64,000 nucleotides of DNA. Origin: Candidatus Pacearchaeota archaeon (lineage in GTDB: Archaea > Nanobdellota > Nanobdellia > Pacearchaeales > GW2011-AR1). The stretch lies in assembly GCA_041659945.1 (NCBI GenBank), contig JBAZXH010000001.1, positions 627,262-691,261 of the forward strand, read 5' to 3'. Numbering within the stretch: position 1 is the first letter of the stretch; each line of letters begins with the position of its first letter. This document shows, one piece after another, positions 1 through 64,000 of the stretch. The notes under the pieces are model-generated. The model saw only the letters and a program-made list of their open reading frames with translations. It was not told where the DNA came from and made no database searches. The position numbers were made by a program, and so were the translations under genes.

Positions 1-857
1 ATTTTTATACTGGCAATCCAGTAAAAGGAGGAGTTAAAAAGGTTGTATGTGATCGTGTTCTGCCAAGTCTAGATGCAGAGGGGAAAAAAGAAATAATTGA
101 AGATTATCTTGCTTTGGCTGTAGGATGCATCAAAGGAGCTGATTATGAAGAAATAGAAGCTATTGCAGATCAGTATGGATTAAATGAATTTTTATTAAAA
201 ACATTAAGAAAAAGAGAACATCATCAGTGGGCAGCTAGGACAGCTGTGAAACTTGGAAGAAAAAAAGATGCTAGAGATCTTTTTTATGCAGCTGGAAATT
301 TTGATTCAGCAGCTGATAATACTGATGATCCTGTTAATAAGGCTACATTTTATCTTAGATCAGCTACTCAAATAGCAGATAGGAGATTTCAGCCAAGTCT
401 ATTTTTTGATCCTAAAAGGTATAATGCTGAAGTTGAGAAGATGCAACAAGCACTTGCTTTAGTTGGAGATAATGGAGCACAATTACAGGATACAACTTTT
501 ATTGGAGCTGCTAGAGGGCTTGTATCTAAACTTGTTGAAAAAGGAGATTTTTCAGAAGCATGCGCATTTATTAGAGATAGTGGTTTACCACGAGATAGGT
601 TTATAGAATTTGTTACAGATGAACATCTTGTAAGGGCAGAGACTGCTGGAGATTATGGTGGTTGTTGTTCTTTAGCAAGACTTCGTGGAGATGAAGCTGC
701 TGCAAGATCATATGCCTTATTGGCAGAACATAATGCTCCAAATTATACTCATCCACCTATAATGCCAACAGGTCTTGCTGATTTTATTTACACTCCTTCT
801 AAAAGTGGAGTACAGGTTGGTGCTGGTGAAGATGGAGATGAAGATATTCCTTTTTAA
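1..857 (+). CDS. hypothetical protein, 5' end outside window
   Basis: The frame is open from nt 3 with no stop until TAA at 855-857. The TTG at 114 in the ORF track is only the first possible start inside a longer frame. No motif recognised. Confidence 0.55.
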   Translation, partial: FYTGNPVKGGVKKVVCDRVLPSLDAEGKKEIIEDYLALAVGCIKGADYEEIEAIADQYGLNEFLLKTLRKREHHQWAARTAVKLGRKKDARDLFYAAGNFDSAADNTDDPVNKATFYLRSATQIADRRFQPSLFFDPKRYNAEVEKMQQALALVGDNGAQLQDTTFIGAARGLVSKLVEKGDFSEACAFIRDSGLPRDRFIEFVTDEHLVRAETAGDYGGCCSLARLRGDEAAARSYALLAEHNAPNYTHPPIMPTGLADFIYTPSKSGVQVGAGEDGDEDIPF

Positions 858-921
858 TTAATTTTTATTTTCAATAAAGTCGAACCGAAGAAAATAAATA
901 GTTCTTTGTATTAGGTTTTTA

Positions 922-1554
922 ATGCCTAAAGTTACTAAAAAGAAAGGTGATTTAAAAAAACTGAAAAAAGTAGAGGTTAGTTTGTCTTCTAAGTCAAATA
1001 AATCAAGCAAAGTTGAAGTTGCTGAAATTAAACGGCCTAGAGAAGAGGAATTTGATGAAGAAGATAATTTAAATAATTTTATTGGTTTTTTTGATCCTAG
1101 ATTACTTAGTGTTGGTAGTGGTGTATTGAGAGGGCCGGTTTTGGATTCGGAAAATAGATCTTTGGAAGGAAGTGTTGGAGGTGTGCAAAATGCTCCTGAA
1201 GCAGCAAATCTGGAAAAGGAAAAACAAGCGAATGTTAATCCTTATGTTACTAATTCTGGAATTGATTATACCATACGGCTAGGTCAAGACTTTACAATGC
1301 AGAATGCAAGAAAAAGACGAAACGATGATATGGATGAAACTGTTTTGACAGCTCGTAGAAAAAGAGAAGAAAGGGCTTTTATTCAACCAGAGGAAAGAGC
1401 TTTGAATGTTGGAGATTTTAGAAGAGAAATGACTCAGCAGGGAGGAAGTATGGGTGCAGATGAATATTCTAATTATGTTGTTGGAGCGGATAAACTACAG
1501 TATGAAAGTGGTCTGCCCTTTGAGCAAAAGGAAGAAAAGAGAAAAAGATTTTGA
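922..1554 (+). CDS. hypothetical Lys/Glu/Arg-rich protein
   Basis: 210-aa ORF with ATG start and a highly charged low-complexity N-terminus (KKKGDLKKLKK). No motif recognised. Confidence 0.5.
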   Translation: MPKVTKKKGDLKKLKKVEVSLSSKSNKSSKVEVAEIKRPREEEFDEEDNLNNFIGFFDPRLLSVGSGVLRGPVLDSENRSLEGSVGGVQNAPEAANLEKEKQANVNPYVTNSGIDYTIRLGQDFTMQNARKRRNDDMDETVLTARRKREERAFIQPEERALNVGDFRREMTQQGGSMGADEYSNYVVGADKLQYESGLPFEQKEEKRKRF

Positions 1555-1578
1555 GTTTTAACGAAGTTTATTAGACTA

Positions 1579-1728
1579 ATTTTGAAATCATACCATAACT
1601 GTTTGTGCTACGCAAAACATCCCTAATTTAAAGCTGTTTAATATATGCTAGAATATTATTACCTAGCTAACTTTTAACCTATAGAAGTTAAATGAGCAGA
1701 GCGAATGATTGTTTATTTATTTTCAATA
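1579..1728 (+). repeat. intergenic repeat family 1, copy A (left arm of an inverted pair)
   Basis: Aligns by hand to the reverse complement of 5074-5207 and partly to rc(28985-29085). Starts 24 nt after the stop of the 922..1554 gene. Confidence 0.75.
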
Positions 1729-1780
1729 CAAAAACATAAATATTTAAACTTAATTTTTTATCTATATACTAGAGGTGTAA

Positions 1781-3673
1781 ATGTCTTATCAATATTTTTA
1801 CGAAGGAGCATATTCTGCATTGGAACCTAAATATGGTGATTTATTTGTTGGTTATAGGTTACCTGCTGGAAGTTTAGGTGCTACTACAAGTGTACAAACT
1901 GCAAATCAGATAAAAGAAGTTAATAATTTATTAAATCAGGGAATGAGAAATATTGAAGTTTCCATGATCAGACCTGATGTTTTGGATATGATTCCTAAAC
2001 AGCATTTAAGAGAAATAAACAGACTCTCTAAATTAACTGGAACTGAAGGAGGAATTTCTTTACATGCTCCGATTATTGATCCATCAGGTTTTACAGAACA
2101 GGGATGGGAAGAGACAAATAGAGAAGCTGTTGAAAGACAGTTTATTGATATGTTAGATAAAGCACATGCATTGAGTCCTAATGGTCCTATGCCCGTAACA
2201 ATTCATGCTTCATCTATTCCAGGAACTGAAACAATTCCATTCGAGGAAAATGGTAAAATGGGTGAAAAAACACAAAAAATGATTGCAGTTAATAGAGAAA
2301 CCGGTCAGCTAATTCCTTTGATTAGGGAAAAAAGATATTATCCTGATAGGCCGGAGGAAAGTTTTGGAAAAATTTATGAACCCGAACAAGAGTTAGAAAT
2401 TGCAAATAGAAGTCATTGGGATAATAAACTTTCACAATTATTATTTTATAAGGATAGGGGAGATGAAATTTTAGACAAAGCTGATAAGTTGGCCCAGGGA
2501 TATGTTAATGAAGCAAAAAAAACTCAACAAATTCTTAGTAGTAATATCGACCCAGAAACCAAACAGCCGTTGACTGATGAACAAAAAAGACAATATGAAG
2601 AACAAATAGTGCAGCTAAAACAGACAGCTCAACTTGCTCCACAGTCTCAGTTACAAAATGCAATGTTGTACTTTGAAAACACTCAGCTAAGTACGAGCAG
2701 TCTTTTTAATGAGGCATATAAACTTGCAGATGAGGAAGGTAGAAAAAGATTAAAAAAAGTTTCTGATGTTTTCAAAAAAGACTTTTCTCAGGCTGTTGAC
2801 AGTAGTGGTCAGCTTAGAGATCCGGTAGCTTTTTCCAATGCTCTTCAGGGGTTAATTCAGAATATGAAATCGGAAACAACTTCCTCTGACCCCAGAGTTC
2901 ATATACCTCAAGTTTACAAACCTGTTGAGGAATTTGTTACAGAAAAAGCATCTCAGACAATTGGAAATACTGCGTTTAAATCTTATAAAAATTATGGTCC
3001 AAATGCTCCGATAATTTCCATTGAAAATCCCCCCTATGGAAGTGCGGTATCAAGAGCTAAGGATGTTGCAAAACTAATTGAAGAATCAAAAAAAGTTTTT
3101 ATTGAAAGAGCTAGAAAAGAGGGAATGAGCCAGGGTGAAGCTCAGAAAGCTGCTGATAGTGTAATTGGTGCTACATGGGATACATCTCACATAGCTATGA
3201 TGAGAAAACAAGGATTTGGTTCTGAACAATTGATTAAGGAAGCTAAGACAATTGCTCCGTTTGTTAAGCATGTTCATCTAAATGATAATTTTGGAAGTAG
3301 TCATACTGATTTGCCTGTTGGAATGGGTAATGTTCCAATTAAAGAGATTATGCAAGAGTTTGATAAAGTAGGATTTAAAGGACGGCGAGTTTTTGAGGGT
3401 GGGAATTTCTTTCAGCATTTTCAACAATCACCTCATAGCTATATGTTAGAAGCTTTTGGTTCTCCAGTTTATTCTACAGCACCAGATATTGGAGGAATGT
3501 TATATTGGAATCAAGGAGTTTTAGGTGGAGGAAATTATTTTTCAGGTATGGGCACTATGCTTCCAGATCAAAATTTTCAGATGTATGGATCAGGATTTTC
3601 AGGAATGCCTACTGAACTTGGAGGGCAAATGCAGCAGAGAGGCTCTAGAATGAGTGGTACTCCGATGGCATAG
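1781..3673 (+). CDS. xylose-isomerase-like TIM-barrel protein with large central insert and Gly/Met/Gln-rich tail
   Basis: C-terminal half has WDTSH...VKHVHLNDNFGSSHTDLPVGMGNVPIKEI...FEGG, typical of the sugar-phosphate isomerase/AP endonuclease 2 TIM-barrel fold. N-terminal half has LHAP and TIHAS strand motifs. About 250 aa of charged helical sequence lies between them. The tail is GGMLYWNQGVLGGGNYFSGMG... Confidence 0.6.
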   Translation: MSYQYFYEGAYSALEPKYGDLFVGYRLPAGSLGATTSVQTANQIKEVNNLLNQGMRNIEVSMIRPDVLDMIPKQHLREINRLSKLTGTEGGISLHAPIIDPSGFTEQGWEETNREAVERQFIDMLDKAHALSPNGPMPVTIHASSIPGTETIPFEENGKMGEKTQKMIAVNRETGQLIPLIREKRYYPDRPEESFGKIYEPEQELEIANRSHWDNKLSQLLFYKDRGDEILDKADKLAQGYVNEAKKTQQILSSNIDPETKQPLTDEQKRQYEEQIVQLKQTAQLAPQSQLQNAMLYFENTQLSTSSLFNEAYKLADEEGRKRLKKVSDVFKKDFSQAVDSSGQLRDPVAFSNALQGLIQNMKSETTSSDPRVHIPQVYKPVEEFVTEKASQTIGNTAFKSYKNYGPNAPIISIENPPYGSAVSRAKDVAKLIEESKKVFIERARKEGMSQGEAQKAADSVIGATWDTSHIAMMRKQGFGSEQLIKEAKTIAPFVKHVHLNDNFGSSHTDLPVGMGNVPIKEIMQEFDKVGFKGRRVFEGGNFFQHFQQSPHSYMLEAFGSPVYSTAPDIGGMLYWNQGVLGGGNYFSGMGTMLPDQNFQMYGSGFSGMPTELGGQMQQRGSRMSGTPMA

Positions 3674-3775
3674 CGAAGGACACCTTAGGTGCTCGAGAAG
3701 GATACCTTCTCGGCAAGTTCACTTTTAACAAAGATGAACTTTTCCTACCGCACTACCTTCCCTTATCAAGGAAAA
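3672..3775 (+). repeat. post-stop structured element (family 2, long form), shares core with tRNA-Gly intron
   Basis: Begins within the TAG stop. AGCGAAGGA (3672-3680) matches 20000-20008. The 21-mer TTTCCTACCGCACTACCTTCC (3741-3761) matches 20017-20037 exactly. Two internal hairpins at 3694-3712 (8 bp) and 3715-3741 (7 bp). Confidence 0.6.
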
Positions 3776-3836
3776 TTAAAAAAGAAAGTTTTAAAAGTAA
3801 AATTTACTTGAATAAAGTAGCAAAAAAGAGGATTAA

Positions 3837-4214
3837 ATGAAAAAGAAAACAATAGGGTGGATTCAAATAATTGTGGGAATAATAATTCCTATAATTGCAA
3901 TAAGTATTATGCTTTTTTATATTCCCAAGGAAACTGGAATCAGTGTTTTTTCAGATAAAAATAAATTACTTAATCGTTTACCTATTGTGACTGATACTTC
4001 AATACCAGAAATTCAAGATAGAGTAATTCCAGGGTTTAATGGCCTATCAAATGATACAAAAATGATTCTTAGATATGAAGACTGGAATTTACAATCTAAC
4101 TTATCTAATTCAATTAATTTAGTCAAACTTATTTCTGCATCTACAATAATCTTAACTTTAATTTTATCAATTATATTAATATTACAAGGATTAGCAAATA
4201 TTGCAGATAAATAA
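3837..4214 (+). CDS. small membrane protein
   Basis: 125 aa with hydrophobic segments at both the N- and C-terminus (IGWIQIIVGIIIPIIAISIMLFY; IILTLILSIILILQG). Confidence 0.5.
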   Translation: MKKKTIGWIQIIVGIIIPIIAISIMLFYIPKETGISVFSDKNKLLNRLPIVTDTSIPEIQDRVIPGFNGLSNDTKMILRYEDWNLQSNLSNSINLVKLISASTIILTLILSIILILQGLANIADK

Positions 4215-4215
4215 A

Positions 4216-5064
4216 ATGGCAAGCAAAAAAGGCAAGAAATCTAAAAAAGTAAATGTTGAAGAAAAAACTAAAAAGAATTTTCCAACATTAGATCTGAGAA
4301 GTGATCGGGAGATCGCAATGGATTTTGCTGTTAAAGTTTATAGGAAATTTGATAAATTAGTTAAGGCTATAGTTTTATTTGGATCATCTGCAAAAAATAC
4401 TGCTGTTTCGGGTTCTGATATTGATTTAGTTATTGTGGTTGATGATGCTTCAATTAATTGGGATCCTGAATTAATTACTTGGTATAGAGAAGAACTTGGA
4501 AAGATTGTTGAAGTTAATCCCTATAGAAAAGAGTTACATGTTAATACAATAAAAACAACAACATTTTGGAGTGATTTGCTAAAGGGTGATCCAATTATTT
4601 TGAATGTTTTGCGCTATGGAGAGGCTCTTATTGATGCGGCAGGATTTTTTAATCCAATAAAAGCTTTGCTTATTCAGGGTAGAATCAAGCCAACTCCCGA
4701 ATCAATTTATACTGCTTTGCAAAGAGCTCCAGAGCATTTAATGAGAAGTAAGATTGCTAAATTAAGTTCTATCGAAGGAGTTTATTGGTCAATACTTGAT
4801 TCAGCTCAGGCAGCTCTGATGTCTGTTAAACAAACTCCTGCTTCACCAGAACATATACCTCAAATGCTAAAAGAGATTTTTGTTGATGCTGGAGAGTTAA
4901 AAATGGATTATGTGTTGATGGTCAGAGATATTTATTTAGTACATAAAAGAATATTTCACGGAGAGATGAATAATATTAGTGGAAAAGAAATTGATGATTG
5001 GCAAGTAAAAGCTGAAGATTTTATTAATACAATGGTTGCTATAGTAAGGAAGAATATTAGTTAG
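4216..5064 (+). CDS. nucleotidyltransferase (pol-beta/MNT type) fused to a helical HEPN-like region
   Basis: LFGSSAKNTAVSGSDIDLVIVVDD is a GS...DxD NTase motif. Start moved to the ATG at 4216 (TAAAATG junction with the upstream gene). Paralogous to the core of 17008..18813. Confidence 0.7.
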   Translation: MASKKGKKSKKVNVEEKTKKNFPTLDLRSDREIAMDFAVKVYRKFDKLVKAIVLFGSSAKNTAVSGSDIDLVIVVDDASINWDPELITWYREELGKIVEVNPYRKELHVNTIKTTTFWSDLLKGDPIILNVLRYGEALIDAAGFFNPIKALLIQGRIKPTPESIYTALQRAPEHLMRSKIAKLSSIEGVYWSILDSAQAALMSVKQTPASPEHIPQMLKEIFVDAGELKMDYVLMVRDIYLVHKRIFHGEMNNISGKEIDDWQVKAEDFINTMVAIVRKNIS

Positions 5065-5073
5065 ATTTATTAA

Positions 5074-5207
5074 TTCTGAAAATATAAAGATAATCATTCG
5101 CATCTGCTCATTTAACTTCTGTAGGTTAAAATTAATAAGTAAATTAAACAGCTTTAAGCTAGGCAAGTTTTGCGACAGCACAAACAATTATTGTGTGATT
5201 TCAAAAT
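5074..5207 (-). repeat. intergenic repeat family 1, copy B (right arm of the inverted pair)
   Basis: The reverse complement aligns to 1579-1728. The outer end lies 4 nt from the ppsA stop codon. Confidence 0.75.
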
Positions 5208-5211
5208 AGAA

Positions 5212-7947
5212 TTAAAAAATATCCAGTATCTCATCAATATCATCTTCGTTTATTTCTTTTAACACCTCAACATCATCATCTTCACTTTTTTTGGATGTTG
5301 GTTTTTCTTCTGAATTAGAGATTTCCTCTTCTACAATATCACTTGAGTTATCTGAATAATCATCTGCTACATAGTTTGGCACTTCTTTTTTGTTATTTGC
5401 ATTATCTGGTTTTTCAGAGTTTAGTTCGTTTAGTAATTTTCTGTCTTTTAGTTCTTCATCTGAAATTTGAGGTAGTTCGGGTATTTCATCCAGTACACTT
5501 TCTTCTTCATTTTTATTTTCATTCTCATTCAGAGGTTCTTGTATACTTTCAAATTCTACATATTCTTTTTTTGTTTTATCAAATTTTGAATAATCTTTTT
5601 CTTTTGGTTTATTATTTTCATTTTTCTCTTTTTTAAAATCATTTTTTGGTTTTTGGAAATTTGTTTTTTCAACTTGGTTCTGATTTTGAGGATGAGAACT
5701 TTCTAGTTGAGAAACTAGAACAGAAACATCGTGTGCCGCATCGGCATTTACAGAAATACTCTTTATTCCGTTTTTAATTAGAAATTCAACCATTTGTTTA
5801 TTGCTTCCTGCTTGACCACAGATACTTGATTCTACATTATGTTCTTCACATGTTCTTAAAACTCTTTTTATTGCATTGGTTACTGCAGGGTGTAGTTCGT
5901 TGTAAATATACTGAACTTGTTCATTTCCACGATCAATTGCAAGAACATACTGTGTTAGATCATTTGTTCCGAAGCTAATAAAGTCAAGACCAACATCAAG
6001 TAAATTTTTAATTATCAAACAAGCAGCAGGAGTTTCAACCATAATTCCTCTTTTTATGTTGCTTAGTTTATCCATGCCTAATTCTTTTTCTAGTTTTTTG
6101 GTTTCAATTACTTCTTCTGGAGAAATAACTTGGGGCATCATTATACCAAAAGTTTTATGTGGGAACTTTTCAGCACAGTGTTTTATTGCATTTAATTCTG
6201 CTTTGAAAAGACTAGGATTTTTTAGAGAAAATCTTATTCCGTGCATGCCTAACATTGGATTAAGTTCTACTTGTTTTGGTGCACCATCTAGATGGGAAAA
6301 TTCATCTGATCTTATATCTGAAGTTCTTACCCATACTTCTTTAAAATGTTCAGCAATCTGTTCAATTCCTGTTTGAATTAATTTTGAGTATTCACTTTCT
6401 TTTCCTTCTTTTTGGAATTTTATTGGGTGTTTGCCAGATGAGGCAATTATTCCCTCTAGTCTTAGAAGTCCAACAGCTTCACAGCCGCTTTCAGCAGCCC
6501 GGTTTGCAAAGGCAGGTATGTCTACTATTACTTTTATTTTTGTTTTTGTTGGAACTATCTTTTTGATTTCAACTTTTTTAGATTCGGTAAAACCTTCATA
6601 AACTCTTCCATTGAAACCATCAACAGTTATAACTTGACCGTCTTTTAGTGTTTTGGTAGCTTTTTCTGTTCCCACAACTGCTGGAATGCCCATTTCACGG
6701 CTTACAATTGCGGCATGAGACGTAATTCCTCCTTCATCTGTTACAATTGCTGCAGCTCTTTGCATTGTAACAACCATATCAGGATTTGTCATTTCTGTAA
6801 CTAAAATGTCTCCCTTCTGAACTTTATTTAACTCATTTAGATTCATTATGATTTTTACTTTTCCAGAAGCTAGTCCGGGTGAGGCTCCTAAACCTGAAAG
6901 AATTATATCTCCTTTGACCTCAGTTTTTGATTCTTGGGCTTTGGTTGTTATTGGACGAGTCTGTACAATGTAAATATCTGCATCTTCAACCGAGAATTCA
7001 ATATCTTGGGGTTTGTCGTAATGTTCCTCTAGTTTCATTGCATAGTCAGCTAGACGTTTTATTTCTGAATCTTTTAGAACTTGTTCTTTACTTTTATTTG
7101 GTGTTAATTTAATTTGTTCGGTGTCTCCTTGCGAATTTCTAACTAGTGCAACTTTTTTTTCAGCAATTCTTTTATCTAGAATTTCTAAATCTCTTGAAAC
7201 TTCATAGTTATCTGGTTTTATCATTCCAGATACTATTCCCTCTCCTAAACCAAAAACAGCTTCAACCATTACACTTGTATCATTTTTTACCGGGTTTCTT
7301 GAGAACATAACACCTGACTTTTCTGAATCAATCATTTTTTGAACAACCACTGCCAGTGAGAACTTTTCTTTACTAAATCCACGTTTTTTTCTGTAGTATA
7401 TTGCTCGTGCTGTGAAAAGACTAGCAAATACTTTTTTAACAGCTTCTATAAGTTTTCTATTTCCTTTGATATTTAGATAGCTTTCTTGTTGGCCTGCAAA
7501 ACTTGAATCTGACAGGTCTTCTGTTGTTGCACTTGATCTTACTGCAACAAATATTGGTTCGCTACCATGTTTTAATATTCCTAGAGCATATCTTCCAGCC
7601 TGTTCAAGTGTTTTTTTATCAACACTTAGATCTTCATAGGCCTCAAGAATTTCTGCTGCAAGATCATCTGGTAGTTCTGCATTAACTATTGTTTGACGTA
7701 TTTCTTTAGCTTTACTTTCTAGTTCTTCTGTTTCATCAACATTAATACTGTCAAGAAGTTGGAATATTTTGTTTTTTATTCCAGATTTTTCAATAAAATG
7801 ATAGTAGGCTTTTGTTGTAACCACAAATGCTGGTGGGACTGGAAATTTTGAATTAAAAATCTCTGCTAAATTTGCTCCCTTTCCTCCAGCTATCGGACCA
7901 GAATTCTTGTTTAGTTCTGATAGCCAGCGGATAAATTCATTTGCCAC
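5212..7947 (-). CDS. ppsA: phosphoenolpyruvate synthase (pyruvate, water dikinase) with low-complexity C-terminal extension
   Basis: N-terminal GGKGANLAEI ATP-grasp region, central TSHAAIVSREMGIPAVVG phospho-His swivel domain, and C-terminal PEP-utilising TIM barrel (GTNDLTQY). The last ~155 aa are Lys/Glu/Asp/Asn-rich low complexity. Confidence 0.92.
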   Translation of the reverse strand: MANEFIRWLSELNKNSGPIAGGKGANLAEIFNSKFPVPPAFVVTTKAYYHFIEKSGIKNKIFQLLDSINVDETEELESKAKEIRQTIVNAELPDDLAAEILEAYEDLSVDKKTLEQAGRYALGILKHGSEPIFVAVRSSATTEDLSDSSFAGQQESYLNIKGNRKLIEAVKKVFASLFTARAIYYRKKRGFSKEKFSLAVVVQKMIDSEKSGVMFSRNPVKNDTSVMVEAVFGLGEGIVSGMIKPDNYEVSRDLEILDKRIAEKKVALVRNSQGDTEQIKLTPNKSKEQVLKDSEIKRLADYAMKLEEHYDKPQDIEFSVEDADIYIVQTRPITTKAQESKTEVKGDIILSGLGASPGLASGKVKIIMNLNELNKVQKGDILVTEMTNPDMVVTMQRAAAIVTDEGGITSHAAIVSREMGIPAVVGTEKATKTLKDGQVITVDGFNGRVYEGFTESKKVEIKKIVPTKTKIKVIVDIPAFANRAAESGCEAVGLLRLEGIIASSGKHPIKFQKEGKESEYSKLIQTGIEQIAEHFKEVWVRTSDIRSDEFSHLDGAPKQVELNPMLGMHGIRFSLKNPSLFKAELNAIKHCAEKFPHKTFGIMMPQVISPEEVIETKKLEKELGMDKLSNIKRGIMVETPAACLIIKNLLDVGLDFISFGTNDLTQYVLAIDRGNEQVQYIYNELHPAVTNAIKRVLRTCEEHNVESSICGQAGSNKQMVEFLIKNGIKSISVNADAAHDVSVLVSQLESSHPQNQNQVEKTNFQKPKNDFKKEKNENNKPKEKDYSKFDKTKKEYVEFESIQEPLNENENKNEEESVLDEIPELPQISDEELKDRKLLNELNSEKPDNANNKKEVPNYVADDYSDNSSDIVEEEISNSEEKPTSKKSEDDDVEVLKEINEDDIDEILDIF

Positions 7948-8089
7948 TTGTTCCTCTTTTTTATATTGTTTTTAGTTAGGAAAGTTAATAGATTTGGTTT
8001 AATAAACTTTATTATGGCGTAGAAGCGAAGTTATATTTGTGAAAGAGAGTATTAGGAATATTTAAAAGGCTTAGTATAGGGTAATTAAA

Positions 8090-8515
8090 ATGAAAAAAAT
8101 AGTTTTAAGTAAAGCAGAATGTGGAGATTTGGTTCCTCATTGGCCTGATCTTAGCAAAGAAAAGCTTGTTAAGTTATGGGGGAGAAACATTAGAAATAGT
8201 AGACACTCTTTTAGTCCTGAAAAAAGAGTTGTTGTTATTGATTGTTTTCCTATTTTAATTGATAATACGGGTTTTATCTTAAATGGTAAACATAGATCAG
8301 TTTATTGTTTTAGTCATTGGTTGGATGCAGGACTTGAGGCTTGCATTGTAGAAAATGAAAAAGATGTAAGATATCATATTCCTAAATGTTGTTATGGTGA
8401 AATGGGAGTCAGAGGGGTTCTGGATGCTATGGAAAAAAAGAACCCTTTAGTTCAATATTGCCATTCTATTGGAGTTTATACAATTAAAGATTTAGCCGGT
8501 TTGGTTAAACAGTAA
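8090..8515 (+). CDS. hypothetical protein (weak ParB/sulfiredoxin-like hint)
   Basis: 141 aa. FILNGKHRSVYC loosely resembles the DGHHR motif of ParB-like nucleases. This is not strong. Confidence 0.4.
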   Translation: MKKIVLSKAECGDLVPHWPDLSKEKLVKLWGRNIRNSRHSFSPEKRVVVIDCFPILIDNTGFILNGKHRSVYCFSHWLDAGLEACIVENEKDVRYHIPKCCYGEMGVRGVLDAMEKKNPLVQYCHSIGVYTIKDLAGLVKQ

Positions 8516-8561
8516 TTTTTGTTGCTGACAGCAAGATTTAAATAGTAGCTTACTAATAATT

Positions 8562-8903
8562 ATGTGTATGATAATTAGTAAGGAAGATATATTGAGAATA
8601 AACAAAGGATTTGGAGGAACATTAAGAAGTGACTCTAGTTTAGACTATGCTATAGACCTGCAGGAAAGTAAAAAACTTGGTCCGTATAAGAAGTTAGCCT
8701 ATCTTTTGAGGGCTATACTGGTAGATCATCCATTTTCAGATGCAAATAAAAGAACAGCTATGTATGTTTCATTGGAGTTTGCAAGTGAAAATAAAAAGCA
8801 AGTAAATAATGATATATTGTTACACCAGATTATTTCAATTGCAAAACAAAACATAATTGACATAAGAAATATAGAATGGAGAATGAAAAATGCAATCAGG
8901 TAA
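8562..8903 (+). CDS. doc: Doc (death-on-curing) family toxin, Fic fold
   Basis: HPFSDANKRTA matches the Doc-type Fic motif HxFx(D/N)(A/G)NKR. The size is typical at 113 aa. Confidence 0.8.
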   Translation: MCMIISKEDILRINKGFGGTLRSDSSLDYAIDLQESKKLGPYKKLAYLLRAILVDHPFSDANKRTAMYVSLEFASENKKQVNNDILLHQIISIAKQNIIDIRNIEWRMKNAIR

Positions 8904-9105
8904 AGAAGATAAAATATTGAAAAAATATAAAGAACTATTTGAAGCTCTTGAAAATTATGATAAAACAAGAGAGCTGCCATTTCAAAGAAAAAGAATAGAT
9001 ATCACTCTTTCAGTGAGAACTATAGACAAACTTAAGAGTATGAAACATAAAACAGGTAAGCCCGTATCCCAAATTATTGAAGAGTGTTTGAATAAGAATA
9101 ATTAA
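8890..9105 (+). CDS. ribbon-helix-helix (CopG-like) putative antitoxin
   Basis: 71 aa. RIDITLSVRTIDKLKSMKHKTGKPVSQIIEECL has a strand-helix-helix pattern. Overlaps the doc stop by 14 nt. Confidence 0.55.
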   Translation: MQSGKEDKILKKYKELFEALENYDKTRELPFQRKRIDITLSVRTIDKLKSMKHKTGKPVSQIIEECLNKNN

Positions 9106-9120
9106 TTTGATTTTAGTTAT

Positions 9121-9570
9121 TTATAGCTCAACAAATTCTGATTTAATCTGTTTTAGTGAGGTTGTAGAGATCATTTTTATGAATCCATATTTCTTAATTG
9201 ATGTTTTTACCCATTCATAATATTCATCAATATCCCTTGTTCTTAATTTAATTAATAGTTCATATTCCCCTGTACAAATATCAATGCTTTCAACCTTTTG
9301 GTCTTTTGCAATTTCTTTTGCAATTGTTTCTGGATCAGAGTAACTTTTTTTATCAAGGTTTATAAAAATATACACACAATGCCCCTCATTTATCTTTTTA
9401 TAATCAAAAACTGCTTTGTATGTCTTTATTACCTCATCTCGCTCTAGTTTTTTTATATTATAATGTATTGTTGTTGAAGGTTCTTTTAGTTTTATTGCTA
9501 TTCTTGCTATTTGTGGAGTACAATATCCTTGTTTAAAAAGTTCTATTATTTTTGGTGTTATATCTTTCAT
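9121..9570 (-). CDS. Lrp/AsnC family transcriptional regulator
   Basis: N-terminal HTH (CTPQIARIAIKLKEPSTTIHYNIKKLERDEVI) plus a C-terminal RAM-like alpha/beta domain. 149 aa. Confidence 0.75.
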   Translation of the reverse strand: MKDITPKIIELFKQGYCTPQIARIAIKLKEPSTTIHYNIKKLERDEVIKTYKAVFDYKKINEGHCVYIFINLDKKSYSDPETIAKEIAKDQKVESIDICTGEYELLIKLRTRDIDEYYEWVKTSIKKYGFIKMISTTSLKQIKSEFVEL

Positions 9571-9671
9571 TTTGTTATAAATTGAATAATATTCAACTAT
9601 TTATATACTTTTTGGTTATTATCTGAATAATCTACAATAAGATATATATAGACTCTTTTTTATCTGGCTTT

Positions 9672-10103
9672 ATGAAACAAAAAACAAAAATAAATACAAA
9701 TGGAACCAAAAGGCTAGCAATTCTGCTCGGGCTTGCAGGAGTAGATGGAGCAGTAGCTCTAGCCGCGGTTGCAGGACTTTTTACAATTGGAAATGCTTTG
9801 TTAATTGCAGTTTTATTTATGGCAGGGCCCGGAGCAATTACTCTTGCTGCTTTAATTGATGGTTCACTTAAGGAGAGAATGCTGAGTGCTCTTTTAGCAG
9901 GAGTTATTGCTACTTGTATAGTTATGCTTTCTGCAGGTTTTGGGCCTAAAATACTTGGGTTTGTTAATCTAAATGTACTAAGAGTTATTGGAGGAATTTC
10001 AATAGGGTTAGTTGCTTTGCTTGTTGCAGGTGTAAAAATTCCAAATAATTTACCATTAGGAGTTATGGCTACTGGTTTAGTTCTTAGTTTTATATTGAGG
10101 TAA
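9672..10103 (+). CDS. Gly/Ala-rich polytopic membrane protein
   Basis: 143 aa with about 4 hydrophobic segments. The opposite-strand ORF 9632..10138 is its shadow. SD-like AGGAGGG at 10106-10112 couples it to the next gene. Confidence 0.6.
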   Translation: MKQKTKINTNGTKRLAILLGLAGVDGAVALAAVAGLFTIGNALLIAVLFMAGPGAITLAALIDGSLKERMLSALLAGVIATCIVMLSAGFGPKILGFVNLNVLRVIGGISIGLVALLVAGVKIPNNLPLGVMATGLVLSFILR

Positions 10104-10117
10104 TTAGGAGGGCTAAA

Positions 10118-10573
10118 ATGAATGGATACTTTGTACATGCATTACTTGCTGAAGATAGAATAAGAACTCTTAAATGTGACTGTGAAAGATCTTTGCCAAG
10201 AATTCAAAGAGAGTTTGGTTTAGAGATAACACTGGATGAGGTATTTGAAAGAGTTTGGGCTCATAGAGATAGTTTAGAATTAGTTGAAAGATTTAATGAT
10301 GCTAAATTAACTGTTGAATCTTTGGGAAGAGATTTAGATTTATATAGAAACAATCCTGGTAGTGTTGTTGAAACTATTGGGTTTTCAGATAGGGCAAGTT
10401 CAATTGCGAAAAGTTTATCTGAATCTTACAGTAGACTTTTGGAGTTGAAAAATGAATTAAGAATTATAGGTGTTAATCCTGAAAATTGTTCTTTTCCTAA
10501 TACAATGTATGAATTATACAAATCTGCGAGTATGGTTGGGGAACAGACAGAGATGGAAATGGAGGACAAATAA
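10118..10573 (+). CDS. hypothetical protein (operon I)
   Basis: 151-aa ORF, with ATG 6 nt after AGGAGGG. No motif recognised. Confidence 0.55.
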   Translation: MNGYFVHALLAEDRIRTLKCDCERSLPRIQREFGLEITLDEVFERVWAHRDSLELVERFNDAKLTVESLGRDLDLYRNNPGSVVETIGFSDRASSIAKSLSESYSRLLELKNELRIIGVNPENCSFPNTMYELYKSASMVGEQTEMEMEDK

Positions 10574-10574
10574 A

Positions 10575-10943
10575 ATGGTAAAAAGTTTTTCTGAGCAAAA
10601 GAATCATTTGTGTATTTGTAATGATGAAGCTAATAATTACCAATTTATGGTGGCTAGAACTAGAAATCAACGTACAAATGATACAAGAATTTATGCAATA
10701 CCCTGTTTAGAAGTTGAGAGAGTGGTTGCTGAAAGAGAAGAAAATAAGAGTATAATTGCCTTTTTAGAAAGAGTTCATTTAGATCCAACTATTGAAGAAG
10801 CATATCTTTTAACTCAGGGCTGGAGAGATCTTTGTGAAGCTAAAGCTGCTTTGTTAAAGTATGGAGGAGTTTTAGTTAGAACTGTTTCAAGCAAACCTGT
10901 TTTAGAAGATTTAACAAGAAGTTTAATTGAAGGAAATAAATAA
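10575..10943 (+). CDS. hypothetical protein (operon I)
   Basis: Start moved to the ATG at 10575, which follows the upstream TAA at 10571-10573 (TAAAATG junction). The track start at 10470 would overlap the upstream gene by 104 nt. Confidence 0.5.
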   Translation: MVKSFSEQKNHLCICNDEANNYQFMVARTRNQRTNDTRIYAIPCLEVERVVAEREENKSIIAFLERVHLDPTIEEAYLLTQGWRDLCEAKAALLKYGGVLVRTVSSKPVLEDLTRSLIEGNK

Positions 10944-10944
10944 A

Positions 10945-11169
10945 ATGAAACAACAATCTGTGGAAGAATTGGTTAGACTTGCAAAAATATCTCTTTCTTG
11001 TGGAAGAGATAAAAAGTATTGGGTTTATGTTGATGAACTCCAGCTTCTTTTAGAAGCAGGAGCAAAATACTGCAAGAAAAATAGCTTTGAAAGTGATGAC
11101 AGATATACTCAAGAGGTTTTGTACGAAGGGATTATTTTTCAAACAGTTACAGAGCACAAATTGGATTAA
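10945..11169 (+). CDS. hypothetical small protein (operon I)
   Basis: ATG at 10945, one nt after the TAA at 10941-10943 (TAAAATG junction). 74 aa. Confidence 0.5.
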   Translation: MKQQSVEELVRLAKISLSCGRDKKYWVYVDELQLLLEAGAKYCKKNSFESDDRYTQEVLYEGIIFQTVTEHKLD

Positions 11170-11239
11170 ATTATAACTTACAAGTAGTTACAAATGGAAA
11201 GGTTTAAAAAGTGAAAAATGTCGGTAAATATGAGGTAAA

Positions 11240-11614
11240 ATGAAATCAGAATCAGTAAGACATAGATTAAATGTTAGGGCCACTCCCTTTCATTTAAAAA
11301 AATTTGTAGCATACAGAAGTGAACGTGAACATGTGTATGTTAGCTATGGCTTTATGACTCAAGATGGTTTGGAAGTTCCTTTTCATGAAACTGAGAATCA
11401 GTCAGTATATCAAATTAGAGTTTATGATAGAAATGGAGTATCAAGTCCGGGTGTAAAATCAGGTCCATATGTTACATTCTCAAGTACTGCTTTTCAAGCA
11501 TTAAGTAATGAGCATTTTGTTTTAGACTTGTTAAGAGAAATATCTAAAACAAAACCCCCTTTAGAAGAGTTAGAAGGTTTAATTGAAGAATCACTTGAAG
11601 GTATGGAAGATTAG
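11240..11614 (+). CDS. hypothetical protein (operon I)
   Basis: 124-aa ORF with GAGGT 5 nt upstream of the ATG. Confidence 0.5.
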   Translation: MKSESVRHRLNVRATPFHLKKFVAYRSEREHVYVSYGFMTQDGLEVPFHETENQSVYQIRVYDRNGVSSPGVKSGPYVTFSSTAFQALSNEHFVLDLLREISKTKPPLEELEGLIEESLEGMED

Positions 11615-11666
11615 TTAAGAAATATTAAAGTGAATATAAAGATTAAATAATGTTTGATAAAATAAA

Positions 11667-12152
11667 ATGGCAAAAAAGTATACTAGAGAAGAAATTGAAG
11701 GTTCAAGAAATTGGATGAGAAAAAATTGTTTTCCAAATGTTCAAGTTGATTTAGCTGAGGCTGGGCTTAGATTTGATTATTTTGTAATGCCTCAGAATCT
11801 TTGTCCTCAACTGCCTGATTTTGTTTATAGATGTACTGGAAGTCCTGAAGATGGATATGTTTTTGGAATTTCTGAAACTGTTCCTGAAATATTTAGACCA
11901 TTTGCAGTTGCACACGAGTTTATGGAATTTGGTCAAATTGGTTTGGACGTTAATGGTAGATGCTTGCAGGCTTTAGAAAAAGAAATTGAATTAGTTCCAG
12001 GTGATATTAGACCTGAATATATTAAAATGAGAAGAAGATTTTTTGATAATCTTGTTAAGTGGACTAGAGCTCAACCTGATTATGATCAATTAGATATTGT
12101 TGAATTTGAAGGAAGTTTGGCAAGATTAAATGAGCTTGTACGTGGGGAATAA
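11667..12152 (+). CDS. hypothetical protein with HExxE-like motif (operon I)
   Basis: 161 aa. AVAHEFMEF could be a degenerate metallopeptidase-type motif. This is unproven. Confidence 0.5.
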   Translation: MAKKYTREEIEGSRNWMRKNCFPNVQVDLAEAGLRFDYFVMPQNLCPQLPDFVYRCTGSPEDGYVFGISETVPEIFRPFAVAHEFMEFGQIGLDVNGRCLQALEKEIELVPGDIRPEYIKMRRRFFDNLVKWTRAQPDYDQLDIVEFEGSLARLNELVRGE

Positions 12153-12153
12153 A

Positions 12154-12897
12154 ATGGCAAAAAATAAGGTAATTAAGATTGCGAAAAGATTAGCTTTGGT
12201 TAGTTTAATTACTGCAGGTTTAGTTGGAGTTACTGTTGAAGTTGGACTAAGGATGAGAAATTATTTAGAAAGACCAGTAAACTACACTTTAATTCATGTT
12301 AAGCAGACTCATGCACTTAGACCAGAAGAATTTTCTCCAGCTTCAAGATTTGATAAATATAATGCTCAATGTAAAACATTAGACTCTTTAGAAGATGTTT
12401 TTAATTCAAATCCTATTGATGGATTTTATCCAGAAGGGGTTAGAACTGAAGATTGTGAAAAATATAATTCTGGACTTAGAGATTTGTCTGAAAGAATAGA
12501 AGATCCAGAATCAACTTCAATTTCAGTACTAAATGCTATTATTAATCCAACTGATAAAGTTCAATCTGCATTTGCACAAGCGCCTGCAGCCACAGTTTTT
12601 AGTTTAAGACATAACTTAGCTTGGAACCCTACTGGAACAAGAAGAATTAATGAAAAAGCATCAGCAGAAGTAAAAAGAGATCCTTATACAAATTCTCCAA
12701 TAGTTTATGGTGATAGAGAGGACTTTTTATTAAAACAAATTTCAAAAGATTATCCTGCTGGAGGAACTTTTTTAACTCTTTATGGTTCTAATCATGATTT
12801 CTCAGATAATGTTGACAGATGGAATGAAACACATCCAAAAAGAAAGATTTCTTTGGTTGTAGTTGATGGTAAGAATGTTGAGAGGAAAGCGAGATGA
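12154..12897 (+). CDS. N-terminally membrane-anchored hypothetical protein (operon I)
   Basis: ATG at 12154 follows the TAA at 12150-12152 (TAAAATG junction). Single N-terminal TM (LALVSLITAGLVGVTVEVGL). HVKQTH...EG...YGSNHDF is faintly TraB/Tiki/ChaN-like. Confidence 0.5.
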   Translation: MAKNKVIKIAKRLALVSLITAGLVGVTVEVGLRMRNYLERPVNYTLIHVKQTHALRPEEFSPASRFDKYNAQCKTLDSLEDVFNSNPIDGFYPEGVRTEDCEKYNSGLRDLSERIEDPESTSISVLNAIINPTDKVQSAFAQAPAATVFSLRHNLAWNPTGTRRINEKASAEVKRDPYTNSPIVYGDREDFLLKQISKDYPAGGTFLTLYGSNHDFSDNVDRWNETHPKRKISLVVVDGKNVERKAR

Positions 12898-14027
12898 GAA
12901 ATAATAATTCAATTGCAAGAAGAACCTTTTTAGGTTTATGTGGAGCTGGAGCTTTGAGTTCATTAGTTGGTTCATCTACTAGTTGTTCTAGGTCTAAGGC
13001 TTATACTTTAAAAGAACCAAACCAAGACGAACTTAGAGAGAGTGTTTTAATGTATTTAGCTCAGCCTAAATTTTCAGGTAAAGGATTTATGAGACAGATA
13101 AGTGGAACAGATGCTGAATTAAGGCTTTTTGATCTTCCTGAAAAGATGTTGTACTTTTCTATTCCAAATAGAGTTTTGAATCAGGGAAACTTTGAAGAGA
13201 CTATGGCAAAGTTAACACTAAATCTTCAAGGCGTAAGATTTGGCAAAACAGATGCAGATAAATTTTTTGGAGGCATTGGTGATCCAGTTTCTCTTGATGG
13301 TTATGTTTTAAATGTTCCTGAAACTTTTTTCTTTGGATTTCCTTCTGGAGATTTTAGAATTGATCCAAAGGGAGTTATATCTGTACCATTTCCTAGTGCA
13401 AATTATAATTTAAGTTTAAAAGAGCTTTATAATTTTCTTGATAATGCTAGCATATATGGTGGAAATTTGGTTTTTAATTCTGGACGAAATGAAAGAGGTT
13501 TAGTAGCTGGAGCTAATCACGGAGCTTTTGTTGCAAGAAAGGGAGAACCTTCGTTGGAAAGATTTGTCAGATCTTTAACAGATGGAATTTTATCTGGCGA
13601 AGAAAAAGCTCAAAGAGTTTTGGATTTTGTGACTGGTGAGGTGGCCTATGATCATAGTGAATCTGGATCAGGTACTGAGGTTTTGAAAAGACCAAATGAA
13701 GTTTTAATGACTGGAGGTTCTGATTGTAGTGGTAAGACTATTTTGTTAGCTTCGCTGTTAGAACAAACTGGAGTTAATTATTTAATCTTGTACCTGGCTG
13801 ATAGAAAGCATATAACAACTGCTGTTGAGGGTAATTTTAGAAATGAAAATGGACTTTCTTTTAAAATAAATGGAAAAGTCTATCATGCTGCTGAGGCTAC
13901 AACTCCACATTTTAGAATCGGAGAAACTGTTGTAGATACCCCCTGGTCTTCAAAAGATATTACTGGTTTTCAAAGACCCGGATCAGATGCTAGAGTTTAT
14001 AGTGCAAGAACCGGAGAAGCTTTGTAA
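12894..14027 (+). CDS. twin-arginine signal, transglutaminase-like cysteine peptidase-fold protein (operon I)
   Basis: N-terminal ARRTFLGLCGAGAL followed by SSTSC. C-terminal GGSDCSGKTILLASLLEQTGV...KHITTAVE matches the Cys...His core of the transglutaminase-like superfamily. ATGA overlap with the upstream gene. Confidence 0.6.
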   Translation: MRNNNSIARRTFLGLCGAGALSSLVGSSTSCSRSKAYTLKEPNQDELRESVLMYLAQPKFSGKGFMRQISGTDAELRLFDLPEKMLYFSIPNRVLNQGNFEETMAKLTLNLQGVRFGKTDADKFFGGIGDPVSLDGYVLNVPETFFFGFPSGDFRIDPKGVISVPFPSANYNLSLKELYNFLDNASIYGGNLVFNSGRNERGLVAGANHGAFVARKGEPSLERFVRSLTDGILSGEEKAQRVLDFVTGEVAYDHSESGSGTEVLKRPNEVLMTGGSDCSGKTILLASLLEQTGVNYLILYLADRKHITTAVEGNFRNENGLSFKINGKVYHAAEATTPHFRIGETVVDTPWSSKDITGFQRPGSDARVYSARTGEAL

Positions 14028-14094
14028 GATTTCTGTATTATATAAAAATTTAAATAAATCGTTTTATCATTGAAATTGATTAAAATGACAAAAA

Positions 14095-15300
14095 ATGAAC
14101 CTTTTGAAAAGGTTCCCAAACCTAGAAAGAAAAATGACAAAAAAGGCTTTTTTTCAGAGAAGAAGTGTTGCTGAAATTAGAGGATTAAATTGTGAGGTAG
14201 TTGATACTCCTGAAGGATTGGTGAGTAGAATAGAAAACTTAGATCCTGAAAATGAAGGGTTAATAATTGATGTAGGGCAGGTTCCATTAACTCATCCAAG
14301 TTTTACTAGTTTAACTTCTGATTTAGAATATGCCTCAAGAATGGCTTTAAGAGGAGTTAAAAGAAAAGGAGATAAAAGAGAGTTTATTTCATATGTGCCA
14401 ATTCAACAACCAAGGTCTGTTGAAAGTGCTATTGCCATATCAAGACAAAGACATTTACCTTTTAAATTAAGAAATAAATCTTTATTTGAAGCAATGAGAT
14501 CTATTCCTGAGGGAGAAAATTTTTATGTAGGGTATATGTTTTGGCCTATTCTTGGAAATAATAAATCTCCTATTTTAGTTCCCTATTGGGCGTTGTGTAA
14601 CGGAACAGTTCTTGATGCTTACTCTCAAAGAATTTGTAAAAAACTTCCTTTTAATAAAGATCATCCAGAACAAGCAGGAACAATTGTTGAGCGAAATTAT
14701 GCTCCGGAGTTTATTACAAGAGTTCCTTCAACAGAAGATGGAAAGGGAAGATATTTGGTTAAGTGGCATAATGTTCCAATACGATCAATTCGTGAGGATG
14801 ATAGGGCAGTAATTGGTTGGAGTACAAGACCTGCTTATGGGAGAGTTAGTGAGGGGGCTTTTGAAGAAAGAGAAGATTTGGCACCTATGCATGAGTTTTT
14901 TACTCAGATTAGTCACGAAGGAAGTCATAGAAGAGGAGAAAGCTTTGAGTTTACTTTAGTTGATCCACATGCATTTGCATCATGGAGTGAATTACTAAGA
15001 TTCAGTATGAGAGAGGGAGATTATTCTCCTTGGGATACGTCTCAATATGCACTTTTATCTAGACTGGATGCTGCATATTGGAATAAAGAGAATAATAATC
15101 TTTTAGTTAGAGAAAAAAATACTCAAGGAAATTATGTTTTTAAACACCCAAGAATTGATCAACTTTCTGTTTTGTTTGCAAGACATGTTGGAGCTAGAAT
15201 AAAACAGCTTTCACCAGGACAAGTTCAAGAAACAATGTACTGGGATCCAGAAAGAGACGGAAAGATAGGAAGATATCCAGTGTTACCTGGAGAAAAATAA
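14095..15300 (+). CDS. hypothetical protein
   Basis: 401-aa ORF with an alternative start at 14134. TATA-like TATAAAAATTTAAATA at about 14041 suggests it may have its own promoter. Confidence 0.5.
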   Translation: MNLLKRFPNLERKMTKKAFFQRRSVAEIRGLNCEVVDTPEGLVSRIENLDPENEGLIIDVGQVPLTHPSFTSLTSDLEYASRMALRGVKRKGDKREFISYVPIQQPRSVESAIAISRQRHLPFKLRNKSLFEAMRSIPEGENFYVGYMFWPILGNNKSPILVPYWALCNGTVLDAYSQRICKKLPFNKDHPEQAGTIVERNYAPEFITRVPSTEDGKGRYLVKWHNVPIRSIREDDRAVIGWSTRPAYGRVSEGAFEEREDLAPMHEFFTQISHEGSHRRGESFEFTLVDPHAFASWSELLRFSMREGDYSPWDTSQYALLSRLDAAYWNKENNNLLVREKNTQGNYVFKHPRIDQLSVLFARHVGARIKQLSPGQVQETMYWDPERDGKIGRYPVLPGEK

Positions 15301-15302
15301 TC

Positions 15303-15509
15303 TTATTCTACTTTTCTTTTTCTGTCTAGACCAAATAACACCAAACCTAGAACTATGAAAATAATACCAAAGCTTATACTTTTAAAAGAAGATATTTCTG
15401 TAACGCCTACTGCAGAACCCAAAATTCTCACTTGAGATGTTAACATTAAAAATATACCAAAAACTACTGAAACCAGACTTAGTACGCGGAAAAATACTTT
15501 TGATCTCAT
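15303..15509 (-). CDS. small two-TM membrane protein
   Basis: 68 aa with two hydrophobic helices and a basic C-terminus. Confidence 0.4.
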   Translation of the reverse strand: MRSKVFFRVLSLVSVVFGIFLMLTSQVRILGSAVGVTEISSFKSISFGIIFIVLGLVLFGLDRKRKVE

Positions 15510-15617
15510 ATTTTGGAGAATCCCCTGAAGTATATAAACTTTACTTTTGAGGTGAAACTTTTTCCTCCTAAAAAAATCTATCCTAAATTTTTTGGGAATC
15601 TAAAAACCCAAACCAAA

Positions 15618-16160
15618 TTATGCAGTGTTTTTTGATATTAAAAGTTGGGTTTTGCATGGTAATTTTGCTTTAACTCTACTTACAACTTCTTTTGCAATTC
15701 TTATTTGTTTGTCTCCAGAAGTAGCTACCAAGTATATTTCTTGGTTTTGCTTTACCATGGCAGCTCTACCTATTGATTTTCCAAATGAAGCTGACATTCC
15801 TGTCTGCATACGATCTGCTCCAGCACCAGTCAACATTTTATTTTCTCTTAGAACATGATGAGGATAAACTCTAACTTCAAAATAATAAAGTCCTTGCATT
15901 TGAGTTTCAAGGTTTCTTGAGATCCACTGTCTTGCAGCTTCTAAAGCATTATCTCTTATCTGAACATTTTCTTTGCTAACTAACCTTAGAATTGTGTCAA
16001 ATTTGTTAGCATCATAGTTCTTTCTATTTCCCATGTTAAACTTACTGATTTTTTGATTTGGAGCTGCCTTTATGAAGTTCTTTGATTTTTTCTTTGACTT
16101 TCTAGTATATGGTCTTGCATATCTTTTTGAGTAAGCTCCAGCTTTTCTTAGTGCTGCCAT
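15618..16160 (-). CDS. rpl10e: 50S ribosomal protein L10e (uL16)
   Basis: AGAYSKRYARPYTRKS...ISKFNMGN and the overall pattern are typical of archaeal/eukaryotic L10e. Confidence 0.9.
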   Translation of the reverse strand: MAALRKAGAYSKRYARPYTRKSKKKSKNFIKAAPNQKISKFNMGNRKNYDANKFDTILRLVSKENVQIRDNALEAARQWISRNLETQMQGLYYFEVRVYPHHVLRENKMLTGAGADRMQTGMSASFGKSIGRAAMVKQNQEIYLVATSGDKQIRIAKEVVSRVKAKLPCKTQLLISKNTA

Positions 16161-16161
16161 T

Positions 16162-16341
16162 TTATTTTGGTGCCTCCATTCTAGCTAGTTGAGAATATCT
16201 TTCTTGACAAGATCTTCCGCCTTCAATACAATCATATTCAGTTACAACCTGAAGATACTCAGAATCCAAACCACCTTCAATTACTCTTTGAGTTAAGTCT
16301 GCTCTTTTAGGGCAACCTCTTGCACAATCACAAACGGGCAT
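16162..16341 (-). CDS. unannotated 59-aa Cys-rich protein inside the r-protein operon
   Basis: Hand translation gives MPVCDCARGCPKRADLTQRVIEGGLDSEYLQVVTEYDCIEGGRSCQERYSQLARMEAPK. Its ATG is 1 nt after the L35Ae stop, and its TAA is 1 nt before the L10e ATG. It falls below the ORF-track length cutoff. Confidence 0.55.
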   Translation of the reverse strand: MPVCDCARGCPKRADLTQRVIEGGLDSEYLQVVTEYDCIEGGRSCQERYSQLARMEAPK

Positions 16342-16342
16342 T

Positions 16343-16606
16343 TTATGCTTTAACCTCCACTTCTGTGGTTAGAGCTTGTCCTGGAAGACCCTTTTCAAAT
16401 ATTGCTCTAACTAAACCATTATTTCCGTGAGCTCCGGCAATCTTACCACTAATTACTTTTTTGGTTTGTCCGGGTGAAGTCCATGTTACTTCTTTGCCGA
16501 CTAATTTTTCAGCTTCTTTACGTGTTTTTAGACCAACATCTATTAGAAAATGTCTTTCAGTTACTGTATGTCTACCACGTCTAAATTGTATAACTTTGCC
16601 TTTCAT
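16343..16606 (-). CDS. rpl35ae: 50S ribosomal protein L35Ae
   Basis: 87 aa. GKIAGAHGNNGLVRAIFEKGLPGQA is characteristic of L35Ae. Confidence 0.85.
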   Translation of the reverse strand: MKGKVIQFRRGRHTVTERHFLIDVGLKTRKEAEKLVGKEVTWTSPGQTKKVISGKIAGAHGNNGLVRAIFEKGLPGQALTTEVEVKA

Positions 16607-16688
16607 CTTGTGTATGTTTTATCCAGCAAAAGTGCGTTTAAAAACCTTTTTGTAACATGTTCTCATTCTCATAAATCCTTATAAGTAA

Positions 16689-16943
16689 GTGGATACTAGG
16701 AATATTATGTCCGCAGTAGATCCGGCAGACCTAATAGACTGCAGTGTGGGTGAATTAAAAGATCATCCAGAGCACCCCTTACGAGTTTTAATAAGGCAAT
16801 ATGTTATGGAGCATGAAGGTTATTCTTTGCCTATAGGTAAGATTCGGCAAGAGGATCTTGAGCTTATTCAAGTGGCAACTGATGCAGGATTTAATTATTT
16901 TTCGTTAGAAAAGGCTATTGATTGTGAATTAGAAAGAGTGTAA
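16689..16943 (+). CDS. hypothetical acidic protein
   Basis: 84-aa ORF with no motif recognised. Confidence 0.4.
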   Translation: MDTRNIMSAVDPADLIDCSVGELKDHPEHPLRVLIRQYVMEHEGYSLPIGKIRQEDLELIQVATDAGFNYFSLEKAIDCELERV

Positions 16944-17007
16944 TCTTAGAAAATAATCTCAAAGCATAAAGAATCTATGATTCTTTGGGCCTTGAAATCA
17001 TAGAAAA

Positions 17008-18813
17008 TTAAAAAATGATTTCAAAGTCACCTAATTCTTTTCTTAGAATATCAAAAACTTTATTGTTTGTTTTTACTTGAACTTTACCTTTTTGTTCAGC
17101 AACTGCTTTGTTTAGTTCTTCTATTGTTGAGTTTTCTAGTTTAGAAGTTATTTTTTTAATTATTAAACCTTGAATTAGAAAAGCACCATCCTCTGTGAAC
17201 ATTACTTCAGCTCTTTGCTTTTCTTTTTCACTTCCGTAAATAATTTGCATTCTTGATTTGTCAATTGCAACTAGATCACATCTTTGACCATAGTCAATTA
17301 GATGATTAATCAGGATTGTGGCATCTTTTCTTGCATTTTCAACATCGTTTTTATTAACTTTCCCTTTTTTAAATTCTTCAATTGCTTTTTCAACATCTTT
17401 TAAGATTGTTAACATTTTAAGAGGCATTTTTCCTTTTTTAACTAGTTCTTTATTAAATATTTCAATCAACTCTTTTCTAGATTTTTTACCAAAAAGATTT
17501 TCCAAAAGTGTGAAAACATCTTTTTCTATTTCTCCAATTGTTTTTCTTTGACTTATCTTTTCAATTTGTTCTCTTAATTTTTTCATTCGGTTTATGTAAT
17601 CTGTTGTGTCCTTTACTAGCTTGTCAACTGTTACGCCATCTATTTCGTTTATTTTGCCATGCTCATAATCTTTGTATATTTTGATTATATTGTCAAGGAT
17701 GTCTGCGTATTTCTTTTCAAGAACTTTTTCTTCAATAACAAAGGTTTTTTTGAAAATTTCAGCTGTATCTTTTGGTACAGGCGGAGGTAGACCGTATAGC
17801 ATTAGCAATGCCTGTGAGGGAGTTATTACACCCCAATAAATGTCTCCAACAACAATGTCTAGTAATCTTCTTTGAGCTGTTTTTTCTACCTTGTCTCCCA
17901 TTGACATAAACATATCAATTGCTTCTGGGGAAGGTTTTATTTTTCCCATTTTCAAAAGAAGTTTCCAAGGTATGAATGTTCCTCTATCATATAACGGAAT
18001 TCCGTCTCTGATAAAAGTAAACATAACTGGATGAGCATCTTTAACAGATTCCCAGAAATCAGTTAAAAGATAGATTTGAGGTTCTAGTTTATTTTTTGCT
18101 CCGGCAATTTCAGCTGCAGTTGTAAGATACTGGTAGATAATACTTCGTAATTTTTCTCTTAACTCTAAACGAGGCATTCTTTTAACATCTGTGTCATCTA
18201 TGATTATGAAAACATCAACATCACTTGTTTTTGTTGCTGTGCCCCTTACTACTGAACCCGCAATAACATAACTGCTAACATATTTTTCAAATTTTTTCAT
18301 AACTAAATTTTTATGGACTTCGGCAACTCTTAGAGCTCCCAAAAGGCCCTTATCAAATAAAGGATAGGACATGATTACTGCTGTACTCAGATCATATCTT
18401 GTGTCCATTAGAAAATTCCAAATATCAACTGGACTTATTACGTGAAACCATAACTTTGGTTTTGTTGTTTTTGTTTGTTCGGCTAATTCTTTTTTTATTT
18501 TTTGAGAATCTTTAAACTTTTCCTCAGGAATTATGACAACAATATGTTCTCTTTTATCATTTATTTCTGATTCTGGAATGTCTTCTTCTTCCTCAATTTT
18601 TGGAACAAATTGTGGAGCTATTAGACCTATTGCAATGGTAAATGGATATTTTTTCAGAATCATATCTTTTACTTTTTCAAGTTCATCTCTTTTCTTTTCC
18701 ATTTGCTTTTTTGCTTCTTCAGAAATCTCTGGCATTCCATCCTTTGAGATGTATTTCTTAACATTATTTATTTCTCCGCTAAGGCTTTTATCCTGGTTTT
18801 TTTGTTCTGCCAT
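17008..18813 (-). CDS. large nucleotidyltransferase-domain protein (NTase plus HEPN-like core with long charged extensions)
   Basis: AGSVVRGTATKTSDVDVFIIIDD NTase motif. The following ~170 aa align by eye with 4216..5064 (GKIKPSPEAI vs GRIKPTPESI). Confidence 0.65.
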   Translation of the reverse strand: MAEQKNQDKSLSGEINNVKKYISKDGMPEISEEAKKQMEKKRDELEKVKDMILKKYPFTIAIGLIAPQFVPKIEEEEDIPESEINDKREHIVVIIPEEKFKDSQKIKKELAEQTKTTKPKLWFHVISPVDIWNFLMDTRYDLSTAVIMSYPLFDKGLLGALRVAEVHKNLVMKKFEKYVSSYVIAGSVVRGTATKTSDVDVFIIIDDTDVKRMPRLELREKLRSIIYQYLTTAAEIAGAKNKLEPQIYLLTDFWESVKDAHPVMFTFIRDGIPLYDRGTFIPWKLLLKMGKIKPSPEAIDMFMSMGDKVEKTAQRRLLDIVVGDIYWGVITPSQALLMLYGLPPPVPKDTAEIFKKTFVIEEKVLEKKYADILDNIIKIYKDYEHGKINEIDGVTVDKLVKDTTDYINRMKKLREQIEKISQRKTIGEIEKDVFTLLENLFGKKSRKELIEIFNKELVKKGKMPLKMLTILKDVEKAIEEFKKGKVNKNDVENARKDATILINHLIDYGQRCDLVAIDKSRMQIIYGSEKEKQRAEVMFTEDGAFLIQGLIIKKITSKLENSTIEELNKAVAEQKGKVQVKTNNKVFDILRKELGDFEIIF

Positions 18814-18908
18814 TTTTGTTATTACTATATGTCCAGTAATTTAGACTTTATAAAACTAAGGATAAAATAGAGTTTATAAGGTTATTGGATTGAGAAAATT
18901 TCTTTTTA

Positions 18909-19106
18909 TTACATTCCTGTAGATTTTAGTAGACTATATACTAAAAATGCAGGCCATACAATTGCTTTTAAAATTCCTAGAACGCCCATCCAAAAACCTG
19001 TTGCGGTTGAAATATAATAAATTAATGCACCAATAAAACCTAATCCGTAAATTGCTCCACCGCAATGATGTCCACAGAATTTATGTTTCATCCATTTTTT
19101 ACTCAT
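18909..19106 (-). CDS. small membrane protein
   Basis: 65 aa with a CGHHCGG motif then two TM helices. Strong SD AGAGGAGGTG upstream. Confidence 0.5.
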   Translation of the reverse strand: MSKKWMKHKFCGHHCGGAIYGLGFIGALIYYISTATGFWMGVLGILKAIVWPAFLVYSLLKSTGM

Positions 19107-19180
19107 TCTTTTACACCTCCTCTAACTATTAATTGTTTTTCTCATATATAAAACTTTAGAAATTTAAAATAATTAAAATT

Positions 19181-19324
19181 TTACTTTCTTCTTGATTTTG
19201 TTGGTAAGAATCTTAGGAAATGAAGAAAATGAAGAAAGTTCAAATAATTCCAAGGGCTATAGACTCCTAAAAATCCTAAAAATCCTAGAAAACCTAAGAA
19301 ACCAAGATACTGTATTTTTTGCAT
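19181..19324 (-). CDS. candidate 47-aa hydrophobic repeat micropeptide
   Basis: Hand translation gives MQKIQYLGFLGFLGFLGFLGVYSPWNYLNFLHFLHFLRFLPTKSRRK. GAGGTGA lies 5 nt upstream of the ATG. It explains the 9-10 nt periodicity at 19266-19305. Confidence 0.35.
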   Translation of the reverse strand: MQKIQYLGFLGFLGFLGFLGVYSPWNYLNFLHFLHFLRFLPTKSRRK

Positions 19325-19389
19325 TTTTCACCTCTTAATTAATTTACATTAATTTTATATTTAAATCTTCTGATTTATGCAATTGCATA

Positions 19390-19460
19390 TGGCCCGTGGA
19401 GGAATCGGACCTCCGCCTTCTCGGTGTAAACGAGAGGGTCTACCATTAGCCTAACGGGCC
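19390..19460 (-). tRNA. tRNA-Val (UAC)
   Basis: The reverse complement folds as a cloverleaf. Acceptor GGCCCGT/ACGGGCC, anticodon stem TCTCG/CGAGA with loop TTTACAC, T arm GGAGG-TCCGATT-CCTCC, discriminator A. The D stem is imperfect. Confidence 0.85.
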
Positions 19461-19509
19461 ATTAATTAATTATAGGATTTTGGGTTAAAAAGGTTTCTAT
19501 TGTATGAAA

Positions 19510-19896
19510 TTAGTTTTTTCCGTGATCTTTTAATATTTCTGTTCTTTGTTTTAATCCGGGAATTTCTTTACCATCCATTATATGATCATACCAATCTCTT
19601 AGACTAATACCGGTTCCTTGTTGAAGGTTTGGTGGGAAAACGGTTGTAGAGTCTAGCATTTCTTCTACTGTTCTCTTACCTTCTTTAGAATTAAAATGAC
19701 ATTTATTCCAGTCTATTTCTTCGCTTTGAACTTCCATTTTACAGGGAGCATAGGCACAGGTAACTAATGAACATTGATTGCCACGAGAATCAACAAATAA
19801 TCTTTGGGATGAAACATAGTGCATTCCATAGAAAGGACATCTTGGTTCGGGTTTTAGAGCTAATTCCCCATGTATTATTATAAATGAACTTTCCAT
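19510..19896 (-). CDS. hypothetical Cys-rich protein
   Basis: Start set at the internal ATG (MESSF...). The longer track ORF would abut the tRNA-Gly 5' end at 19962/19963. Confidence 0.45.
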   Translation of the reverse strand: MESSFIIIHGELALKPEPRCPFYGMHYVSSQRLFVDSRGNQCSLVTCAYAPCKMEVQSEEIDWNKCHFNSKEGKRTVEEMLDSTTVFPPNLQQGTGISLRDWYDHIMDGKEIPGLKQRTEILKDHGKN

Positions 19897-19962
19897 TGAA
19901 TTTTCTAATTTGGTAGGTTTAATAATCTTTTTAAACACGCCTTTTATGTTATTATATAACAT

Positions 19963-20105
19963 GCGCTGGTAGTATAGTGGTTAGTATTCCTCGTTGCCAA
20001 GCGAAGGAAACCAAGGTTTCCTACCGCACTACCTTCCTTAAATGGAGGATAATTGCAGTAAAGTGCAAAGACGAGGAGACCCGGGTCCGACTCCCGGCTG
20101 GCGCA
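19963..20105 (+). tRNA. tRNA-Gly (GCC) with 71-nt intron at the canonical 37/38 position
   Basis: 5' exon is GCGCTGG-TA-GTAT-AGTGGTTA-GTAT-T-CCTCG-TTGCCA. 3' exon is A-CGAGG-AGAC-CCGGG-TCCGACT-CCCGG-CTGGCGC-A. Intron is 20000-20070. TTGC pairs with GCAA (20065-20068), flanked by 3-nt bulges CAA and AGA, as in a BHB motif. Confidence 0.8.
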
Positions 20106-20113
20106 TATTAAAC

Positions 20114-20842
20114 TTAAGGTAATATTGATACTTCAGTCCAGTATTTTAAATATTTTTTAATTAATTCTTCTATATCTTTATTATGCATTCTAACACAACC
20201 TCCACTTATTTTATGACCAATGCAATTGGGGTCGTTTGTTCCATGAATTGCCATTTGCAATCGGGGTTGTGGTGGGGTTGAATAAAATAATTCCTCAAAA
20301 GTTTTTCCTTCTATGAAACTTCTACTACTAGTATGTTGTTCACTAGATAATGTTGTTTTTTCAAAGGGCAATTTTTTTTGCTGAGCCATGAATTCAAAAA
20401 TTGCTCTCCATTTTTCTTCCATAAACCACTGCCAATCTCTTAAAACTTCTCCTGAATCTACCAGGTTTCTATAAGCTGTTAGATCTTCTAGTCGGGGATA
20501 TGTTAAAGCTATTATAGCTGAACCATATACTCCTGCGCCAGCATCTTCAAATGGATTACCTTGCTTGTGAGCAAGATAAAATGGGTAATACACTTGGTTT
20601 GAACGACTTATTAGTTTTGGATCTTTTTTTCCGTCTACTATATGGCTTACATTAAATTGGCCCTCCGGAGTTCTAAAGTCTTCTTCATAGAAGCGATTTT
20701 TTCCATCATCTCTTTCTCCAATAGCTATTGGAAAAGATCTACAAGGGGTTTTACCATCTAGTACTTTTAATGTGAATTCATGCTTAATGATTTCTATTCT
20801 ATGATCGACCATTTTCAATTTGGTGCTATTTAAAGAGATCAC
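20114..20842 (-). CDS. YkuD (L,D-transpeptidase catalytic) domain protein, no signal peptide, large insert
   Basis: N-terminal [15 protein letters not shown]...FPIAIGE...TPEGQFNV and C-terminal [29 protein letters not shown] match the YkuD HG...SxGC(I/V)R motif. An alternative start lies at 20812. Confidence 0.7.
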
Positions 20843-22433
20843 GATATTTTTCTTCGATATACCTTACATTAATTCCTTCATCTGGAGCTCCTCTTACTAG
20901 TCTACGTAGAGGTTTAACTCTATCTTTTTCGATTTCATAATCTGGGGACATTATTATCCATCCTTCTTTTTTAAGCCTAGCATAATCTGTATCTTTATGT
21001 GAGGCTACAAAAACTGTTGCTCTTGACTCTCTTAATTTTCTTAATATCATTTTGCCCATTACATGTCCAATTTCTGCGCCCGTTGAATCTAAAAATTCAT
21101 CTATAAAAATAGCATCTTTTTCTTTTGCTTGTCTAGCTATCTGATTAATTGCTCTAATTTCTGTTTCAAGTTTTCCAACACCTCCAGTATTTTGAGTGTT
21201 TCTATAGTAGTAGATTCTTTGATATGCTGGTAGTGTAACTGAATCTCCAAAAAGATCTACACCTAACTGTCCAAGAATAGAAGCTATGACAAGATTTTCA
21301 ATGAAAAAGCTTTTACTTCCACTATGTAGCCCAGCAATTAAAAATTTTCTTTCTCTTGAAGTTGTTTTAAAATCAATTGGTACATAACCTTCATCTTCAT
21401 CATACATTTGCCAGAAGTGCGTAGACATTAATTTTGGTGGAAAAAGTCTTCGAATATCGTAGTGGTCTCCAAATTTTGGAGTTGTTTGTGGAGGCATTAG
21501 ACAAATACCTCCCATTTCTTCCCTAATTGCTCTTTCAAGTTCTTCAGAACTACATTCATCAAGTCCCATTTCTCGTAGTTCTCTTTGTCCAAAAGCTTCC
21601 CTTGCTAAATTAAGATTATACCTTTGACATGCTTGTACAAATTTATCATAAAGGTCGTTTAATCTTAAAGGAAAAGCTATAGATTCAATGTTGCTTCTGA
21701 TATTTTCTTCTCCAGGTCTTACTCTTAGTTCTCCTTCAACATAATCAAATATTCTTCTTTTAAATCCAATACCTAATTCTTCTGCTATGTTAACGGCTTC
21801 TTCTTTAAGCTTTAATATTCCAGTACGATTAAGTCTATCAAGTACTGCAGAGATTGTTTTACTTTCAAACGAAGAAGTATCCAAAACCATGCCTTCTAAA
21901 GGCATTTTTGAAAGCATTCTCACTTGTCCGCCTGCAGTATCAATTGCAAATACACTTCCGCTTTCAATTGATTTTAATAACTCTAACATTCTTTTTAATT
22001 CTGAATCAAAACTATCTATTTTCGGAAGAATTTTTTGAACTTCTTCTATCCCTCTTAAACCTCCAAGGTCTGTTCTGGCTCTTTGAACTATTTCATAAAC
22101 AGCACTACAAAGATCAAGAAAACCTTCTTTAGATTGGTAGCTAGATGGAGCTCTAAATTGTTTTAAATAGGTGTCAAAAAATCTAGTTCTAAATCCTGGA
22201 GAATCAACTCTTCTGAAAAATTCTTGTCTTTCTCTAATATACCTTGGGTCAAAGCTAACCGCAACTGTTTTTTTTCCACTGCCTTTTTCTTCAATTTGTT
22301 TAAGAAGAGGTTCTCTGCTAAGAAGGTATTCAAGACTTAAAAGTATGGGTGTATCGGTTGTTGGAAATCCAATTAAGTTTACTCCTTCAGGATTGTGGGC
22401 AAAAATTTCTCCTATTGACCTAGTTCTAGTCAT
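20826..22433 (-). CDS. MutS-related ATPase (domain V-like) protein
   Basis: [28 protein letters not shown] is a degenerate Walker A (cf. GPNMGGKST...QIG). [15 protein letters not shown] resembles DE(L/I)GRGTS, and VFVASHKD resembles ATH. Confidence 0.65.
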
Positions 22434-22496
22434 TTACCTCTCTATTAAAAAGCAGTTAAAAAGATTTATATGTTGAAAATAAAACTGCTTTTAGAA

Positions 22497-22697
22497 TTAT
22501 AGTATTTTAGCATTTGAACGCTTTTGATAACACCTTGGGCAATATCCCGTTTCAATTATTGCTTGTTGCATTTCGGCGCTTTGAGCAATTAGATCATATA
22601 TTGTAATATCACTTAAATCTGGCCAAAGATTTCTGGCTTCTGATTCTTCTTCACAGATCATACATCTTAAAATTATTTCATATCCGTCAGAGTTCAT
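22497..22697 (-). CDS. small zinc-ribbon-like protein
   Basis: 66 aa with CMICEEE...CPRCYQ Cys pairs. Confidence 0.45.
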   Translation of the reverse strand: MNSDGYEIILRCMICEEESEARNLWPDLSDITIYDLIAQSAEMQQAIIETGYCPRCYQKRSNAKIL

Positions 22698-22770
22698 TTT
22701 GGTCGAGATTATAATCTAAGAATTATTGGGTTTATTAGATTATGGTTACTTTTCCTTTATTTTTAGATCT

Positions 22771-23370
22771 TTACTTACTCTTTTTTCCTTTAATTCTTCT
22801 AAGAGCTTCTCTAACTGTGTTTTCTGTTCTAACTGCTCTGCTGTCATGATATTGATTATTTAATGTGACTGCAATATCGTGATATTGTTGATTTTGATCA
22901 TCTCTCATTACCAATGTTAGAAGTAGTTCATCATCCATCCATGGAGTTCTTCCCCTGGATCTTGCACTTGCTCTTGCATTTTCACGATGATCTTTAGGAT
23001 CTAGTGATAAAAATCCTAACTTTTCATTTATTGTTCTTTTTGTACCATTGATTCTTGCATTTTTTCTGTTTCTTGCCGAGATTGTTGAATATTCTTCTAG
23101 AGGTATTAACCCCTTATAAGTTGGTCCGTTTATTGGATTATAATTTCCCTTTAGAGCATTTAACACTGCATTTTCGAGTACGCCCTGCGAAATGTTTTCT
23201 GGAAATATTCCTTTATATATTCCTGACATTGTAATTCCGTGAGCTATCATTCTGATACTTATTCCTGCTCGGTATGCACTTGATATTTCACGAGCTTTTT
23301 CTTGAATTGTTATTCCTAACCTTGTTGCATATCTTATTGAGCGAAATTGTTTATTTTTCTTTGTTGGCAT
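22771..23370 (-). CDS. hypothetical basic protein (possible HTH/Myb-like segments)
   Basis: 199-aa ORF. TPWMDDELLLTLVM...YHDIAVTLN is loosely SANT/Myb-like. Confidence 0.5.
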   Translation of the reverse strand: MPTKKNKQFRSIRYATRLGITIQEKAREISSAYRAGISIRMIAHGITMSGIYKGIFPENISQGVLENAVLNALKGNYNPINGPTYKGLIPLEEYSTISARNRKNARINGTKRTINEKLGFLSLDPKDHRENARASARSRGRTPWMDDELLLTLVMRDDQNQQYHDIAVTLNNQYHDSRAVRTENTVREALRRIKGKKSK

Positions 23371-23389
23371 TAAAATCTCTTTTTAGCAA

Positions 23390-23401
23390 GGTTTATAAAC
23401 C
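23390..23401. promoter_or_regulatory. palindromic TATA box shared by divergent leaderless genes
   Basis: GGTTTATAAACC is a perfect palindrome centred ~25.5 nt from the ATG at 23370 (minus strand) and ~28.5 nt from the ATG at 23424 (plus strand), in a 53-bp intergenic region. Confidence 0.45.
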
Positions 23402-23423
23402 TAGCGCTTAGAGTTTAGTTAAA

Positions 23424-23849
23424 ATGAAAGTTGATTTAACAAGAAAGGCCTATGAATCTAGATATGGAGAAAATCCTCTTTTTAGAGAGTTTGATGAAAC
23501 AGTTAGGACTATGGATGTTGAAGCAAAAGAGATTTTAGATGGATCGCTAGAGATGGATGTTGCAGGAGAGATTTTAATTTATGGAGTCTTAGCTAGAGAT
23601 CAGGTTGATGTAACAACTGCTGCAAAAGCAGCTGTAGCTTTTCCAAGTCCTATTCATTTTAATGGTTTTATTAACACTCAAGATTATTCTGATTGTTTGG
23701 TTACATATCAATTATTTAGACAAGGAGGGAAAAGCCCACTTGTTTCATTATTGCAAGTGGTTGAACAGTGTGATAAAAGAGGTATGCCAAAGAGTTTTTA
23801 TGAAGAAAGATGCCAAAAGTTTAGAGAGTTTGTTGAAGCAAAAGTGTAA
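23424..23849 (+). CDS. hypothetical protein
   Basis: 141-aa ORF with no motif recognised. Confidence 0.5.
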   Translation: MKVDLTRKAYESRYGENPLFREFDETVRTMDVEAKEILDGSLEMDVAGEILIYGVLARDQVDVTTAAKAAVAFPSPIHFNGFINTQDYSDCLVTYQLFRQGGKSPLVSLLQVVEQCDKRGMPKSFYEERCQKFREFVEAKV

Positions 23850-23852
23850 AGA

Positions 23853-24698
23853 CTAGGAAATTACTTTTGTTTCTGTTACATGTAATTCTTCTTTTAATTT
23901 TTCTTCTTCTAGAGCTAATTTTATTGCAGGTATGGCTCTTTTAGCAGCCATTCGTCCAATGTTAATAATTTCTTTGGCGTGTTGAAAATCAAATGTTCCT
24001 ACTTTAACATTTGGACGGATAACAATATCTGCTTGCCTTTCCTGTAGTCTTGAAAGTTCTCTTGTTTGAAAGTAGGATGCATAGTTGAGTACATTTATAA
24101 AATTAAAACTTTTTATTTTTTCACCCGGACTAGAGCCAACATTTACTGCAACTATCTTATGTTTTTTTGAGTATTTTTTTGCAACATCAACTGGTAGATT
24201 GTCTGTTACACCACCATCAACAAGAAGTGATTCTCCTTTTTGAAATGGTTTAAAAATTCCTGGAATTGATATGCTTGACCTTATGGCATCAAATAGTTCA
24301 CCCCGATCAAAAATTACCCTTCTTCCGTTAACAATATCAAAAGCAACTGCCACAAAGTGTTTTTTTAAATCTTCAATTTTTATTCCTTTAGTATATTCAC
24401 ATAATTTTGCATCTATTATCTTTGAATTAAACAAATGGGAAGCTGATGGTAGTGAAAATAATGATTTGAATATATCCCATTTTTTCATTTTTAGGAAAAA
24501 TTCTTTTGTTTCTTTTAGTTTTCCAGCACAGAACATTCCTCCAATCAGCGCTCCTGCACTTGTTCCAACAACTCTTTCTATTGGGATTCTATGTTCCTCT
24601 AAAACTTCTATTACTCCAATGTGTGCTAGACCTCTTGCTCCACCACCACCTAGTACAAGAGTTATTCCGCGTCTTTTTTTATGTTTTGTTTCAGTCAT
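23853..24698 (-). CDS. patatin-like phospholipase
   Basis: GGGGARGLAHIGV oxyanion motif, GTSAGALIG (GxSxG nucleophile) and VDGGVTDNLP (DGG catalytic Asp). Confidence 0.85.
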   Translation of the reverse strand: MTETKHKKRRGITLVLGGGGARGLAHIGVIEVLEEHRIPIERVVGTSAGALIGGMFCAGKLKETKEFFLKMKKWDIFKSLFSLPSASHLFNSKIIDAKLCEYTKGIKIEDLKKHFVAVAFDIVNGRRVIFDRGELFDAIRSSISIPGIFKPFQKGESLLVDGGVTDNLPVDVAKKYSKKHKIVAVNVGSSPGEKIKSFNFINVLNYASYFQTRELSRLQERQADIVIRPNVKVGTFDFQHAKEIINIGRMAAKRAIPAIKLALEEEKLKEELHVTETKVIS

Positions 24699-24993
24699 TT
24701 TACATTTTATGTATGGATTCTTTACTACTTAAAACCTTAAGATTTGTATTTACGCAATCTTCCTACTTCAGTTCGAGGGTATTAAATCAAATCTTGATGG
24801 TGCTCAAGAACCAGAATCGCAGGTTCTTGACATTAGGTATATTTACTTGTTTATTAATACTTGTGAAAAATCTCTAATTTCAAGATTGGAGTAAATTAGC
24901 TCGATTTTTCCCAGTTCTCCCAAAACATCACGCTTTATTGTGAATAAAACTCAGAGAGTTTTGTGATTTTTTTGTAAGAAAACTCACTAAGAA

Positions 24994-25584
24994 TTACATG
25001 CTGTCTCTACAGGCTTCGCAGAGATAACGACCATCTATTTTTGAGAGTAGATCATAGTTTCCGCATTCTTCACATGGAGCTTCATTGAAGATTCCACTCA
25101 TGGCTGACTTGCTTCTTTGTATTTTTTCACCCTCTTCTCTTATTTTTTCAAATTCTCTAGTTTCCTGAAAGATTGTTGGCATGAATTTAACCAGATCTTT
25201 TAGGGTTACATAGCCAATTAGACGATTGTTTGTAACAACCGGCATTCTTCTTAACTTCTTTTTATTCATCTTATCCAGAGCTTCACTTATGGTTGCTTCT
25301 GGGTGGATTATGTGAGCTTTTGAGGTGGCAACGTCTTTGGCTTGTATTTTATCGATTTCACCACCTTTTTTTGTTAGAGCCCAGATGATATCCTTTTCAG
25401 TTATGAGGCCTTTAAGTTGGTCTCCTTCTTTGAGAACCAAACTTCCCACACGACTTTTAGCCATTTTTTTAGCACAGTCTAAAATAGATGTCTCTGGTGA
25501 AACATATACAAAATTACGTGTCATAACATCACCTACTCTTATTTTGAGATGTTCTACATGCTCATTATTTTCTTGATTTTCCAT
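24994..25584 (-). CDS. CBS-domain pair protein with C-terminal zinc ribbon
   Basis: Two CBS repeats (VGDVMTRNFVYV...; VATSKAHIIHPEATI...RRMPVV) and CEECGN...CEAC at the C-terminus. Confidence 0.8.
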   Translation of the reverse strand: MENQENNEHVEHLKIRVGDVMTRNFVYVSPETSILDCAKKMAKSRVGSLVLKEGDQLKGLITEKDIIWALTKKGGEIDKIQAKDVATSKAHIIHPEATISEALDKMNKKKLRRMPVVTNNRLIGYVTLKDLVKFMPTIFQETREFEKIREEGEKIQRSKSAMSGIFNEAPCEECGNYDLLSKIDGRYLCEACRDSM

Positions 25585-25631
25585 GTTAAATTCAAGGGCT
25601 CGAAGTTTATATAGGTTTTGAAGCTCAAAAC

Positions 25632-25877
25632 CTATTGATTTAGTATCTCTTTTAATTTATAATAAAATTGTTCTATATCTTTAGAATCCCACAGAATTTC
25701 TAACTCTTTATTTTTAAATATCAAGGCTTTGCCTTTTTCACTTAAATTCCATCTGTATTCAATAACTCCATTATCTAGTTTTACAGGAATTAGATTAATA
25801 ACTGATAGCCCTTGCAATAGACAGAGAAATTTCCTAGTCTCTGTTTTCTTTCCATCTATGAACCATGTTGCAGTCAT
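25632..25877 (-). CDS. hypothetical small protein
   Basis: 81-aa ORF, possibly winged-helix-like. Weak call. Confidence 0.4.
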   Translation of the reverse strand: MTATWFIDGKKTETRKFLCLLQGLSVINLIPVKLDNGVIEYRWNLSEKGKALIFKNKELEILWDSKDIEQFYYKLKEILNQ

Positions 25878-26010
25878 ATTTTTTATAATAAAGTAGACTT
25901 AATAATCTTTCTTGTTTTATCAGTTGTATTTTTTTTAAAGCTGGAATTAGCTATTTTCTTTTTAATTCCACTATATAAAAGTTTAAAAATAAAAAATAGA
26001 TAATAATTTT

Positions 26011-26646
26011 ATGAAATATCATTGTTTAGTTGATGAAGTTAAAGCAATAAGAGATTTGCCCGATGAAGTATCTTTGAGCAGGCCTGAAGCCTATAAACAG
26101 GTAATTGAAGGGTATAGACCTAAAAGTGGAGTTTTAAGACAAAGATTAGATAAGGGAGTAATGGTTGTTAGCGAGTTTGATGCTTTGGCTGAAAGAGTTG
26201 GAGGATTGAAAGCCCTGCATCCAAATAGATATGATGAAGAAACTTTTAAAAGACTTAGAGATATGAGAGTAATTATTGGAGGTGATTTTGGGCCTTATTC
26301 TAGTGCAGATTCTTTAATTATAAATCCTGTTGGTAGTGGAGGAATTCTTGCATTTTGTTTTGAGACAGCATATCTTTCAGCTGTTGGACTTAGAGGAATA
26401 TCAAGAATTGGTAGAAGAGCAGTTGCAAATTTTACTGATGATTTGGATAAAGAAAAGCGTTTGAGACAATTAGGTATAACTAGAAGAGATTTTTTAAAAG
26501 GAAGTTTAGGAACTGCTGCTCTTGGAGGGGTTAGTGGAGGATTTTTAGGCGGATTTGCTTCATTGGGTTTAATAAATAACATAAGTGTGAAAAGAGAATT
26601 AGCAGTGTTGGTGGACGATGTAGTAAAAGAAGCTTATGGAATTTAA
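26011..26646 (+). CDS. hypothetical protein with internal twin-arginine-like motif and C-terminal hydrophobic segment
   Basis: 211 aa. ITRRDFLKGSLGTAALGG sits at about residue 155, followed by GGFLGGFASLGLI. Confidence 0.5.
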   Translation: MKYHCLVDEVKAIRDLPDEVSLSRPEAYKQVIEGYRPKSGVLRQRLDKGVMVVSEFDALAERVGGLKALHPNRYDEETFKRLRDMRVIIGGDFGPYSSADSLIINPVGSGGILAFCFETAYLSAVGLRGISRIGRRAVANFTDDLDKEKRLRQLGITRRDFLKGSLGTAALGGVSGGFLGGFASLGLINNISVKRELAVLVDDVVKEAYGI

Positions 26647-26706
26647 AATTTTTCTTTTTAATTCTACTATATAAATCTTTAAAAGTTTATTATATCTTAA
26701 GCAATC

Positions 26707-26919
26707 ATGAAATCAAAATCAGGACTTGAAAATAAAACAGCCACTAAATTTACTCAAGTTGTTGATCAATTTCAACAATATATTCAAGAAAAAAGTAATT
26801 TGGAGCATTATTTTACAAATTTAGTTAGAATTACTTTAGGTATACCTATAATTAATTATCAAGTTATTTCACACAAAAATGCTCTTGTTCATTCTTCTCC
26901 ATATCACAGGATAATATAA
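26707..26919 (+). CDS. hypothetical small protein
   Basis: 70-aa ORF behind a duplicated promoter-like motif (26650-26685). Confidence 0.3.
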   Translation: MKSKSGLENKTATKFTQVVDQFQQYIQEKSNLEHYFTNLVRITLGIPIINYQVISHKNALVHSSPYHRII

Positions 26920-27247
26920 AATATTATAAAGATTTTCTCTAATCTTCATCACATAAATCTTTAAAAATTTGAAGTTATGTTCATGTTTATGGCAGACAGT
27001 ACAAAAGAAAGAAAAAAAGATATAAAAGAAGTAGGTTTAGGAGAGCTAGTTAGCAGAATTATTGATCTTAATATTATAACTCATGACAATGGAGGCATTA
27101 TAAAATAAGGCTCTACTGATGCTCATGATTTAAGTGAAGCTAATTTAGTGAACGAACAAAAGTTGGGTATAATGTATGAAGAGATTCAGAGAAGGGATGA
27201 AGCATTAAGAGCTCAAGGATTTTATTAGTAATTAAATAAAAAACAAA

Positions 27248-28870
27248 ATGACCGATTCAAAACCAGTTTACATATCACCTGAAAATGTTCAGCGAATGCT
27301 TGGACAGGATGCTCAGAGAAATAATATTCTAGCTGCACGAATAGTTGCAGATACTGTGAAAACTACACTTGGGCCTAAAGGCATGGATAAGATGCTTGTT
27401 GATGCTAGCGGAAATGTTGTGATTACAAATGATGGCGTTACAATTCTTGAGGAAATGGAAATTGAACATCCGGCAGCAAAGATGATGGTGGAAATTGCAA
27501 AAACTCAGGAAAATGAAGTTGGTGATGGTACAACAACTGCAGTTATGATTGCAGGAAAATTGCTTGAAAATGCTGAAAAATTACTTGATAAGAAAATTCA
27601 TCCGACCGTTATAACTAAAGGTTATCAGTTGGCTGCTGAAAAGTCAATTGATTTTTTAAATCAAATTGGAACTAGAATCACAACTGATGATAATTTAACT
27701 TTGAGACAAATTGCAATAACATCAATGACCGGAAAGAGTGTTGAAAATGTTAAGGAAAAATTTGCAGATATTATTGTTGACTCTGTTAAACTTATTGAGG
27801 ATATGGGACAGATTGACTTGGATAATATTAAGATAGAAAAAATTAAGGGAGATGGAACAAAAGATACTGAGCTAGTTTCAGGAATTGTTTTGGATGCTGA
27901 AAAACTTAATATTGATATGCCAAAAACTGTTGAAAATGCGAGAATTGCTTTGCTTGATTTTGCACTTGAACTTAGAAATCCGGAAATTGAAACAAAGATA
28001 AGTATTTCCACACCTGAACAGTTACGGGGTTTTGTTGATTCTGAGGAAAAAATGCTAAAAGAAATGATTGAGGTTGTTAAAAAATCCGGAGCAAATGTTG
28101 TTTTTTGTCAAAAGGGAATTGATGATGTTGCACAGTATTATTTAACTAAAGCTAGAATTTATGCTTGTAGAAGAGTTGCCAGAAGTGATATGGAAAAATT
28201 ATCAATGGCTACTGGAGGAAAAATAGTTAGTAATTTAAGTGAGTTAAATAATGAAGACCTGGGAAGTTCTAAGAGTGTTGAAGAAATAAAAAAAGGGGGA
28301 AATGCTATGACTTATGTAAGAGGATGTTTGAATCCTAAAGCAATAACAATAATTGTGCGTGGAGGAAGTGATCATGTGATTGATGAAACAGAAAGAGCTA
28401 TTAGAGACGGTTTAGGTGATGTGAGTGCGGTTTTGAAAGATGGGATGGTTGTTGCTGGTGGGGGGGCTGTTGAAATTGAGCTGGCTAAACGACTAAGAGA
28501 ATTTTCACAAAGTTTGAATGGAAGGGAACAACTTGCTGTGGAAGAATTTGCCAGTGCACTTGAGTGTATTCCAATTACACTTGCAGAAAACGCAGGATTA
28601 GATCCAATTGATATGTTAACTGATTTGAAAGCTCAGCATGATAAGGGAAATAAAAATGTTGGTTTGAATTTATTTACCGGAAAGGTTGAAGATACTTTTG
28701 TTGCAGGTATCATTGAACCGCTGAGAATTAAAACCCAGGCAATTAGCTCATCATCTGAAGTTGCAACAATGATTTTGAGAATCGATGATGTTATTGCTAG
28801 CAATGGCAAGAAAAATGCAAGAGAGAATAAGTTTGGGGGAATGCAAAATCCTATGATGGGGTATGATTAA
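27248..28870 (+). CDS. ths: thermosome subunit (group II chaperonin)
   Basis: [43 protein letters not shown] and a C-terminal GGMQNPMMG tail are classic thermosome/CCT motifs. Confidence 0.95.
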
Positions 28871-28920
28871 CTGCTTAAGACACCTAACGGTTTCTTGAAA
28901 CATCAACTTCCCTTAATAAT
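28871..28920 (+). repeat. post-stop element (family 2, short form)
   Basis: Directly follows the thermosome TAA. CTTAAGACACCTAACGGTTTCTT...AACTTCCCTTAATAA aligns by eye with 3674-3692 plus 3753-3775, and with the tRNA-Gly intron core. Confidence 0.45.
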
Positions 28921-28984
28921 TTTTAAAGTATCACCCTCCTTTTAATAGTTTGAAAATCTGTAAACAATTGTTCATATATATCCA

Positions 28985-29085
28985 CATCACTTCTGTAAGT
29001 TTAATTTAAACATTTAATCTTGACTTAACCACTTTAAGCTTTGAATTTTGTGTTAACATAAATTCCTATGGTATGCTTTCAAATA
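28985..29085 (-). repeat. intergenic repeat family 1, copy C (more diverged)
   Basis: TATGGTATGCTTTCAAAT (29068-29084) vs rc(1579-1597) TATGGTATGATTTCAAAAT. ACTTCTGTAAGTTTAA and CTTTAAGCT blocks are shared with copy B. It ends ~5 nt from the stop of 29090..29581. Confidence 0.55.
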
Positions 29086-29089
29086 TATT

Positions 29090-29581
29090 TTAACATCTAG
29101 ACTCACTTTTTATCTTGCTTATGATGTTTGTGGTTGAGCTGTTTGTTTCTGCTGGAAGAATTGCAATTTTGCCATTATAACTTTCAACTATTTTTCTTTC
29201 ATCCTGATTAATTGTATCTAAATTATAATCTCCGCCTTTGGCATAGACTTCTGGTTTTAATTCTTCTAGGTATTTGGTTGGATGGGCTTCTGAGAAGATG
29301 ATAACTTTGTCAACACATTCTAGAGCTGCAATTAGCTCAGCTCTTTCACTTTCAGAAACTATTGGACGTGAAGGACCTTTAATTTCTCTGATTGAAGAAT
29401 CACTGTTAATTCCAACTATAAGCAAATCTCCGCAGGCCTTTGCTTTTTGCAGATATCTAATGTGCCCTACGTGGAGTATGTCAAAACATCCGTTTGTCCA
29501 AACTACTTTTTTATCTGGATTAGAATTCTTGAAATTTTCAATATCTTTTTTTAGCTGTTCTAGATCTTTTATTTTATTCAT
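29090..29581 (-). CDS. cytidylyltransferase-family nucleotidyltransferase (RfaE domain II / heptose-1-P adenylyltransferase-like)
   Basis: VVWTNGCFDILHVGHIRYLQKAK (HxGH motif) and IVGINSDSSIR. Confidence 0.8.
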   Translation of the reverse strand: MNKIKDLEQLKKDIENFKNSNPDKKVVWTNGCFDILHVGHIRYLQKAKACGDLLIVGINSDSSIREIKGPSRPIVSESERAELIAALECVDKVIIFSEAHPTKYLEELKPEVYAKGGDYNLDTINQDERKIVESYNGKIAILPAETNSSTTNIISKIKSESRC

Positions 29582-29628
29582 AGATCTAGAAGTTAGATGG
29601 GATTTTTAAACACTTTTGAAGTTCCAGT

Positions 29629-30459
29629 TTACATTAACCTCGTTTCAAGAAGTTCGAATTTAACTGGAAGATTTGGATTGCCTTCTCTTTCATAGCCTGA
29701 TTGTGCTACAATTTTTGGAGGTTGAAATCTATTTTGTTTTAGAATTTCTTGTAGAACATCAAACTTCCCAAGAGTTGTTGAAAATCCAATTAGTAAATTT
29801 CCATTATCTCCTAGATAGCTTGTGCATTGTTCACCAAATCTTCTTAAATTTTTATAACCTGGATCCCACACTGCTTGATGTAGAAGATCTAACTTTCCCT
29901 GTTCACCCCAATCTCCAAAGGGTATATTCCAAAAAATAGTATTATATCCATTTCCGGGAAGAGTATCAAAAAGATCTGATTCATAGACATCTGAACAATT
30001 GCCTTCTGGATCGTGAAGCAATCTATTAATCCTTGTGTTTCTAACTGCTATTGGATTAATGTCTGCAGCATGAACTGTAAATGAACTTCCAATTGGATGC
30101 TTTTTATTTGGAACTCTCATACTTCTTTTTATAACTTCACAGGTTACAACGCCAGTTCCACAACCCATTTCTAGAAAACCACCAAGTTCTACGTATTGAA
30201 CTCGCTTTGGAACTTCTTTTGCAAAGAAGGCAGTATCCTGAAAATAAGTTGGAGGAAAAACTCCAGGCATTACAACATACTGTATGCCATTTATCCATCC
30301 CATATAGGGCTCTTTTTCTTTTTGACTTTTTGAAAGAACTCTTGCAGTTCCCATCATTAATCTTCTGTAGGTTGCTTCATCAGAGGGCAATGTTGTAAAT
30401 TGTGCTCCTTCGTTTGCCTTTACTCCTAGATATCTTGTGATAACATGTATACTTTTCAT
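29629..30459 (-). CDS. HemK/RsmC-like SAM-dependent N-methyltransferase (operon III)
   Basis: VMPGVFPP, LEMGCGTGVV (motif I) and WNIPFG (an NPPY-type variant). Start set at the ATG at 30459, giving an ATGA overlap with the upstream stop. Confidence 0.65.
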   Translation of the reverse strand: MKSIHVITRYLGVKANEGAQFTTLPSDEATYRRLMMGTARVLSKSQKEKEPYMGWINGIQYVVMPGVFPPTYFQDTAFFAKEVPKRVQYVELGGFLEMGCGTGVVTCEVIKRSMRVPNKKHPIGSSFTVHAADINPIAVRNTRINRLLHDPEGNCSDVYESDLFDTLPGNGYNTIFWNIPFGDWGEQGKLDLLHQAVWDPGYKNLRRFGEQCTSYLGDNGNLLIGFSTTLGKFDVLQEILKQNRFQPPKIVAQSGYEREGNPNLPVKFELLETRLM

Positions 30460-30755
30460 TTTAGTTTTTCTTCTAAACAATTTAATACACGTGACCAGAA
30501 TTCAGGTGTTGCCTTTTCATTTGGGCTATTTTGACCACAGTCTATTAATGGCCATTTATATTCTGAATAAGCTATAATGGGGTGTGTTAGAGAATCATGA
30601 TGATGAGTAGAAGTTGCTAACACTACAGGTAATCCTAGCTGATCAGCTAATTCAGCAACTAAAATTCCTAGAGGTTGATTTGCTTCATCTTTTTCAATTG
30701 CTGTTCTTAGATCAGTATAATAATCTTTTGGAGCAGTAGCTTCGCGGTAGATCAT
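30456..30755 (-). CDS. hypothetical protein, possibly the C-terminal half of a receiver-like fold (operon III)
   Basis: 99 aa. LPVVLATSTHHHD (beta4 plus Thr/Ser-like) and AYSEYKWPL (beta5 Lys-like). Confidence 0.45.
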   Translation of the reverse strand: MIYREATAPKDYYTDLRTAIEKDEANQPLGILVAELADQLGLPVVLATSTHHHDSLTHPIIAYSEYKWPLIDCGQNSPNEKATPEFWSRVLNCLEEKLK

Positions 30756-30772
30756 ACCTAAAGTATTTCTTG

Positions 30773-31216
30773 CTATGGCTGTTGATGCTTCGTTTCCAAG
30801 GGTATCACTATTTTTTTAATTGCTCTAAATGTTGGATTTTCCTCACAATTTCCAGCATTATGTATAAAATATGCTCTTGCAATTTTTCTTAATTCCGGAT
30901 CGAGAGTTATTATTGCTCCTAATTTTTCAAGAGTTTCTAAAACTCTCATTTCTGTTTTGTCTGATCTTTGCATTCTATCAACTAATTCTAATCCTGAAGT
31001 TTTTGTTCCGCTACCAGTTATTTCTGGAAAGAAACAATCAGTAATTACTCCATTAAATCCTGAGGGAGTTCTAGCTAATAGTGCTTCGTGAGCCTGAAGA
31101 TAATCTTGAGCGTGTCTTAGTTGATAACCTCTTCCTTGAAGACATTCAATTGCTGCAGTTGAATAGTCAGTATTGTCCTCAACTAGTAAAATTCTTTTTT
31201 CTGCTTGCTCGGTCAT
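30773..31216 (-). CDS. CheY-like receiver-related protein (operon III)
   Basis: KRILLVEDN (beta1, acidic pair) and NGVITDCFFPE (beta3 Asp). The rest is atypical. Confidence 0.5.
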   Translation of the reverse strand: MTEQAEKRILLVEDNTDYSTAAIECLQGRGYQLRHAQDYLQAHEALLARTPSGFNGVITDCFFPEITGSGTKTSGLELVDRMQRSDKTEMRVLETLEKLGAIITLDPELRKIARAYFIHNAGNCEENPTFRAIKKIVIPLETKHQQP

Positions 31217-32595
31217 TTTCTAGGACCTCCAAATACGCATTGTAAACCAGTATATATACTTGTATTATGATCTTTTCCAATTCCTTGTGAAATTCCAAGT
31301 TGAGCTTCTAGATTATTACGGTGAGCGTAAAAATTTAATCCAACAGTGTCTTTAGATGCAGAAGCATTGTTTGTTGTATTACTTGTTGTAAAATCATGCT
31401 TTCCAAATCCGCTTATTCCTATTTGAGTATTTTTTTCAGGGTGAAACATATATCCAATTTCAGCTCTGATGCATCCACTTTCAGTTCCTTGATTATTTTG
31501 AAGATTTGCATCTAATCCTAGTACAAATCCTTCTTTAGAACGCATTGTTAATGGAACTCTTCCAAGTGTTAGAGCATATGGAAGTACTGTGTTTTCTGAA
31601 TATAATCCCTCATCTGAGGTTGAGTTATTCGTTAACCAACAAAATGGTATGTCTTTTCCTAGTGTAGGATTTTGAGCTAAGATTCCATGAAACTCTACAT
31701 TACTTGTATCTCTTTCTTCATTTCGATCATATCTTGCAAAGATTCTTGTGCCCCACTTTTCTTTTTCTCCAACATGACCATAATTTGCAGCTATACTTTT
31801 TGTTGTTGAATCATCAGCTTCTTGACTTAATCTTAGAGCTAAACCTAGTTGATCTGTTGCAGTTGGTAAATATCTTACTTTTGCTAAGAAGTGATTTGTT
31901 GTTCCTTCACTTGTTCTAACTGTATCAAAACCACCACCAATGTCTAATTTATCATTTTTCCAATCTCCGTAAATTCCTAAATGAGCTGAATCATTGTCTG
32001 TTGTTTCTCTTTCAGTGTATGGAAATACATGGTCTTTTTTATCACCAGCTATCTTTGCAGGTATTACTAATTCTTTTTTTACTAGCTTTGTTTCTTTTGA
32101 GTCTAATTTATCTCCCATTAAAATGAGTGTATAATCATTTTCATTTACAAAATATTCAGCTCCAATACCATTTGCTTCACTAGAATTTGTTAATCCATTT
32201 GTTGTTTTTTCAACGCCGAATAAAGTCAGTTTATCATTTAATCCCGTTACTTTTTTAAGTGGAATTTGAACTCCTGCTTCTAGACAGTTTACATCTGTTC
32301 CATTTTCTCTTCCAGTTGTTTGAATTATTCTTGCAGATTCAAAATATCTTGTCCACATATCATTTGGATCGAAGCTTTTGGGAGCAATTCCAACAGTTGT
32401 TGTTAGCAAGCTTGTTTGATTGCCACCTAAATATTCAGTTCCAACTCTTCCAGTAAATAGCCTTTGAGGTTTGACTTCTTCGATTTTCGCAGGAGAGGTT
32501 ATATCATCTGCAGCACTAATCCCTGTTGTTAATCCTGTTAAAACTACAGCTGCTCCTGCCAATGCTTTTTTTAATGTTGAACGTATGTTTGTCAT
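31213..32595 (-). CDS. secreted protein with beta-barrel-like amphipathic strand periodicity (operon III)
   Basis: Signal peptide KKALAGAAVVLTGLTTGISA|ADD. Many short alternating strands occur (GIGAEYFV, HLGIYGDW, LGLALRLSQ, GTRIFARYD, CIRAEIGYMF, VGLNFYAHR, SIYTGLQCVF). ATGA overlap with the downstream gene. Confidence 0.55.
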   Translation of the reverse strand: MTNIRSTLKKALAGAAVVLTGLTTGISAADDITSPAKIEEVKPQRLFTGRVGTEYLGGNQTSLLTTTVGIAPKSFDPNDMWTRYFESARIIQTTGRENGTDVNCLEAGVQIPLKKVTGLNDKLTLFGVEKTTNGLTNSSEANGIGAEYFVNENDYTLILMGDKLDSKETKLVKKELVIPAKIAGDKKDHVFPYTERETTDNDSAHLGIYGDWKNDKLDIGGGFDTVRTSEGTTNHFLAKVRYLPTATDQLGLALRLSQEADDSTTKSIAANYGHVGEKEKWGTRIFARYDRNEERDTSNVEFHGILAQNPTLGKDIPFCWLTNNSTSDEGLYSENTVLPYALTLGRVPLTMRSKEGFVLGLDANLQNNQGTESGCIRAEIGYMFHPEKNTQIGISGFGKHDFTTSNTTNNASASKDTVGLNFYAHRNNLEAQLGISQGIGKDHNTSIYTGLQCVFGGPRK

Positions 32596-32818
32596 TTTGT
32601 TTTCCTGGGCTGTTAAGCGCGATGCTTCATAACATTGATTTTATATAGTACTTTACCCTGAAATATCCGGTAGTTACTATTAAAGTAATTTTAAATCAAT
32701 TTATTTTTAACCGCTTATTTGTTAATGATTCATTCTCCTTTTAAACCTTTTGATGTGATGTAACTTGATGATAGTAACGACTAGGAAAGTTTATAAGCTG
32801 GACTTTTTGTAAGATAAA

Positions 32819-33808
32819 ATGGAAGATAATATTGTTATTGAGCTGACGTTAGATTGTGATAAGTTTTGCAGGCATTGTTTTCGTAGTTGTGGTATGACTC
32901 GAAAGCATGAAGAATCTGAAATGGAATTTCCAACTCTTACTCGGATATTGGATGAGGTTATTTGGACAAATGAACATCGGAATTTTAGAAAGATTAAAAG
33001 TGCTAATCTAACTGGTGGAGAACCAATTATTTGGGGCAGGAAAGAACATACAATTGGTGACGGAGTTAGAGCTGTTTTTAAAAGAGGGTTAAAACCAAGA
33101 ATTATAACCAGTAGTACTTGTCCGGGCGATAAGTTGTTTGATAGATATGTGAGTGGAGTTGAAAGTTTAGAAGGAGTTGGAGTGTTTGATGTTTTTCATA
33201 GTTTTAATCTATACATGATTGGTGAAGGTAATGAAACAGATAAAGGAAGAAGAATTGAAGATCGTTTAACTTTTACTATTCCTTTGTTTGATAATCTTTT
33301 TGGAGAAGATAGGCATTTGGGATTTCTTGGAGTTTATGATGCAAAAAATAGAGAAGAAACTTTAACTAGATTTCATGAGTTTATGAAAGGACTTGGTTTG
33401 AAAATGGTTAAAAGTCAGAGCACTCGAGATTGGGAAAAAAAGTCAGAGCAAGGGAAGAAAGTATGGTTTATTTATAGAGATGGTTCAAGAACTGCTGATG
33501 GAGAATTTTATCCAATAAAAAGTTGTGCGGGTCATGCAAAGGCAAATAATTTACAACCTGTTGCAATAAAAACACAATGTTATGTTTTAGATGGTGTTGG
33601 AATAAGACCAACAGTTGCTTGGGATGGGAAAGTTTATCCGTGTTGGGAAGAACATTTTCCAAGTACAAGACCACTTGGAAATCTTCACCAAGAACATTTA
33701 GCTACAATTTTGGGAAGAGAAAGAGCTTATCTTGAAGATTTAAGAGAACGGATAAAAAGAGGCTATGATAAGGGTACAGATATTTGTAAATTTTGTACAG
33801 AAAAATAG
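32819..33808 (+). CDS. radical SAM enzyme with Cys-rich C-terminus
   Basis: CDKFCRHC is the CX3CX2C motif at residues 13-20. NLTGGEP is a GGE-type SAM motif. C-terminal cysteines (CYVLDG...YPCW...ICKFC) are SPASM/twitch-like. Confidence 0.7.
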   Translation: MEDNIVIELTLDCDKFCRHCFRSCGMTRKHEESEMEFPTLTRILDEVIWTNEHRNFRKIKSANLTGGEPIIWGRKEHTIGDGVRAVFKRGLKPRIITSSTCPGDKLFDRYVSGVESLEGVGVFDVFHSFNLYMIGEGNETDKGRRIEDRLTFTIPLFDNLFGEDRHLGFLGVYDAKNREETLTRFHEFMKGLGLKMVKSQSTRDWEKKSEQGKKVWFIYRDGSRTADGEFYPIKSCAGHAKANNLQPVAIKTQCYVLDGVGIRPTVAWDGKVYPCWEEHFPSTRPLGNLHQEHLATILGRERAYLEDLRERIKRGYDKGTDICKFCTEK

Positions 33809-34363
33809 TTATTTTTTAAGATTTGAAAAACTAACAATCAGCTCTTTTTGACGAACTTCTGGATGAAATAAAACTCCGTAGATTGGTTTGATTTTATGCT
33901 TAAATGATTGGGGGCAGCTGTCTGCTTGGGCATAAACATTAAACTGTTTATTTAATTCTGGATAGAGGCCATGAAGATTATATACTTCATGCTTTCCTTT
34001 TTTTAAGCTTAGAAAATCGTTGTTAAATTGAACATTTATCAATCCAATTTGCTTTTTTTCTTTTAGTTGACTATTAAATATTAAACCAACTATCTCGGCT
34101 CCGGCACATATACCTAAAACTGGTTTGTTTGTTGTTTTTATCCAATTAAATTTAGCTAGGTTTTCTTTTTTCAAAAAGTCATTGTCAGCTAAACTTGTTC
34201 CTGAGATTATTATTTTTTCGGCTTTAGTCAGGTCACTTTTGTTTATGTTTGTGTAGTGTTTTGTAAGGAAAGAGATGTTATTTTCCATTAGAATACTTTC
34301 AATTGGTCTTACAAATTCCAGTTCGTGAAGGGAATTTTTACAGGTTGAAATTATAAGTATCAT
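33809..34363 (-). CDS. class I glutamine amidotransferase (GMP synthase subunit A-like)
   Basis: PVLGICAGAEIVG nucleophile elbow and GVLFHPEV His/Glu motif. Confidence 0.75.
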   Translation of the reverse strand: MILIISTCKNSLHELEFVRPIESILMENNISFLTKHYTNINKSDLTKAEKIIISGTSLADNDFLKKENLAKFNWIKTTNKPVLGICAGAEIVGLIFNSQLKEKKQIGLINVQFNNDFLSLKKGKHEVYNLHGLYPELNKQFNVYAQADSCPQSFKHKIKPIYGVLFHPEVRQKELIVSFSNLKK

Positions 34364-34398
34364 AACTAATTAATTTAAAAGGTGTTTATAAAACTAGA

Positions 34399-34644
34399 CT
34401 AATCTTTATTATTTAGATAACTTTCAGCAGCATGTTTAGAACCATAGAAGAATAGCACTTGTTTTGGAGTTGTGATACTTTTATCTATTTCTTCTGCAAC
34501 AATTTCTGCGTGATTTCTTCCCCAAGATTGTTCTGCCTGTGATATCTCACACCTAGAAATTAAGTATCCACTAACATTGCTAAAAATTAGGCTAAATGTT
34601 GCTAGGCAAATAAGAGCCAATAGGTTTTCCTGTGATGCTTTCAT
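34399..34644 (-). CDS. small N-terminally anchored hypothetical protein
   Basis: 81 aa with an N-terminal hydrophobic segment (LLALICLATFSLIF). Confidence 0.4.
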   Translation of the reverse strand: MKASQENLLALICLATFSLIFSNVSGYLISRCEISQAEQSWGRNHAEIVAEEIDKSITTPKQVLFFYGSKHAAESYLNNKD

Positions 34645-34704
34645 TAACTTTTCTTATATTAAGGGTTTATAAGTTTTTTCTTAGAATCAAGATGTATAAA
34701 CATA

Positions 34705-35814
34705 TTATACAGTTATTCCCTCAGTTCTTAATTCTAATGCTAGCTCTCTTACTTTTAGTCTAGCTCTCATATCAACCTTACCTGCAACATCTAACTGGGC
34801 TTTTATAATTTGATCAAATACAGGTTTTGGTTCTGGAAGGCACCTAAAAACTTGAATAACATAACCCCATTCATCTTCATCAGATGCACAATATCTCAAT
34901 CTTTCCCCCAATGCTTCATGAACATAGGGTGATGAACCTAGATATTTAGCAACCAATGGATCTGCTAATCTTTTTTCATAGTCATTATCTTTTTCTGAAG
35001 GAAATCTAAGATCACAATCATCATCTCTTGAAATTGCAACATTAACGTAGGGAGCTACAAGTTTTTCGATATCTGTTTCAGTTATACTGGCTAATTGTTT
35101 AGATTCTTCAAGTTTTCTAAGAAAAGCCAAATATATGTCAACTGCTCCATCTGAAAGAAGTATTAAGTCTGGATGCAAGTTTAATTCTCCTGAAGTTATT
35201 GTTGCATTTCTATAGAGAATATCAAAACCCTTTCTAAAGAATTTTGGATCTATCTCATCAAAATGATTAGCTAGTATGTCTTCAACAGTTGCATAAGAGC
35301 TAATATCTCCGAAGTATGGCTTTAAATCTGGTATTGTTTCCCAAAGAGTTAGATTATGCAATCTTTTTATAAATTCAGTGGTTAAACACGGACTAAACCT
35401 TGAATCTCTAGTTACCATTTGTTGTCGTAAAAGTTTGTGGCCGTATTTTGACCCTATCTCATTTCTTTTTGATTTTGGAGAGAGAACTGCTAAATTAATG
35501 CTAATGTCAAAAAGTTCTTGTATTTCTTCTGGCGAGAATGTTTTGTTTGCTCGGTTTGTTCTTATTGTTGTATCATTTGGAGTATCTGGGTATCCATCAA
35601 GTTGCCCAAGAATATGCCAGAATCTTCCATCTTTTATGTCATCTAATAAAGCTGCAAGACAATCTTGTGCAATACCTCCTTCTTGTATTGATCTAAGCAT
35701 ATGTTGATGAGACCCAATAAATGCATCTGCCTGCTGAACCACTAATTCCTGAGAAGATAATAAATCTGCAGGCGTTGAATCGGGATATAAATTTAATCTA
35801 AATTGTTCCATCAA
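34705..35814 (-). CDS. hypothetical protein
   Basis: 369-aa ORF with no motif recognised. Confidence 0.5.
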   Translation of the reverse strand: MMEQFRLNLYPDSTPADLLSSQELVVQQADAFIGSHQHMLRSIQEGGIAQDCLAALLDDIKDGRFWHILGQLDGYPDTPNDTTIRTNRANKTFSPEEIQELFDISINLAVLSPKSKRNEIGSKYGHKLLRQQMVTRDSRFSPCLTTEFIKRLHNLTLWETIPDLKPYFGDISSYATVEDILANHFDEIDPKFFRKGFDILYRNATITSGELNLHPDLILLSDGAVDIYLAFLRKLEESKQLASITETDIEKLVAPYVNVAISRDDDCDLRFPSEKDNDYEKRLADPLVAKYLGSSPYVHEALGERLRYCASDEDEWGYVIQVFRCLPEPKPVFDQIIKAQLDVAGKVDMRARLKVRELALELRTEGITV

Positions 35815-35833
35815 GAAGTATATTTTAACTGTT

Positions 35834-36592
35834 TTAAAGAATTTCTATACCAATTGGACAGTGATCAGAACCTTTATCTCGTGTTAGAATGAAAGACTCT
35901 TTTAATTTATCTTGGAGTTTTTTTGTTATGAAAATATAATCTATTCTCCAACCAAGGTTTCTTTCTCTTGCTTCAAAGGCGTAGGGCCACCAGGTGTACC
36001 AGTCTTTTTGAGTTAGATGTTGTGATCTAAAAGTATCTATGAAACCTAGATTAACCATACTCTTTATTATGTCTCTTTCTTCCTGGGTAAACATTATATT
36101 ATTTTTGTTTTGCTTTGGTCTTGCAAGATCAATGTCCTCTCTTGCAATGTTGAAATCTCCAACTAGAATGACTTTTTGATCTTTTAGCTTAGTTAGGTAT
36201 TTGATTAGAGCTTTGTAGACATCTATTTTATATCTTAAATTTTCTTTTTTTCTTCCTCCGTGTGGAATGTAGATATTAATTAGAATAAAATCACTAAAGT
36301 CTAAGCGTAAAAATCTTCCTTCTTTGTCAAATCTTTTTAGTCCTAGGACATTTTCAACAAACTTTGGTTTTTCTTTTGTAAACACAGCAACTCCAGAATA
36401 GCCTACTTCATCGGCAAAATTAAAATAGGTATTGTAACCTTTTAGTTTTTTAAATTCATCTCTAAGGCGGTCTTCTGTTACTTTTATTTCTTGCAAACAG
36501 ATGATTTCAGGCGAGTTTTGTTCTAGCCAGCTTAGAAAACCCTTTCTTTCAATCGATCTTAAGCCGTTTACATTCCAAGATATTATTTTCAT
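35834..36592 (-). CDS. xth: exodeoxyribonuclease III (AP endonuclease)
   Basis: MKIISWNVNGLRS, CLQEIK, GDFNIA, WRIDYIF and SDHCP. Confidence 0.9.
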   Translation of the reverse strand: MKIISWNVNGLRSIERKGFLSWLEQNSPEIICLQEIKVTEDRLRDEFKKLKGYNTYFNFADEVGYSGVAVFTKEKPKFVENVLGLKRFDKEGRFLRLDFSDFILINIYIPHGGRKKENLRYKIDVYKALIKYLTKLKDQKVILVGDFNIAREDIDLARPKQNKNNIMFTQEERDIIKSMVNLGFIDTFRSQHLTQKDWYTWWPYAFEARERNLGWRIDYIFITKKLQDKLKESFILTRDKGSDHCPIGIEIL

Positions 36593-37092
36593 TTTGTTTC
36601 CTTATTTAAATGTTTAATAATCTCTTTAACTATTCCTATGGGAGTTTTACTGTTTGTGTCTATAATAGTTCCATAATCAAAAGTAGATACAAGATTAAAA
36701 ACTTCTTTTGTTGCTTGTTCTCCTAAATTATTCTTTCTTGTTTTGTCCCTTTTAATACATTCATTTAAATCAGCTTTCAATGTGAAAATAGAATGTTTAA
36801 AATTAATATTTTTTATTAAATCTTCAATTTGTTCTTTATGATAAAAGTTGCCATCAATGATGATGTTTTTATTCTTTGATAAAGATTCTTTAAATTTTGG
36901 AATCATTAGTTTATCTGCTTTTAAAAATTTATTTAGAGGTATCCATTTCTCTCCCAATATGTAATCTAATCCTAATTCTTTCATGACTTTATCAAAGTGA
37001 ATAACTTTGGCATTAATCTTATTTGATAATACTTTAGCGACTGTTGATTTCCCAACACCTGCAGGTCCTCTTATTATTATAAAGTAATTCAT
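36589..37092 (-). CDS. P-loop kinase-like ATPase
   Basis: IIIRGPAGVGKSTVAKVL Walker A. 167 aa, similar in size and pattern to nucleotide-kinase-like proteins. Confidence 0.6.
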   Translation of the reverse strand: MNYFIIIRGPAGVGKSTVAKVLSNKINAKVIHFDKVMKELGLDYILGEKWIPLNKFLKADKLMIPKFKESLSKNKNIIIDGNFYHKEQIEDLIKNINFKHSIFTLKADLNECIKRDKTRKNNLGEQATKEVFNLVSTFDYGTIIDTNSKTPIGIVKEIIKHLNKETK

Positions 37093-37097
37093 TTTGT

Positions 37098-37817
37098 TTA
37101 TCCTAATTCTATTTCGATTTTATGAGAGTTTTTTTCACCAGAAGCTTCAATTGATTTGATTTCCAGAGGTTTTTTGAAGAGAGGGCAGTTTAGTACAAAT
37201 GTTTCAAATTCTCCGCCTTCACCTGCCGGATTTATTTTATATTTTACTTGCAGTTTTTTAACATCTTCAATGAACTTTTCATCTATTTTTCTGCCTAACC
37301 AGGATTCATCCAGAGGATAGGCAAAAACTCCAATAATAATCACTTCAAATTTGTTTTTTACCAGCTCTTTTAGATATTCTATTTGGTTTCTTTGCCAAAG
37401 AGGATTAAAACATTCTAGATTAAGTTCGTCACAGATTTTTTGAATTCTGGAAGCTTGATAAACTGATTCTATTGCCCCGGTAACAATGCAATTTATTTTG
37501 TATTTTTTAATTGCCTTTTTAATTGCCTTTTTAAGATCTTCTAGTTCTAGTTCTTTTTTTCCTTTTGTTGACTGCATTATTATTGGGATATCCATATTTT
37601 TTGCTTGATATTCGACCTTGGAAATTGAAGGGGTGTGAAACATGTAACTTTCTTTGTTTTCTGAGATCAGAGAAATTAAACATGTTAGTTCATAACCTTC
37701 TTTTTTAGCTAGATAGGCAGCATAGCATGAATCTTTTCCTCCACTAAATAAAACTCCACATTTCATTTTTATTTTATTGCTTTTTTTGTTAGTCATTTTT
37801 TGAGTTTTATCTTTCAT
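37098..37817 (-). CDS. ATP-pyrophosphatase, diphthine-ammonia ligase (Dph6/MJ0570-like)
   Basis: CGVLFSGGKDSCYAAYLAKKEGYEL is the SGGKDS PP-loop. GAIESVYQ and NPAGEGGEFETFV are typical of the family. Confidence 0.7.
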   Translation of the reverse strand: MKDKTQKMTNKKSNKIKMKCGVLFSGGKDSCYAAYLAKKEGYELTCLISLISENKESYMFHTPSISKVEYQAKNMDIPIIMQSTKGKKELELEDLKKAIKKAIKKYKINCIVTGAIESVYQASRIQKICDELNLECFNPLWQRNQIEYLKELVKNKFEVIIIGVFAYPLDESWLGRKIDEKFIEDVKKLQVKYKINPAGEGGEFETFVLNCPLFKKPLEIKSIEASGEKNSHKIEIELG

Positions 37818-37974
37818 ATTTTTATCTTTTTATCTCTCTTTTTAATAGGCTTATACAGTTTAAATTTTCTCGCATAAACTTTTTGTTTAAATACTTATCT
37901 ATAAAATACTATAAGATATAAAGCTTTTTAAATTGACTTTTGTATCTGCTTGTTGGTGAGGATGTAATGTAAAG

Positions 37975-39441
37975 ATGACACAAGTAAGAGTAGGAACAAA
38001 TAAAGGTGGAGTAAGAACATATAGTTCTTTAAAAGAAATTCATCCCTCTCAATTGAGCAGGGCATACCCTTCAATTGAGGGTTTGGCTAATCATCATAGG
38101 GAGGAGGCTATTAAATTTGGGGATTCTTATATGAGATTTTTGAGTAGATCCTATGTGCCATGGGATGTTGTTAGAAATGTTGGTATTATGGTAAACGCTA
38201 AAAGGTCTCTTAGAGATCAGCTTACATTTATTCCTCATAAAAATGGTTCAGCCTTTGCATTAATTAGACCAGGTAAAAAACCAATTCTTGATAAGGATAA
38301 AGTTCATGGTGTGAGAGTATTATATACTCATACTGATGCTCCTTGTTTAGCTGCAAAAGTTAATCCTGCTTGTATGGAATGGGATCCAGATTTAAGAGAT
38401 ATGCATCTTGGTGTTGAGATTGATACTTTTGGTTATGGAGGTATTTCTCCACACCAGTGGGCTCCAGAATCATTAGATGGAAGAGGTAAATTCTTCTTTG
38501 TTGATAGTCTTGGAAGGAGAAAAATAAAATTTTTTCATTTAGATGGTTGTTGCCCAGATAGATCTGCCCATACAGATATGAGACGAAGAGAAGAAGTCGA
38601 AGATGCATTTAAGGAGGATAATCTTAATGTTGATACTGGTCTAAAAAGTTATGAAGAGCTACGTAAAGCTATTGGTTTAAGGGCTAATACTGATTTTGCA
38701 GCGGTAGAATTATATTTTGTTCCTCGTACTCGTCCGCATATATTAGGGCCAAGGTTTATTACGGGTTATAGGCATGATGATACTTGCTGTGTTTTTTCAG
38801 CAGTAAGAGCTTTACTTGATTCTAGAACTCCTGAACTTACAACTATTGTTTTAGGTTTTGATAAAGAAGAAGTTGGTAGCAAAGGTCCTGGAGGAGCAGG
38901 AGACAAATTTTTTGAAAGAGTGCTTTATGATACCTTAGTAAATCAAGGAGTTATTAGATCAACTAGAGATATGACTCAGGGTCTTTTTGATGATATTGCT
39001 TCGAAATCTCTAGCATTTGATGCTGATGTTGATGTAGGTTCGTCATATATTGAATTAGAGGACGGTGAAACTCCCAGGCATATTGATAAATTCAATGTTG
39101 CTAAACTCGGGTATGGTGTTTATATTAATGCTTATAGAGATCAGCTTGAGGGGGATTGTGTAGATCCGGCTCTTGTTGGAATAACTATGGCTTGTTTAGG
39201 AAATGCAAAAGTAATAACCCAACAAACAGGATCACCTCTTAAAGCGGATTTTGGGGGAGTTCCTTCAATGAATGAGTTTTTTGTTGCTAGAGGATTTAAT
39301 ACAATTAATGTAGGAATCCCGGTTGCAGCATTACATAGTCCTAACGAAATTTTATGTAGGGGGGATCTTTATGGAGCTTATAGAGCATATATGACTCTTC
39401 TTGAAGATAAAATATTTTTTAAAGATTTAGATCAGTTTTAA
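37975..39441 (+). CDS. M18-family (aspartyl) aminopeptidase-like
   Basis: YTHTDAPCL (cf. HTDSPCL), FDKEEVGS and VAALHSPNE. Confidence 0.65.
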   Translation: MTQVRVGTNKGGVRTYSSLKEIHPSQLSRAYPSIEGLANHHREEAIKFGDSYMRFLSRSYVPWDVVRNVGIMVNAKRSLRDQLTFIPHKNGSAFALIRPGKKPILDKDKVHGVRVLYTHTDAPCLAAKVNPACMEWDPDLRDMHLGVEIDTFGYGGISPHQWAPESLDGRGKFFFVDSLGRRKIKFFHLDGCCPDRSAHTDMRRREEVEDAFKEDNLNVDTGLKSYEELRKAIGLRANTDFAAVELYFVPRTRPHILGPRFITGYRHDDTCCVFSAVRALLDSRTPELTTIVLGFDKEEVGSKGPGGAGDKFFERVLYDTLVNQGVIRSTRDMTQGLFDDIASKSLAFDADVDVGSSYIELEDGETPRHIDKFNVAKLGYGVYINAYRDQLEGDCVDPALVGITMACLGNAKVITQQTGSPLKADFGGVPSMNEFFVARGFNTINVGIPVAALHSPNEILCRGDLYGAYRAYMTLLEDKIFFKDLDQF

Positions 39442-39449
39442 TAAATAAT

Positions 39450-40379
39450 TTACATTCTCTCTAGCACAGAAATTCTTTTAGAAATTGGAGGATGAGTTGA
39501 AAACATATTTTCTACATTTTCTTTTGTAAAAGGATTTGAGATGAATAACGAGGCAGTTACTTTGCTAACTTTGCTGGCTTCTTCTCTTGTGAGAGGTTCA
39601 TTTTCAGCTTTTATTTTTTTAAGAGCACTGATTAAACCAGTTGGTCTTCTTGTAAATTTAACTGCACTTGCATCAGCAGTATATTCTCTTTTTCTTGAAA
39701 TTGATAGCTGAACAAGATAAACAAGAATTGGAGCTAAAATTGCTAGCACAATTCCGATTATCATGAATATTGCATTTCCTCTATCATTATCTCCTCCACT
39801 ATCTCTGCCTCCACTAAACCATAGTGTTCTTAAAAATATTTCAGAAATAATTGCAATCATTCCTACTAGCACAGCAACCAGAGTCATGAATCTAATGTCA
39901 AAATTTGCAACGTGACTCATTTCGTGGGCTATAACTCCTTCTAATTCTTCTTTGTTTAATTTATCTAGGGAACCTGTTGTTACACAGACAACAGCATGTT
40001 TTGGATCTCTACCAGTTGCAAAGGCGTTTATCTGTGGGTTTTGCATAACATAAACTTGAGGCATTGGCATTCCAGATGCTAGGGACATTGATTCAACTGA
40101 ATTGTACAAAGATCGATACTTTGTTGGATCTGCTTTAACTGCATTGACTGAAGCTAGAGCGATTTTATCTGAATAATAATATCCCAGCCAGATGTATAAA
40201 ATTGAAATAATAATTGCAGCGATCATAATTAGGGTAAAATATGCTGGTCCAACAATAAAACCAATTAGATAACCTAGAGCTAGTAAAACTGCTAGAATTA
40301 TGATTATTAAAAAAACAGAGTTTCTTTTATTTCTTGCAATTTGGTCGTAAAATAGAACTCTACCTTGGTCTTTTACCAT
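39450..40379 (-). CDS. htpX: HtpX-type M48 membrane metalloprotease
   Basis: VIAHEMSHVANFD (HExxH), four TM segments and STHPPISKRI at the C-terminus. Confidence 0.88.
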   Translation of the reverse strand: MVKDQGRVLFYDQIARNKRNSVFLIIIILAVLLALGYLIGFIVGPAYFTLIMIAAIIISILYIWLGYYYSDKIALASVNAVKADPTKYRSLYNSVESMSLASGMPMPQVYVMQNPQINAFATGRDPKHAVVCVTTGSLDKLNKEELEGVIAHEMSHVANFDIRFMTLVAVLVGMIAIISEIFLRTLWFSGGRDSGGDNDRGNAIFMIIGIVLAILAPILVYLVQLSISRKREYTADASAVKFTRRPTGLISALKKIKAENEPLTREEASKVSKVTASLFISNPFTKENVENMFSTHPPISKRISVLERM

Positions 40380-40439
40380 GATTAGATTAGCTTGTTTTGG
40401 TTTATAAAAGTTTATAAAGTTACTTCCTGAAAAGGTTTT

Positions 40440-40997
40440 ATGAAATTTATTCCTAATGTAGGTGCAATAGTAGGTAATCGTCCTCCATCAATAAATGTAC
40501 CTTGCGTTAATAATGGGTATGTTTTGCCCTTTCCTGTTAGACCTACTCGTAGAGGAAGAAATGGAAAAGGAGATCCTTTGGTTTTTTTATATAGTGAAAG
40601 AGACAAAAGGCACCTTATTGGAATCATTAAGGACTTAAATCCTATTGAATTAAGTTCAAGTTTAGGAACAGACTATGAGTTAATCGTTCGCGGTGAACCT
40701 TCAGACGAAGAAGATGGATTAGTTTATTTAGATCGTGTTGTTTGTAAAAGAGACCAGTTATATTTGGATGTTAGAGCATTTGATGATGTAAATGGTTGTT
40801 TTTTATCTAGGTTTTCAGGTTATCAAGCTAGAATTGATACAGAAGATGTTGATGGAGCATTTGAAGTCTCAGAAGGAGATTATGTTTTTGGTTTTGTGTA
40901 TGAATTGGGAGAAAGACATAATTTTTTTAAATTGACTCCATTTAGTTTAGTGGATAATGAAACTTTTCGTTTAAATAAAGATAGAATTTTTAGATAG
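40440..40997 (+). CDS. hypothetical protein
   Basis: 185-aa ORF. The opposite-strand ORF 40412..40627 is judged spurious. Confidence 0.45.
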   Translation: MKFIPNVGAIVGNRPPSINVPCVNNGYVLPFPVRPTRRGRNGKGDPLVFLYSERDKRHLIGIIKDLNPIELSSSLGTDYELIVRGEPSDEEDGLVYLDRVVCKRDQLYLDVRAFDDVNGCFLSRFSGYQARIDTEDVDGAFEVSEGDYVFGFVYELGERHNFFKLTPFSLVDNETFRLNKDRIFR

Positions 40998-41022
40998 TAA
41001 ATAATTATTGGGCATCTAATAA

Positions 41023-41583
41023 CTAGAACTTAACCTTAATAGGCTTTCTTTCTTCTTCTGAGATTTCTATGAAAGGTCTTTCTTTAACACTAAATAACTT
41101 AGCAAAGATATTTCCTGGAAAGACTTTTATTGAATTGTTAAAGTCTAGGATTGTATCATTGTAGTATTGTCTTGAGTAGGCTACCTTATCTTCAGTTGCT
41201 GCTAGTTCTTGCTGTAGTTGTATAAAATTTTCATTTGCTCTTAATTGAGGATAATTTTCAGCTAGAGCAAATATTGATTTTAGTGCACTTTCTAATCTAT
41301 CATCGGCTTTAATTCTTGCAGGTAAATCCTTTGCCCCAAGCAAAGCTTTTCTTGCATTTGTAACTTCAATCATGATCTCTTTTTCATGTTTCGCATATCC
41401 CTTTACAGTTTCTATTAAATTAGGAATAAGATCTGCTCTTCTTTTTAATTGAACATCAATTTGAGCTAGAGAATTATCTATTCTATTGCCCTTAACTACA
41501 AATTTGTTGTAGTAGGACATAAATATAATTACAATTATAAGAATTATTGCTATAGGAATTAACCAAAGTAACCAAGCTACCAT
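41023..41583 (-). CDS. lemA: LemA family protein
   Basis: N-terminal TM then YNKFV...QIDVQLKRRADLIPNLIETVKGYAKHE. Confidence 0.85.
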   Translation of the reverse strand: MVAWLLWLIPIAIILIIVIIFMSYYNKFVVKGNRIDNSLAQIDVQLKRRADLIPNLIETVKGYAKHEKEIMIEVTNARKALLGAKDLPARIKADDRLESALKSIFALAENYPQLRANENFIQLQQELAATEDKVAYSRQYYNDTILDFNNSIKVFPGNIFAKLFSVKERPFIEISEEERKPIKVKF

Positions 41584-41704
41584 AAACTAAATAGCAAGAA
41601 TGTATTTATAAATCTATTGATAGATACCTCTTGTTAATATCTTATTAAAAAATTAAAAAATAGACGCGGCTTTAAGTATAAAAAATTTTAAATTAAATAA
41701 AAAT

Positions 41705-41923
41705 TTATCTCCTTTTTCTTCTGGTAACAGCTCTTGGCACTGCTGGTCGCTTATTAGACATTAGGTATTGTATTAAATGTCCTATTATCGCTAGAACTAT
41801 TGCTAAAACTGTTAGTTTCCAACTGAACATAAACGAACCATATAATAATAATAAACCTGCAATTATATGTAAAACAGTATTGTATATGTTTTTATGCCAG
41901 TTACACATTTTTCCGAAACACAT
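41705..41923 (-). CDS. small membrane protein
   Basis: 72 aa with two TM helices and a basic tail. Confidence 0.4.
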   Translation of the reverse strand: MCFGKMCNWHKNIYNTVLHIIAGLLLLYGSFMFSWKLTVLAIVLAIIGHLIQYLMSNKRPAVPRAVTRRKRR

Positions 41924-42056
41924 TTTTAACCTCCTTTCAACCTCTCTTTTATTATTACATTTAAGTTTTTGATGTTTAAAAGGTTTGTCATCTGACTTGA
42001 GTTGTGAAAAAATGATAGTTGAATAGGTTTTTAAATTGAATATTCTTTAATTATTT

Positions 42057-42746
42057 ATGAATGGGGGGAGATTGATTTTTATTTTAGTAATTTCTTTATT
42101 CCTAATTTTAAATGTAAATGCTCATCAACCAAGATTAGTTTTTGATAACAGTAGTAGTGCACAAACACCATTCCCAGTTTATAATCCTGAAGTTTCTCAG
42201 GCATTTTATGGAGAGTTGAAAGGAAATCCGGATTATTATTCTATTGATTCAAATTCTACATTTCAGCTTTATTTAGGAATTTTATCTCCAGTAATTTCTA
42301 ATACTACAATAAATTTTTCAGCTGAGGTTTATTTTAATAACAATTTGATTTATTCGCTTAATGGAAATGATTTTAATTGGAGTGTTTTTTATGAAGAATT
42401 TGGAGGAGATAATTATTTTAAAGGTCCAGAATTTGACCGGCAAGTTATAGCGGGAAGTTATCTTGTAAAGGTTTCAGGAAAGGATAATCAGGGAAAGTAT
42501 GTTTTAGCTGTTGGAAAAAAAGAGAAATTTCCGTTGGGTGAAATGATTCATACAGTTGTTTCTTTACCGAAACTTAAGAAAGACTTTTTTGGAAAATCAG
42601 TTTTAACTTCTTATTTTAATATTCTTGGTTTTTTCATGCTTGTTTTTGTTATAATCTTTCTTGCAATACTTTTAGTTGTTGTTCTTATCATAGGTAAACT
42701 AAAAGAGTCTTTACAAAAGAACAAATGTAGTTCTAATAGAAATTAA
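42057..42746 (+). CDS. secreted, C-terminally anchored hypothetical protein
   Basis: Signal peptide ending VNA|HQPR, so the mature N-terminus would be His. C-terminal TM LVFVIIFLAILLVVVLII. Confidence 0.5.
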   Translation: MNGGRLIFILVISLFLILNVNAHQPRLVFDNSSSAQTPFPVYNPEVSQAFYGELKGNPDYYSIDSNSTFQLYLGILSPVISNTTINFSAEVYFNNNLIYSLNGNDFNWSVFYEEFGGDNYFKGPEFDRQVIAGSYLVKVSGKDNQGKYVLAVGKKEKFPLGEMIHTVVSLPKLKKDFFGKSVLTSYFNILGFFMLVFVIIFLAILLVVVLIIGKLKESLQKNKCSSNRN

Positions 42747-42748
42747 TT

Positions 42749-43867
42749 TTACCTAATACTTTTATATCCGCCGTCAACTCCACCCTTTGAAAGAACTATC
42801 TGCCAAAGTTGTATATTCCTTGCTCTAAATGCTCCAGCACAGGATAGAAGAAAATAATTCCACATTCGTTTGAATCTTTCACTATATTTACCTTTTAGTT
42901 TTGGCCAGCCTTTGTTAAAGTTATCATGCCAGGCTAGTAATGTCTTATCATAGTCTGTTCCAAAGTTGTGCCAATCTTCTAAAATGAATATACCCTTTAT
43001 TGCTTTAGTTATTAAATGAGCGGATGGTAGTGAACCTTCTGGAAAAATATATTTATTCATCCAAGGGTCTGTTCCACCTCCACGGTTTTTTGTTCCAATT
43101 GTGTGGAGTAGGAAAATACCTTTGTCAACAAGGCAACGATTTACTACCTTCATGTATTTTCTATAATTTTTTGATCCGACATGTTCAAACATTCCTAGAG
43201 AAACAATTCTATCAAACTTTTCATCTAAATCTGCATAGTCTTGCAGCCGGATTTCTATTGGCAAACCTTTGCAAACTTCTTTTGCAAGATCAACTTGTTC
43301 TTTTGAAACGGTGATGCCTACACCAGTTACTCCATAATTTTCTACGGCATATTTTAAAAATCCTCCCCAGCCGCAACCAATGTCTAGGATCTTCATTCCG
43401 CGTTTTAAACCTAATTTTTCACATGTTAGTTTTAATTTATCTTCCTGAGCCTGATCTAGCGTTTTTGCGTTTTTCCAATATCCGCAGGTGTATATCATTC
43501 TTTTATCAAGCATTATTGAAAAAAGATCATTACCTGTGTCATAGTGCTTTTCTCCTATTTCAAATGCTTTTTTTCTTTGGGCATTTGTTATTTTTGCTTT
43601 TACAACTAGCCAAATAAGCTGAGGGTTTTTAATTTTCTTTTCTAAATGTGCTCTAAGAACTTTGTCAATAAATTGATCGACGGCTTTACACTCCCACCAG
43701 CCATCCATGTAAGCTTCTCCTAGGCCTAGTGTACCTTGAGAAAAAACTCTTTTGAATGTTTTATTATTGTGAATTTGTATATCCCAATCTTTTTTTCCGT
43801 TTACTTCAATATCAGCTAATTTTAGTATTTCTCTACCAAGTTTTTCATAATTGCTTTCTTTTACCAT
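42749..43867 (-). CDS. cfa: cyclopropane-fatty-acyl-phospholipid synthase family methyltransferase
   Basis: GEAYMDGWW, HYDTGNDLF, ILDIGCGWGGF and SLGMFEHVG. Confidence 0.85.
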   Translation of the reverse strand: MVKESNYEKLGREILKLADIEVNGKKDWDIQIHNNKTFKRVFSQGTLGLGEAYMDGWWECKAVDQFIDKVLRAHLEKKIKNPQLIWLVVKAKITNAQRKKAFEIGEKHYDTGNDLFSIMLDKRMIYTCGYWKNAKTLDQAQEDKLKLTCEKLGLKRGMKILDIGCGWGGFLKYAVENYGVTGVGITVSKEQVDLAKEVCKGLPIEIRLQDYADLDEKFDRIVSLGMFEHVGSKNYRKYMKVVNRCLVDKGIFLLHTIGTKNRGGGTDPWMNKYIFPEGSLPSAHLITKAIKGIFILEDWHNFGTDYDKTLLAWHDNFNKGWPKLKGKYSERFKRMWNYFLLSCAGAFRARNIQLWQIVLSKGGVDGGYKSIR

Positions 43868-43924
43868 TTAAAATACTGGTAATTAGTTATTATAAAGTTT
43901 TTTGTTTAGAAGTAGCTATAATAA

Positions 43925-45271
43925 TTAATTTCTTCGTGATCTTTTATATGGTCTATTATGATTGTCTCTTGAACTCTCTCGTGAGTTTCCTCTTGAGTTT
44001 CCTCTAAATCCCCCTGAACTTCTTCTAAATCCTCTTGGGGAACTTCTTTCCATCCATTGTATTCTTACAGGAGCTATTTCTGGAGTTTCTTCGTTTTTTA
44101 TGCTTAGATCTCTATTTTTTAGAACATTTCCAAAGTTTTCATAATCTCTACTGGCTACTATATTTATTACTTTTCCTTCATTTCCAGCTCTTGCAGTTCT
44201 ACCAATTCTATGAAGATATTCTTTGCTTTCTGGAGGCATATCATAGTTGTAAACATGAGAAACTCCTTGGATATCAAGTCCTCTTGCAGCTACATCGGTA
44301 CAGATTAATATTTGAAATTTTTTACTGTTAAATTTTTCCATTATTTGACTTCTTTTTTCCTGTGAAAAACCACCGTGAATTGGAAGTGCATCAATTCCGT
44401 GAGATGTTAGATTGTTTGCTATAAAATCAACGTTTCTTCTTGTGTTGCAGAAGACCATAACAAGTTTTGCCACTTCTTTTTCCAGAAGATGCTTTAACAG
44501 AGCATATTTTAGATTATCACTTATGTCATAGTATACTTGAGTTAGTTTTGTTGGATCTACATATTGCTCTGCTGAAATTTCAACAGGATTATTCATGAAT
44601 CCCTTGGCAAGTCTTATGATATCCTGGGACATCGTTGCAGAGAAAAGCAAGCTTTGCTTCTTTTTTGGACAGTTCATTATTATTTTTTCAACATCTCTTT
44701 TAAAACCCATGTCTAACATTCGGTCAGCCTCATCTAGAACAAGGATGTTTAGTCTTGAAAGATTAATTGTGTTCCTTGCTATGTGGTCGAGTATTCTTCC
44801 GGGAGTTCCTACAACAACATCTGCGTATTGGAGATCTTTTATTTGTCGGTTTATTGGAACACCCCCATATACAGAGATTATTTTTAATGAATTATACTTT
44901 GCAAAGATATTTAGTGCTCTTGCAATTTGTTCAGCAAGTTCTCTTGTTGGTGCAAGAATCAGTGATTGAACTCCAAAGTTTTTCTTAGTATTTTGAAGAA
45001 TAACCGAACCAAATGCTAGTGTTTTTCCAGAACCTGTTGAGGCTGTTGCTATAACATCTTTTCCTTGTAATATTGTGGGTATTGATTTTATTTGTATTTC
45101 ACTTGGTTCTTCAAATCCTTCTTCTTTAATGACATTTAAAAGAGATTCACAGATGCCTAGTTCTTTAAAACTGCAAGTTTCAGCTTGTTCTGGCTCTGAC
45201 TGATAGTCTTCATTTATATCTTCATTTATTAAAATATTTTTAGTTTCCATTTTATAGTTAAATAAATACAT
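43925..45271 (-). CDS. DEAD-box ATP-dependent RNA helicase
   Basis: ASTGSGKT, PTRELA, DEAD, SAT and HRIGRTARAG, with an Arg/Ser/Gly-rich tail. Confidence 0.92.
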   Translation of the reverse strand: MYLFNYKMETKNILINEDINEDYQSEPEQAETCSFKELGICESLLNVIKEEGFEEPSEIQIKSIPTILQGKDVIATASTGSGKTLAFGSVILQNTKKNFGVQSLILAPTRELAEQIARALNIFAKYNSLKIISVYGGVPINRQIKDLQYADVVVGTPGRILDHIARNTINLSRLNILVLDEADRMLDMGFKRDVEKIIMNCPKKKQSLLFSATMSQDIIRLAKGFMNNPVEISAEQYVDPTKLTQVYYDISDNLKYALLKHLLEKEVAKLVMVFCNTRRNVDFIANNLTSHGIDALPIHGGFSQEKRSQIMEKFNSKKFQILICTDVAARGLDIQGVSHVYNYDMPPESKEYLHRIGRTARAGNEGKVINIVASRDYENFGNVLKNRDLSIKNEETPEIAPVRIQWMERSSPRGFRRSSGGFRGNSRGNSRESSRDNHNRPYKRSRRN

Positions 45272-45485
45272 TCAAAAATCAAAAAACCAAGTAATTGGTT
45301 TTAGGAAGAAAAAGCATTGTTTTTCTTTGACATTTTATTAATTATACTTAATTACACTAAAACTCCACTTGGAAGGGAGTTTATAAACCTTTGCTATTTG
45401 CCCTCCAAAACGTGAAATAAAGTAGTATTTAATCCTACAGCATACATCTATATAGTCGAGATACTTTGATATAATGGAGTAAAAA

Positions 45486-45674
45486 ATGAATAAAAAAGGA
45501 GTTACAAGCTGGTTAATTTGGGCAATAATCTTTTTGATAGTAGCTATAGTTGCTGGAGTATTGGGATTTGGCCTTATTTCAGGAGTCTCATATACAATTG
45601 CTAAATGGTTAGCTATAATCTTTGTAGTATTATTCATAATTGCAGTAATAGCTCATACAATAAAAAGAGCTTAG
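45486..45674 (+). CDS. small membrane protein (UPF0391/DUF1328-like)
   Basis: 62 aa with two TM helices. The pattern [14 protein letters not shown] is typical of that family. Confidence 0.55.
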
Positions 45675-45698
45675 GTATTTATTCTAATCTTAAATAAA

Positions 45699-45908
45699 AT
45701 GAAAAAATATACAATAATAATTGGAGCAGTTGGAATCGTTATCTTAATCTTGCTTATATGGGGATTAATTGGAAGTTCAAAGGCTGCTGAAATAGGGATT
45801 AACTGTGATTTTGGACTGGGTAATGATGGAAGTGTATTTTGCTGGAAATGGCATCAAAATATAATTGGAGATGTTGGAGATACAATAAATCAAATTTTTG
45901 GTAAATAA
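45699..45908 (+). CDS. small secreted/anchored protein
   Basis: 69 aa with an N-terminal hydrophobic segment. Confidence 0.4.
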   Translation: MKKYTIIIGAVGIVILILLIWGLIGSSKAAEIGINCDFGLGNDGSVFCWKWHQNIIGDVGDTINQIFGK

Positions 45909-45909
45909 A

Positions 45910-46395
45910 ATGGAACAAACAAAAGAAGATAAATTGGATGAAATAAAACACTGCATAAATCAGGAAGATAGTTTATACTGCATACATAGAAATGATGCAG
46001 AGGCATTTGAAAGAGAAAGTGAGATAGAAGGAAAGGGTACAATACCTATAATGACTTATGGAGATTATATAATATATCTAAAAGCTGTTTGTTCCGAACT
46101 TCCAAACATTCCTCTGAATAAGTTTAATTATACTTCAGGAACATTTGAGAAAAAATGGGGGCCCGATCATAAAACTATTGTTTTAACGCCAAATCACTCA
46201 AGTGTTAGAAAGGTTGAGATAGAGATTCAGGGAATAGATATTCATAAGATGAGATTACTGCCTGATAAAACTGGCGATGTTATTGAAGATATGGCTAAGA
46301 TAAAAATAACAAGACATTATAGATTTGCTGAAGGGGATTCTGAAAACAAAGAAGATTCTGTTGAAGCATCTCCTGGCGAAACTGAAGCTAGATAA
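45910..46395 (+). CDS. hypothetical protein
   Basis: ATG at 45910, one nt after the TAA at 45906-45908 (TAAAATG junction). Confidence 0.45.
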   Translation: MEQTKEDKLDEIKHCINQEDSLYCIHRNDAEAFERESEIEGKGTIPIMTYGDYIIYLKAVCSELPNIPLNKFNYTSGTFEKKWGPDHKTIVLTPNHSSVRKVEIEIQGIDIHKMRLLPDKTGDVIEDMAKIKITRHYRFAEGDSENKEDSVEASPGETEAR

Positions 46396-46497
46396 TTTTA
46401 GCTTATTTTTTCACATAAATTTATGTTAATGTTAACCTAATGCTTAACTCCTTAACATTTTAGTTATCTTTATAACTTTCAATTAATAATTAGTATT

Positions 46498-47088
46498 ATG
46501 TCTAATCTTCCTAAAACAGTGTATGCAAAAACAATAGAAGAATGGCGAGCATGGCTTCAAAAGAATCATGGGAAAGAAAATAAAATTGGTTTTATAAGAT
46601 ACAAAAAACATACTGGGAAGCCAAGTCTGACACATATGGAAGCTATGAAAGAAGCAATCTGTTTTGGATGGATTGATACAACAATAAATCGGTTAGATGA
46701 TGAAAAATATATTATTAATTTTGCAAAGAGGAATAAGAATAGTAAATGGAGTAATAATACCTTAAGCTACGCAAAAGAATTAATAAAACAAGGGAAGATG
46801 TCTCCTGCAGGATTAGAGGCATATAAACATGGTCTTTCAAAACCAACTCATGATTTTGGAATTCCTAATAATCCTCAAACTCCTAATGATCTTATGAGAG
46901 CTTTAAAGCAAATAAAAGCAGACAAAAATTTCGAGTTATTTCCTCCTTCTTATAAACGTGCTTTATTAAGGTGGCTTCTTAGAGCTAAACTTCCTGAAAC
47001 AAGAAAAAGAAGAATAAATGCAATTGTTAACTTAGCAAAAAATAACGATAAAACTGCTTTTTATACTAAAAAGGATAAATTATCTTAA
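46498..47088 (+). CDS. YdeI/OmpD-associated family protein
   Basis: WRAWLQKNH...EAICFGWIDT...KNSKWS pattern, recalled from the YdeI family. Confidence 0.55.
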   Translation: MSNLPKTVYAKTIEEWRAWLQKNHGKENKIGFIRYKKHTGKPSLTHMEAMKEAICFGWIDTTINRLDDEKYIINFAKRNKNSKWSNNTLSYAKELIKQGKMSPAGLEAYKHGLSKPTHDFGIPNNPQTPNDLMRALKQIKADKNFELFPPSYKRALLRWLLRAKLPETRKRRINAIVNLAKNNDKTAFYTKKDKLS

Positions 47089-47095
47089 TTTGCTT

Positions 47096-47115
47096 AATCC
47101 TAAGGATTAAAGCCC
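47096..47115. repeat. att-like repeat R1 (degenerate)
   Basis: AATCCTAAGGATTAAAGCCC vs R2/R4 AATCCTAA(G/A)GATTAACGCCC. Contains the palindrome AATCCTAAGGATT. Confidence 0.5.
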
Positions 47116-47164
47116 AACAATTTGCTCGCAGTAGATTAATAAATCTCCTTTTCTTAATATTTTA

Positions 47165-47332
47165 ATGGATAAAAAAACATTACATATAATTCAGTTTATA
47201 GTAGGAATTGTTTTAGCGTTAACTAGCGTAGTTTTAATGTTTTTTGGAGTTTTTCCATTACCTGCTAGAATTACAATAGGTATTATTGGCATTGGTTTAA
47301 TTGCAACATCAAAGTTTAGATTGCTAAAATAG
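47165..47332 (+). CDS. candidate 55-aa two-TM membrane peptide
   Basis: Hand translation gives MDKKTLHIIQFIVGIVLALTSVVLMFFGVFPLPARITIGIIGIGLIATSKFRLLK. It lies exactly between R1 and R2. Confidence 0.35.
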   Translation: MDKKTLHIIQFIVGIVLALTSVVLMFFGVFPLPARITIGIIGIGLIATSKFRLLK

Positions 47333-47358
47333 AATCCTAAGGATTAACGCCCCCACGA
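47333..47358. repeat. att-like repeat R2 (copy of the tRNA-Arg 3' end plus its downstream flank)
   Basis: AATCCTAAGGATTAACGCCCCCACGA matches 48311-48336 at 25 of 26 positions. The last 11 nt correspond to the tRNA-Arg discriminator, acceptor 3' strand and start of the T stem. Confidence 0.7.
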
Positions 47359-47464
47359 TACGTATCACACTTTTTATGATACTTTTTGTTACAAATTGTG
47401 TTACACAAAATGTAATAGATTAGGTTACTGGTTTAACGCCCCTACATATTATAATAGAATTGAA

Positions 47465-48217
47465 TTATTGAAGTTCCATTTCATCAAAATTATAAATTAT
47501 CTTTTTGTCTAAATCATAATGCGAAGCATAAAAAGGAAATTCTTTATTTTGAGGTAATATCTTTTTCTTCCATTGGTATATATCTGCCTTCAAAGGAGGT
47601 CCTGGGTAAGCAATCAACCTAAAATTATCTTTTTTAACAAGTGTTTTTGGAAATTCTATTCCTTTTTGTCTAATAATATGCCCTACAGCTATTTCTTCAA
47701 TTATAAAATTAATATTCGCTTCATCCTCTCTTCTATCTTTTAATACTTCAATAAGTAATTTGTGAAATTCTTTATCTTCTTTATCGAGTTTTTTTAATTT
47801 TTCATAGTAAATTGGAAAATCTTGTGAGTTAAGAATGATGTAGTCCCAAGGAACAAAATGTATTGCTTGAGGCATATACTTTCTCTTTTTTATAACAAGG
47901 TTTCTTATTGCATTACTGTGGCTTATCATCTGCCCATTTGTCTTTTTTCTTATTTCTAAAGCAGGGCTATTGTCATTATAATAAAGTCCATTGGTATATA
48001 AAAAAATAGCATCAAGACCAAGCACAGTTATTTTCTTCTCAAAGAATTCAAGCCATTTGTAACACTCTTCAGCATTTTGAGCATTACCAATTCTACTCAT
48101 AGATAATGGAAAAACAACATAACCATCAGTTGGTAATTGGTTAAGATCATGAAGTTCTTTTTTAATTCCCATAGAAGATAAGAGAATATTCTCTTTATAA
48201 ATTTGTCTCGAGTTCAA
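47465..48217 (-). CDS. hypothetical protein with cyclodipeptide-synthase-like motif spacing (tentative)
   Basis: The track ORF starts at TTG. The first ATG (48172) sits ~25 nt downstream of a TTTATAAA box (48194-48201). FPLSMS...NFIIEEIA...LIAYPGPP resembles the Ser / (Y)xxxE / Y-P landmarks of CDPS enzymes, recalled from memory. Confidence 0.5.
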   Translation of the reverse strand: MNSRQIYKENILLSSMGIKKELHDLNQLPTDGYVVFPLSMSRIGNAQNAEECYKWLEFFEKKITVLGLDAIFLYTNGLYYNDNSPALEIRKKTNGQMISHSNAIRNLVIKKRKYMPQAIHFVPWDYIILNSQDFPIYYEKLKKLDKEDKEFHKLLIEVLKDRREDEANINFIIEEIAVGHIIRQKGIEFPKTLVKKDNFRLIAYPGPPLKADIYQWKKKILPQNKEFPFYASHYDLDKKIIYNFDEMELQ

Positions 48218-48310
48218 CTCCCTTCCGAAGCGTTAAACTTTTTGGTAATACTCTCCTCCGCAGCGTTGCACTATTTTCATCAGAAGTTATTCGGTTTATG
48301 TAGATAAGTT

Positions 48311-48336
48311 AATCCTAAAGATTAACGCCCCCACGA
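48311..48336. repeat. att-like repeat R4 at the tRNA-Arg 3' end
   Basis: AATCCTAAAGATTAACGCCCCCACGA overlaps tRNA-Arg nt 48326-48336. Confidence 0.7.
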
Positions 48337-48399
48337 GGATTTGAACCTCGGTTACAGAGTCCGCAACCCTGCGTTCTATCCAGGCTGAACTACGGGGGC
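48326..48399 (-). tRNA. tRNA-Arg (GCG)
   Basis: The reverse complement reads GCCCCCG-TA-GTTC-AGCCTGGAT-AGAAC-G-CAGGG-TTGCGGA-CTCTG-TAAC-CGAGG-TTCAAAT-CCTCG-TGGGGGC-G. Confidence 0.9.
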
Positions 48400-48481
48400 A
48401 TGAACAAGATTGTCTTCCTTTGATAATTTAATAAGATATATAAAGTCTGTTGACATTACTTTAAGTATAGAGGGGTTAAAA

Positions 48482-48688
48482 ATGGATCATACAAAAATAA
48501 AAAATTCGCTTAAGAATTTAAGAAGAGCATTAAAAGATGAGATTAAGCAAGAGCATCTTTATACTAAAGCTGCAGAAGTAGCAAAATCAGATAATCTGTC
48601 TAGTGCAGCTGAATTCTTTAGAAATGCGGCAAAAGATGAAAAAAGGCATGCAAACGAAATTGAGATTTTACTTAAGTCTTTGATTTAA
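48482..48688 (+). CDS. small ferritin-like/rubrerythrin-type helical protein
   Basis: Start at the ATG at 48482, after GAGGGG. EIKQEHLY...AKDEKRHANEIE contains E...ExxH metal-ligand spacing. Confidence 0.5.
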   Translation: MDHTKIKNSLKNLRRALKDEIKQEHLYTKAAEVAKSDNLSSAAEFFRNAAKDEKRHANEIEILLKSLI

Positions 48689-48753
48689 TTTAAGATTTCG
48701 ATTAGAGTCGTAGTTATGGCAAGTTTTAAAAGATTCTGAATACCGTTTATTTA

Positions 48754-49665
48754 ATGGTAAGTAAATTTACGCTTTTAGTTATTCTTCCAATAGTAATTAT
48801 TTTGGTTTCGTTTGTAGCTTTTGTTTTATTAGTAGTTCCAGGCATTCAAGCTGTTGGAGGAGATGTCACTGTTTTTGGAGCTCATAGAGGTAACTCTCTT
48901 AATTTTACTGAAAATACTATACCTGCTTTTGAAGATGCGGCAAAAAATGAAAAGTATAAATTTATAGAATTTGACATAATGTATACTAAAGATAAGCAGA
49001 TAGTTGTTCATCACGATAATTCTTTATTAAGACTTCAGAAAAAGCCTCAATTGATTGAGCGACTTGATTATGAAGAACTTGAAAATATAAGTAACTATCA
49101 TATCCCCCTTTATTCAGAAGTTATGAACATAACTACTGGGAAAAAACCCTTGAATATAGAAATAAAGTCTCATGGAAACAAAACAGATGATGAAAAAATT
49201 GCAGATTATATTATTGGTGATTTAAAAAATCGAGGAATTTTAGATTCTACTTTAATTAGTTCAATATCAAGCGATGTTTTGAAATATATTAGTGAGAATT
49301 ATCCAGACGTTGAAACAGGAAAGATTTATTATATTGCACCAGGAACGTTTGTAGATAGTAACGAGTTTATTCAAGAGTTTTATGATGAACTTGACAAGAC
49401 GGGAGCAGATTATTTAATGATACATGGAACTAATCTTAGAAATTATGATTCTTTAAAAAAATTAAAACCTGATAAAAAATTTCTTGTTGTTTGGTATTTT
49501 ACTGATGAAATGTATGTTTTACAGCCCCAAGAAAAAAGCTGGATATTTAATCTAAAATCATCATTGGATAGGCTTGAGGGAGTAAAAAAAGGTTTACAGG
49601 GAGAACTTAGTACTTCTCAAGGAGGAACCGGTGGAAAGACCAAAGAATGTATTTGGTGGTGTTAA
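48754..49665 (+). CDS. membrane-anchored glycerophosphodiester phosphodiesterase
   Basis: FGAHRGNS, ENTIPAFEDA, FIEFDIMYTKDKQIVVHHDNSL and an N-terminal TM. Confidence 0.8.
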   Translation: MVSKFTLLVILPIVIILVSFVAFVLLVVPGIQAVGGDVTVFGAHRGNSLNFTENTIPAFEDAAKNEKYKFIEFDIMYTKDKQIVVHHDNSLLRLQKKPQLIERLDYEELENISNYHIPLYSEVMNITTGKKPLNIEIKSHGNKTDDEKIADYIIGDLKNRGILDSTLISSISSDVLKYISENYPDVETGKIYYIAPGTFVDSNEFIQEFYDELDKTGADYLMIHGTNLRNYDSLKKLKPDKKFLVVWYFTDEMYVLQPQEKSWIFNLKSSLDRLEGVKKGLQGELSTSQGGTGGKTKECIWWC

Positions 49666-49889
49666 GAATTTTTACTTCAATTAAACTTGAAGGCATAGTT
49701 GCATTTAAAAAGCAAATTTTGCTTTAAGAGTAATGAAAGACAAAAAACTTAAATTTATTATTGCATTTTTAATACTTTTACTAAGCTTAGTCATCGTTTT
49801 AAAGGGAAGAATATAGCCTATCTATTTTGTTAATTACATAGTAATACTAGAATAGTTAAATTTATATAATCTAGAGCTGAAAAAATTAT

Positions 49890-50150
49890 ATGAAAAGAGA
49901 AAATATCAAACTTATCGTCGCTATTACCCTTTTATTGATTGGAGTGGTACTTGTGTTTAGTCAGGCAACAATTCAACATGAAGCTATGAAGATTTTGTAT
50001 AAGGGTTCTGGAGCCAGTATTTCTAGCGTTAAGGTGTTACAGGTTCTTTTTGATGAAACTTATTTTAGAAGAATTTTAATGGGTCAGATGAAAACAGTTG
50101 TTGGTTGGTTTGATATAAACTTACTTTTACAGAAAATTCCTTATGCCTAG
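49890..50150 (+). CDS. hypothetical small membrane protein
   Basis: 86-aa ORF with an N-terminal TM. Confidence 0.3.
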   Translation: MKRENIKLIVAITLLLIGVVLVFSQATIQHEAMKILYKGSGASISSVKVLQVLFDETYFRRILMGQMKTVVGWFDINLLLQKIPYA

Positions 50151-50452
50151 GATTTTAGGATTTTGTTTAGCTTAATCACTAAATCATCAATTTGTTTCTT
50201 GGTCATTCCGTGCACTAAACAGCCCTGTTCTAGCGTTTCGTAGGCAGCTACGCCGCAGCCAAAACAATGAAGTCCATTTTCAAACATTATTTTACTCATT
50301 TCATAGTATTTCTCTGGATTAATTGACATTACTTCTGAAATCAACATCTTTTTGTTTACTTCTCTTATATGCCCTTTAACTTCTTTATGTAGAACCTTTT
50401 TTGATTTTAGACTAACCTTTTTTGATACCCTCTTTTTTATTTGTTTTTTCAT
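50147..50452 (-). CDS. DUF1858-type (hybrid-cluster-protein-associated redox disulfide) domain protein
   Basis: ISEVMSINPEKYYEM...GLHCFGCGVAAYETLEQG. Confidence 0.6.
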   Translation of the reverse strand: MKKQIKKRVSKKVSLKSKKVLHKEVKGHIREVNKKMLISEVMSINPEKYYEMSKIMFENGLHCFGCGVAAYETLEQGCLVHGMTKKQIDDLVIKLNKILKS

Positions 50453-50453
50453 T

Positions 50454-51080
50454 TTATCCCTCTTTTATAGCTTCTTTGTAAAGTTGTTCAACCTTACTCC
50501 AATTAACTATATTCCAAAGTGCTGAGATATAATCAGCTCGTTTGTTTTTATACTTTATGTAATATGCATGTTCCCAAACATCTAATGTTAAAATTGGAAT
50601 TTTTCCTTCAGATAGAGGAGTATTTTGATTTGGCAGAGTGAGTATTTCAAGTCTTTCATTGTCTAGGACTAGCCATGCCCAGCCACTTGCAAAGTGATTT
50701 AGGGCTGCAGCAGAGAATTTTTCTTTAAAGCTCTCAAAACTGCCAAACTTGTTTTCTATTGCTGTTAATAACTCTCCTGTTGGTTTTAGCTTGTTTTGTG
50801 CTTGTTTTGTGGGGCATAGAATTTCCCAAAATAAGTTATGATTCACATATCCTCCACCGTGATTTATTACGGCAGTTCTTATGTGTCCGGGAATTTCGTG
50901 TGTATTCTGTAGTAGTTCAAATATATCTAAATCTTCCACAGCTGAATCCTTTAGTGCAGAATTTAGTTTGTCAGTATATGTTTGGTGATGTTTATCATGA
51001 TGAAGTTTTACTGTTTCTTCATCCATCCAAGGTTCTAGAGAATCGTATTCATATGGTAGTGCTGGTAGGGTGTAAATCAT
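50454..51080 (-). CDS. sod: Fe/Mn superoxide dismutase
   Basis: LPYEYDSLEP, HHDKHH, NHGGGYVNH and DVWEHAYY. Confidence 0.95.
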   Translation of the reverse strand: MIYTLPALPYEYDSLEPWMDEETVKLHHDKHHQTYTDKLNSALKDSAVEDLDIFELLQNTHEIPGHIRTAVINHGGGYVNHNLFWEILCPTKQAQNKLKPTGELLTAIENKFGSFESFKEKFSAAALNHFASGWAWLVLDNERLEILTLPNQNTPLSEGKIPILTLDVWEHAYYIKYKNKRADYISALWNIVNWSKVEQLYKEAIKEG

Positions 51081-51277
51081 AAATTATTAAGGTGTAAAAA
51101 CTATATAAACCCTATGAAAATATACTATATTTTCTTGGTCTCATAAAACCAAAATCCAAAGTTTTATGATTATGATGAAAGTGAACCTGACTAAATTAGG
51201 ATGTATGTATTTTTCACTCCTTATGGCCAATGAAAATTCTTAGATAGCTTTATATATCCATATTTTTTATAGGCCCT

Positions 51278-51592
51278 ATGAGAGCTAGAATTAAGAAGGG
51301 ACATTCTAGGGGTGTTCTTAGAGTGGAAGCTAGCGGAGAAATTAAAGAAGTTCTTGCAAATGAAGATGTTTTGAATATGAATCGGGAAGTTATTTCTGTA
51401 TGTTTTAGAGGTCGTGAATCATCAGGAATTATAGATTTTAGTCATGAAGAAATTGAAAAGCTTTATAATTCAATTAAGAAAAAGGATGATCTAATAAAAG
51501 GAATCAAAACACTTGTTGATGCTGAAAAAGAGATTGATAAGGAAATTGAGAACCATAAAATTAAAAGAACTTTAAAGAAAAAAAGAAGGTGA
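51278..51592 (+). CDS. hypothetical protein
   Basis: 104-aa ORF with a basic C-terminus. Confidence 0.4.
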   Translation: MRARIKKGHSRGVLRVEASGEIKEVLANEDVLNMNREVISVCFRGRESSGIIDFSHEEIEKLYNSIKKKDDLIKGIKTLVDAEKEIDKEIENHKIKRTLKKKRR

Positions 51593-51593
51593 T

Positions 51594-52538
51594 TTACTTT
51601 TCTTCTTCATAGATCTCTACATGCTCATTTGTTATATATTCATATGCTGAGTATGCTGCTAGACAGCCGGTTGATGTGGCAATTATAACTTGTTTGAAAG
51701 GAATATCTGCAACATCTCCTGCAACAAAGAATCCGGGTATATTTGTTTTCATTGTTTTGTCTGCAATTATTTCCCCCTTTGTGTTGAGTTTTACTCCAAG
51801 CTTCTTTATTGTGTCTGTTAAAGGAATATGCCCAACATCTATGAATATTCCATCTAATTCTAATTCATTTGAACCATTATACGTTCTGTTTAGTTTTATC
51901 TTTTTTACTTTTTTGTCTCCAAGAATTTCAATGATTTGTGCGTGATTAATAATTTCTATTTTTTTATTAGCTTTAATTCTTTCATAGGTTATTGGTTCGG
52001 GGTGAATATCTTCTTTTCGGGCTATAATGTAAACTTTACTTGCTATGTTTGCCATGACTAGCGCATCTTTTCCTGCACTTGCTCCACTTCCTACAACTGC
52101 TACAATTTTATTTTTGTAAAAATTACCATCACAGACAGCACAGTAGTGAACTCCTTTACAAGTAAACTCTTCTTCTCCTGGAACGTTTAGTTTTTTCCAT
52201 TCTGTTCCGGTAGCATAGATAACTGTTTTTGCTTCGTATTCTTCCTTTCCTACACTAAGAATAAATTTATTTCCTTTTCTTTCTATATCATCTACATTTT
52301 TATGTACAAATTTTACTTTAAATGATGTTGCGTGTTCTTTTATTTTTTCAGATAATTCCATTCCAGTTATTGACTTAAATCCTGGGTAGTTTTCTATAAT
52401 GTCTGTTTTTGTTACAATGCCGCCTGGAAACGGATCAAAAACTAGGGCATCAAGTTCAAATCTTAGAGCATATATTGCTGCAGAAAGGCCAGCTGGTCCG
52501 CCACCAATAATTGCTATGTCTGTTTTATTTTCAGTCAT
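51594..52538 (-). CDS. trxB: thioredoxin reductase
   Basis: IIGGGPAGLSAA, CAVCDG redox-active disulfide, VVGSGASAG and FVAGDV. Confidence 0.9.
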   Translation of the reverse strand: MTENKTDIAIIGGGPAGLSAAIYALRFELDALVFDPFPGGIVTKTDIIENYPGFKSITGMELSEKIKEHATSFKVKFVHKNVDDIERKGNKFILSVGKEEYEAKTVIYATGTEWKKLNVPGEEEFTCKGVHYCAVCDGNFYKNKIVAVVGSGASAGKDALVMANIASKVYIIARKEDIHPEPITYERIKANKKIEIINHAQIIEILGDKKVKKIKLNRTYNGSNELELDGIFIDVGHIPLTDTIKKLGVKLNTKGEIIADKTMKTNIPGFFVAGDVADIPFKQVIIATSTGCLAAYSAYEYITNEHVEIYEEEK

Positions 52539-52642
52539 TTTAGATTCACCTTTTTGTATATTAGAGATATTTAATTGGGATATTTAAAGTTAGTTGTTTG
52601 AGTTTACAATATGTTTTTAAACCCCGTATTTTATAGAGTGAT

Positions 52643-53053
52643 ATGGAGAGTCCTGTAGCTACTATAAGAGTAAGTGAATTTTATGAAGATTTAGCACTAG
52701 CTCTTAGAAGATTCAGCCCCGATTTTATTCAAAGTCCAAGTGTTTTAGGAAATACAAGGCAATTTTGGTTATATAATGATTCAGAACATTATTTAATGAC
52801 TACTTCTCAACAAGCAGGAAAGGTTTTAATTCCTCAGGGTTATAACTGTATAGTTGCGGTTTCTTCTTTTGATTCTGCTTTAAATGATCATTTATTAGAA
52901 GAGGTTAGTTTAAGAACTGGAATTAATTTAAGAACAGCTCCCAAAGCATTAGAAAGAATGTCTAGTATGAATAATCCTATGTTTTTGTTGTGTGAAATTG
53001 AGGGTAAGAAGAGATTTACTGAGATGTTAAGTTCATTGTCTATAAGGCATTGA
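52643..53053 (+). CDS. hypothetical protein
   Basis: 136-aa ORF with no motif recognised. Confidence 0.45.
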   Translation: MESPVATIRVSEFYEDLALALRRFSPDFIQSPSVLGNTRQFWLYNDSEHYLMTTSQQAGKVLIPQGYNCIVAVSSFDSALNDHLLEEVSLRTGINLRTAPKALERMSSMNNPMFLLCEIEGKKRFTEMLSSLSIRH

Positions 53054-53665
53054 TCATTTTTTCCTAGAGACTAGCAGACCTTTGTCTATTTTTAGCAAAG
53101 TTGTACTGTAATTTGGATTGTTTTTTACATAGTCAACATAATCTTTCAGAAGTTCTTTGTGGCTTAGGATATTGTCTGCTACGACTATTGCGTTTTTGTT
53201 TAGGAATTTTTCGAGTTTTTTTAGATAAATTAGATAATTATGTTTATCTGCATCTATGAACAGAAAATCAACTTTTTTATTCCAATTTTTCAGAGCATCA
53301 TCAATGTAGGATGTTATTGTTTGTATGTTTGCTAGTTTTGCTTTTTTAAAAAAGGTATTTGCTATTTCATGCTCTTTTTTTGAAAGGTCTATGGTGTAGA
53401 CAAATCCTTTATAGCTTTCACTCGCCTTAGCTAACCATAGTGTTGAATAGCCAATGCAAGTTCCAAGTTCAAGGATTGTTTTTGGTCGGTTTTTTTCTAC
53501 TAGTTTATATAGAACTTCTGCTGTTTTTCTTGAAACTGATGGGAATTCAATGATTTTTCCAATTGGCCAGTATTTTTCATATTCTTTTGTAGCTCCTTGA
53601 GTTGCAAAGGTTTTTTGAACTGATTCTATTTCTTTTATTACCTTGAGGAAATCTTTGTCTAACAT
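53054..53665 (-). CDS. class I SAM-dependent O-methyltransferase (caffeoyl-CoA OMT/YrrM-like)
   Basis: ILELGTCIGYSTLWLA and FLFIDADKHNY. Confidence 0.75.
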   Translation of the reverse strand: MLDKDFLKVIKEIESVQKTFATQGATKEYEKYWPIGKIIEFPSVSRKTAEVLYKLVEKNRPKTILELGTCIGYSTLWLAKASESYKGFVYTIDLSKKEHEIANTFFKKAKLANIQTITSYIDDALKNWNKKVDFLFIDADKHNYLIYLKKLEKFLNKNAIVVADNILSHKELLKDYVDYVKNNPNYSTTLLKIDKGLLVSRKK

Positions 53666-53717
53666 AATATTTTACTAGAGAATAAAGATTTATAATCTTT
53701 CTTAGAGTGTTTAATTT

Positions 53718-54482
53718 ATGGTATTTATAGATGTACATTGCCACATTGATAGGTATAGTGATGAGGAAATTGTAGAGATAATCGGAAGAGCAAAGAAAGA
53801 AGGAGTTGGGATTATGATAAATAATGGAAATACAGTTGAGGCTGATCGAAAGAATCTAGAGCTGGCTGGAATGTATCCTCAGGTTAAGGCTGCTCTTGGA
53901 ATTCACCCAATAGATTACAATCTATATACTGATGAGGAAATTAAAGAAGAGATTAGATTTATCAAAAAAAACAAAGAGAAGATTGTTGCTGTTGGAGAAG
54001 TTGGTTTTGATTTAAAAGAAGCGGTGGTTGATTTTGACAGACAGAAAAAAGTATTTTTTGAATGGATGAAACTTGCAAGTGAAATAGATAAACCAATAAT
54101 AATCCACTCTCGAAAGGCTGAAAAGGAAGCTGTTGAGATTGTTGATGAATTTGCTAAAAATCATAAAATTAAAGTTTTGATGCACTGTTTTTCTGGTAAT
54201 ATGAAGTTGGTCGATAAAATAAGAGATAATGGTTGGTTTTTTAGTATACCTGCTAGCATTAAGCATTCTACACATTTTCAGGAGGTTGTTAAAAGAGTTC
54301 CAATTAGTCAGTTGTTTTGTGAAACTGACTCCCCATTTTTACATCCAGATAAGGAAAGAAATAATGAACCTGCTCTGGTTATTGAAGCCTATAAAAAGAT
54401 TTCTGAAATAAAAGGAATAAGCTTGAATGAAGTTGAAAAACAAATTGAGGAAAACTATAGAAAGTTTTTTAATGATCGATAA
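53718..54482 (+). CDS. tatD: TatD family metal-dependent hydrolase/DNase
   Basis: FIDVHCHI, VGEVGFD, IIHSR, HCFSG and ETDSPF. Confidence 0.88.
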   Translation: MVFIDVHCHIDRYSDEEIVEIIGRAKKEGVGIMINNGNTVEADRKNLELAGMYPQVKAALGIHPIDYNLYTDEEIKEEIRFIKKNKEKIVAVGEVGFDLKEAVVDFDRQKKVFFEWMKLASEIDKPIIIHSRKAEKEAVEIVDEFAKNHKIKVLMHCFSGNMKLVDKIRDNGWFFSIPASIKHSTHFQEVVKRVPISQLFCETDSPFLHPDKERNNEPALVIEAYKKISEIKGISLNEVEKQIEENYRKFFNDR

Positions 54483-54509
54483 ACTAAAGATTTGAGTTAA
54501 AAGATTAAG

Positions 54510-55280
54510 ATGATAAAGAAGAATACAAGTGAAGATAAACTAAAAAAAGGTAATCAGTATTATGATCGATTTTCAGGAGTTTTAGGTAAGTATTATAACT
54601 TGCGTTCACTAGCAATGTCTTATCATGAGGAATTTCAAAATGTGGTTAAGGAAACATTAGCTCGGTTCGCCGATAATCATCCTAAATTACAAGAATTGAA
54701 GGTGTTAGAGATTGGTACGGGAACAGGTATAACTTCTATTCGAATTTTGGAAGCAAATTCAAGAATTAAACTTATCACTGTTGATGTTGATGAAAAATTA
54801 ATAGAAAAGGCTAAACAGGTATTAGTTGGCTTTGATGGGCGAATAGAATTTATTCATAAAGATATTTTATCAGTTCTGCAAGTTATGAATGACAGGTCTA
54901 TTGATGCTATGGCTTCAGCATTAACAATTCATAATTTTCCTACTGATTATCGAAATCAAATGATGAAGGAACTGGCGAGAGTCTTAAAGGAAGAGGGTTT
55001 GTTTGTTAATGCTGATAAATATGCTTTTGATGATCCAGAGGCTCATGTAAATAGTTTGAAAGAGCAAATAGACTCATTTGACATCTTTGATAAGATGGAT
55101 ATTCCTGAAGTTGATATTCTAGCATTAAAACAAGGATGGATAAAACACTATCAAGATGATGAAAAAACAAAAATTACTGAACAGGAACAAATAAAAATGC
55201 TTGAAGAATTAGGATTTAAAGATATTAAAGTTATTTTTAGAAAAAGTATGGAAGCTGTAATTACTGCGATAAAGAAGTAA
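54510..55280 (+). CDS. class I SAM-dependent methyltransferase
   Basis: VLEIGTGTGITS motif I. Confidence 0.7.
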   Translation: MIKKNTSEDKLKKGNQYYDRFSGVLGKYYNLRSLAMSYHEEFQNVVKETLARFADNHPKLQELKVLEIGTGTGITSIRILEANSRIKLITVDVDEKLIEKAKQVLVGFDGRIEFIHKDILSVLQVMNDRSIDAMASALTIHNFPTDYRNQMMKELARVLKEEGLFVNADKYAFDDPEAHVNSLKEQIDSFDIFDKMDIPEVDILALKQGWIKHYQDDEKTKITEQEQIKMLEELGFKDIKVIFRKSMEAVITAIKK

Positions 55281-55361
55281 TATAGTTGTGAAAAATTCTT
55301 TCGTAAGCTTTATAAATGATAAGTACTTTTTGCATTTGTAAATAGTAGTAATAACTTAAAA

Positions 55362-55979
55362 ATGGTCGATAAAATTAAAATTAAACCTGTGAAGGAAACT
55401 AAAGAATCTAAAGATATGAAGAAGCTTGAAGAATTATTAATTCAAGTGGGGTTAAGAATTGCTAAAAGAGGCGAAGGAGCTCTTTTTGTAATCGGAGATG
55501 TGGAGTATAAAACTTTGATTAAACAACAGGTTCCATCATTTAATGCTTTGAATAATCCAAAATTGCTTGAATCTCTAGCTTTGATGGATGGTGCTGTTCT
55601 TTTGGATAAGAAAGGAATGGTTAAAGCCTATGGGATTATGGTTAAGAGTAAAAAAGCGTTTAAGAATTTTGGAACTAGGCATAGTGCGGGTTTGTCTGCT
55701 TCCTATAACGGAAATACATCTATTATAATTTCTGAAGAAGACAGAAAGATTAGGATTATGAAAAATGGAAAGATGGTTATGCAAATAGATGCCCTTCAGA
55801 AAAATGTTGAAAAATCTGTTCCTGAAGTTGTTCATATTCTTGAGTCTCTTGGTGCTGGAACTGTTGGAACCATTGGAACAAGCTTGTTAGTTCCTGCCTT
55901 GGGAATTGCATTTTTGCCAGGAGTTGTTTTATTTGGAAGCGCTTATTATTTGGCAAAGTTACTTAGAAATAGAAAGTAA
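55362..55979 (+). CDS. diadenylate cyclase (DAC/DisA_N) domain protein with C-terminal TM anchor
   Basis: GEGALFVIG, MDGAVLLDKKG (DGA motif) and FGTRHSAGLSAS...IIISEEDRKIRIMKNG (RHR-type motif, here RHS). Hydrophobic tail is LLVPALGIAFLPGVVLFGSAYYL. Confidence 0.7.
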   Translation: MVDKIKIKPVKETKESKDMKKLEELLIQVGLRIAKRGEGALFVIGDVEYKTLIKQQVPSFNALNNPKLLESLALMDGAVLLDKKGMVKAYGIMVKSKKAFKNFGTRHSAGLSASYNGNTSIIISEEDRKIRIMKNGKMVMQIDALQKNVEKSVPEVVHILESLGAGTVGTIGTSLLVPALGIAFLPGVVLFGSAYYLAKLLRNRK

Positions 55980-55986
55980 TTTGTTT

Positions 55987-56286
55987 TTATCTTTTGCTTG
56001 GATTGAATTCTTTAATAATCCTCAATAATTTATCGCCCGCCTCTGCCATTGGTTCAAGTATTGGACTTAACTGGCCAATACCATAAACAAATCCTAGAGC
56101 TAGATCTTTGACTTTTTGATCAGTTATTTCGGTCTCATTTATTCCTCTAACATGAGTTAATGATAGGTACATTCTGTCTGGATCTAAATCTCTGAGAACT
56201 GGGCCATAACTTTCTCTAAAATTATCACATCCTAATATATCATTTAGTTCTCTTTCAAATGCATCATTGAATTCTTGGCGATTCAT
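55987..56286 (-). CDS. hypothetical acidic protein
   Basis: 99-aa ORF with no motif recognised. Confidence 0.4.
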   Translation of the reverse strand: MNRQEFNDAFERELNDILGCDNFRESYGPVLRDLDPDRMYLSLTHVRGINETEITDQKVKDLALGFVYGIGQLSPILEPMAEAGDKLLRIIKEFNPSKR

Positions 56287-56387
56287 GTTTTTTGTAGGTT
56301 TTTGTGTATTTATATATGTTTCTCTTTTATAGTATAAATCTATCTTTCAAAAGATTTATAAACCTACTTAACTATTGTTAACTCAAG

Positions 56388-57563
56388 ATGAAAAAACAAT
56401 TTTATTTTGATAATGCAGCAACGACTAAGGTTGATCCCATTGTTGTGAATGAAATGAAAAAATATTTTTTAGATAGTTATGGAAATGCTTCTTCAATTCA
56501 TAGTGTTGGAGAGGAAGCTAGGAAAGCTCTTGATAAAGCTAGAGAAATAATTGCTAGGTCAATAAATGTTTTGCCTAAGGAGATTATATTTACTTCAAGC
56601 GGAACTGAATCAAATAATTTTGTAGTTAAAGGACTTGCTTTCACCTATCCTGAAAAGAAACATATAATTACAACTAAAATAGAGCATGATTGTATTCTTA
56701 ATGCTTGTAAATGGCTTGAAAGACATCAAGGATATAAAATAACTTATTTAGATGTTGATAAGGAAGGGTTTGTGGATATTAATCAGCTGAAGAATTCAAT
56801 AACTGAAAATACTCTTTTAGTTTCAGTTATTCATGGAAATAATGAAATGGGAACAATACAAGATTTGAGTAAAATTGCTGAGATATGTCATAGTAAGGGA
56901 GTTTTTTTTCATAGTGATGCCTGCCAGAGTTATACAAAGACATTTATTGATGTTAAAAAGCAGGGCATTGATTTGTTGACTTTAAATTCACATAAGATTC
57001 ATGGTCCTAAGGGAGTTGGTGCACTTTATATTAAGTCTGGAATTAAAATTGTTCCTCTTTTGCATGGTGGAGGCCAGGAATTTAATAAAAGATCTAGCAC
57101 TGAAAATATTCCGGGAATTGTTGGCTTTTCAAAGGCTGTTTCAATTGCTTTTTCAGCTGTGGGTAAAAAGGGGGTAGCTGAGATGACGAAGTTAAGAGAT
57201 TATATGATAAAAAAGTTGCTTGAAGTTCCTGAATCAAGATTAAATGGTGCTAGAGGAAAAGATAGATTATGTAATAATATTAATATTTCCTTTGCTAAGA
57301 TAGAGGGAGAATCAATAGCTGCAATGTTAAATTTAAAGGGAATTTGTGTTTCTACTGGAAGTGCATGCAGTTCAAAAAGTCTTGATCCGAGTCATGTTAT
57401 AATGGCCATTGAAAGCAATCCAGAAAGAGCTCACGGATCAATAAGATACTCGATAAGCAAATATACAAAAAAAAGTGAAATTGATTATGTTATTAGTGAG
57501 ACAAAAAAAGTTGTTGAACAACTGAGAAAGATATCTCCTTTAACTAAAAAATTACCAAATTAA
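56388..57563 (+). CDS. nifS: cysteine desulfurase (NifS/IscS type)
   Basis: YFDNAATT, SSGTESNN, NSHKIHGPKGVG (PLP Lys) and STGSACSS (active-site Cys). A TTTATAAA box lies 26 nt upstream of the ATG. Confidence 0.92.
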   Translation: MKKQFYFDNAATTKVDPIVVNEMKKYFLDSYGNASSIHSVGEEARKALDKAREIIARSINVLPKEIIFTSSGTESNNFVVKGLAFTYPEKKHIITTKIEHDCILNACKWLERHQGYKITYLDVDKEGFVDINQLKNSITENTLLVSVIHGNNEMGTIQDLSKIAEICHSKGVFFHSDACQSYTKTFIDVKKQGIDLLTLNSHKIHGPKGVGALYIKSGIKIVPLLHGGGQEFNKRSSTENIPGIVGFSKAVSIAFSAVGKKGVAEMTKLRDYMIKKLLEVPESRLNGARGKDRLCNNINISFAKIEGESIAAMLNLKGICVSTGSACSSKSLDPSHVIMAIESNPERAHGSIRYSISKYTKKSEIDYVISETKKVVEQLRKISPLTKKLPN

Positions 57564-57590
57564 ACTAACCTAAATTAAAATAAACATAAA

Positions 57591-57962
57591 ATGTACTCAA
57601 AAAAAGTAATGGCCCGGTTTACAAAACCAAAATTTGCAAGAGAAATGAAAGATGCAGATGCAGTTGGAGAAGTTGGAAATGTTAAGTGTGGAGATATTAT
57701 GAGAGTTTACATAAAGGTAAAAGACAATAAAATAAAAGACATAAGTTTCATGACCTATGGTTGTGTTGCAGCAATCGCTTCTTCTGATTATCTGTGTGAA
57801 ATTGCTAAAGGTAAGACCTTGGCTCAGGCAGCTAAGATAACTAGTAGAGATGTTATCAAAGTGATGGGGGACGTTCCACAGATAAAGATCCACTGTTCTG
57901 TACTTGCGCAGGATGCTTTGAAAAAAGCTATTGAGAATTATAAGAAGATTAATAATCAATAG
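57591..57962 (+). CDS. nifU: Fe-S cluster scaffold NifU/IscU
   Basis: VGNVKCGDIM, YGCVAAIASS and KIHCSVLA, the three scaffold cysteines. Confidence 0.88.
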   Translation: MYSKKVMARFTKPKFAREMKDADAVGEVGNVKCGDIMRVYIKVKDNKIKDISFMTYGCVAAIASSDYLCEIAKGKTLAQAAKITSRDVIKVMGDVPQIKIHCSVLAQDALKKAIENYKKINNQ

Positions 57963-58000
57963 TAATAATTCATAACTCTTATAAATGGAAAATTTAACTA

Positions 58001-58642
58001 ATGAAAATGGAATCAAATAAAGATAAGTTACCTATTTGTTGTAGCCCTAATGTTAATAGTGATAAATCAAAAGGAATCAAACAGGGAATTTTCTATGGAT
58101 TAATTCCACATGCAGGATGTATAGCCTTTATAGTCTTAAGTGTATTAGGTATGACTTTTGCAGCATCTATATTTAAGCCATTATTAATGAAATCATATTT
58201 CTTTTATGCTATGATTGGTTTATCTTTAGTATTTGCTACATTATCTGCTGGTTTTTATTTAAGAAAAAATAAAAGTCTTTCATTTAAGGGGATTAAAGGA
58301 CATAAATCTTATTTGTTAATCATGTATGGTATTACTATTGGTGTTGCTTTAGTATTATACTTTTTTATTTTCCCAATGGTTGTTGGAGCTACTATTAACA
58401 TGTCTGGAAGTGCTGTTAAAGATTTGGATAGTTATCAAAGCGTTACTTTACAGGTAGCTATTCCATGTAGTGGTCATGGTCCTTTGATAGTTGAAGAAGT
58501 AAAGAAAGTTGATGGAGTAATTGATGTTAAGTTTAAAGATCCAAATATCTTTCAAGTATTTTATGATTCTTCTAAAACAGATAAGCAAAAAATAGAATCA
58601 ATTTCTATTTTTAATGAATATAAAGCAAAAGAGGTAAATTAA
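58001..58642 (+). CDS. polytopic membrane protein with C-terminal ferredoxin-fold (HMA-like, no CxxC) domain
   Basis: N-terminal PICCSP, 4-5 TM segments, and C-terminal VTLQVAIPCSGHGPLIVEEVKKVDGVIDVKF. Confidence 0.45.
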   Translation: MKMESNKDKLPICCSPNVNSDKSKGIKQGIFYGLIPHAGCIAFIVLSVLGMTFAASIFKPLLMKSYFFYAMIGLSLVFATLSAGFYLRKNKSLSFKGIKGHKSYLLIMYGITIGVALVLYFFIFPMVVGATINMSGSAVKDLDSYQSVTLQVAIPCSGHGPLIVEEVKKVDGVIDVKFKDPNIFQVFYDSSKTDKQKIESISIFNEYKAKEVN

Positions 58643-58643
58643 C

Positions 58644-58982
58644 ATGAGAATGTGGTTAGTTAAGCCTAGTTTAATGTGTAATCAACATTTACTTGGTGAA
58701 CATGTAGAAATGCATATGTTTGTTGGAACCATTAATAGAGGCAAATCAATTGAAGGATATATTAAGAGGGGTTTAGTTGAAACAAGTCTAATTGAAAAAA
58801 GACATAAGGATCTAGCCATCGAATTAAAAAAGAGGGGTTTTAATCATAAATCAAATTTACCAAAATTTAATATTAAGTCCTATGGCAATGTTGATAAAAA
58901 CCTTAGTTTGATTGAATTAAAAAAAAGGTGCGTTAAATGTAAAAGTAGAATAGTAAATAATAGAGGCATTTTAGATGAATAA
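58644..58982 (+). CDS. pyrimidine-dimer DNA glycosylase (T4 endonuclease V/DenV-like)
   Basis: SLMCNQHLLGEHVEMHMFVG vs T4 DenV ELADQHLMAEYRELPRVFG, and IEKRHKDLAIELKKRGFNHK vs [20 protein letters not shown]. The T4 sequences are recalled from memory. Confidence 0.55.
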   Translation: MRMWLVKPSLMCNQHLLGEHVEMHMFVGTINRGKSIEGYIKRGLVETSLIEKRHKDLAIELKKRGFNHKSNLPKFNIKSYGNVDKNLSLIELKKRCVKCKSRIVNNRGILDE

Positions 58983-59211
58983 AATTTTAATGATATTGAT
59001 TGTATTGCCTTTGATGGCTGCATTTTTAGTTGCATCTGTGGCTGCGCAGAACTATAATTGTTTTGGTGGAGGAATGATGTCTGGTTTTTATGGCAGTTAT
59101 GGAATTGGTATGATGATACTTGCTTGGATTCTTTATGCTTTATTTATTGTTTTGGTTGGTGCAGGAATTTATTGGTTGATAAAGTCTGCAAATAAACATA
59201 AATCTAAATAA
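58975..59211 (+). CDS. small membrane protein
   Basis: 78 aa with a signal/TM at the N-terminus and a second TM. Confidence 0.4.
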   Translation: MNKILMILIVLPLMAAFLVASVAAQNYNCFGGGMMSGFYGSYGIGMMILAWILYALFIVLVGAGIYWLIKSANKHKSK

Positions 59212-59232
59212 ATCTTTTACATTTATTATAAG

Positions 59233-59847
59233 ATGGCAAAAAATCTAATATCCAAAAATGAAAAGTTCTTTGATTTTATTTCTCAGTATTATAACTCTTT
59301 TTCTGGGGGAAATTCTCTTAAGATTTATAATAAAATGATTAAGGTTCTTGACATTAAGGATAAATCGAAAGTCTTAGATGCTGGTTGTGGGACAGGAAAT
59401 CTTTTATATTTTTTGTATAAAAGAAACAGAAATATTAGCCTTTATGGTATTGATGTATCTAGTAAAATGTTGAGCTTTGCCAGGGAAAAGTTTGACAGGG
59501 CAAAAGTCACCATTGAACTAAAAAAAGAGAGTGTTGAAAATATTTCGTTTAATGCTGGATTTTTTGATTTTGTTTTTAGTGTTGATGCTTTTCATCACTA
59601 TTCAAATCCTTTTGCAGCCTTTAAGAAGTTTTATTATGTTTTGAAGAAAGGCGGAAAATTGGCAATTATTGATTTTGATTTCGGAATGATTGGTAATAAA
59701 ATATTTCACTATCTTGAACCTGGAAATAAAAAAGGTTATTCAAAAAAAGAAATTTATAATTTTTATGTAGAAAATGGATTTGGTAATATTAAACAGTATA
59801 AGCTTGGTTGGTTTAGTTGGCTTACGATTGGAACCAAGCTTAAATAA
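59233..59847 (+). CDS. class I SAM-dependent methyltransferase (type 11)
   Basis: VLDAGCGTGNLL motif I. Confidence 0.7.
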   Translation: MAKNLISKNEKFFDFISQYYNSFSGGNSLKIYNKMIKVLDIKDKSKVLDAGCGTGNLLYFLYKRNRNISLYGIDVSSKMLSFAREKFDRAKVTIELKKESVENISFNAGFFDFVFSVDAFHHYSNPFAAFKKFYYVLKKGGKLAIIDFDFGMIGNKIFHYLEPGNKKGYSKKEIYNFYVENGFGNIKQYKLGWFSWLTIGTKLK

Positions 59848-60071
59848 TGATCATGAAAAAAATAAAACTAACAATTGAAGGAATGCATTGTGCTAGCTGC
59901 GCTTCTAATGCAGAACGAGCTCTGAAGAAAGTTAAAGGGGTTAGGGAAGTTTCTGTAAGTGTTATGACAAAGAAAGGTTTTGTTGAGGCTGAAGATGATG
60001 TCTCTAAAGAAGATATGAAAAGAGCTGTGGCAAAGGCAGGATATAAAGTGGTTAATGTTGAAGAAAATTAG
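59847..60071 (+). CDS. copZ: copper chaperone, HMA domain
   Basis: LTIEGMHCASCA (GMxCxxC). TAATG overlap with the upstream stop. Confidence 0.82.
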   Translation: MIMKKIKLTIEGMHCASCASNAERALKKVKGVREVSVSVMTKKGFVEAEDDVSKEDMKRAVAKAGYKVVNVEEN

Positions 60072-60083
60072 GTATTTATAATT

Positions 60084-62051
60084 ATGAAGCACAAAAAGAA
60101 ATACAAAGAATCTCCTGAAGAAGCGGAAATGAGGAGTTGGAAAAGGAAACTCTTAGCTAGTTGGATCTTTGTTATACCTCTTGTTATCTTAATGTTATCA
60201 GATAGACTTTTTGGTATTCAACTTTTAGGTGAAACTTTGATGACAATTGTAGCACTTATTCTTTCTTTTCCAGTAATTTTTATTTTTGGTTTTGAAACTC
60301 AAAAACAAGGATTAAGAGGATTTTGGAGATTTTATTTTAGTATGGATTCTTTAATTGCTTTGGGTACAGTTGTAGCTTATCTTACTGGAATTTTAAGTCT
60401 TTTTAGTATTACCAGTGATTATTCTGGCGTTAGTGCAATGATTATGGCTTTTTTTGTTACGGGTAAATATGTAGAGTCAATTGCTAAAGGAAAGGCAAGT
60501 CAGGAAATAAAAAAATTACTTCAATTGGGTGCAAAGAAAGCAAGAGTAGTGGTTGATGGTAAGGAAGTTGAAATTGAAATTTCAAAATTACAAGTGGGTG
60601 ATATGATGGTTGTTAAGCCGGGAGAAAAAATACCAACTGATGGAGTTGTTGTAAAAGGTGAAAGTGCTGTTGATGAAAGTATGATAACTGGAGAAAGTTT
60701 GCCAGTTGAAAAATCAAAAAATGATTTGGTTATTGGTTCAACTATCAATCAGGATGGAATCATTTATATTCGGGCAACTAAAATTGGAAAGGATACTTTT
60801 TTGGCCCATATAATTAACCTAGTTGAAGAAGCTCAGGGCACTAAGGTTCCGATACAAAAGGTTGCAGATAAAATAACTTCCATATTTGTTCCAGCAATTT
60901 TAGTTTTAGCTTTGATTACCTTTTTTTCATGGTGGTATTTTGCACATGATTTAAGTAGATCGATAAGTGTGGCAATTTCTGTATTGGTTATAGCGTGTCC
61001 GTGTGCTCTTGGTCTTGCAACACCAACTGCCCTGATGGTTGGTTCGGGAATTGGAGCTAAGAATGGAATATTGATACGAAAGGGAGAGGCAATACAAACG
61101 ATGAAGGAAATTAAAGTGATTGTTTTGGATAAAACTGGAACAATAACTAAAGGAAGGCCAGAAGTTAGAGAGATTTATTCTAAAATTAATGAAAATGATT
61201 TGATGCAGATTGTTTTAAGTTTAGAAAGATTGAGCGAACATCCGATTGCTAGATCAATTGTTGAATATGCAAAAATGAAAAATATTACTAAACATTTTGA
61301 AGTTGGAAAATTTAAAATTTTAAGAGGTAGAGGGCTTGAGGGAATTGTAAATAAAAAACAGATTATAATTGGAAATCAAACTCTGATGAGAGAAAGAAAA
61401 ATATCTCTGGCAGGTTTTGAAAGTAAAATTAATGCTTTTGAATCTCAGGGATATACGGTAATGATTGTTGTTGAAACTAATAAAATTTTAGGAATTATTG
61501 CCATTGCTGATGCGATCAAAGAGGATTCTGTCAGAGCAATAAAGTATCTTCAAAAAGAAGGTTATAAAATAATTATGATAACTGGAGATAATTTAGCAAC
61601 AGCTAAAGCTATTGCAAATCAAGCAGGAATTAAAGAAGTTATTGCAAATGTTTTGCCTGAAGAAAAAGCACAAAAAATTGTGGATCTTCAGAATAAATCA
61701 AAAGGAAGATTTATGATTGCTTTTGTTGGTGATGGTATTAATGATGCTCCGGCACTTAAACAGGCTAATGTGGGTTTTGCAATTGGAACTGGCACAGACA
61801 TTGCAATAGAAGCTGGAGATATTGTTTTGGTAAATGGTTCTCTAAGAGGTTTGGTTAAATCAATAAATCTTTCAAAAGCAACTTTTAAAAAAATAAAACA
61901 AAATTTATTTTGGGCTTTTGCGTATAATGTTGTTGCAATACCAATTGCAGTGGCAGGTATTTTACATCCAGTTATAGCTGAGATAGCAATGGCAACTTCA
62001 TCAATAACTGTTGTAACAAATGCATTGCTATTGAAGAAAGTTAAGATTTAA
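60084..62051 (+). CDS. copA: copper-translocating P1B-type ATPase (no N-terminal HMA domain)
   Basis: [27 protein letters not shown] and GDGINDAP. Confidence 0.92.
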
Positions 62052-62131
62052 CTTTTATCGAGAACATTTGATTTTTATAATTTATCACCGAAATATTTAA
62101 ATAGTTACATGATTAGTAAATTTCCTAATAT

Positions 62132-62178
62132 ATACAATTAAGTGTATAATAAAAAAGAGGGTATACAACCTGTTGTAT
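62132..62178. promoter_or_regulatory. two candidate NrdR boxes 31 bp apart
   Basis: ATACAATTAAGTGTAT (62132-62147) and ATACAACCTGTTGTAT (62163-62178) are 16-bp palindromes. Each matches 11 of 16 positions of the bacterial NrdR-box consensus as I recall it (acaCwAtATaTwGtgt). They lie directly upstream of the nrdR ATG. Confidence 0.4.
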
Positions 62179-62189
62179 GTCGCACAATC

Positions 62190-62627
62190 ATGATTTGTCC
62201 ATTTTGTCAGCACAATGAAACAAAGGTAACTGATAAGAGAGAGTCAACTAATTCAACAACTAGAAGGAGAAGAGAGTGTTTGAAATGTGAAAAAAGATTT
62301 ACAACATATGAAAAGGTTGAACCAATTGAAAGATATGTTGTTAAAAAAGATGGTAGAAGAGAGCCGTTTAACCGAGATAAGATATTTTTAGGAATTGTTA
62401 AGGCTTGTGAAAAGAGAAATGTTGGATATGATCAAATTGAAAAGATTGTTCGAACTATTGAAGAAAACGTGATGAAAGCTGAAAAAGAAATTTCAACTAA
62501 AAAAATTGGAGAGTCTATTATGAAACAACTAAAAACTATTGATAAGGTAGCATACATACGTTTTGCTTCAGTTTACAAAGATTTTCATGATATTGATGAT
62601 TTTAAAACTGCAATAGAGCAGGCTTAA
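62190..62627 (+). CDS. nrdR: transcriptional repressor NrdR
   Basis: MICPFCQHNETKVTDKRES...RRRRECLKCEKRFTTYE zinc ribbon followed by an ATP-cone. Start set at the ATG at 62190 rather than the GTG at 62142. Confidence 0.85.
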   Translation: MICPFCQHNETKVTDKRESTNSTTRRRRECLKCEKRFTTYEKVEPIERYVVKKDGRREPFNRDKIFLGIVKACEKRNVGYDQIEKIVRTIEENVMKAEKEISTKKIGESIMKQLKTIDKVAYIRFASVYKDFHDIDDFKTAIEQA

Positions 62628-62652
62628 AAAATAAAATAAAAAAGAAGAAAAC

Positions 62653-64000
62653 ATGGTTACTAAACTTCGTAAGCGTGATGGAAGCGTTGTGCTTTTTCAA
62701 AAAGATAAGATAGCTGAGGCTATATGGAAAGCAGTTAAGGCTGTTGGAGGTACAGATAGATCTAGAGCCGATTATCTTGGGGATCTTGTTGTTAAAAAAA
62801 TAAATGAAATGTATGATGAGAATAGTATTCCGGATGTGGAAGTTGTTCAGGATTTAGTTGAAAAGGTTTTGATTGAAGCAGGACATGCTAAAACTGCAAA
62901 GGCCTATATTCTTTACAGACAGAGTCATAGAGAACTAAGGGACATTAAGGGGCTTTTTGATACAATTGAAGCTGTTGATGATTATTTGAGCCTAAATGAC
63001 TGGATGGTTAAAGAAAATTCTAATATGGGTTTTTCTCTTCAGGGATTGAATAATTACATTGCTACAAAAATAATTTCTAACTACTGGATGAGACGTATTT
63101 ATCCTGAGGCAATTAGAAATGCCCATGAGAATGCAGATATTCATGTTCATGATCTTGGCACCCTTGGGGCCTACTGCGTTGGCTGGGATTTGAAAGATCT
63201 TTTAATGACGGGTTTTAAGGGAGTTAGAGGAAAGGTTGAGTGTACTCCTCCAAAGCATTTGAGAACTGCTCTGGGACAGGCAGTTAACTTTTTTTATACG
63301 CTTCAGGGAGAGACTGCAGGAGCACAGGCCTTTTCAAATTTTGATTCTTTATTAGCTCCATTTATTAGATATGATAATCTTAGCTACAAGGAAGTTAAGC
63401 AGGCTATTCAGGAGTTTTTATTTGGTTTGGCTGTACCAACAAGGGTGGGATTTCAAACGCCCTTTACAAATGTTACACTTGATTTGAAAGTTCCAGAGTA
63501 TATGAAAGACGAACATGTGATTATTGGCGGTGTTCCACAAAAGGAAACTTACAAAGAATTTCAAAAAGAAATGGATATGTTTAACAAAGCATTTGCTGAA
63601 GGTATGATTGCTGGTGATGCTTCAGGGAGAGTTTTTACTTTTCCGATACCAACCTACAACATAACAAAAGATTTTGATTGGGAGAACCCAGAGTATAACT
63701 TAATATGGGAAATGACTGCTAAGTATGGGATTCCTTATTTTTCAAATTTTATTAATTCAGATATGAAACCTGAGGATGCTAGAAGTATGTGCTGTCGTTT
63801 AAGATTAGATCAAAAAGAATTAAGAAAACGTGGAGGGGGTTTGTTTGGTGCTAATCCTCAGACCGGATCGATTGGTGTTGTTACAGTTAATCTTCCTAGA
63901 CTTGGATTTGTATCGGCTAATGAAGAAGACTTTTTCAAAAGACTGGGAAATTTAATGGAGTTGGCTAAGGAAAGTCTTGAGATTAAAAGAAAAAATCTTG
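62653..64000 (+). CDS. nrdD: anaerobic ribonucleoside-triphosphate reductase (class III), 3' end outside window
   Basis: My own translation shows an N-terminal ATP-cone (VTKLRKRDGSVVLFQKDKI), then YWMRRIYPEAI, IHVHDLG, FTFPIPTYN, YFSNFINSDM and SMCCRLRLD. The frame is open to the window end. Confidence 0.9.
   Translation, partial: MVTKLRKRDGSVVLFQKDKIAEAIWKAVKAVGGTDRSRADYLGDLVVKKINEMYDENSIPDVEVVQDLVEKVLIEAGHAKTAKAYILYRQSHRELRDIKGLFDTIEAVDDYLSLNDWMVKENSNMGFSLQGLNNYIATKIISNYWMRRIYPEAIRNAHENADIHVHDLGTLGAYCVGWDLKDLLMTGFKGVRGKVECTPPKHLRTALGQAVNFFYTLQGETAGAQAFSNFDSLLAPFIRYDNLSYKEVKQAIQEFLFGLAVPTRVGFQTPFTNVTLDLKVPEYMKDEHVIIGGVPQKETYKEFQKEMDMFNKAFAEGMIAGDASGRVFTFPIPTYNITKDFDWENPEYNLIWEMTAKYGIPYFSNFINSDMKPEDARSMCCRLRLDQKELRKRGGGLFGANPQTGSIGVVTVNLPRLGFVSANEEDFFKRLGNLMELAKESLEIKRKNL

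Follow-up and report, generated by a model that had tools for sequence, protein, structure and literature searches.

Large beta-barrels of the outer-membrane type are otherwise known from the outer membranes of bacteria, mitochondria and plastids. To our knowledge, no outer membrane has been described in Pacearchaeota or other DPANN archaea, and the characterised outer-membrane protein of Ignicoccus is not a beta-barrel. The bacterial proteins most relevant here are the 22-strand TonB-dependent transporters (BtuB, Cir, FepA and PirA) and the 18-strand OprD/Occ proteins, all of which carry a Sec signal peptide at the N-terminus. Among archaea, Ignicoccus and Altiarchaeales provide precedents for an outer membrane (PMC6349945), but they are different lineages from Pacearchaeota, and a possible distant PopA-like porin relative in Altiarchaeales has been mentioned in passing (PMC12228718). 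No description of an outer-membrane-protein-like (OMP-like) barrel family in Pacearchaeota was found in the literature searched.

The window analyzed, a stretch of 64,000 nucleotides, belongs to an 832 kb contig of Candidatus Pacearchaeota (DPANN) on which thermosome, diphthamide synthase and other archaeal markers are co-located. A sequence-only reading of the locus had described four minus-strand ORFs chained by ATGA overlaps (31213-31216 and 30456-30459) and one 17-nt gap, with a radical SAM gene diverging across a 223-bp intergenic region. These overlaps and distances were all found in the sequence, and the ORF list confirmed the coordinates and strands (Table 1). The motifs that had been named were also present. 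The methyltransferase has VMPGVFPP, GCGTG and NIPF, the radical SAM protein combines CX3CX2C with a Cys-rich C-terminus, and the 460-aa protein starts with a signal peptide. The ATGA overlaps indicate translational coupling of the minus-strand genes, although these number three rather than four, since the 147-aa and 99-aa ORFs are one split gene (see below). Two TATA-like boxes in the intergenic region are putative promoters, one per gene.

Table 1. Features of the barrel locus, numbered from the first letter of the window.
Feature	Position	Strand	Basis
Methyltransferase, 276 aa from ATG	29629-30459 (TTG-start extension to 30480)	-	ORF list
Receiver-like gene, ~253 aa on read-through	30456-31216	-	three-frame translation
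99-aa ORF, C-terminal half of receiver-like gene	30456-30755 (frame open from 30815)	-	ORF
147-aa ORF, N-terminal part of receiver-like gene	30773-31216	-	ORF
A7 homopolymer, junction of the two receiver-gene frames	30811-30817	-	sequence
460-aa barrel gene	31213-32595	-	ORF
Signal peptide, barrel protein residues 1-28	32512-32595	-	sequence
Divergent intergenic region	32596-32818	.	sequence
TATA-like box, TATATAAA	32640-32647	-	~45 nt upstream of barrel ATG; archaeal TATA consensus
TATA-like box, TTTATAA	32790-32796		~25 nt upstream of radical SAM ATG; archaeal TATA consensus
Radical SAM/SPASM gene, 329 aa	32819-33808	+	ORF

For the 460-aa protein the prediction, made with high confidence, is an exported, large antiparallel beta-barrel of the bacterial outer-membrane type. 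In the AlphaFold2 model its signal peptide (MTNIRSTLKKALAGAAVVLTGLTTGISA, with the cleavage site ahead of ADD inferred via the AxA rule) contains a helix spanning residues 2-23, and a disordered linker comes after it. With a 60-sequence alignment the best model had a pLDDT of 90 and a pTM of 0.84, all five models had a pLDDT of 87.6-90, and about 21 antiparallel strands (21 DSSP elements) were predicted within residues 48-455. Residues 309-355 form a long, conserved loop that carries the motif AQNPT. Foldseek comparison of this model with the PDB gave 304 matches at E<=1e-3, the best with E-values of 5e-8 to 1e-6 and a probability of 1.0. All of the 50 matches listed were bacterial outer-membrane barrels (among them BtuB, Cir, PirA, FepA, OccK/OprD, BamA, OmpG and MtrB) and none was a soluble beta protein. 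The TM-scores were low, only 0.3-0.46, so the likeness to known outer-membrane barrels is generic. What the model would share with them is a meander of about 20-22 long strands, all antiparallel, in which hydrophobic residues show dyad alternation. It differs from them in sequence (identity at or below about 10%), in the absence of the plug domain and TonB box of the TonB-dependent transporters, in being encoded by a DPANN archaeon, and in its C-terminus (...LQCVFGGPRK), where a basic tail of five residues follows the last aromatic residue. The barrel guess of the sequence-only reading was supported, in an unmistakably archaeal genome, where such a protein is unexpected because the archaeon is thought to have a single membrane.

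Could the models have closed a long beta-meander into a barrel, the protein being in truth a beta-rich surface, S-layer or adhesin protein? S-layers are expected in archaea and have been shown for a Micrarchaeota culture (bioRxiv 10.1101/2021.04.28.441871). The single-sequence AlphaFold2 model was meaningless (pLDDT 30), and searches of Pfam, NCBIfam and PDB sequences matched the protein to nothing, curated OMP families included. In addition, the hydrophobic/polar dyad alternation, which is seen in most strands of both the protein and the family average, is weaker in the N-terminal than in the C-terminal strands, several of the former not being clearly amphipathic. Against this stand the agreement of the five models built with homologues, the exclusively transmembrane matches among those listed, the family-wide occurrence of both the dyad pattern and a C-terminal aromatic residue, and the weak, independent matches of a few family members to the Autotransporter, OMP_b-brl, Porin_4 and MtrB_PioB models. 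Based on these observations, we regard a non-barrel fold as quite unlikely.

The search for relatives of the barrel identified 68 among 1.84 billion representatives, none with a curated annotation. Signal-like N-termini were present in 56 of 60 aligned members; 37 of the 60 ended in an aromatic residue (F/W/Y), and 21 more had an aromatic residue followed by a short basic tail. As far as sampled, the family appears to have no sequence-level tie to curated OMP families. The three named members came from Pacearchaeota (n=2) and Nanoarchaeia (n=1), and the seven other barrel loci were all archaeal in context, the surrounding genes encoding TFIIB, S8e, LSM, Spt4, Rpb7, S24e, S27e, S17e and tRNA-intron endonuclease.

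Since the fold is typical of bacteria, and the surprise of the first reading depends on an archaeal host, the cluster might have been bacterial DNA, acquired by recent horizontal transfer or present through assembly chimerism or binning contamination, which would make an archaeal OMP an artifact. This was contradicted by the thermosome, diphthamide synthase and ExoIII genes flanking the barrel gene on the same contig, by two assemblies identical to the window (L001 from ENA and L002 from Logan), by native composition (GC, GC3 and amino-acid usage of the cluster within ~1 SD of the window mean), and by the archaeal contexts of the seven other loci. Furthermore, an exhaustive search for barrel relatives found none traceable to a bacterium. 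We consider a bacterial origin of this kind extremely improbable.

Downstream of the barrel gene, the 147-aa and 99-aa ORFs make up a single receiver-like gene, frameshifted at an A7 run; the 99-aa protein of the earlier reading is its C-terminal half. The 99-aa frame has no stop in the 20 codons before its own ATG and meets the 147-aa frame at the run (...GCA ATT AAA AAA ATA GTG...), where a single added A, or a shift of -1, would restore a continuous ORF. The read-through product aligned end to end with its relatives (P0004, P0005 and L016-L023), and the gene is a single ORF in all ten of them. The A7 run is the same in both assemblies, and no stable RNA structure was found downstream of it (z = +0.97). 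Being frameshifted, the receiver-like gene may be non-functional here. The description of the 147-aa protein as CheY-like held for its first ~75 residues, to which receiver likeness is restricted: the beta1-alpha1-beta2-alpha2-beta3-alpha3 segment aligns with PF00072, and every family member keeps both the acidic pair (E13 and D14) and D60 at the phospho-acceptor position. However, the Pfam score (22.2 bits) was below the gathering cut-off of 30.2, and the remainder is unalignable with PF00072, consisting of an optional ~70-aa insert and a conserved C-terminal half with the motifs NQPLG, TSTxHHD and K..PEFW.

At five of the seven other barrel loci (L006, L008, L009, L011 and L014/15) the barrel gene adjoined that of a membrane Ser/Thr kinase and diverged from that of a ~300-aa AbrB-domain protein, neither of which has a homologue in the window. 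At L019 the same kinase/AbrB block (40-59% identity to L009) is followed by a receiver-fusion gene and a second receiver-like gene. That a receiver-like gene fills the barrel slot in this one contig provides a weak link between barrel and receiver; a weak receiver was also found two genes past the barrel at L014. No histidine kinase was found near the receiver-like gene, the recurring neighbor in L019 being a Hanks-type Ser/Thr kinase. Judging from gene neighborhood in this handful of contigs, production or use of the barrel appears to be tied to phospho-signalling.

The 276-aa protein, whose ATG lies in the second ATGA overlap, had been called HemK-like. That holds loosely, in that it belongs with the class-I N-methyltransferases: the Pfam MTS model matched at 32.5 bits (cut-off 23), and a three-member profile found MJ0882 (1dus) at 1e-15, then GenN, RlmG, RsmC and HemK. 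It has the class-I SAM fold with a GxGxG motif I (GCGTG), a (D/N)PP(Y/F)-type motif IV and the N-terminal 'PGVF' element of the MTS family (MJ0882, the m2G rRNA enzymes RsmC/RlmG, GenN and HemK/PrmC). Unlike in that family, motif IV reads NIPF instead of NPPY or NPPF, and the curated HemK, PrmC, Mtq2 and RsmC models all failed, the HemK-type NCBIfam models being far under their cut-offs. By sequence criteria, the protein is an MTS-type (MJ0882/RsmC-like) class-I SAM-dependent N-methyltransferase and not HemK. Being coupled downstream, its gene is probably co-transcribed with the barrel operon. Only two relatives were found (P0006 and P0007, 35-36% identity), each joined to another enzyme, either a second methyltransferase or SHMT.

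For the divergent gene, the radical SAM/SPASM assignment was upheld by a SPASM score of 29.1 bits (cut-off 21.5) and by a sole PDB match, to the twitch domain of BtrN (E 7e-4). Like SPASM/twitch enzymes (BtrN, anSME and peptide maturases), the protein has an N-terminal CX3CX2C motif and a Cys-rich C-terminus of the auxiliary-cluster type; it differs in being short, in a radical SAM core below the Pfam cut-off (16 against 29.5), in matching NCBIfam maturases at 27 bits at best against cut-offs of 180-380, such that none was assignable, and in lacking an adjacent precursor peptide. A single relative was found in 5.8 billion proteins (P0003, 51% identity).

The sequence-only reading had seen in these genes a self-contained accessory system, in which the radical SAM enzyme and the methyltransferase would modify a peptide or the barrel, the barrel would be the exporter or the modified product, and the receiver would regulate. 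Adjacency, the translational coupling and the divergent radical SAM gene are in keeping with this proposal, as are the NCBIfam match list, in which SPASM enzymes are often peptide maturases, and L011, where two methyltransferases, with a B12-radical SAM enzyme between them, come after the barrel. However, the L011 enzymes have no detectable similarity to those of the window, and the intergenic region, where a short peptide substrate gene had been suggested, holds no ORF of at least 20 aa. Among the loci compared, the gene set was found only in this genome: it was absent at the seven other barrel loci, at ten receiver-fusion loci (which had no barrel, methyltransferase or radical SAM gene), and at one radical SAM and one methyltransferase relative. 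P0003 sits in an unrelated context among housekeeping genes, and the context of P0007 (L033) has neither barrel nor receiver. The lack of synteny largely refutes the accessory-system proposal, which we consider very unlikely. The operon is real in this genome, yet it is not a conserved system; the link between barrel and methyltransferase is specific to this genome, and the radical SAM/SPASM gene is most likely a mere neighbor.

Our preferred explanation, which as a whole we hold to be probable by a modest measure, is that of a Sec-exported barrel of ~20-22 strands serving as a passive channel in an outer lipid layer and tied to phospho-signalling. After export the barrel would insert into a lipid layer outside the cytoplasmic membrane, which could be the archaeon's own outer envelope or a host-cell membrane at a contact site. 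The conserved residues R50, E54, R89, R284 and R352, on polar strand faces, and the AQNPT loop may form the lumen or a constriction. The link to signalling would usually run through the kinase and AbrB neighbors, and here through the coupled, divergent receiver-like gene.

A related proposal, which departs from this explanation solely in the recipient membrane, gives the barrel an offensive or contact-site role. Secreted by the episymbiotic archaeon, it would be placed in a host membrane as a nutrient conduit, perhaps in the outer membrane of a Gram-negative host, whose BAM would use the C-terminal aromatic signal. Cultivated DPANN archaea are described in PMC11291902 as small-genome ectosymbionts needing direct host contact, 16S signals of Pacearchaeota correlate with bacterial communities (PMC6349945), and ultrasmall groundwater cells without an outer membrane have been imaged on Gram-negative-type hosts (PMC7906910). 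The C-terminal aromatic residue of most family members also recalls bacterial OMP beta-signals, although the window protein has its basic tail beyond that residue. In addition, no secretion or injection apparatus was found nearby, and BAM works from within the periplasm, to which a protein coming from outside would first need access. We view insertion into a host membrane as rather unlikely.

It is the barrel family that is the interesting part of the locus. In the sampling available it is restricted to archaea of the Pacearchaeota/Nanoarchaeia type, and it is apparently undescribed so far.

A word-index homology search with the 460-aa exported protein returned only the protein itself, whereas an exhaustive HMMER search identified 68 relatives (E ≤ 1e-3), which we refer to as the barrel family. 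The full-length relatives (P0008-P0010) were 33-34% identical to the query, and the remaining relatives, mostly ~330-500 aa in length, aligned to residues ~195-455. The recovery of a family that the word-index search had missed entirely made a confident structure model possible. AF2 supplied with a 60-sequence alignment gave a pLDDT of 90 and a pTM of 0.84 (pLDDT 87.6-90 across the five models), versus a pLDDT of 30 and a useless model from the single sequence.

The protein had been likened to a bacterial outer-membrane barrel with a signal peptide, and both assignments held at the level of prediction. The N-terminus, MTNIRSTLKK-ALAGAAVVLTGLTTGISA/ADD, reads as a Sec-type signal peptide, and by a sequence heuristic a basic n-region followed by a hydrophobic h-region was present in 56 of 60 barrel-family members. 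The AF2 model predicts a helix at residues 2-23, a disordered linker and then hairpin strands from 48 to 455 in an all-antiparallel beta-meander, with a long loop containing short helices at 309-355; DSSP assigned 21 strand elements to the model, one of them 24 residues long. Foldseek returned 304 PDB hits at E ≤ 1e-3, and the best 50 listed were all bacterial outer-membrane barrels: the TonB-dependent transporters BtuB, Cir, PirA, FepA and PfeA, together with OccK/OprD, BamA, OmpG, MtrB, PelB and FimD. Since the identities of these matches were at most ~11% and the TM-scores 0.3-0.46, the likeness concerns the fold class rather than any specific outer-membrane protein (OMP) family.

Hydrophobic and polar residues alternated in most strands, in the query as well as in the averaged family, most strongly at 203-213 and 356-455 and more weakly at 88-200. 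The aromatic ending of an outer-membrane C-terminal beta-signal was looked for: the last residue was F, W or Y in 37 of 60 members (e.g., ...LQVQF, ...YIKTF, ...LKWSW), and in 21 of 60, including the window protein (...LQCVFGGPRK), the aromatic residue was followed by a short basic tail. Conserved positions included R50, E54, R89, R284 and R352 and the loop motif AQNPT, and the conserved Arg and Glu residues located within strands faced the polar side. Neither the window protein nor the family profile matched a curated OMP family in Pfam or NCBIfam or a PDB sequence, and a few of the 60 members had weak, scattered matches to Autotransporter, OMP_b-brl, Porin_4, MtrB_PioB, SlpA_C and YaiO. We consider that the 460-aa protein very probably has a beta-barrel fold, and we lean slightly towards its being a membrane channel.

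Members with a named organism came from Candidatus Pacearchaeota (the window MAG, and MFA7708384.1 / JBAYNB010000086) and Candidatus Nanoarchaeia (HLC73933.1), and a reduced alignment of the family (A4) led to one genome locus. The long contigs with barrel members that we examined carried archaeal TFIIB, S8e, S24e, S27e, S17e, LSM, Spt4, Rpb7 and tRNA-intron endonuclease genes. No member of the barrel family or of the receiver-fusion family described below was found in IMG/VR viral contigs.

The organization of the window genes is summarized in the table. The ATGA overlaps and the divergent spacer of the sequence-only reading were all seen in the sequence, and the flanking genes were archaeal housekeeping genes (thermosome, a cytidylyltransferase-family gene, GATase, exonuclease III and diphthamide synthase).

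Positions of the features discussed, in the window unless another contig is named
Feature	Position	Strand	Length or remark
Thermosome gene	27248-28870		
Cytidylyltransferase-family gene	29090-29581	-	163 aa
Methyltransferase ORF	29629-30480	-	276 aa from gene-caller ATG at 30459
ATGA overlap	30456-30459		
Receiver-fusion, C-terminal ORF	30456-30755	-	99 aa (ORF listing)
Receiver-fusion, N-terminal ORF	30773-31216	-	147 aa (ORF listing)
A7 run	30811-30817		
ATGA overlap	31213-31216		
Barrel ORF	31213-32595	-	460 aa (ORF listing)
Divergent spacer	32596-32818		223 bp
Radical SAM/SPASM ORF	32819-33808	+	329 aa (ORF listing)
Two consecutive ORFs	34399-35814	-	81 aa and 368 aa
Gene overlapping start of barrel gene P0076	L009 7279-8034 (also L010)		251 aa
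Barrel gene followed by three enzyme genes	L011 10419-13211		
P0005, receiver-fusion relative	L004 826-1884		352 aa
PEP-utilising ORF	L021 18-3554		1178 aa
P0007, methyltransferase fusion	L033 4410-6605		731 aa

The 460-aa protein was identical to one encoded on an 832,568-bp contig of a MAG with the name Candidatus Pacearchaeota archaeon, and two assemblies of the region were identical to the window. The GC, GC3 and Lys/Ile/Asn contents of the cluster genes lay within ~1 SD of the values for the 61 long ORFs in the window, which gives no sign of a recent horizontal import or a chimera. A promoter and terminator scan gave counts indistinguishable from those of shuffled sequence, with models that are bacterial and not appropriate for archaea. 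The two consecutive ORFs beyond the radical SAM gene, the smaller with a hydrophobic N-terminus, had no Pfam or NCBIfam match, and the 368-aa product was lower in Lys, Ile and Asn than the directly flanking housekeeping genes, as were the cluster genes.

In five of the seven other distinct barrel loci (L006, L008, L009, L011 and L014/15), the barrel gene was preceded by a conserved block. This comprised an AbrB-like ORF of ~50 aa (in at least L008 and L009), a Hanks-type Ser/Thr kinase of 580-707 aa and a protein of ~295-316 aa that has an N-terminal AbrB/SpoVT domain (Pfam MazE_antitoxin) and is encoded divergently from the barrel gene, on the other strand. The three kinase sequences that were read (L006, L008 and L009) each had a hydrophobic, probably membrane-spanning segment. 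A search of the window identified no homologue of the block kinase or the AbrB-domain protein. PhoU-type regulators were considered as an identity for the AbrB-domain proteins, and this had no NCBIfam or Pfam support.

The block was also present in L019, where it resembled that of L009 (kinase 40%, AbrB-domain protein 59% and small ORF 60% identical) and was followed by a receiver-fusion gene in place of the barrel; next came a 171-aa gene, and after it another receiver with a weak score (28 bits). L014/15 also has such a weak receiver match (24.8 bits), two genes 3' of its barrel. The barrel and receiver-fusion families thus meet directly in the window, where the genes overlap by ATGA, and L019 shows that they also share a slot beside the block. 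The link between barrel and receiver-like genes, drawn from neighbourhoods in a handful of contigs, is weaker but real, and the link of the barrel to signalling is one that we rate somewhat below an even chance.

Across the Pacearchaeota-like contigs carrying the block (L006, L008, L009, L011, L014/15 and L019), the slot downstream of it was variable, holding a barrel gene, a receiver-fusion gene or other genes. In L006, the barrel was flanked on its other side by a further paralogue of the AbrB-domain protein. In L009, a Pacearchaeota contig, the 251-aa gene overlapping the start of P0076, a barrel gene, encodes a protein with a lipobox-like LVSGC signal, a C-terminus ending in ...SAGWQF and no Pfam or NCBIfam match; it resembles a smaller second partner of OMP-like or lipoprotein type.

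The 147-aa and 99-aa ORFs downstream of the barrel gene had been read as two genes, and comparison with relatives indicated that they are parts of one. Both were colinear with P0004 (293 aa) and P0005, single-ORF proteins found by a search with the three downstream proteins concatenated. Three-frame translation showed the 99-aa frame to be open for 20 codons upstream of its own ATG, and the two frames join at the A7 run (...GCA ATT AAA AAA ATA GTG...), where one added A yields AIKKNSDTLGNEASTAIARNTLGMIYRE and a continuous protein of ~253 aa, whose identity to P0004 and P0005 is 43-46%. Eight further members (L016-L023), each of them a single ORF, came from a scan of metagenomes. The split in the window is derived, as all of these relatives are single ORFs. 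Programmed -1 frameshifting at the A7 run was unsupported, since the sequence 3' of the run formed no stable RNA structure and folded no better than shuffled sequence (z = +0.97), and a plain frameshift mutation is favoured over it. A mutation in the homopolymer is the simplest reading of the split; transcriptional slippage at the run and a population variant at the same site are possible. The 64-kb window contains 83 A/T homopolymer runs of 7-8 nt (74 of length 7 and 9 of length 8), and frameshifts like that in the receiver-fusion gene may therefore affect other genes of the genome.

The description of this protein as CheY-like fits only its N-terminal ~75 residues. The gathering cut-off of the Pfam Response_reg model (PF00072) is 30.2, which neither the 147-aa ORF (22.2 bits) nor the reconstructed protein (20.8 bits) reached; hhalign against CheY gave a probability of 87%, covering beta1 to alpha3 only; and the family profile hit 164 receiver chains in the PDB, with a best E of 6e-7 and with almost every match confined to the first ~75 positions of the profile. 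In the alignment, the acidic pair E13 and D14 correspond to D12 and D13 of CheY, and D60, at the end of beta3, to the phospho-acceptor D57. All three residues were invariant across nine receiver-fusion members. The receiver-like part is followed by a variable insert of ~70 aa, which is missing in L021 and L023, and by a conserved C-terminal half that resembled nothing known and has the motifs NQPLG(I/L)L, TSTxHH(D/N) and K..PEFW. The invariant T202/S203 and K235 are candidates for the receiver beta4 Thr/Ser and beta5 Lys, positions beyond alpha3, where the hhalign and hmmsearch alignments stop. No histidine kinase (HisKA, HATPase) was found in the 21 kb around the gene or in the annotated parts of L003-L005 and L016-L023.

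Some members of the receiver-fusion family had additional features. Residues 1-100 of P0005 form a Cys-rich N-terminal extension (CGHNC...CLKGC...) that the other members are without. P0004 is encoded on L003, a contig of 7.8 kb that is dense in toxin-antitoxin genes (PemK and two PIN/VapB pairs) and a phage-type integrase, a context that suggests that some receiver-fusion members sit in mobile or defence-island-like regions. L021 also encodes a PEP-utilising (PPDK/PEP-synthase-like) protein with an apparent intein-like insertion (…GGMTCVAGDSKILTEKGF…), as read from the translation.

The sequence-only reading had proposed that the barrel, receiver-like, methyltransferase and radical SAM genes constitute a self-contained accessory system. 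The combination in the window recurred at no other barrel or receiver-fusion locus that we examined: none of the other barrel loci had a receiver-fusion gene or a relative of the methyltransferase or the radical SAM enzyme, and none of ten other receiver-fusion loci had a barrel gene or a relative of either enzyme. P0004 is surrounded by toxin-antitoxin genes and the integrase, and further receiver-fusion genes have a transketolase, a helicase or a TrmB-family regulator as neighbour. A search of the divergent spacer for the proposed short peptide substrate gene identified no ORF of at least 20 aa. The accessory system is unsupported given this absence of conserved synteny and of an ORF in the shared intergenic region. 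A RiPP-type or other dedicated modification cassette had no support either, since synteny was not conserved and the spacer held no small ORF. A functional tie of the barrel to the methyltransferase or to the radical SAM enzyme is improbable, with at most a slim chance of being correct. In L011, another archaeal contig, two methyltransferase genes with a B12-binding radical SAM gene between them come after the barrel gene, a composition analogous to that of the window neighbours; BLAST showed no similarity between these enzymes and those of the window.

The methyltransferase is, judged from its motifs, an N-directed MTS-type enzyme, having GCGTG as its GxGxG SAM motif and NIPF, not NPPY, as motif IV; its earlier designation as HemK-like is valid only for the superfamily. 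The protein scored 32.5 bits against Pfam MTS (PF05175; cut-off 23) and was below every curated HemK, PrmC, Mtq2 and RsmC model, with HemK-type scores of 28.4 versus 199 (TIGR03534), 34 versus 87 (TIGR00537) and 14.4 versus 115 (TIGR00536). A three-member profile matched MJ0882 (1dus, E 1e-15), the best PDB relative, as well as the aminoglycoside N-methyltransferase GenN, RlmG, RsmC and HemK. Its two relatives, at 35-36% identity, were both fusion proteins: P0006 (475 aa) joins two methyltransferases, and P0007 joins a serine hydroxymethyltransferase to a methyltransferase and has no barrel or receiver gene in its context (L033). The cytidylyltransferase-family gene is on the same strand as the window methyltransferase, 47 nt further downstream, and might be part of the same transcription unit. 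Its product scored 185.1 bits, just above the cut-off of 181.5, for NCBIfam RfaE domain II (ADP-heptose-forming adenylyltransferase), an enzyme type associated with LPS and S-layer glycans.

The radical SAM enzyme has the expected CX3CX2C motif (C13-x3-C17-x2-C20), and its Cys-rich C-terminus was confirmed as a SPASM/twitch domain, with 29.1 bits for SPASM (cut-off 21.5), 16 bits for the Radical_SAM core (below its cut-off of 29.5) and a match of the SPASM/twitch domain to BtrN (E 7e-4). A single relative was identified among 5.8 billion proteins (P0003, 51% identity), and its neighbours were ProRS, eIF-2B, proteasome and aCPSF1 genes. The P0003 locus (JGI 3300072015) also has a DUF424 gene downstream and, upstream, a 47-aa DUF5679 gene, whose product might be considered as a possible substrate and has no counterpart in the window.

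The interest of the region lies in the barrel family and not in the operon as first proposed, and the description of a five-gene accessory system should not be propagated. Transmembrane beta-barrels this large are regarded as characteristic of the outer membranes of bacteria, mitochondria and plastids. The mechanism that we infer, and offer as the most likely, is that the barrel would be exported by Sec and then reside in a lipid layer outside the cytoplasmic membrane, which may be an outer envelope of the archaeon or a host membrane at a contact site. There it would act as a passive channel, with the conserved Arg and Glu residues lining the lumen and the conserved long loop forming a constriction; the Arg residues would be expected to favour anions. 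Its expression or use may be coupled to signalling of the Ser/Thr-kinase, AbrB-domain and receiver type.

Our full-text literature search turned up no account of an OMP-like barrel from Pacearchaeota or DPANN. The nearest published item was a passing remark on a possible distant PopA-like relative in Altiarchaeales (PMC12228718), and reviews and imaging papers treat DPANN or ultrasmall cells as being without an outer membrane or leave the point unaddressed (PMC6349945, PMC7906910). The fold class is known; what is new is a lineage-specific DPANN family without curated annotation and its wiring to the kinase/AbrB block.

The family is apparently confined to DPANN archaea and raises a testable question, namely which lipid layer holds the barrels, and the answer bears on nutrient uptake by uncultivated, ultra-small symbionts. 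The recurrent kinase, AbrB-domain and barrel arrangement provides an entry point to regulation. A further possibility, which we consider less likely than not, is that Pacearchaeota and related Nanoarchaeia have a lineage-specific family of genuine transmembrane beta-barrel porins, with a signal peptide of bacterial style and a C-terminal aromatic signal, and that these porins are genetically connected with divergent receivers, an AbrB-type protein and a Ser/Thr kinase of the membrane. If this is correct, these organisms would either be diderm archaea with outer-membrane proteins or would plant porins of their own in the host membrane to feed, and either outcome would add something new to archaeal cell biology and to DPANN symbiosis.

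Follow-up and report, generated by a model that had tools for sequence, protein, structure and literature searches.

Behind the only tRNA-Arg(GCG) gene of a Candidatus Pacearchaeota genome, the 3' end of the tRNA is repeated around two short stretches of DNA, and the question raised by this locus is whether the repeats are traces of site-specific integration and, if so, what kind of element leaves no recombinase behind. In the window, by which we mean the whole stretch of 64,000 nt that was analyzed, the 26-mer AATCCTAAAGATTAACGCCCCCACGA at 48311-48336 recurs at 47333-47358 with one mismatch, just as a sequence-only reading had reported, and none of 100 dinucleotide shuffles gave two or more matches (expected by chance 0). 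The composition proposed for it, 15 nt of downstream DNA and the last 11 nt of the tRNA, was confirmed when Rfam and ARAGORN placed the tRNA: a 15-nt palindromic trailer adjoins the 11-nt end of tRNA-Arg(GCG), hereafter the CORE, which comprises 3 nt of the T stem, the 7-nt acceptor strand and the discriminator. Identity between the copies begins exactly at the start of the CORE, and the 21-mer core of the repeat is found in just three places in the whole 1.04-Mb assembly, all of them at the tRNA-Arg locus. A degenerate copy at 47096-47121 (13-nt palindrome intact, 73% identity across 26 nt) and a fragment at 47430-47445 (14 of 16 positions matching) had also been pointed out; both are real, but rather than decayed tRNA ends they are conserved right-arm sequences of unit 2 and unit 1, respectively (Table 1).

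Table 1. Features of the tRNA-Arg(GCG) locus, in positions of the window
Feature	Position	Strand	Basis or remark
tRNA-Arg(GCG), intact, putative integration target	48326..48399	-	Rfam RF00005 57.8 bits, full length; ARAGORN
CORE copy A, TCGTGGGGGCG on the tRNA strand, putative attL-side core	48326..48336	-	sequence
17-nt palindrome TTAATCCTAAAGATTAA (HP), first part of the left arm	48309..48325	.	one mismatch against the family consensus
Conserved block of the left arm, ~100 nt	48212..48308	-	alignment of 29 loci
TATA box TTTATAAA, conserved distal edge of the left arm	48194..48201	-	sequence; 21 nt upstream of the cargo ATG
Unit 1, complete, 978 bp	47359..48336	-	from the base after CORE copy B through the end of CORE copy A
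Unit 1 cargo gene, 235-aa protein, predicted cyclodipeptide-synthase-like fold	47465..48172	-	homologs, AF2, PDB matches
Unit 1 right arm (type 2), ~89 nt	47359..47447	-	from GTAGGGGCGTTAAACC (= fragment 47430-47445) to ...ATCATAAAAAGTGTGATACGTA abutting CORE copy B
CORE copy B (47348-47358) and palindrome (47333-47347)	47333..47358	-	26/26 against the family consensus
Unit 2, 269 bp, without block and distal CORE	47090..47358	-	mapped unit
55-aa hydrophobic ORF, sole ORF of unit 2, putative gene	47165..47332	+	ORF list
Unit 2 right arm (type 1)	47090..47121	-	ATTGTTGGGCT-TTAATCCTTAGGATT-AAGCAA on the tRNA strand

The two units lie in tandem; CORE copy B with its palindrome would act as the attR core for unit 1 and also forms the left end of the next one, unit 2. 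The contents had been described as a 55-aa ORF and a 250-aa gene with no recombinase; this stands, no recombinase being found in 47090-48336, except that the longer frame more likely encodes 235 aa. In an alignment of 29 loci, the HP palindrome is nearly invariant, as is TACATAAACCGAATAACT within the block, which also contains two core-like motifs, GGAGAGTATTAC and GGGAGTTGAAC; to judge from the sequence, these three are probably protein-binding sites. Across the same loci the TATA box is kept, often as TAATTTTATAAAC, ahead of unrelated cargo genes. The right arms of the family are of two types. That of unit 1 recurs beside a CORE, with different cargo, at two other loci (L117 and L083) and is one palindrome arm short of type 1, for which the family consensus is GTTGGGGAG-TTAATCCTTAGGATT-AAGTAA. 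Distal to the right arm of unit 2, the stop codon of a YdeI-like gene abuts and there is no CORE. Some decay is evident, since unit 2 lacks the block and the distal CORE and the right arm of unit 1 lacks one palindrome arm. The 55-aa ORF gave a weak match to DUF6095, below the cut-off, and no homolog in any fetched locus.

The arrangement is not peculiar to this genome. The same 26-mer is present in 34 of the 401 sampled genomes of the family, representing 28 of 191 genera, and in 33 public records that are DPANN with one exception, a Bacteroidales-labelled contig (L105) that we judged to be mis-binned. At these loci the order CORE-palindrome-block-cargo-right arm-CORE recurs, and the 18 complete units that were mapped (269-1855 bp) contain neither integrase genes nor integrase fragments; their cargo is mostly unrelated from one unit to another, and includes methyltransferases, nucleotidyltransferases, a 2H phosphoesterase, a C39 peptidase and the enzyme resembling cyclodipeptide synthases (CDPS) encoded here. 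This cassette family is widespread and apparently undescribed. Conservation is concentrated in its arms: over the 41 nt that follow the CORE, mean identity is 85%, compared with 74% when the tRNA bodies of these genome pairs are aligned (arm higher in nine of ten pairs), and between two loci (L089 and L115) a 52-nt stretch made up of the 11-nt CORE and 41 nt of arm is 100% identical while the homologous cargo is not alignable as DNA.

Judged by sequence comparison, the units share their ends with integrase-carrying, plasmid-like elements. In one contig (L156), CORE, palindrome and block are followed by an intact 437-aa integrase with PF00589 and SAM-like domains; an AEP primase, a resolvase and a methylase are also encoded, and a mini-unit abuts this autonomous element. 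The order in L105 is tRNA-Arg-CORE-palindrome-block-integrase, and two genomes (G148 and G006) have an integrase directly behind tRNA-Arg. These Arg-linked integrases cluster together at 27-47% identity, and no conjugation genes were seen.

Comparison with related genomes, which the sequence-only reading had recommended as a search for empty sites, revealed a hot spot with a variable 3' flank but no strictly empty site in congeners. Members of the genus have a syntenic 5' flank at tRNA-Arg, but each has a 3' flank of its own, carrying an integrase in G006, an integrase-like gene with a restriction-modification system in G015 and a different mini-unit in G019. Synteny does not extend to the 3' flanks of these congeners, and for that reason no arrangement of tRNA-Arg followed directly by the YdeI-like gene was found; what comes closest are the "solo" 32-nt units (CORE-palindrome-AAGTAA-CORE) of L091, L102 and L104. 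Two congeners share one unit at 88% identity, and the similarity starts precisely at one CORE and stops at the other, the flanking DNA being unrelated.

We consider it likely that the tandem integrase-less units are non-autonomous members of a family of elements that use a tyrosine integrase at tRNA-Arg, and that the repeats are junctions of the attL/attR type. The claim that repeats of the tRNA 3' end mark site-specific integration, with inserts lacking an integrase, is supported; the checks covered related genomes, palindrome counts and recombinases elsewhere in the genome. The integrase would recombine site-specifically at the 3' end of the sole tRNA-Arg(GCG) gene, the putative crossover region being the last 11 nt of the tRNA, TCGTGGGGGCG, with the exchange in either the CORE or the palindrome; the tRNA would stay intact after insertion because the crossover region is its own last 11 nt. 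Each unit brings its own arms, the proximal one consisting of the 17-nt palindrome and the ~100-nt block and the distal one being of either type, and the TATA box at the end of the block may drive the first gene of the unit. Autonomous members carry a classical (lambda/pNOB8-paradigm) tyrosine integrase of ~437 aa directly behind the same CORE-palindrome-block, adding a primase, a serine resolvase and a DNA methylase. The build of the units, the distribution of the family, its tie to integrases in relatives and the greater conservation of arms than of cargo are shown. By inference, an autonomous element that arrives would supply the integrase which cuts mini-units out as circles and inserts them again in trans, older units being displaced from the tRNA by new arrivals, and the units in this genome would at present be immobile, with the cognate integrase absent.

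A different account is that the units are inert scars, that is, full-size integrase-bearing elements which were internally deleted down to their arms and one gene and are no longer mobile. We regard this as unlikely, though several observations agree with it. No cognate, Arg-type integrase was found in this genome (assembly 87% complete), and the units would be stranded there unless a helper arrives. A search for tyrosine recombinases elsewhere in the genome, which the sequence-only reading had recommended, did find some, at tRNA-Asp, tRNA-Tyr and tRNA-Glu, but they are just 21-25% identical to the tRNA-Arg-linked integrases of relatives, and the nearest PF00589 match is more than 80 kb from the array. 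An Arg-type integrase accompanies the 26-mer in just two of the 34 genomes, and the losses in unit 2 and in the right arm of unit 1 also fit a scar. In three other assemblies of the species the locus is the same to the last base (100% identity), so that no polymorphism between occupied and empty states is seen. The reading we prefer also has against it that the recommended search for circular or viral contigs revealed no circular form: the 26-mer had no match among IMG/VR viral contigs, on which ground a viral origin was rejected, and the junction predicted for a circle of the unit 1 type (attP; ...GTGATACGTA-TCGTGGGGGCG-TTAATCTTTAGGATTAAC...) gave no match in metagenome contigs. The type-1 junction was present in four metagenome contigs, one of them with an intact integrase. 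Against the scar account, conservation of the arms exceeds that of the tRNA body and that of the protein-coding cargo, none of the 18 units retains an integrase fragment, identical arm types surround unrelated single genes at an equal distance from the TATA box of the arm, and the homology between congeners is unit-sized with unrelated flanks.

The palindrome could instead be a reused terminator or a tRNA 3'-processing hairpin, its copies resembling each other through function and not through integration; this alternative, already raised by the sequence-only reading, has largely been refuted and we hold it to be very improbable. Its position directly 3' of the tRNA and its conservation across genera would suit such a role. 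However, the 17-nt palindrome TTAATCCTAAGGATTAA has three sites in 1.04 Mb and none outside the tRNA-Arg locus, a confinement which shows that it is not a generic terminator, and relatives have only one to eight sites per genome, mostly in pairs 0.6-1.8 kb apart at arrays. It has no T-run, its stand-alone copies include the 11 tRNA nucleotides, and it is also found next to non-tRNA sequence and immediately ahead of integrase genes. We likewise give very little credence to the idea that the ~130 conserved nt behind the tRNA encode a structured non-coding RNA transcribed together with tRNA-Arg: the strong conservation seen at TACATAAACCGAATAACT and its neighboring bases would be compatible with it, yet Rfam matches the tRNA alone, folding of single sequences showed no advantage over shuffles (z -0.8 and -0.1), RNAalifold gave no consensus helix and no covariation on either strand of the block, and the block has a promoter at its end and lies ahead of integrase genes. 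Hairpin-guided single-strand transposition of the HUH (IS200-IS605-like) kind, with insertion 3' of TTAC, is suggested by the identical hairpins at both ends and by a TTAC 2 nt before the distal hairpin, but can practically be dismissed, as the Y1 transposase (PF01797) is absent from this genome while control genomes gave matches, no unit contains TnpA or TnpB, the same ends are physically linked to tyrosine integrases, and duplication of a tRNA 3' end is typical of the latter.

Integration by a tyrosine integrase at tRNA-Arg, which we prefer, invites comparison with known systems. Classical (type II, pNOB8/lambda-paradigm) archaeal tyrosine-integrase elements likewise occupy a tRNA 3' end and restore the tRNA, with direct repeats of the tRNA end bounding the insert as in the window, and the autonomous relatives of our units keep an intact integrase next to the att site. 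The units in the window differ in having no integrase of their own, such a gene next to the att site being seen just in the relatives L156, L105, G148 and G006, in measuring just 0.27-0.98 kb, in arms conserved across at least 28 genera, and in their DPANN hosts. Att sites of 8-13 bp are reported in some archaea in a review that does not mention DPANN archaea (PMC8371274).

By analogy, bacterial CIMEs and tycheposon islands would be the closest known counterparts. According to PMC5704250 (with Pavlovic 2004 and Bellanger 2011 cited there), the CIMEs of streptococci are decayed ICEs or IMEs that have kept attL and attR, lost their integration genes and move conjugatively with a helper ICE; they share a tRNA 3' end with other elements in tandem, a newcomer integrating at the att site of the resident. 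Unit 1, with both arms and both CORE copies present and no integration genes, has the same make-up, and the mini-unit abutting the autonomous element in L156 resembles the tandem accretion. In contrast to CIMEs, there are no conjugation genes here, the units are the size of single genes, and one arm carries a promoter. The tycheposons of Prochlorococcus have specific tRNA targets, with integrases clustering by target tRNA, and autonomous ones combine integration and primase/replication modules with cargo; arrivals push older elements inward and leave partial tRNAs and degenerated remnants (bioRxiv 10.1101/2020.12.28.424599). Both systems occur in streamlined genomes, but tycheposons are bacterial and were described as elements with their own integrase, whereas here units of ~1 kb predominate that have two conserved arms and no integrase.

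The likeness to integrons lies in small cassettes, mostly with one gene each and functionally unrelated, that form arrays, and in the action of a tyrosine recombinase on conserved sites. In integrons, IntI has an adjacent attI, and the attC sites are imperfect palindromes (R''-L''/L'-R') recombined as folded single strands. Here there is no IntI next to the array and no attI, and the sites are not attC: they are tRNA-derived, with long asymmetric lambda-like arms, a perfect 17-nt palindrome and no conserved fold. A promoter on the side of the platform is common to both, but here it travels with each unit. We raise only tentatively, and as a proposal we would not yet favor, that DPANN archaea of the Pacearchaeota/Woesearchaeota type possess a tRNA-anchored cassette system that works like an integron with a different build. 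Its cassettes would be single-gene minicircles, each a cargo gene with two lambda-like att arms of which one bears a promoter, and a dedicated tyrosine integrase, available solely from rare plasmid-like helpers, would stack them behind tRNA-Arg(GCG) and shuffle their order.

DPANN archaea have tiny genomes and no described route of gene exchange as far as the literature search showed, a full-text search for DPANN or Pacearchaeota with integrase and tRNA having returned nothing on the topic. Widespread cassettes of 0.3-1.9 kb, bounded by conserved attachment arms, would give these archaea a concrete means of turning over their accessory genes, with the matching integrase encoded on rare plasmid-like elements and 11 defined nt of an essential tRNA as the target. 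The system would also offer a compact integrase/att pair testable in vitro; were the units only scars, the locus would represent ordinary island biology in a little-studied clade.

The cargo of unit 1 deserves a separate comment. Its start is more likely the ATG at 48172, since the TATA box lies 21 nt upstream and the homologs (n=164, range 193-280 aa) are mostly about 230-245 aa long. Neither Pfam nor NCBIfam, CDPS model included, gave a match for the protein, and no Pfam domain was found among the 164 homologs. The gene was rejected as an element signature or recombinase gene, block-adjacent cargo being unrelated among genomes and close homologs being found away from tRNA-Arg too. In the AF2 model (pLDDT 90.5) the protein has the predicted CDPS fold, which is Rossmann-like and related to class Ic aaRS: the top 40 Foldseek matches in the PDB are CDPS (E 1e-6 to 4e-4, TM 0.45-0.58), followed by TyrRS. 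The catalytic set of CDPS is Ser/Tyr/Glu; S24, Y59, E159/E160, Y189 and Y219 are invariant in the present protein and its homologs.

The direct repeats that the sequence-only reading had described behind the window's tRNA-Arg were confirmed: the 26-mer, made up of the 11-nt 3' end of the tRNA (hereafter CORE) and a 15-nt palindromic trailer, recurs as a near-identical second copy, and no shuffle of the window reached two such matches. Its 21-mer core occurs in only three places in the whole assembly (1.04 Mb in 4 contigs, 87% complete), all at this locus. The two weaker copies, previously taken as a degenerate copy and a fragment, are also real but required reassignment: the first retains the whole 13-nt palindrome and is a type-1 right arm (AAGCAA for AAGTAA), and the second matches at 14 of 16 positions and is the start of a type-2 right arm. 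The window therefore carries two tandem units. The interpretation as a footprint of site-specific integration was supported and could be extended, the repeats being unit junctions whose ends are, in relatives, physically linked to tyrosine integrases.

Features of the tRNA-Arg locus, of the aligned units and of related elements (window positions unless a contig is named)
Feature	Position	Strand	Length	Description
tRNA-Arg(GCG)	48326-48399	-		ARAGORN; Rfam, 57.8 bits
26-mer, tRNA-attached copy	48311-48336			15-nt trailer plus the tRNA's last 11 nt
26-mer, second copy	47333-47358			one mismatch
Type-1 right arm copy	47096-47121
Type-2 right arm, start	47430-47445
Unit 1	47359-48336		978 bp	both arms complete
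Unit 2	47090-47358		269 bp	without block, without distal CORE
Unit 1 cargo protein gene	47465-48172	-
Tandem repeats in block	48217-48282		~33 nt each	two, imperfect: ACTCCCTTCCGAAGCGTTAAACT and ACTCTCCTCCGCAGCGTTGCACT
CORE, aligned loci				TCGTGGGGGCR
Palindrome, aligned loci				TTAATCCTTAGGATTAA, after CORE
Block			~100 nt	TACATAAACCGAATAACT nearly invariant, then two further core-like motifs of the form GGRGNGTWNAWC
TATA box				often TAATTTTATAAAC, about 22-30 nt ahead of the first gene's start codon
Right arm, type 1				(GAGGAAAAA)GTTGGGGAG-TTAATCCTTAGGATT-AAGTAA
Right arm, type 2				GTWGGGGCGTTRAACC...TGTAACACAATTTRTAACA...ATCATAAAAAGTGTGATACGTA
L105 (JBAZSY010000068.1)			2.7 kb	tRNA-Arg (with intron)-CORE-palindrome-block, then integrase gene (frameshifted; contig coverage very low)
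L156, metagenome contig			269 kb	type-1 right arm-CORE-palindrome-block, then intact 437-aa integrase (PF00589 and SAM-like N-terminal domains)
G148				intact tRNA-Arg(GCG), integrase directly behind, 96% identical to that of G097
G006, window's genus				435-aa integrase directly behind tRNA-Arg
G015, window's genus				divergent integrase-like gene and restriction-modification system behind tRNA-Arg
Integrated elements, Arg-linked integrases' family (outside window)	G000:C1 317268-318713, 353790-355165, 592959-605742			third: ~12.8 kb, bounded by tRNA-Glu(TTC) 3'-end repeat TGCCCCCGCCGGGA
Second palindrome type, L067 (G097:C28)	3462-3495, 7608-7641			TGTTACCTTAGGTTAACA-TTAGC after CORE
26-mer copies in G129:C10	21944; 101803	+; -

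When the surroundings of the repeats were aligned, the same order recurred on the tRNA strand: CORE, palindrome, block, TATA box, a variable cargo, one of two types of right arm, and the next CORE. The window's type-2 right arm also adjoins CORE at two other loci (L117 and L083), there with different cargo. A scan allowing up to 3 mismatches located the 26-mer in 34 of 401 same-family genomes, representing 28 genera, and 33 public records match the exact degenerate pattern, all but one labelled Pace-, Woese-, Nano- or Iainarchaeota. The sole exception, L105, is a 'Bacteroidales bacterium' contig bearing an intron-containing archaeal tRNA-Arg, a Pacearchaeota att arm and an integrase; its label is probably a binning error. 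Introns are present in many tRNAs of the window's genome, and introns of 37-63 nt or more interrupt tRNA-Arg(GCG) in many relatives (L040, L044, L047, L054, L057, L058 and others); as ARAGORN without its intron option misses such genes, some 26-mers that first seemed to stand alone are in fact tRNA-attached.

Mapping yielded 18 complete units in 17 loci, 269-1855 bp long (median ~930 bp), and a profile of the family's integrases detected no integrase or integrase fragment in any of them. Each unit is a discrete module, and cargo is unrelated from unit to unit. In two congeners (G401 and G252), the 88% identity of one unit runs precisely between its two CORE copies, and the flanks are unrelated on both sides. 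Most cargo genes are singletons; those identified encode several class-I SAM methyltransferases, a nucleotidyltransferase, an HTH protein, an AAA-DUF4143 ATPase, a 2H phosphoesterase and a C39 peptidase. A class-I SAM methyltransferase is the first cargo gene in 5 of the 11 units run against Pfam (L025, L074, L077, L089, L095), and other first genes encode RNA-directed enzymes (the 2H phosphoesterase and nucleotidyltransferase). Genes that modify RNA or small molecules may be enriched among the cargo.

The unit 1 cargo protein matches no Pfam or NCBIfam model. Its family counts at least 164 members, found in DPANN archaea (Pacearchaeota, Woesearchaeota) and in a few CPR bacteria. A 62%-identical copy occupies the third position in a further tRNA-Arg array, that of L083, and copies at 79-86% identity sit elsewhere in their genomes. 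Its AlphaFold model, built from 35 homologs (pLDDT 90.5, pTM 0.88), resembles cyclodipeptide synthases in predicted structure: these make up the top 40 PDB matches (E 1e-6 to 4e-4, TM 0.45-0.58), followed by tyrosyl-tRNA synthetases.

The arms appear to be functional DNA sites. A reused terminator hairpin, which the sequence-only reading had offered as an alternative for part of the similarity, is very unlikely: the 17-nt palindrome TTAATCCTAAGGATTAA with its conserved neighbouring motif is found in the whole assembly only at this tRNA-Arg locus, and in the 20 genomes with arrays the palindrome occupies 1-8 sites per genome, mostly in pairs 0.6-1.8 kb apart. Structured RNA is very unlikely as well: Rfam matches nothing but the tRNA, neither strand folds better than its shuffled versions, and RNAalifold on 19 aligned blocks gave neither a block helix nor covariation. 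Conservation of the arms exceeds that of constrained genes. In pairs of genomes whose tRNA-Arg is intron-less, identity averages 85% over the 41 nt behind CORE as opposed to 74% over the tRNA body, the arm being more conserved in 9 of 10 pairs; L089 and L115 share a 52-nt stretch (11-nt CORE and 41 nt of arm) at 100% identity, yet their homologous cargo is unalignable as DNA. Both ~33-nt block repeats end in a motif resembling the CORE-trailer junction, and the right arms contain a similar motif, so that each unit has four copies in the same orientation, which are candidate integrase-binding sites.

The same ends adjoin integrase genes at L105 and L156, the latter also carrying, after the integrase, an AEP-primase protein, a serine resolvase and a DNA methylase. 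The L156, G097 and G006 integrases share 27-47% mutual identity and only 21-25% with those of the window's genome; for homologs of this family the usual position is immediately behind a tRNA gene (Ser, Glu, Gly, Asp, Leu or Arg). A search for tyrosine recombinases elsewhere in the window's genome, as had been proposed, returned six PF00589 matches, none of them Arg-type in this 87% complete assembly. One is Xer-like, and three belong to the Arg-linked family, at tRNA-Asp (one integrase directly behind), tRNA-Tyr (likewise, with a tRNA-end repeat at 369716) and the tRNA-Glu-repeat element. Comparison of the locus with related genomes, also proposed earlier, showed that within the genus the 5' flank of tRNA-Arg is syntenic (a rubrerythrin-like gene and two further genes) and the 3' flank differs in every genome; the site is an integration hot spot.

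Observed directly are how the junctions are built, how the arms are conserved, that the units are modular, and that the same ends are physically linked to tyrosine integrases. Beyond this, we propose that excision of a unit would bring its right arm, one CORE and its left arm together as an attP some 230-270 bp long that contains several repeated motifs, a layout that fits the lambda/pNOB8 paradigm of classical integrases, whose gene remains unsplit. The sites of the units would be recombined in trans by an autonomous element's integrase, and newcomers would enter either at the tRNA or at any copy of CORE, displacing older units outward, by analogy with tycheposon islands, in which newcomers push older elements outward, and with the accretion of CIMEs, in which newcomers stack at resident att sites. 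The 'solo' 32-nt units (CORE-palindrome-AAGTAA-CORE) in L091, L102 and L104 could be products of deletion between two palindromes. Counting against present-day mobility in the window's genome are the lack of a cognate integrase, three same-species contigs that are identical at the locus, and the suggested check for circular or viral forms, which recovered no 26-mer among viral contigs and no circle junction of the unit 1 type among metagenome contigs.

For archaea, the literature has established tRNA 3' ends as integration sites, short cores (8-13 bp), tandem integration and gene capture (PMC8371274); for bacteria, it has established integrase-less att-flanked elements (CIMEs) and accretion (PMC5704250). 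Full-text searches of the literature gave no account of such elements in DPANN archaea; new here are this host clade, the predominance of single-gene units of roughly 1 kb whose arms are complete, strongly conserved and include a promoter, and the spread of the units over at least 28 genera.

A second palindrome type follows CORE in the G097/G148 integrase elements, and similar 'hairpin 2' sequences follow the distal COREs in L035 and L059, which suggests that several element subfamilies share the 11-nt core. One contig of G129 carries two oppositely oriented 26-mer copies separated by 80 kb, and ~4 kb of DNA separates the L071 array from the tRNA-Arg gene; an att-mediated inversion or use of a secondary site could lie behind such arrangements.
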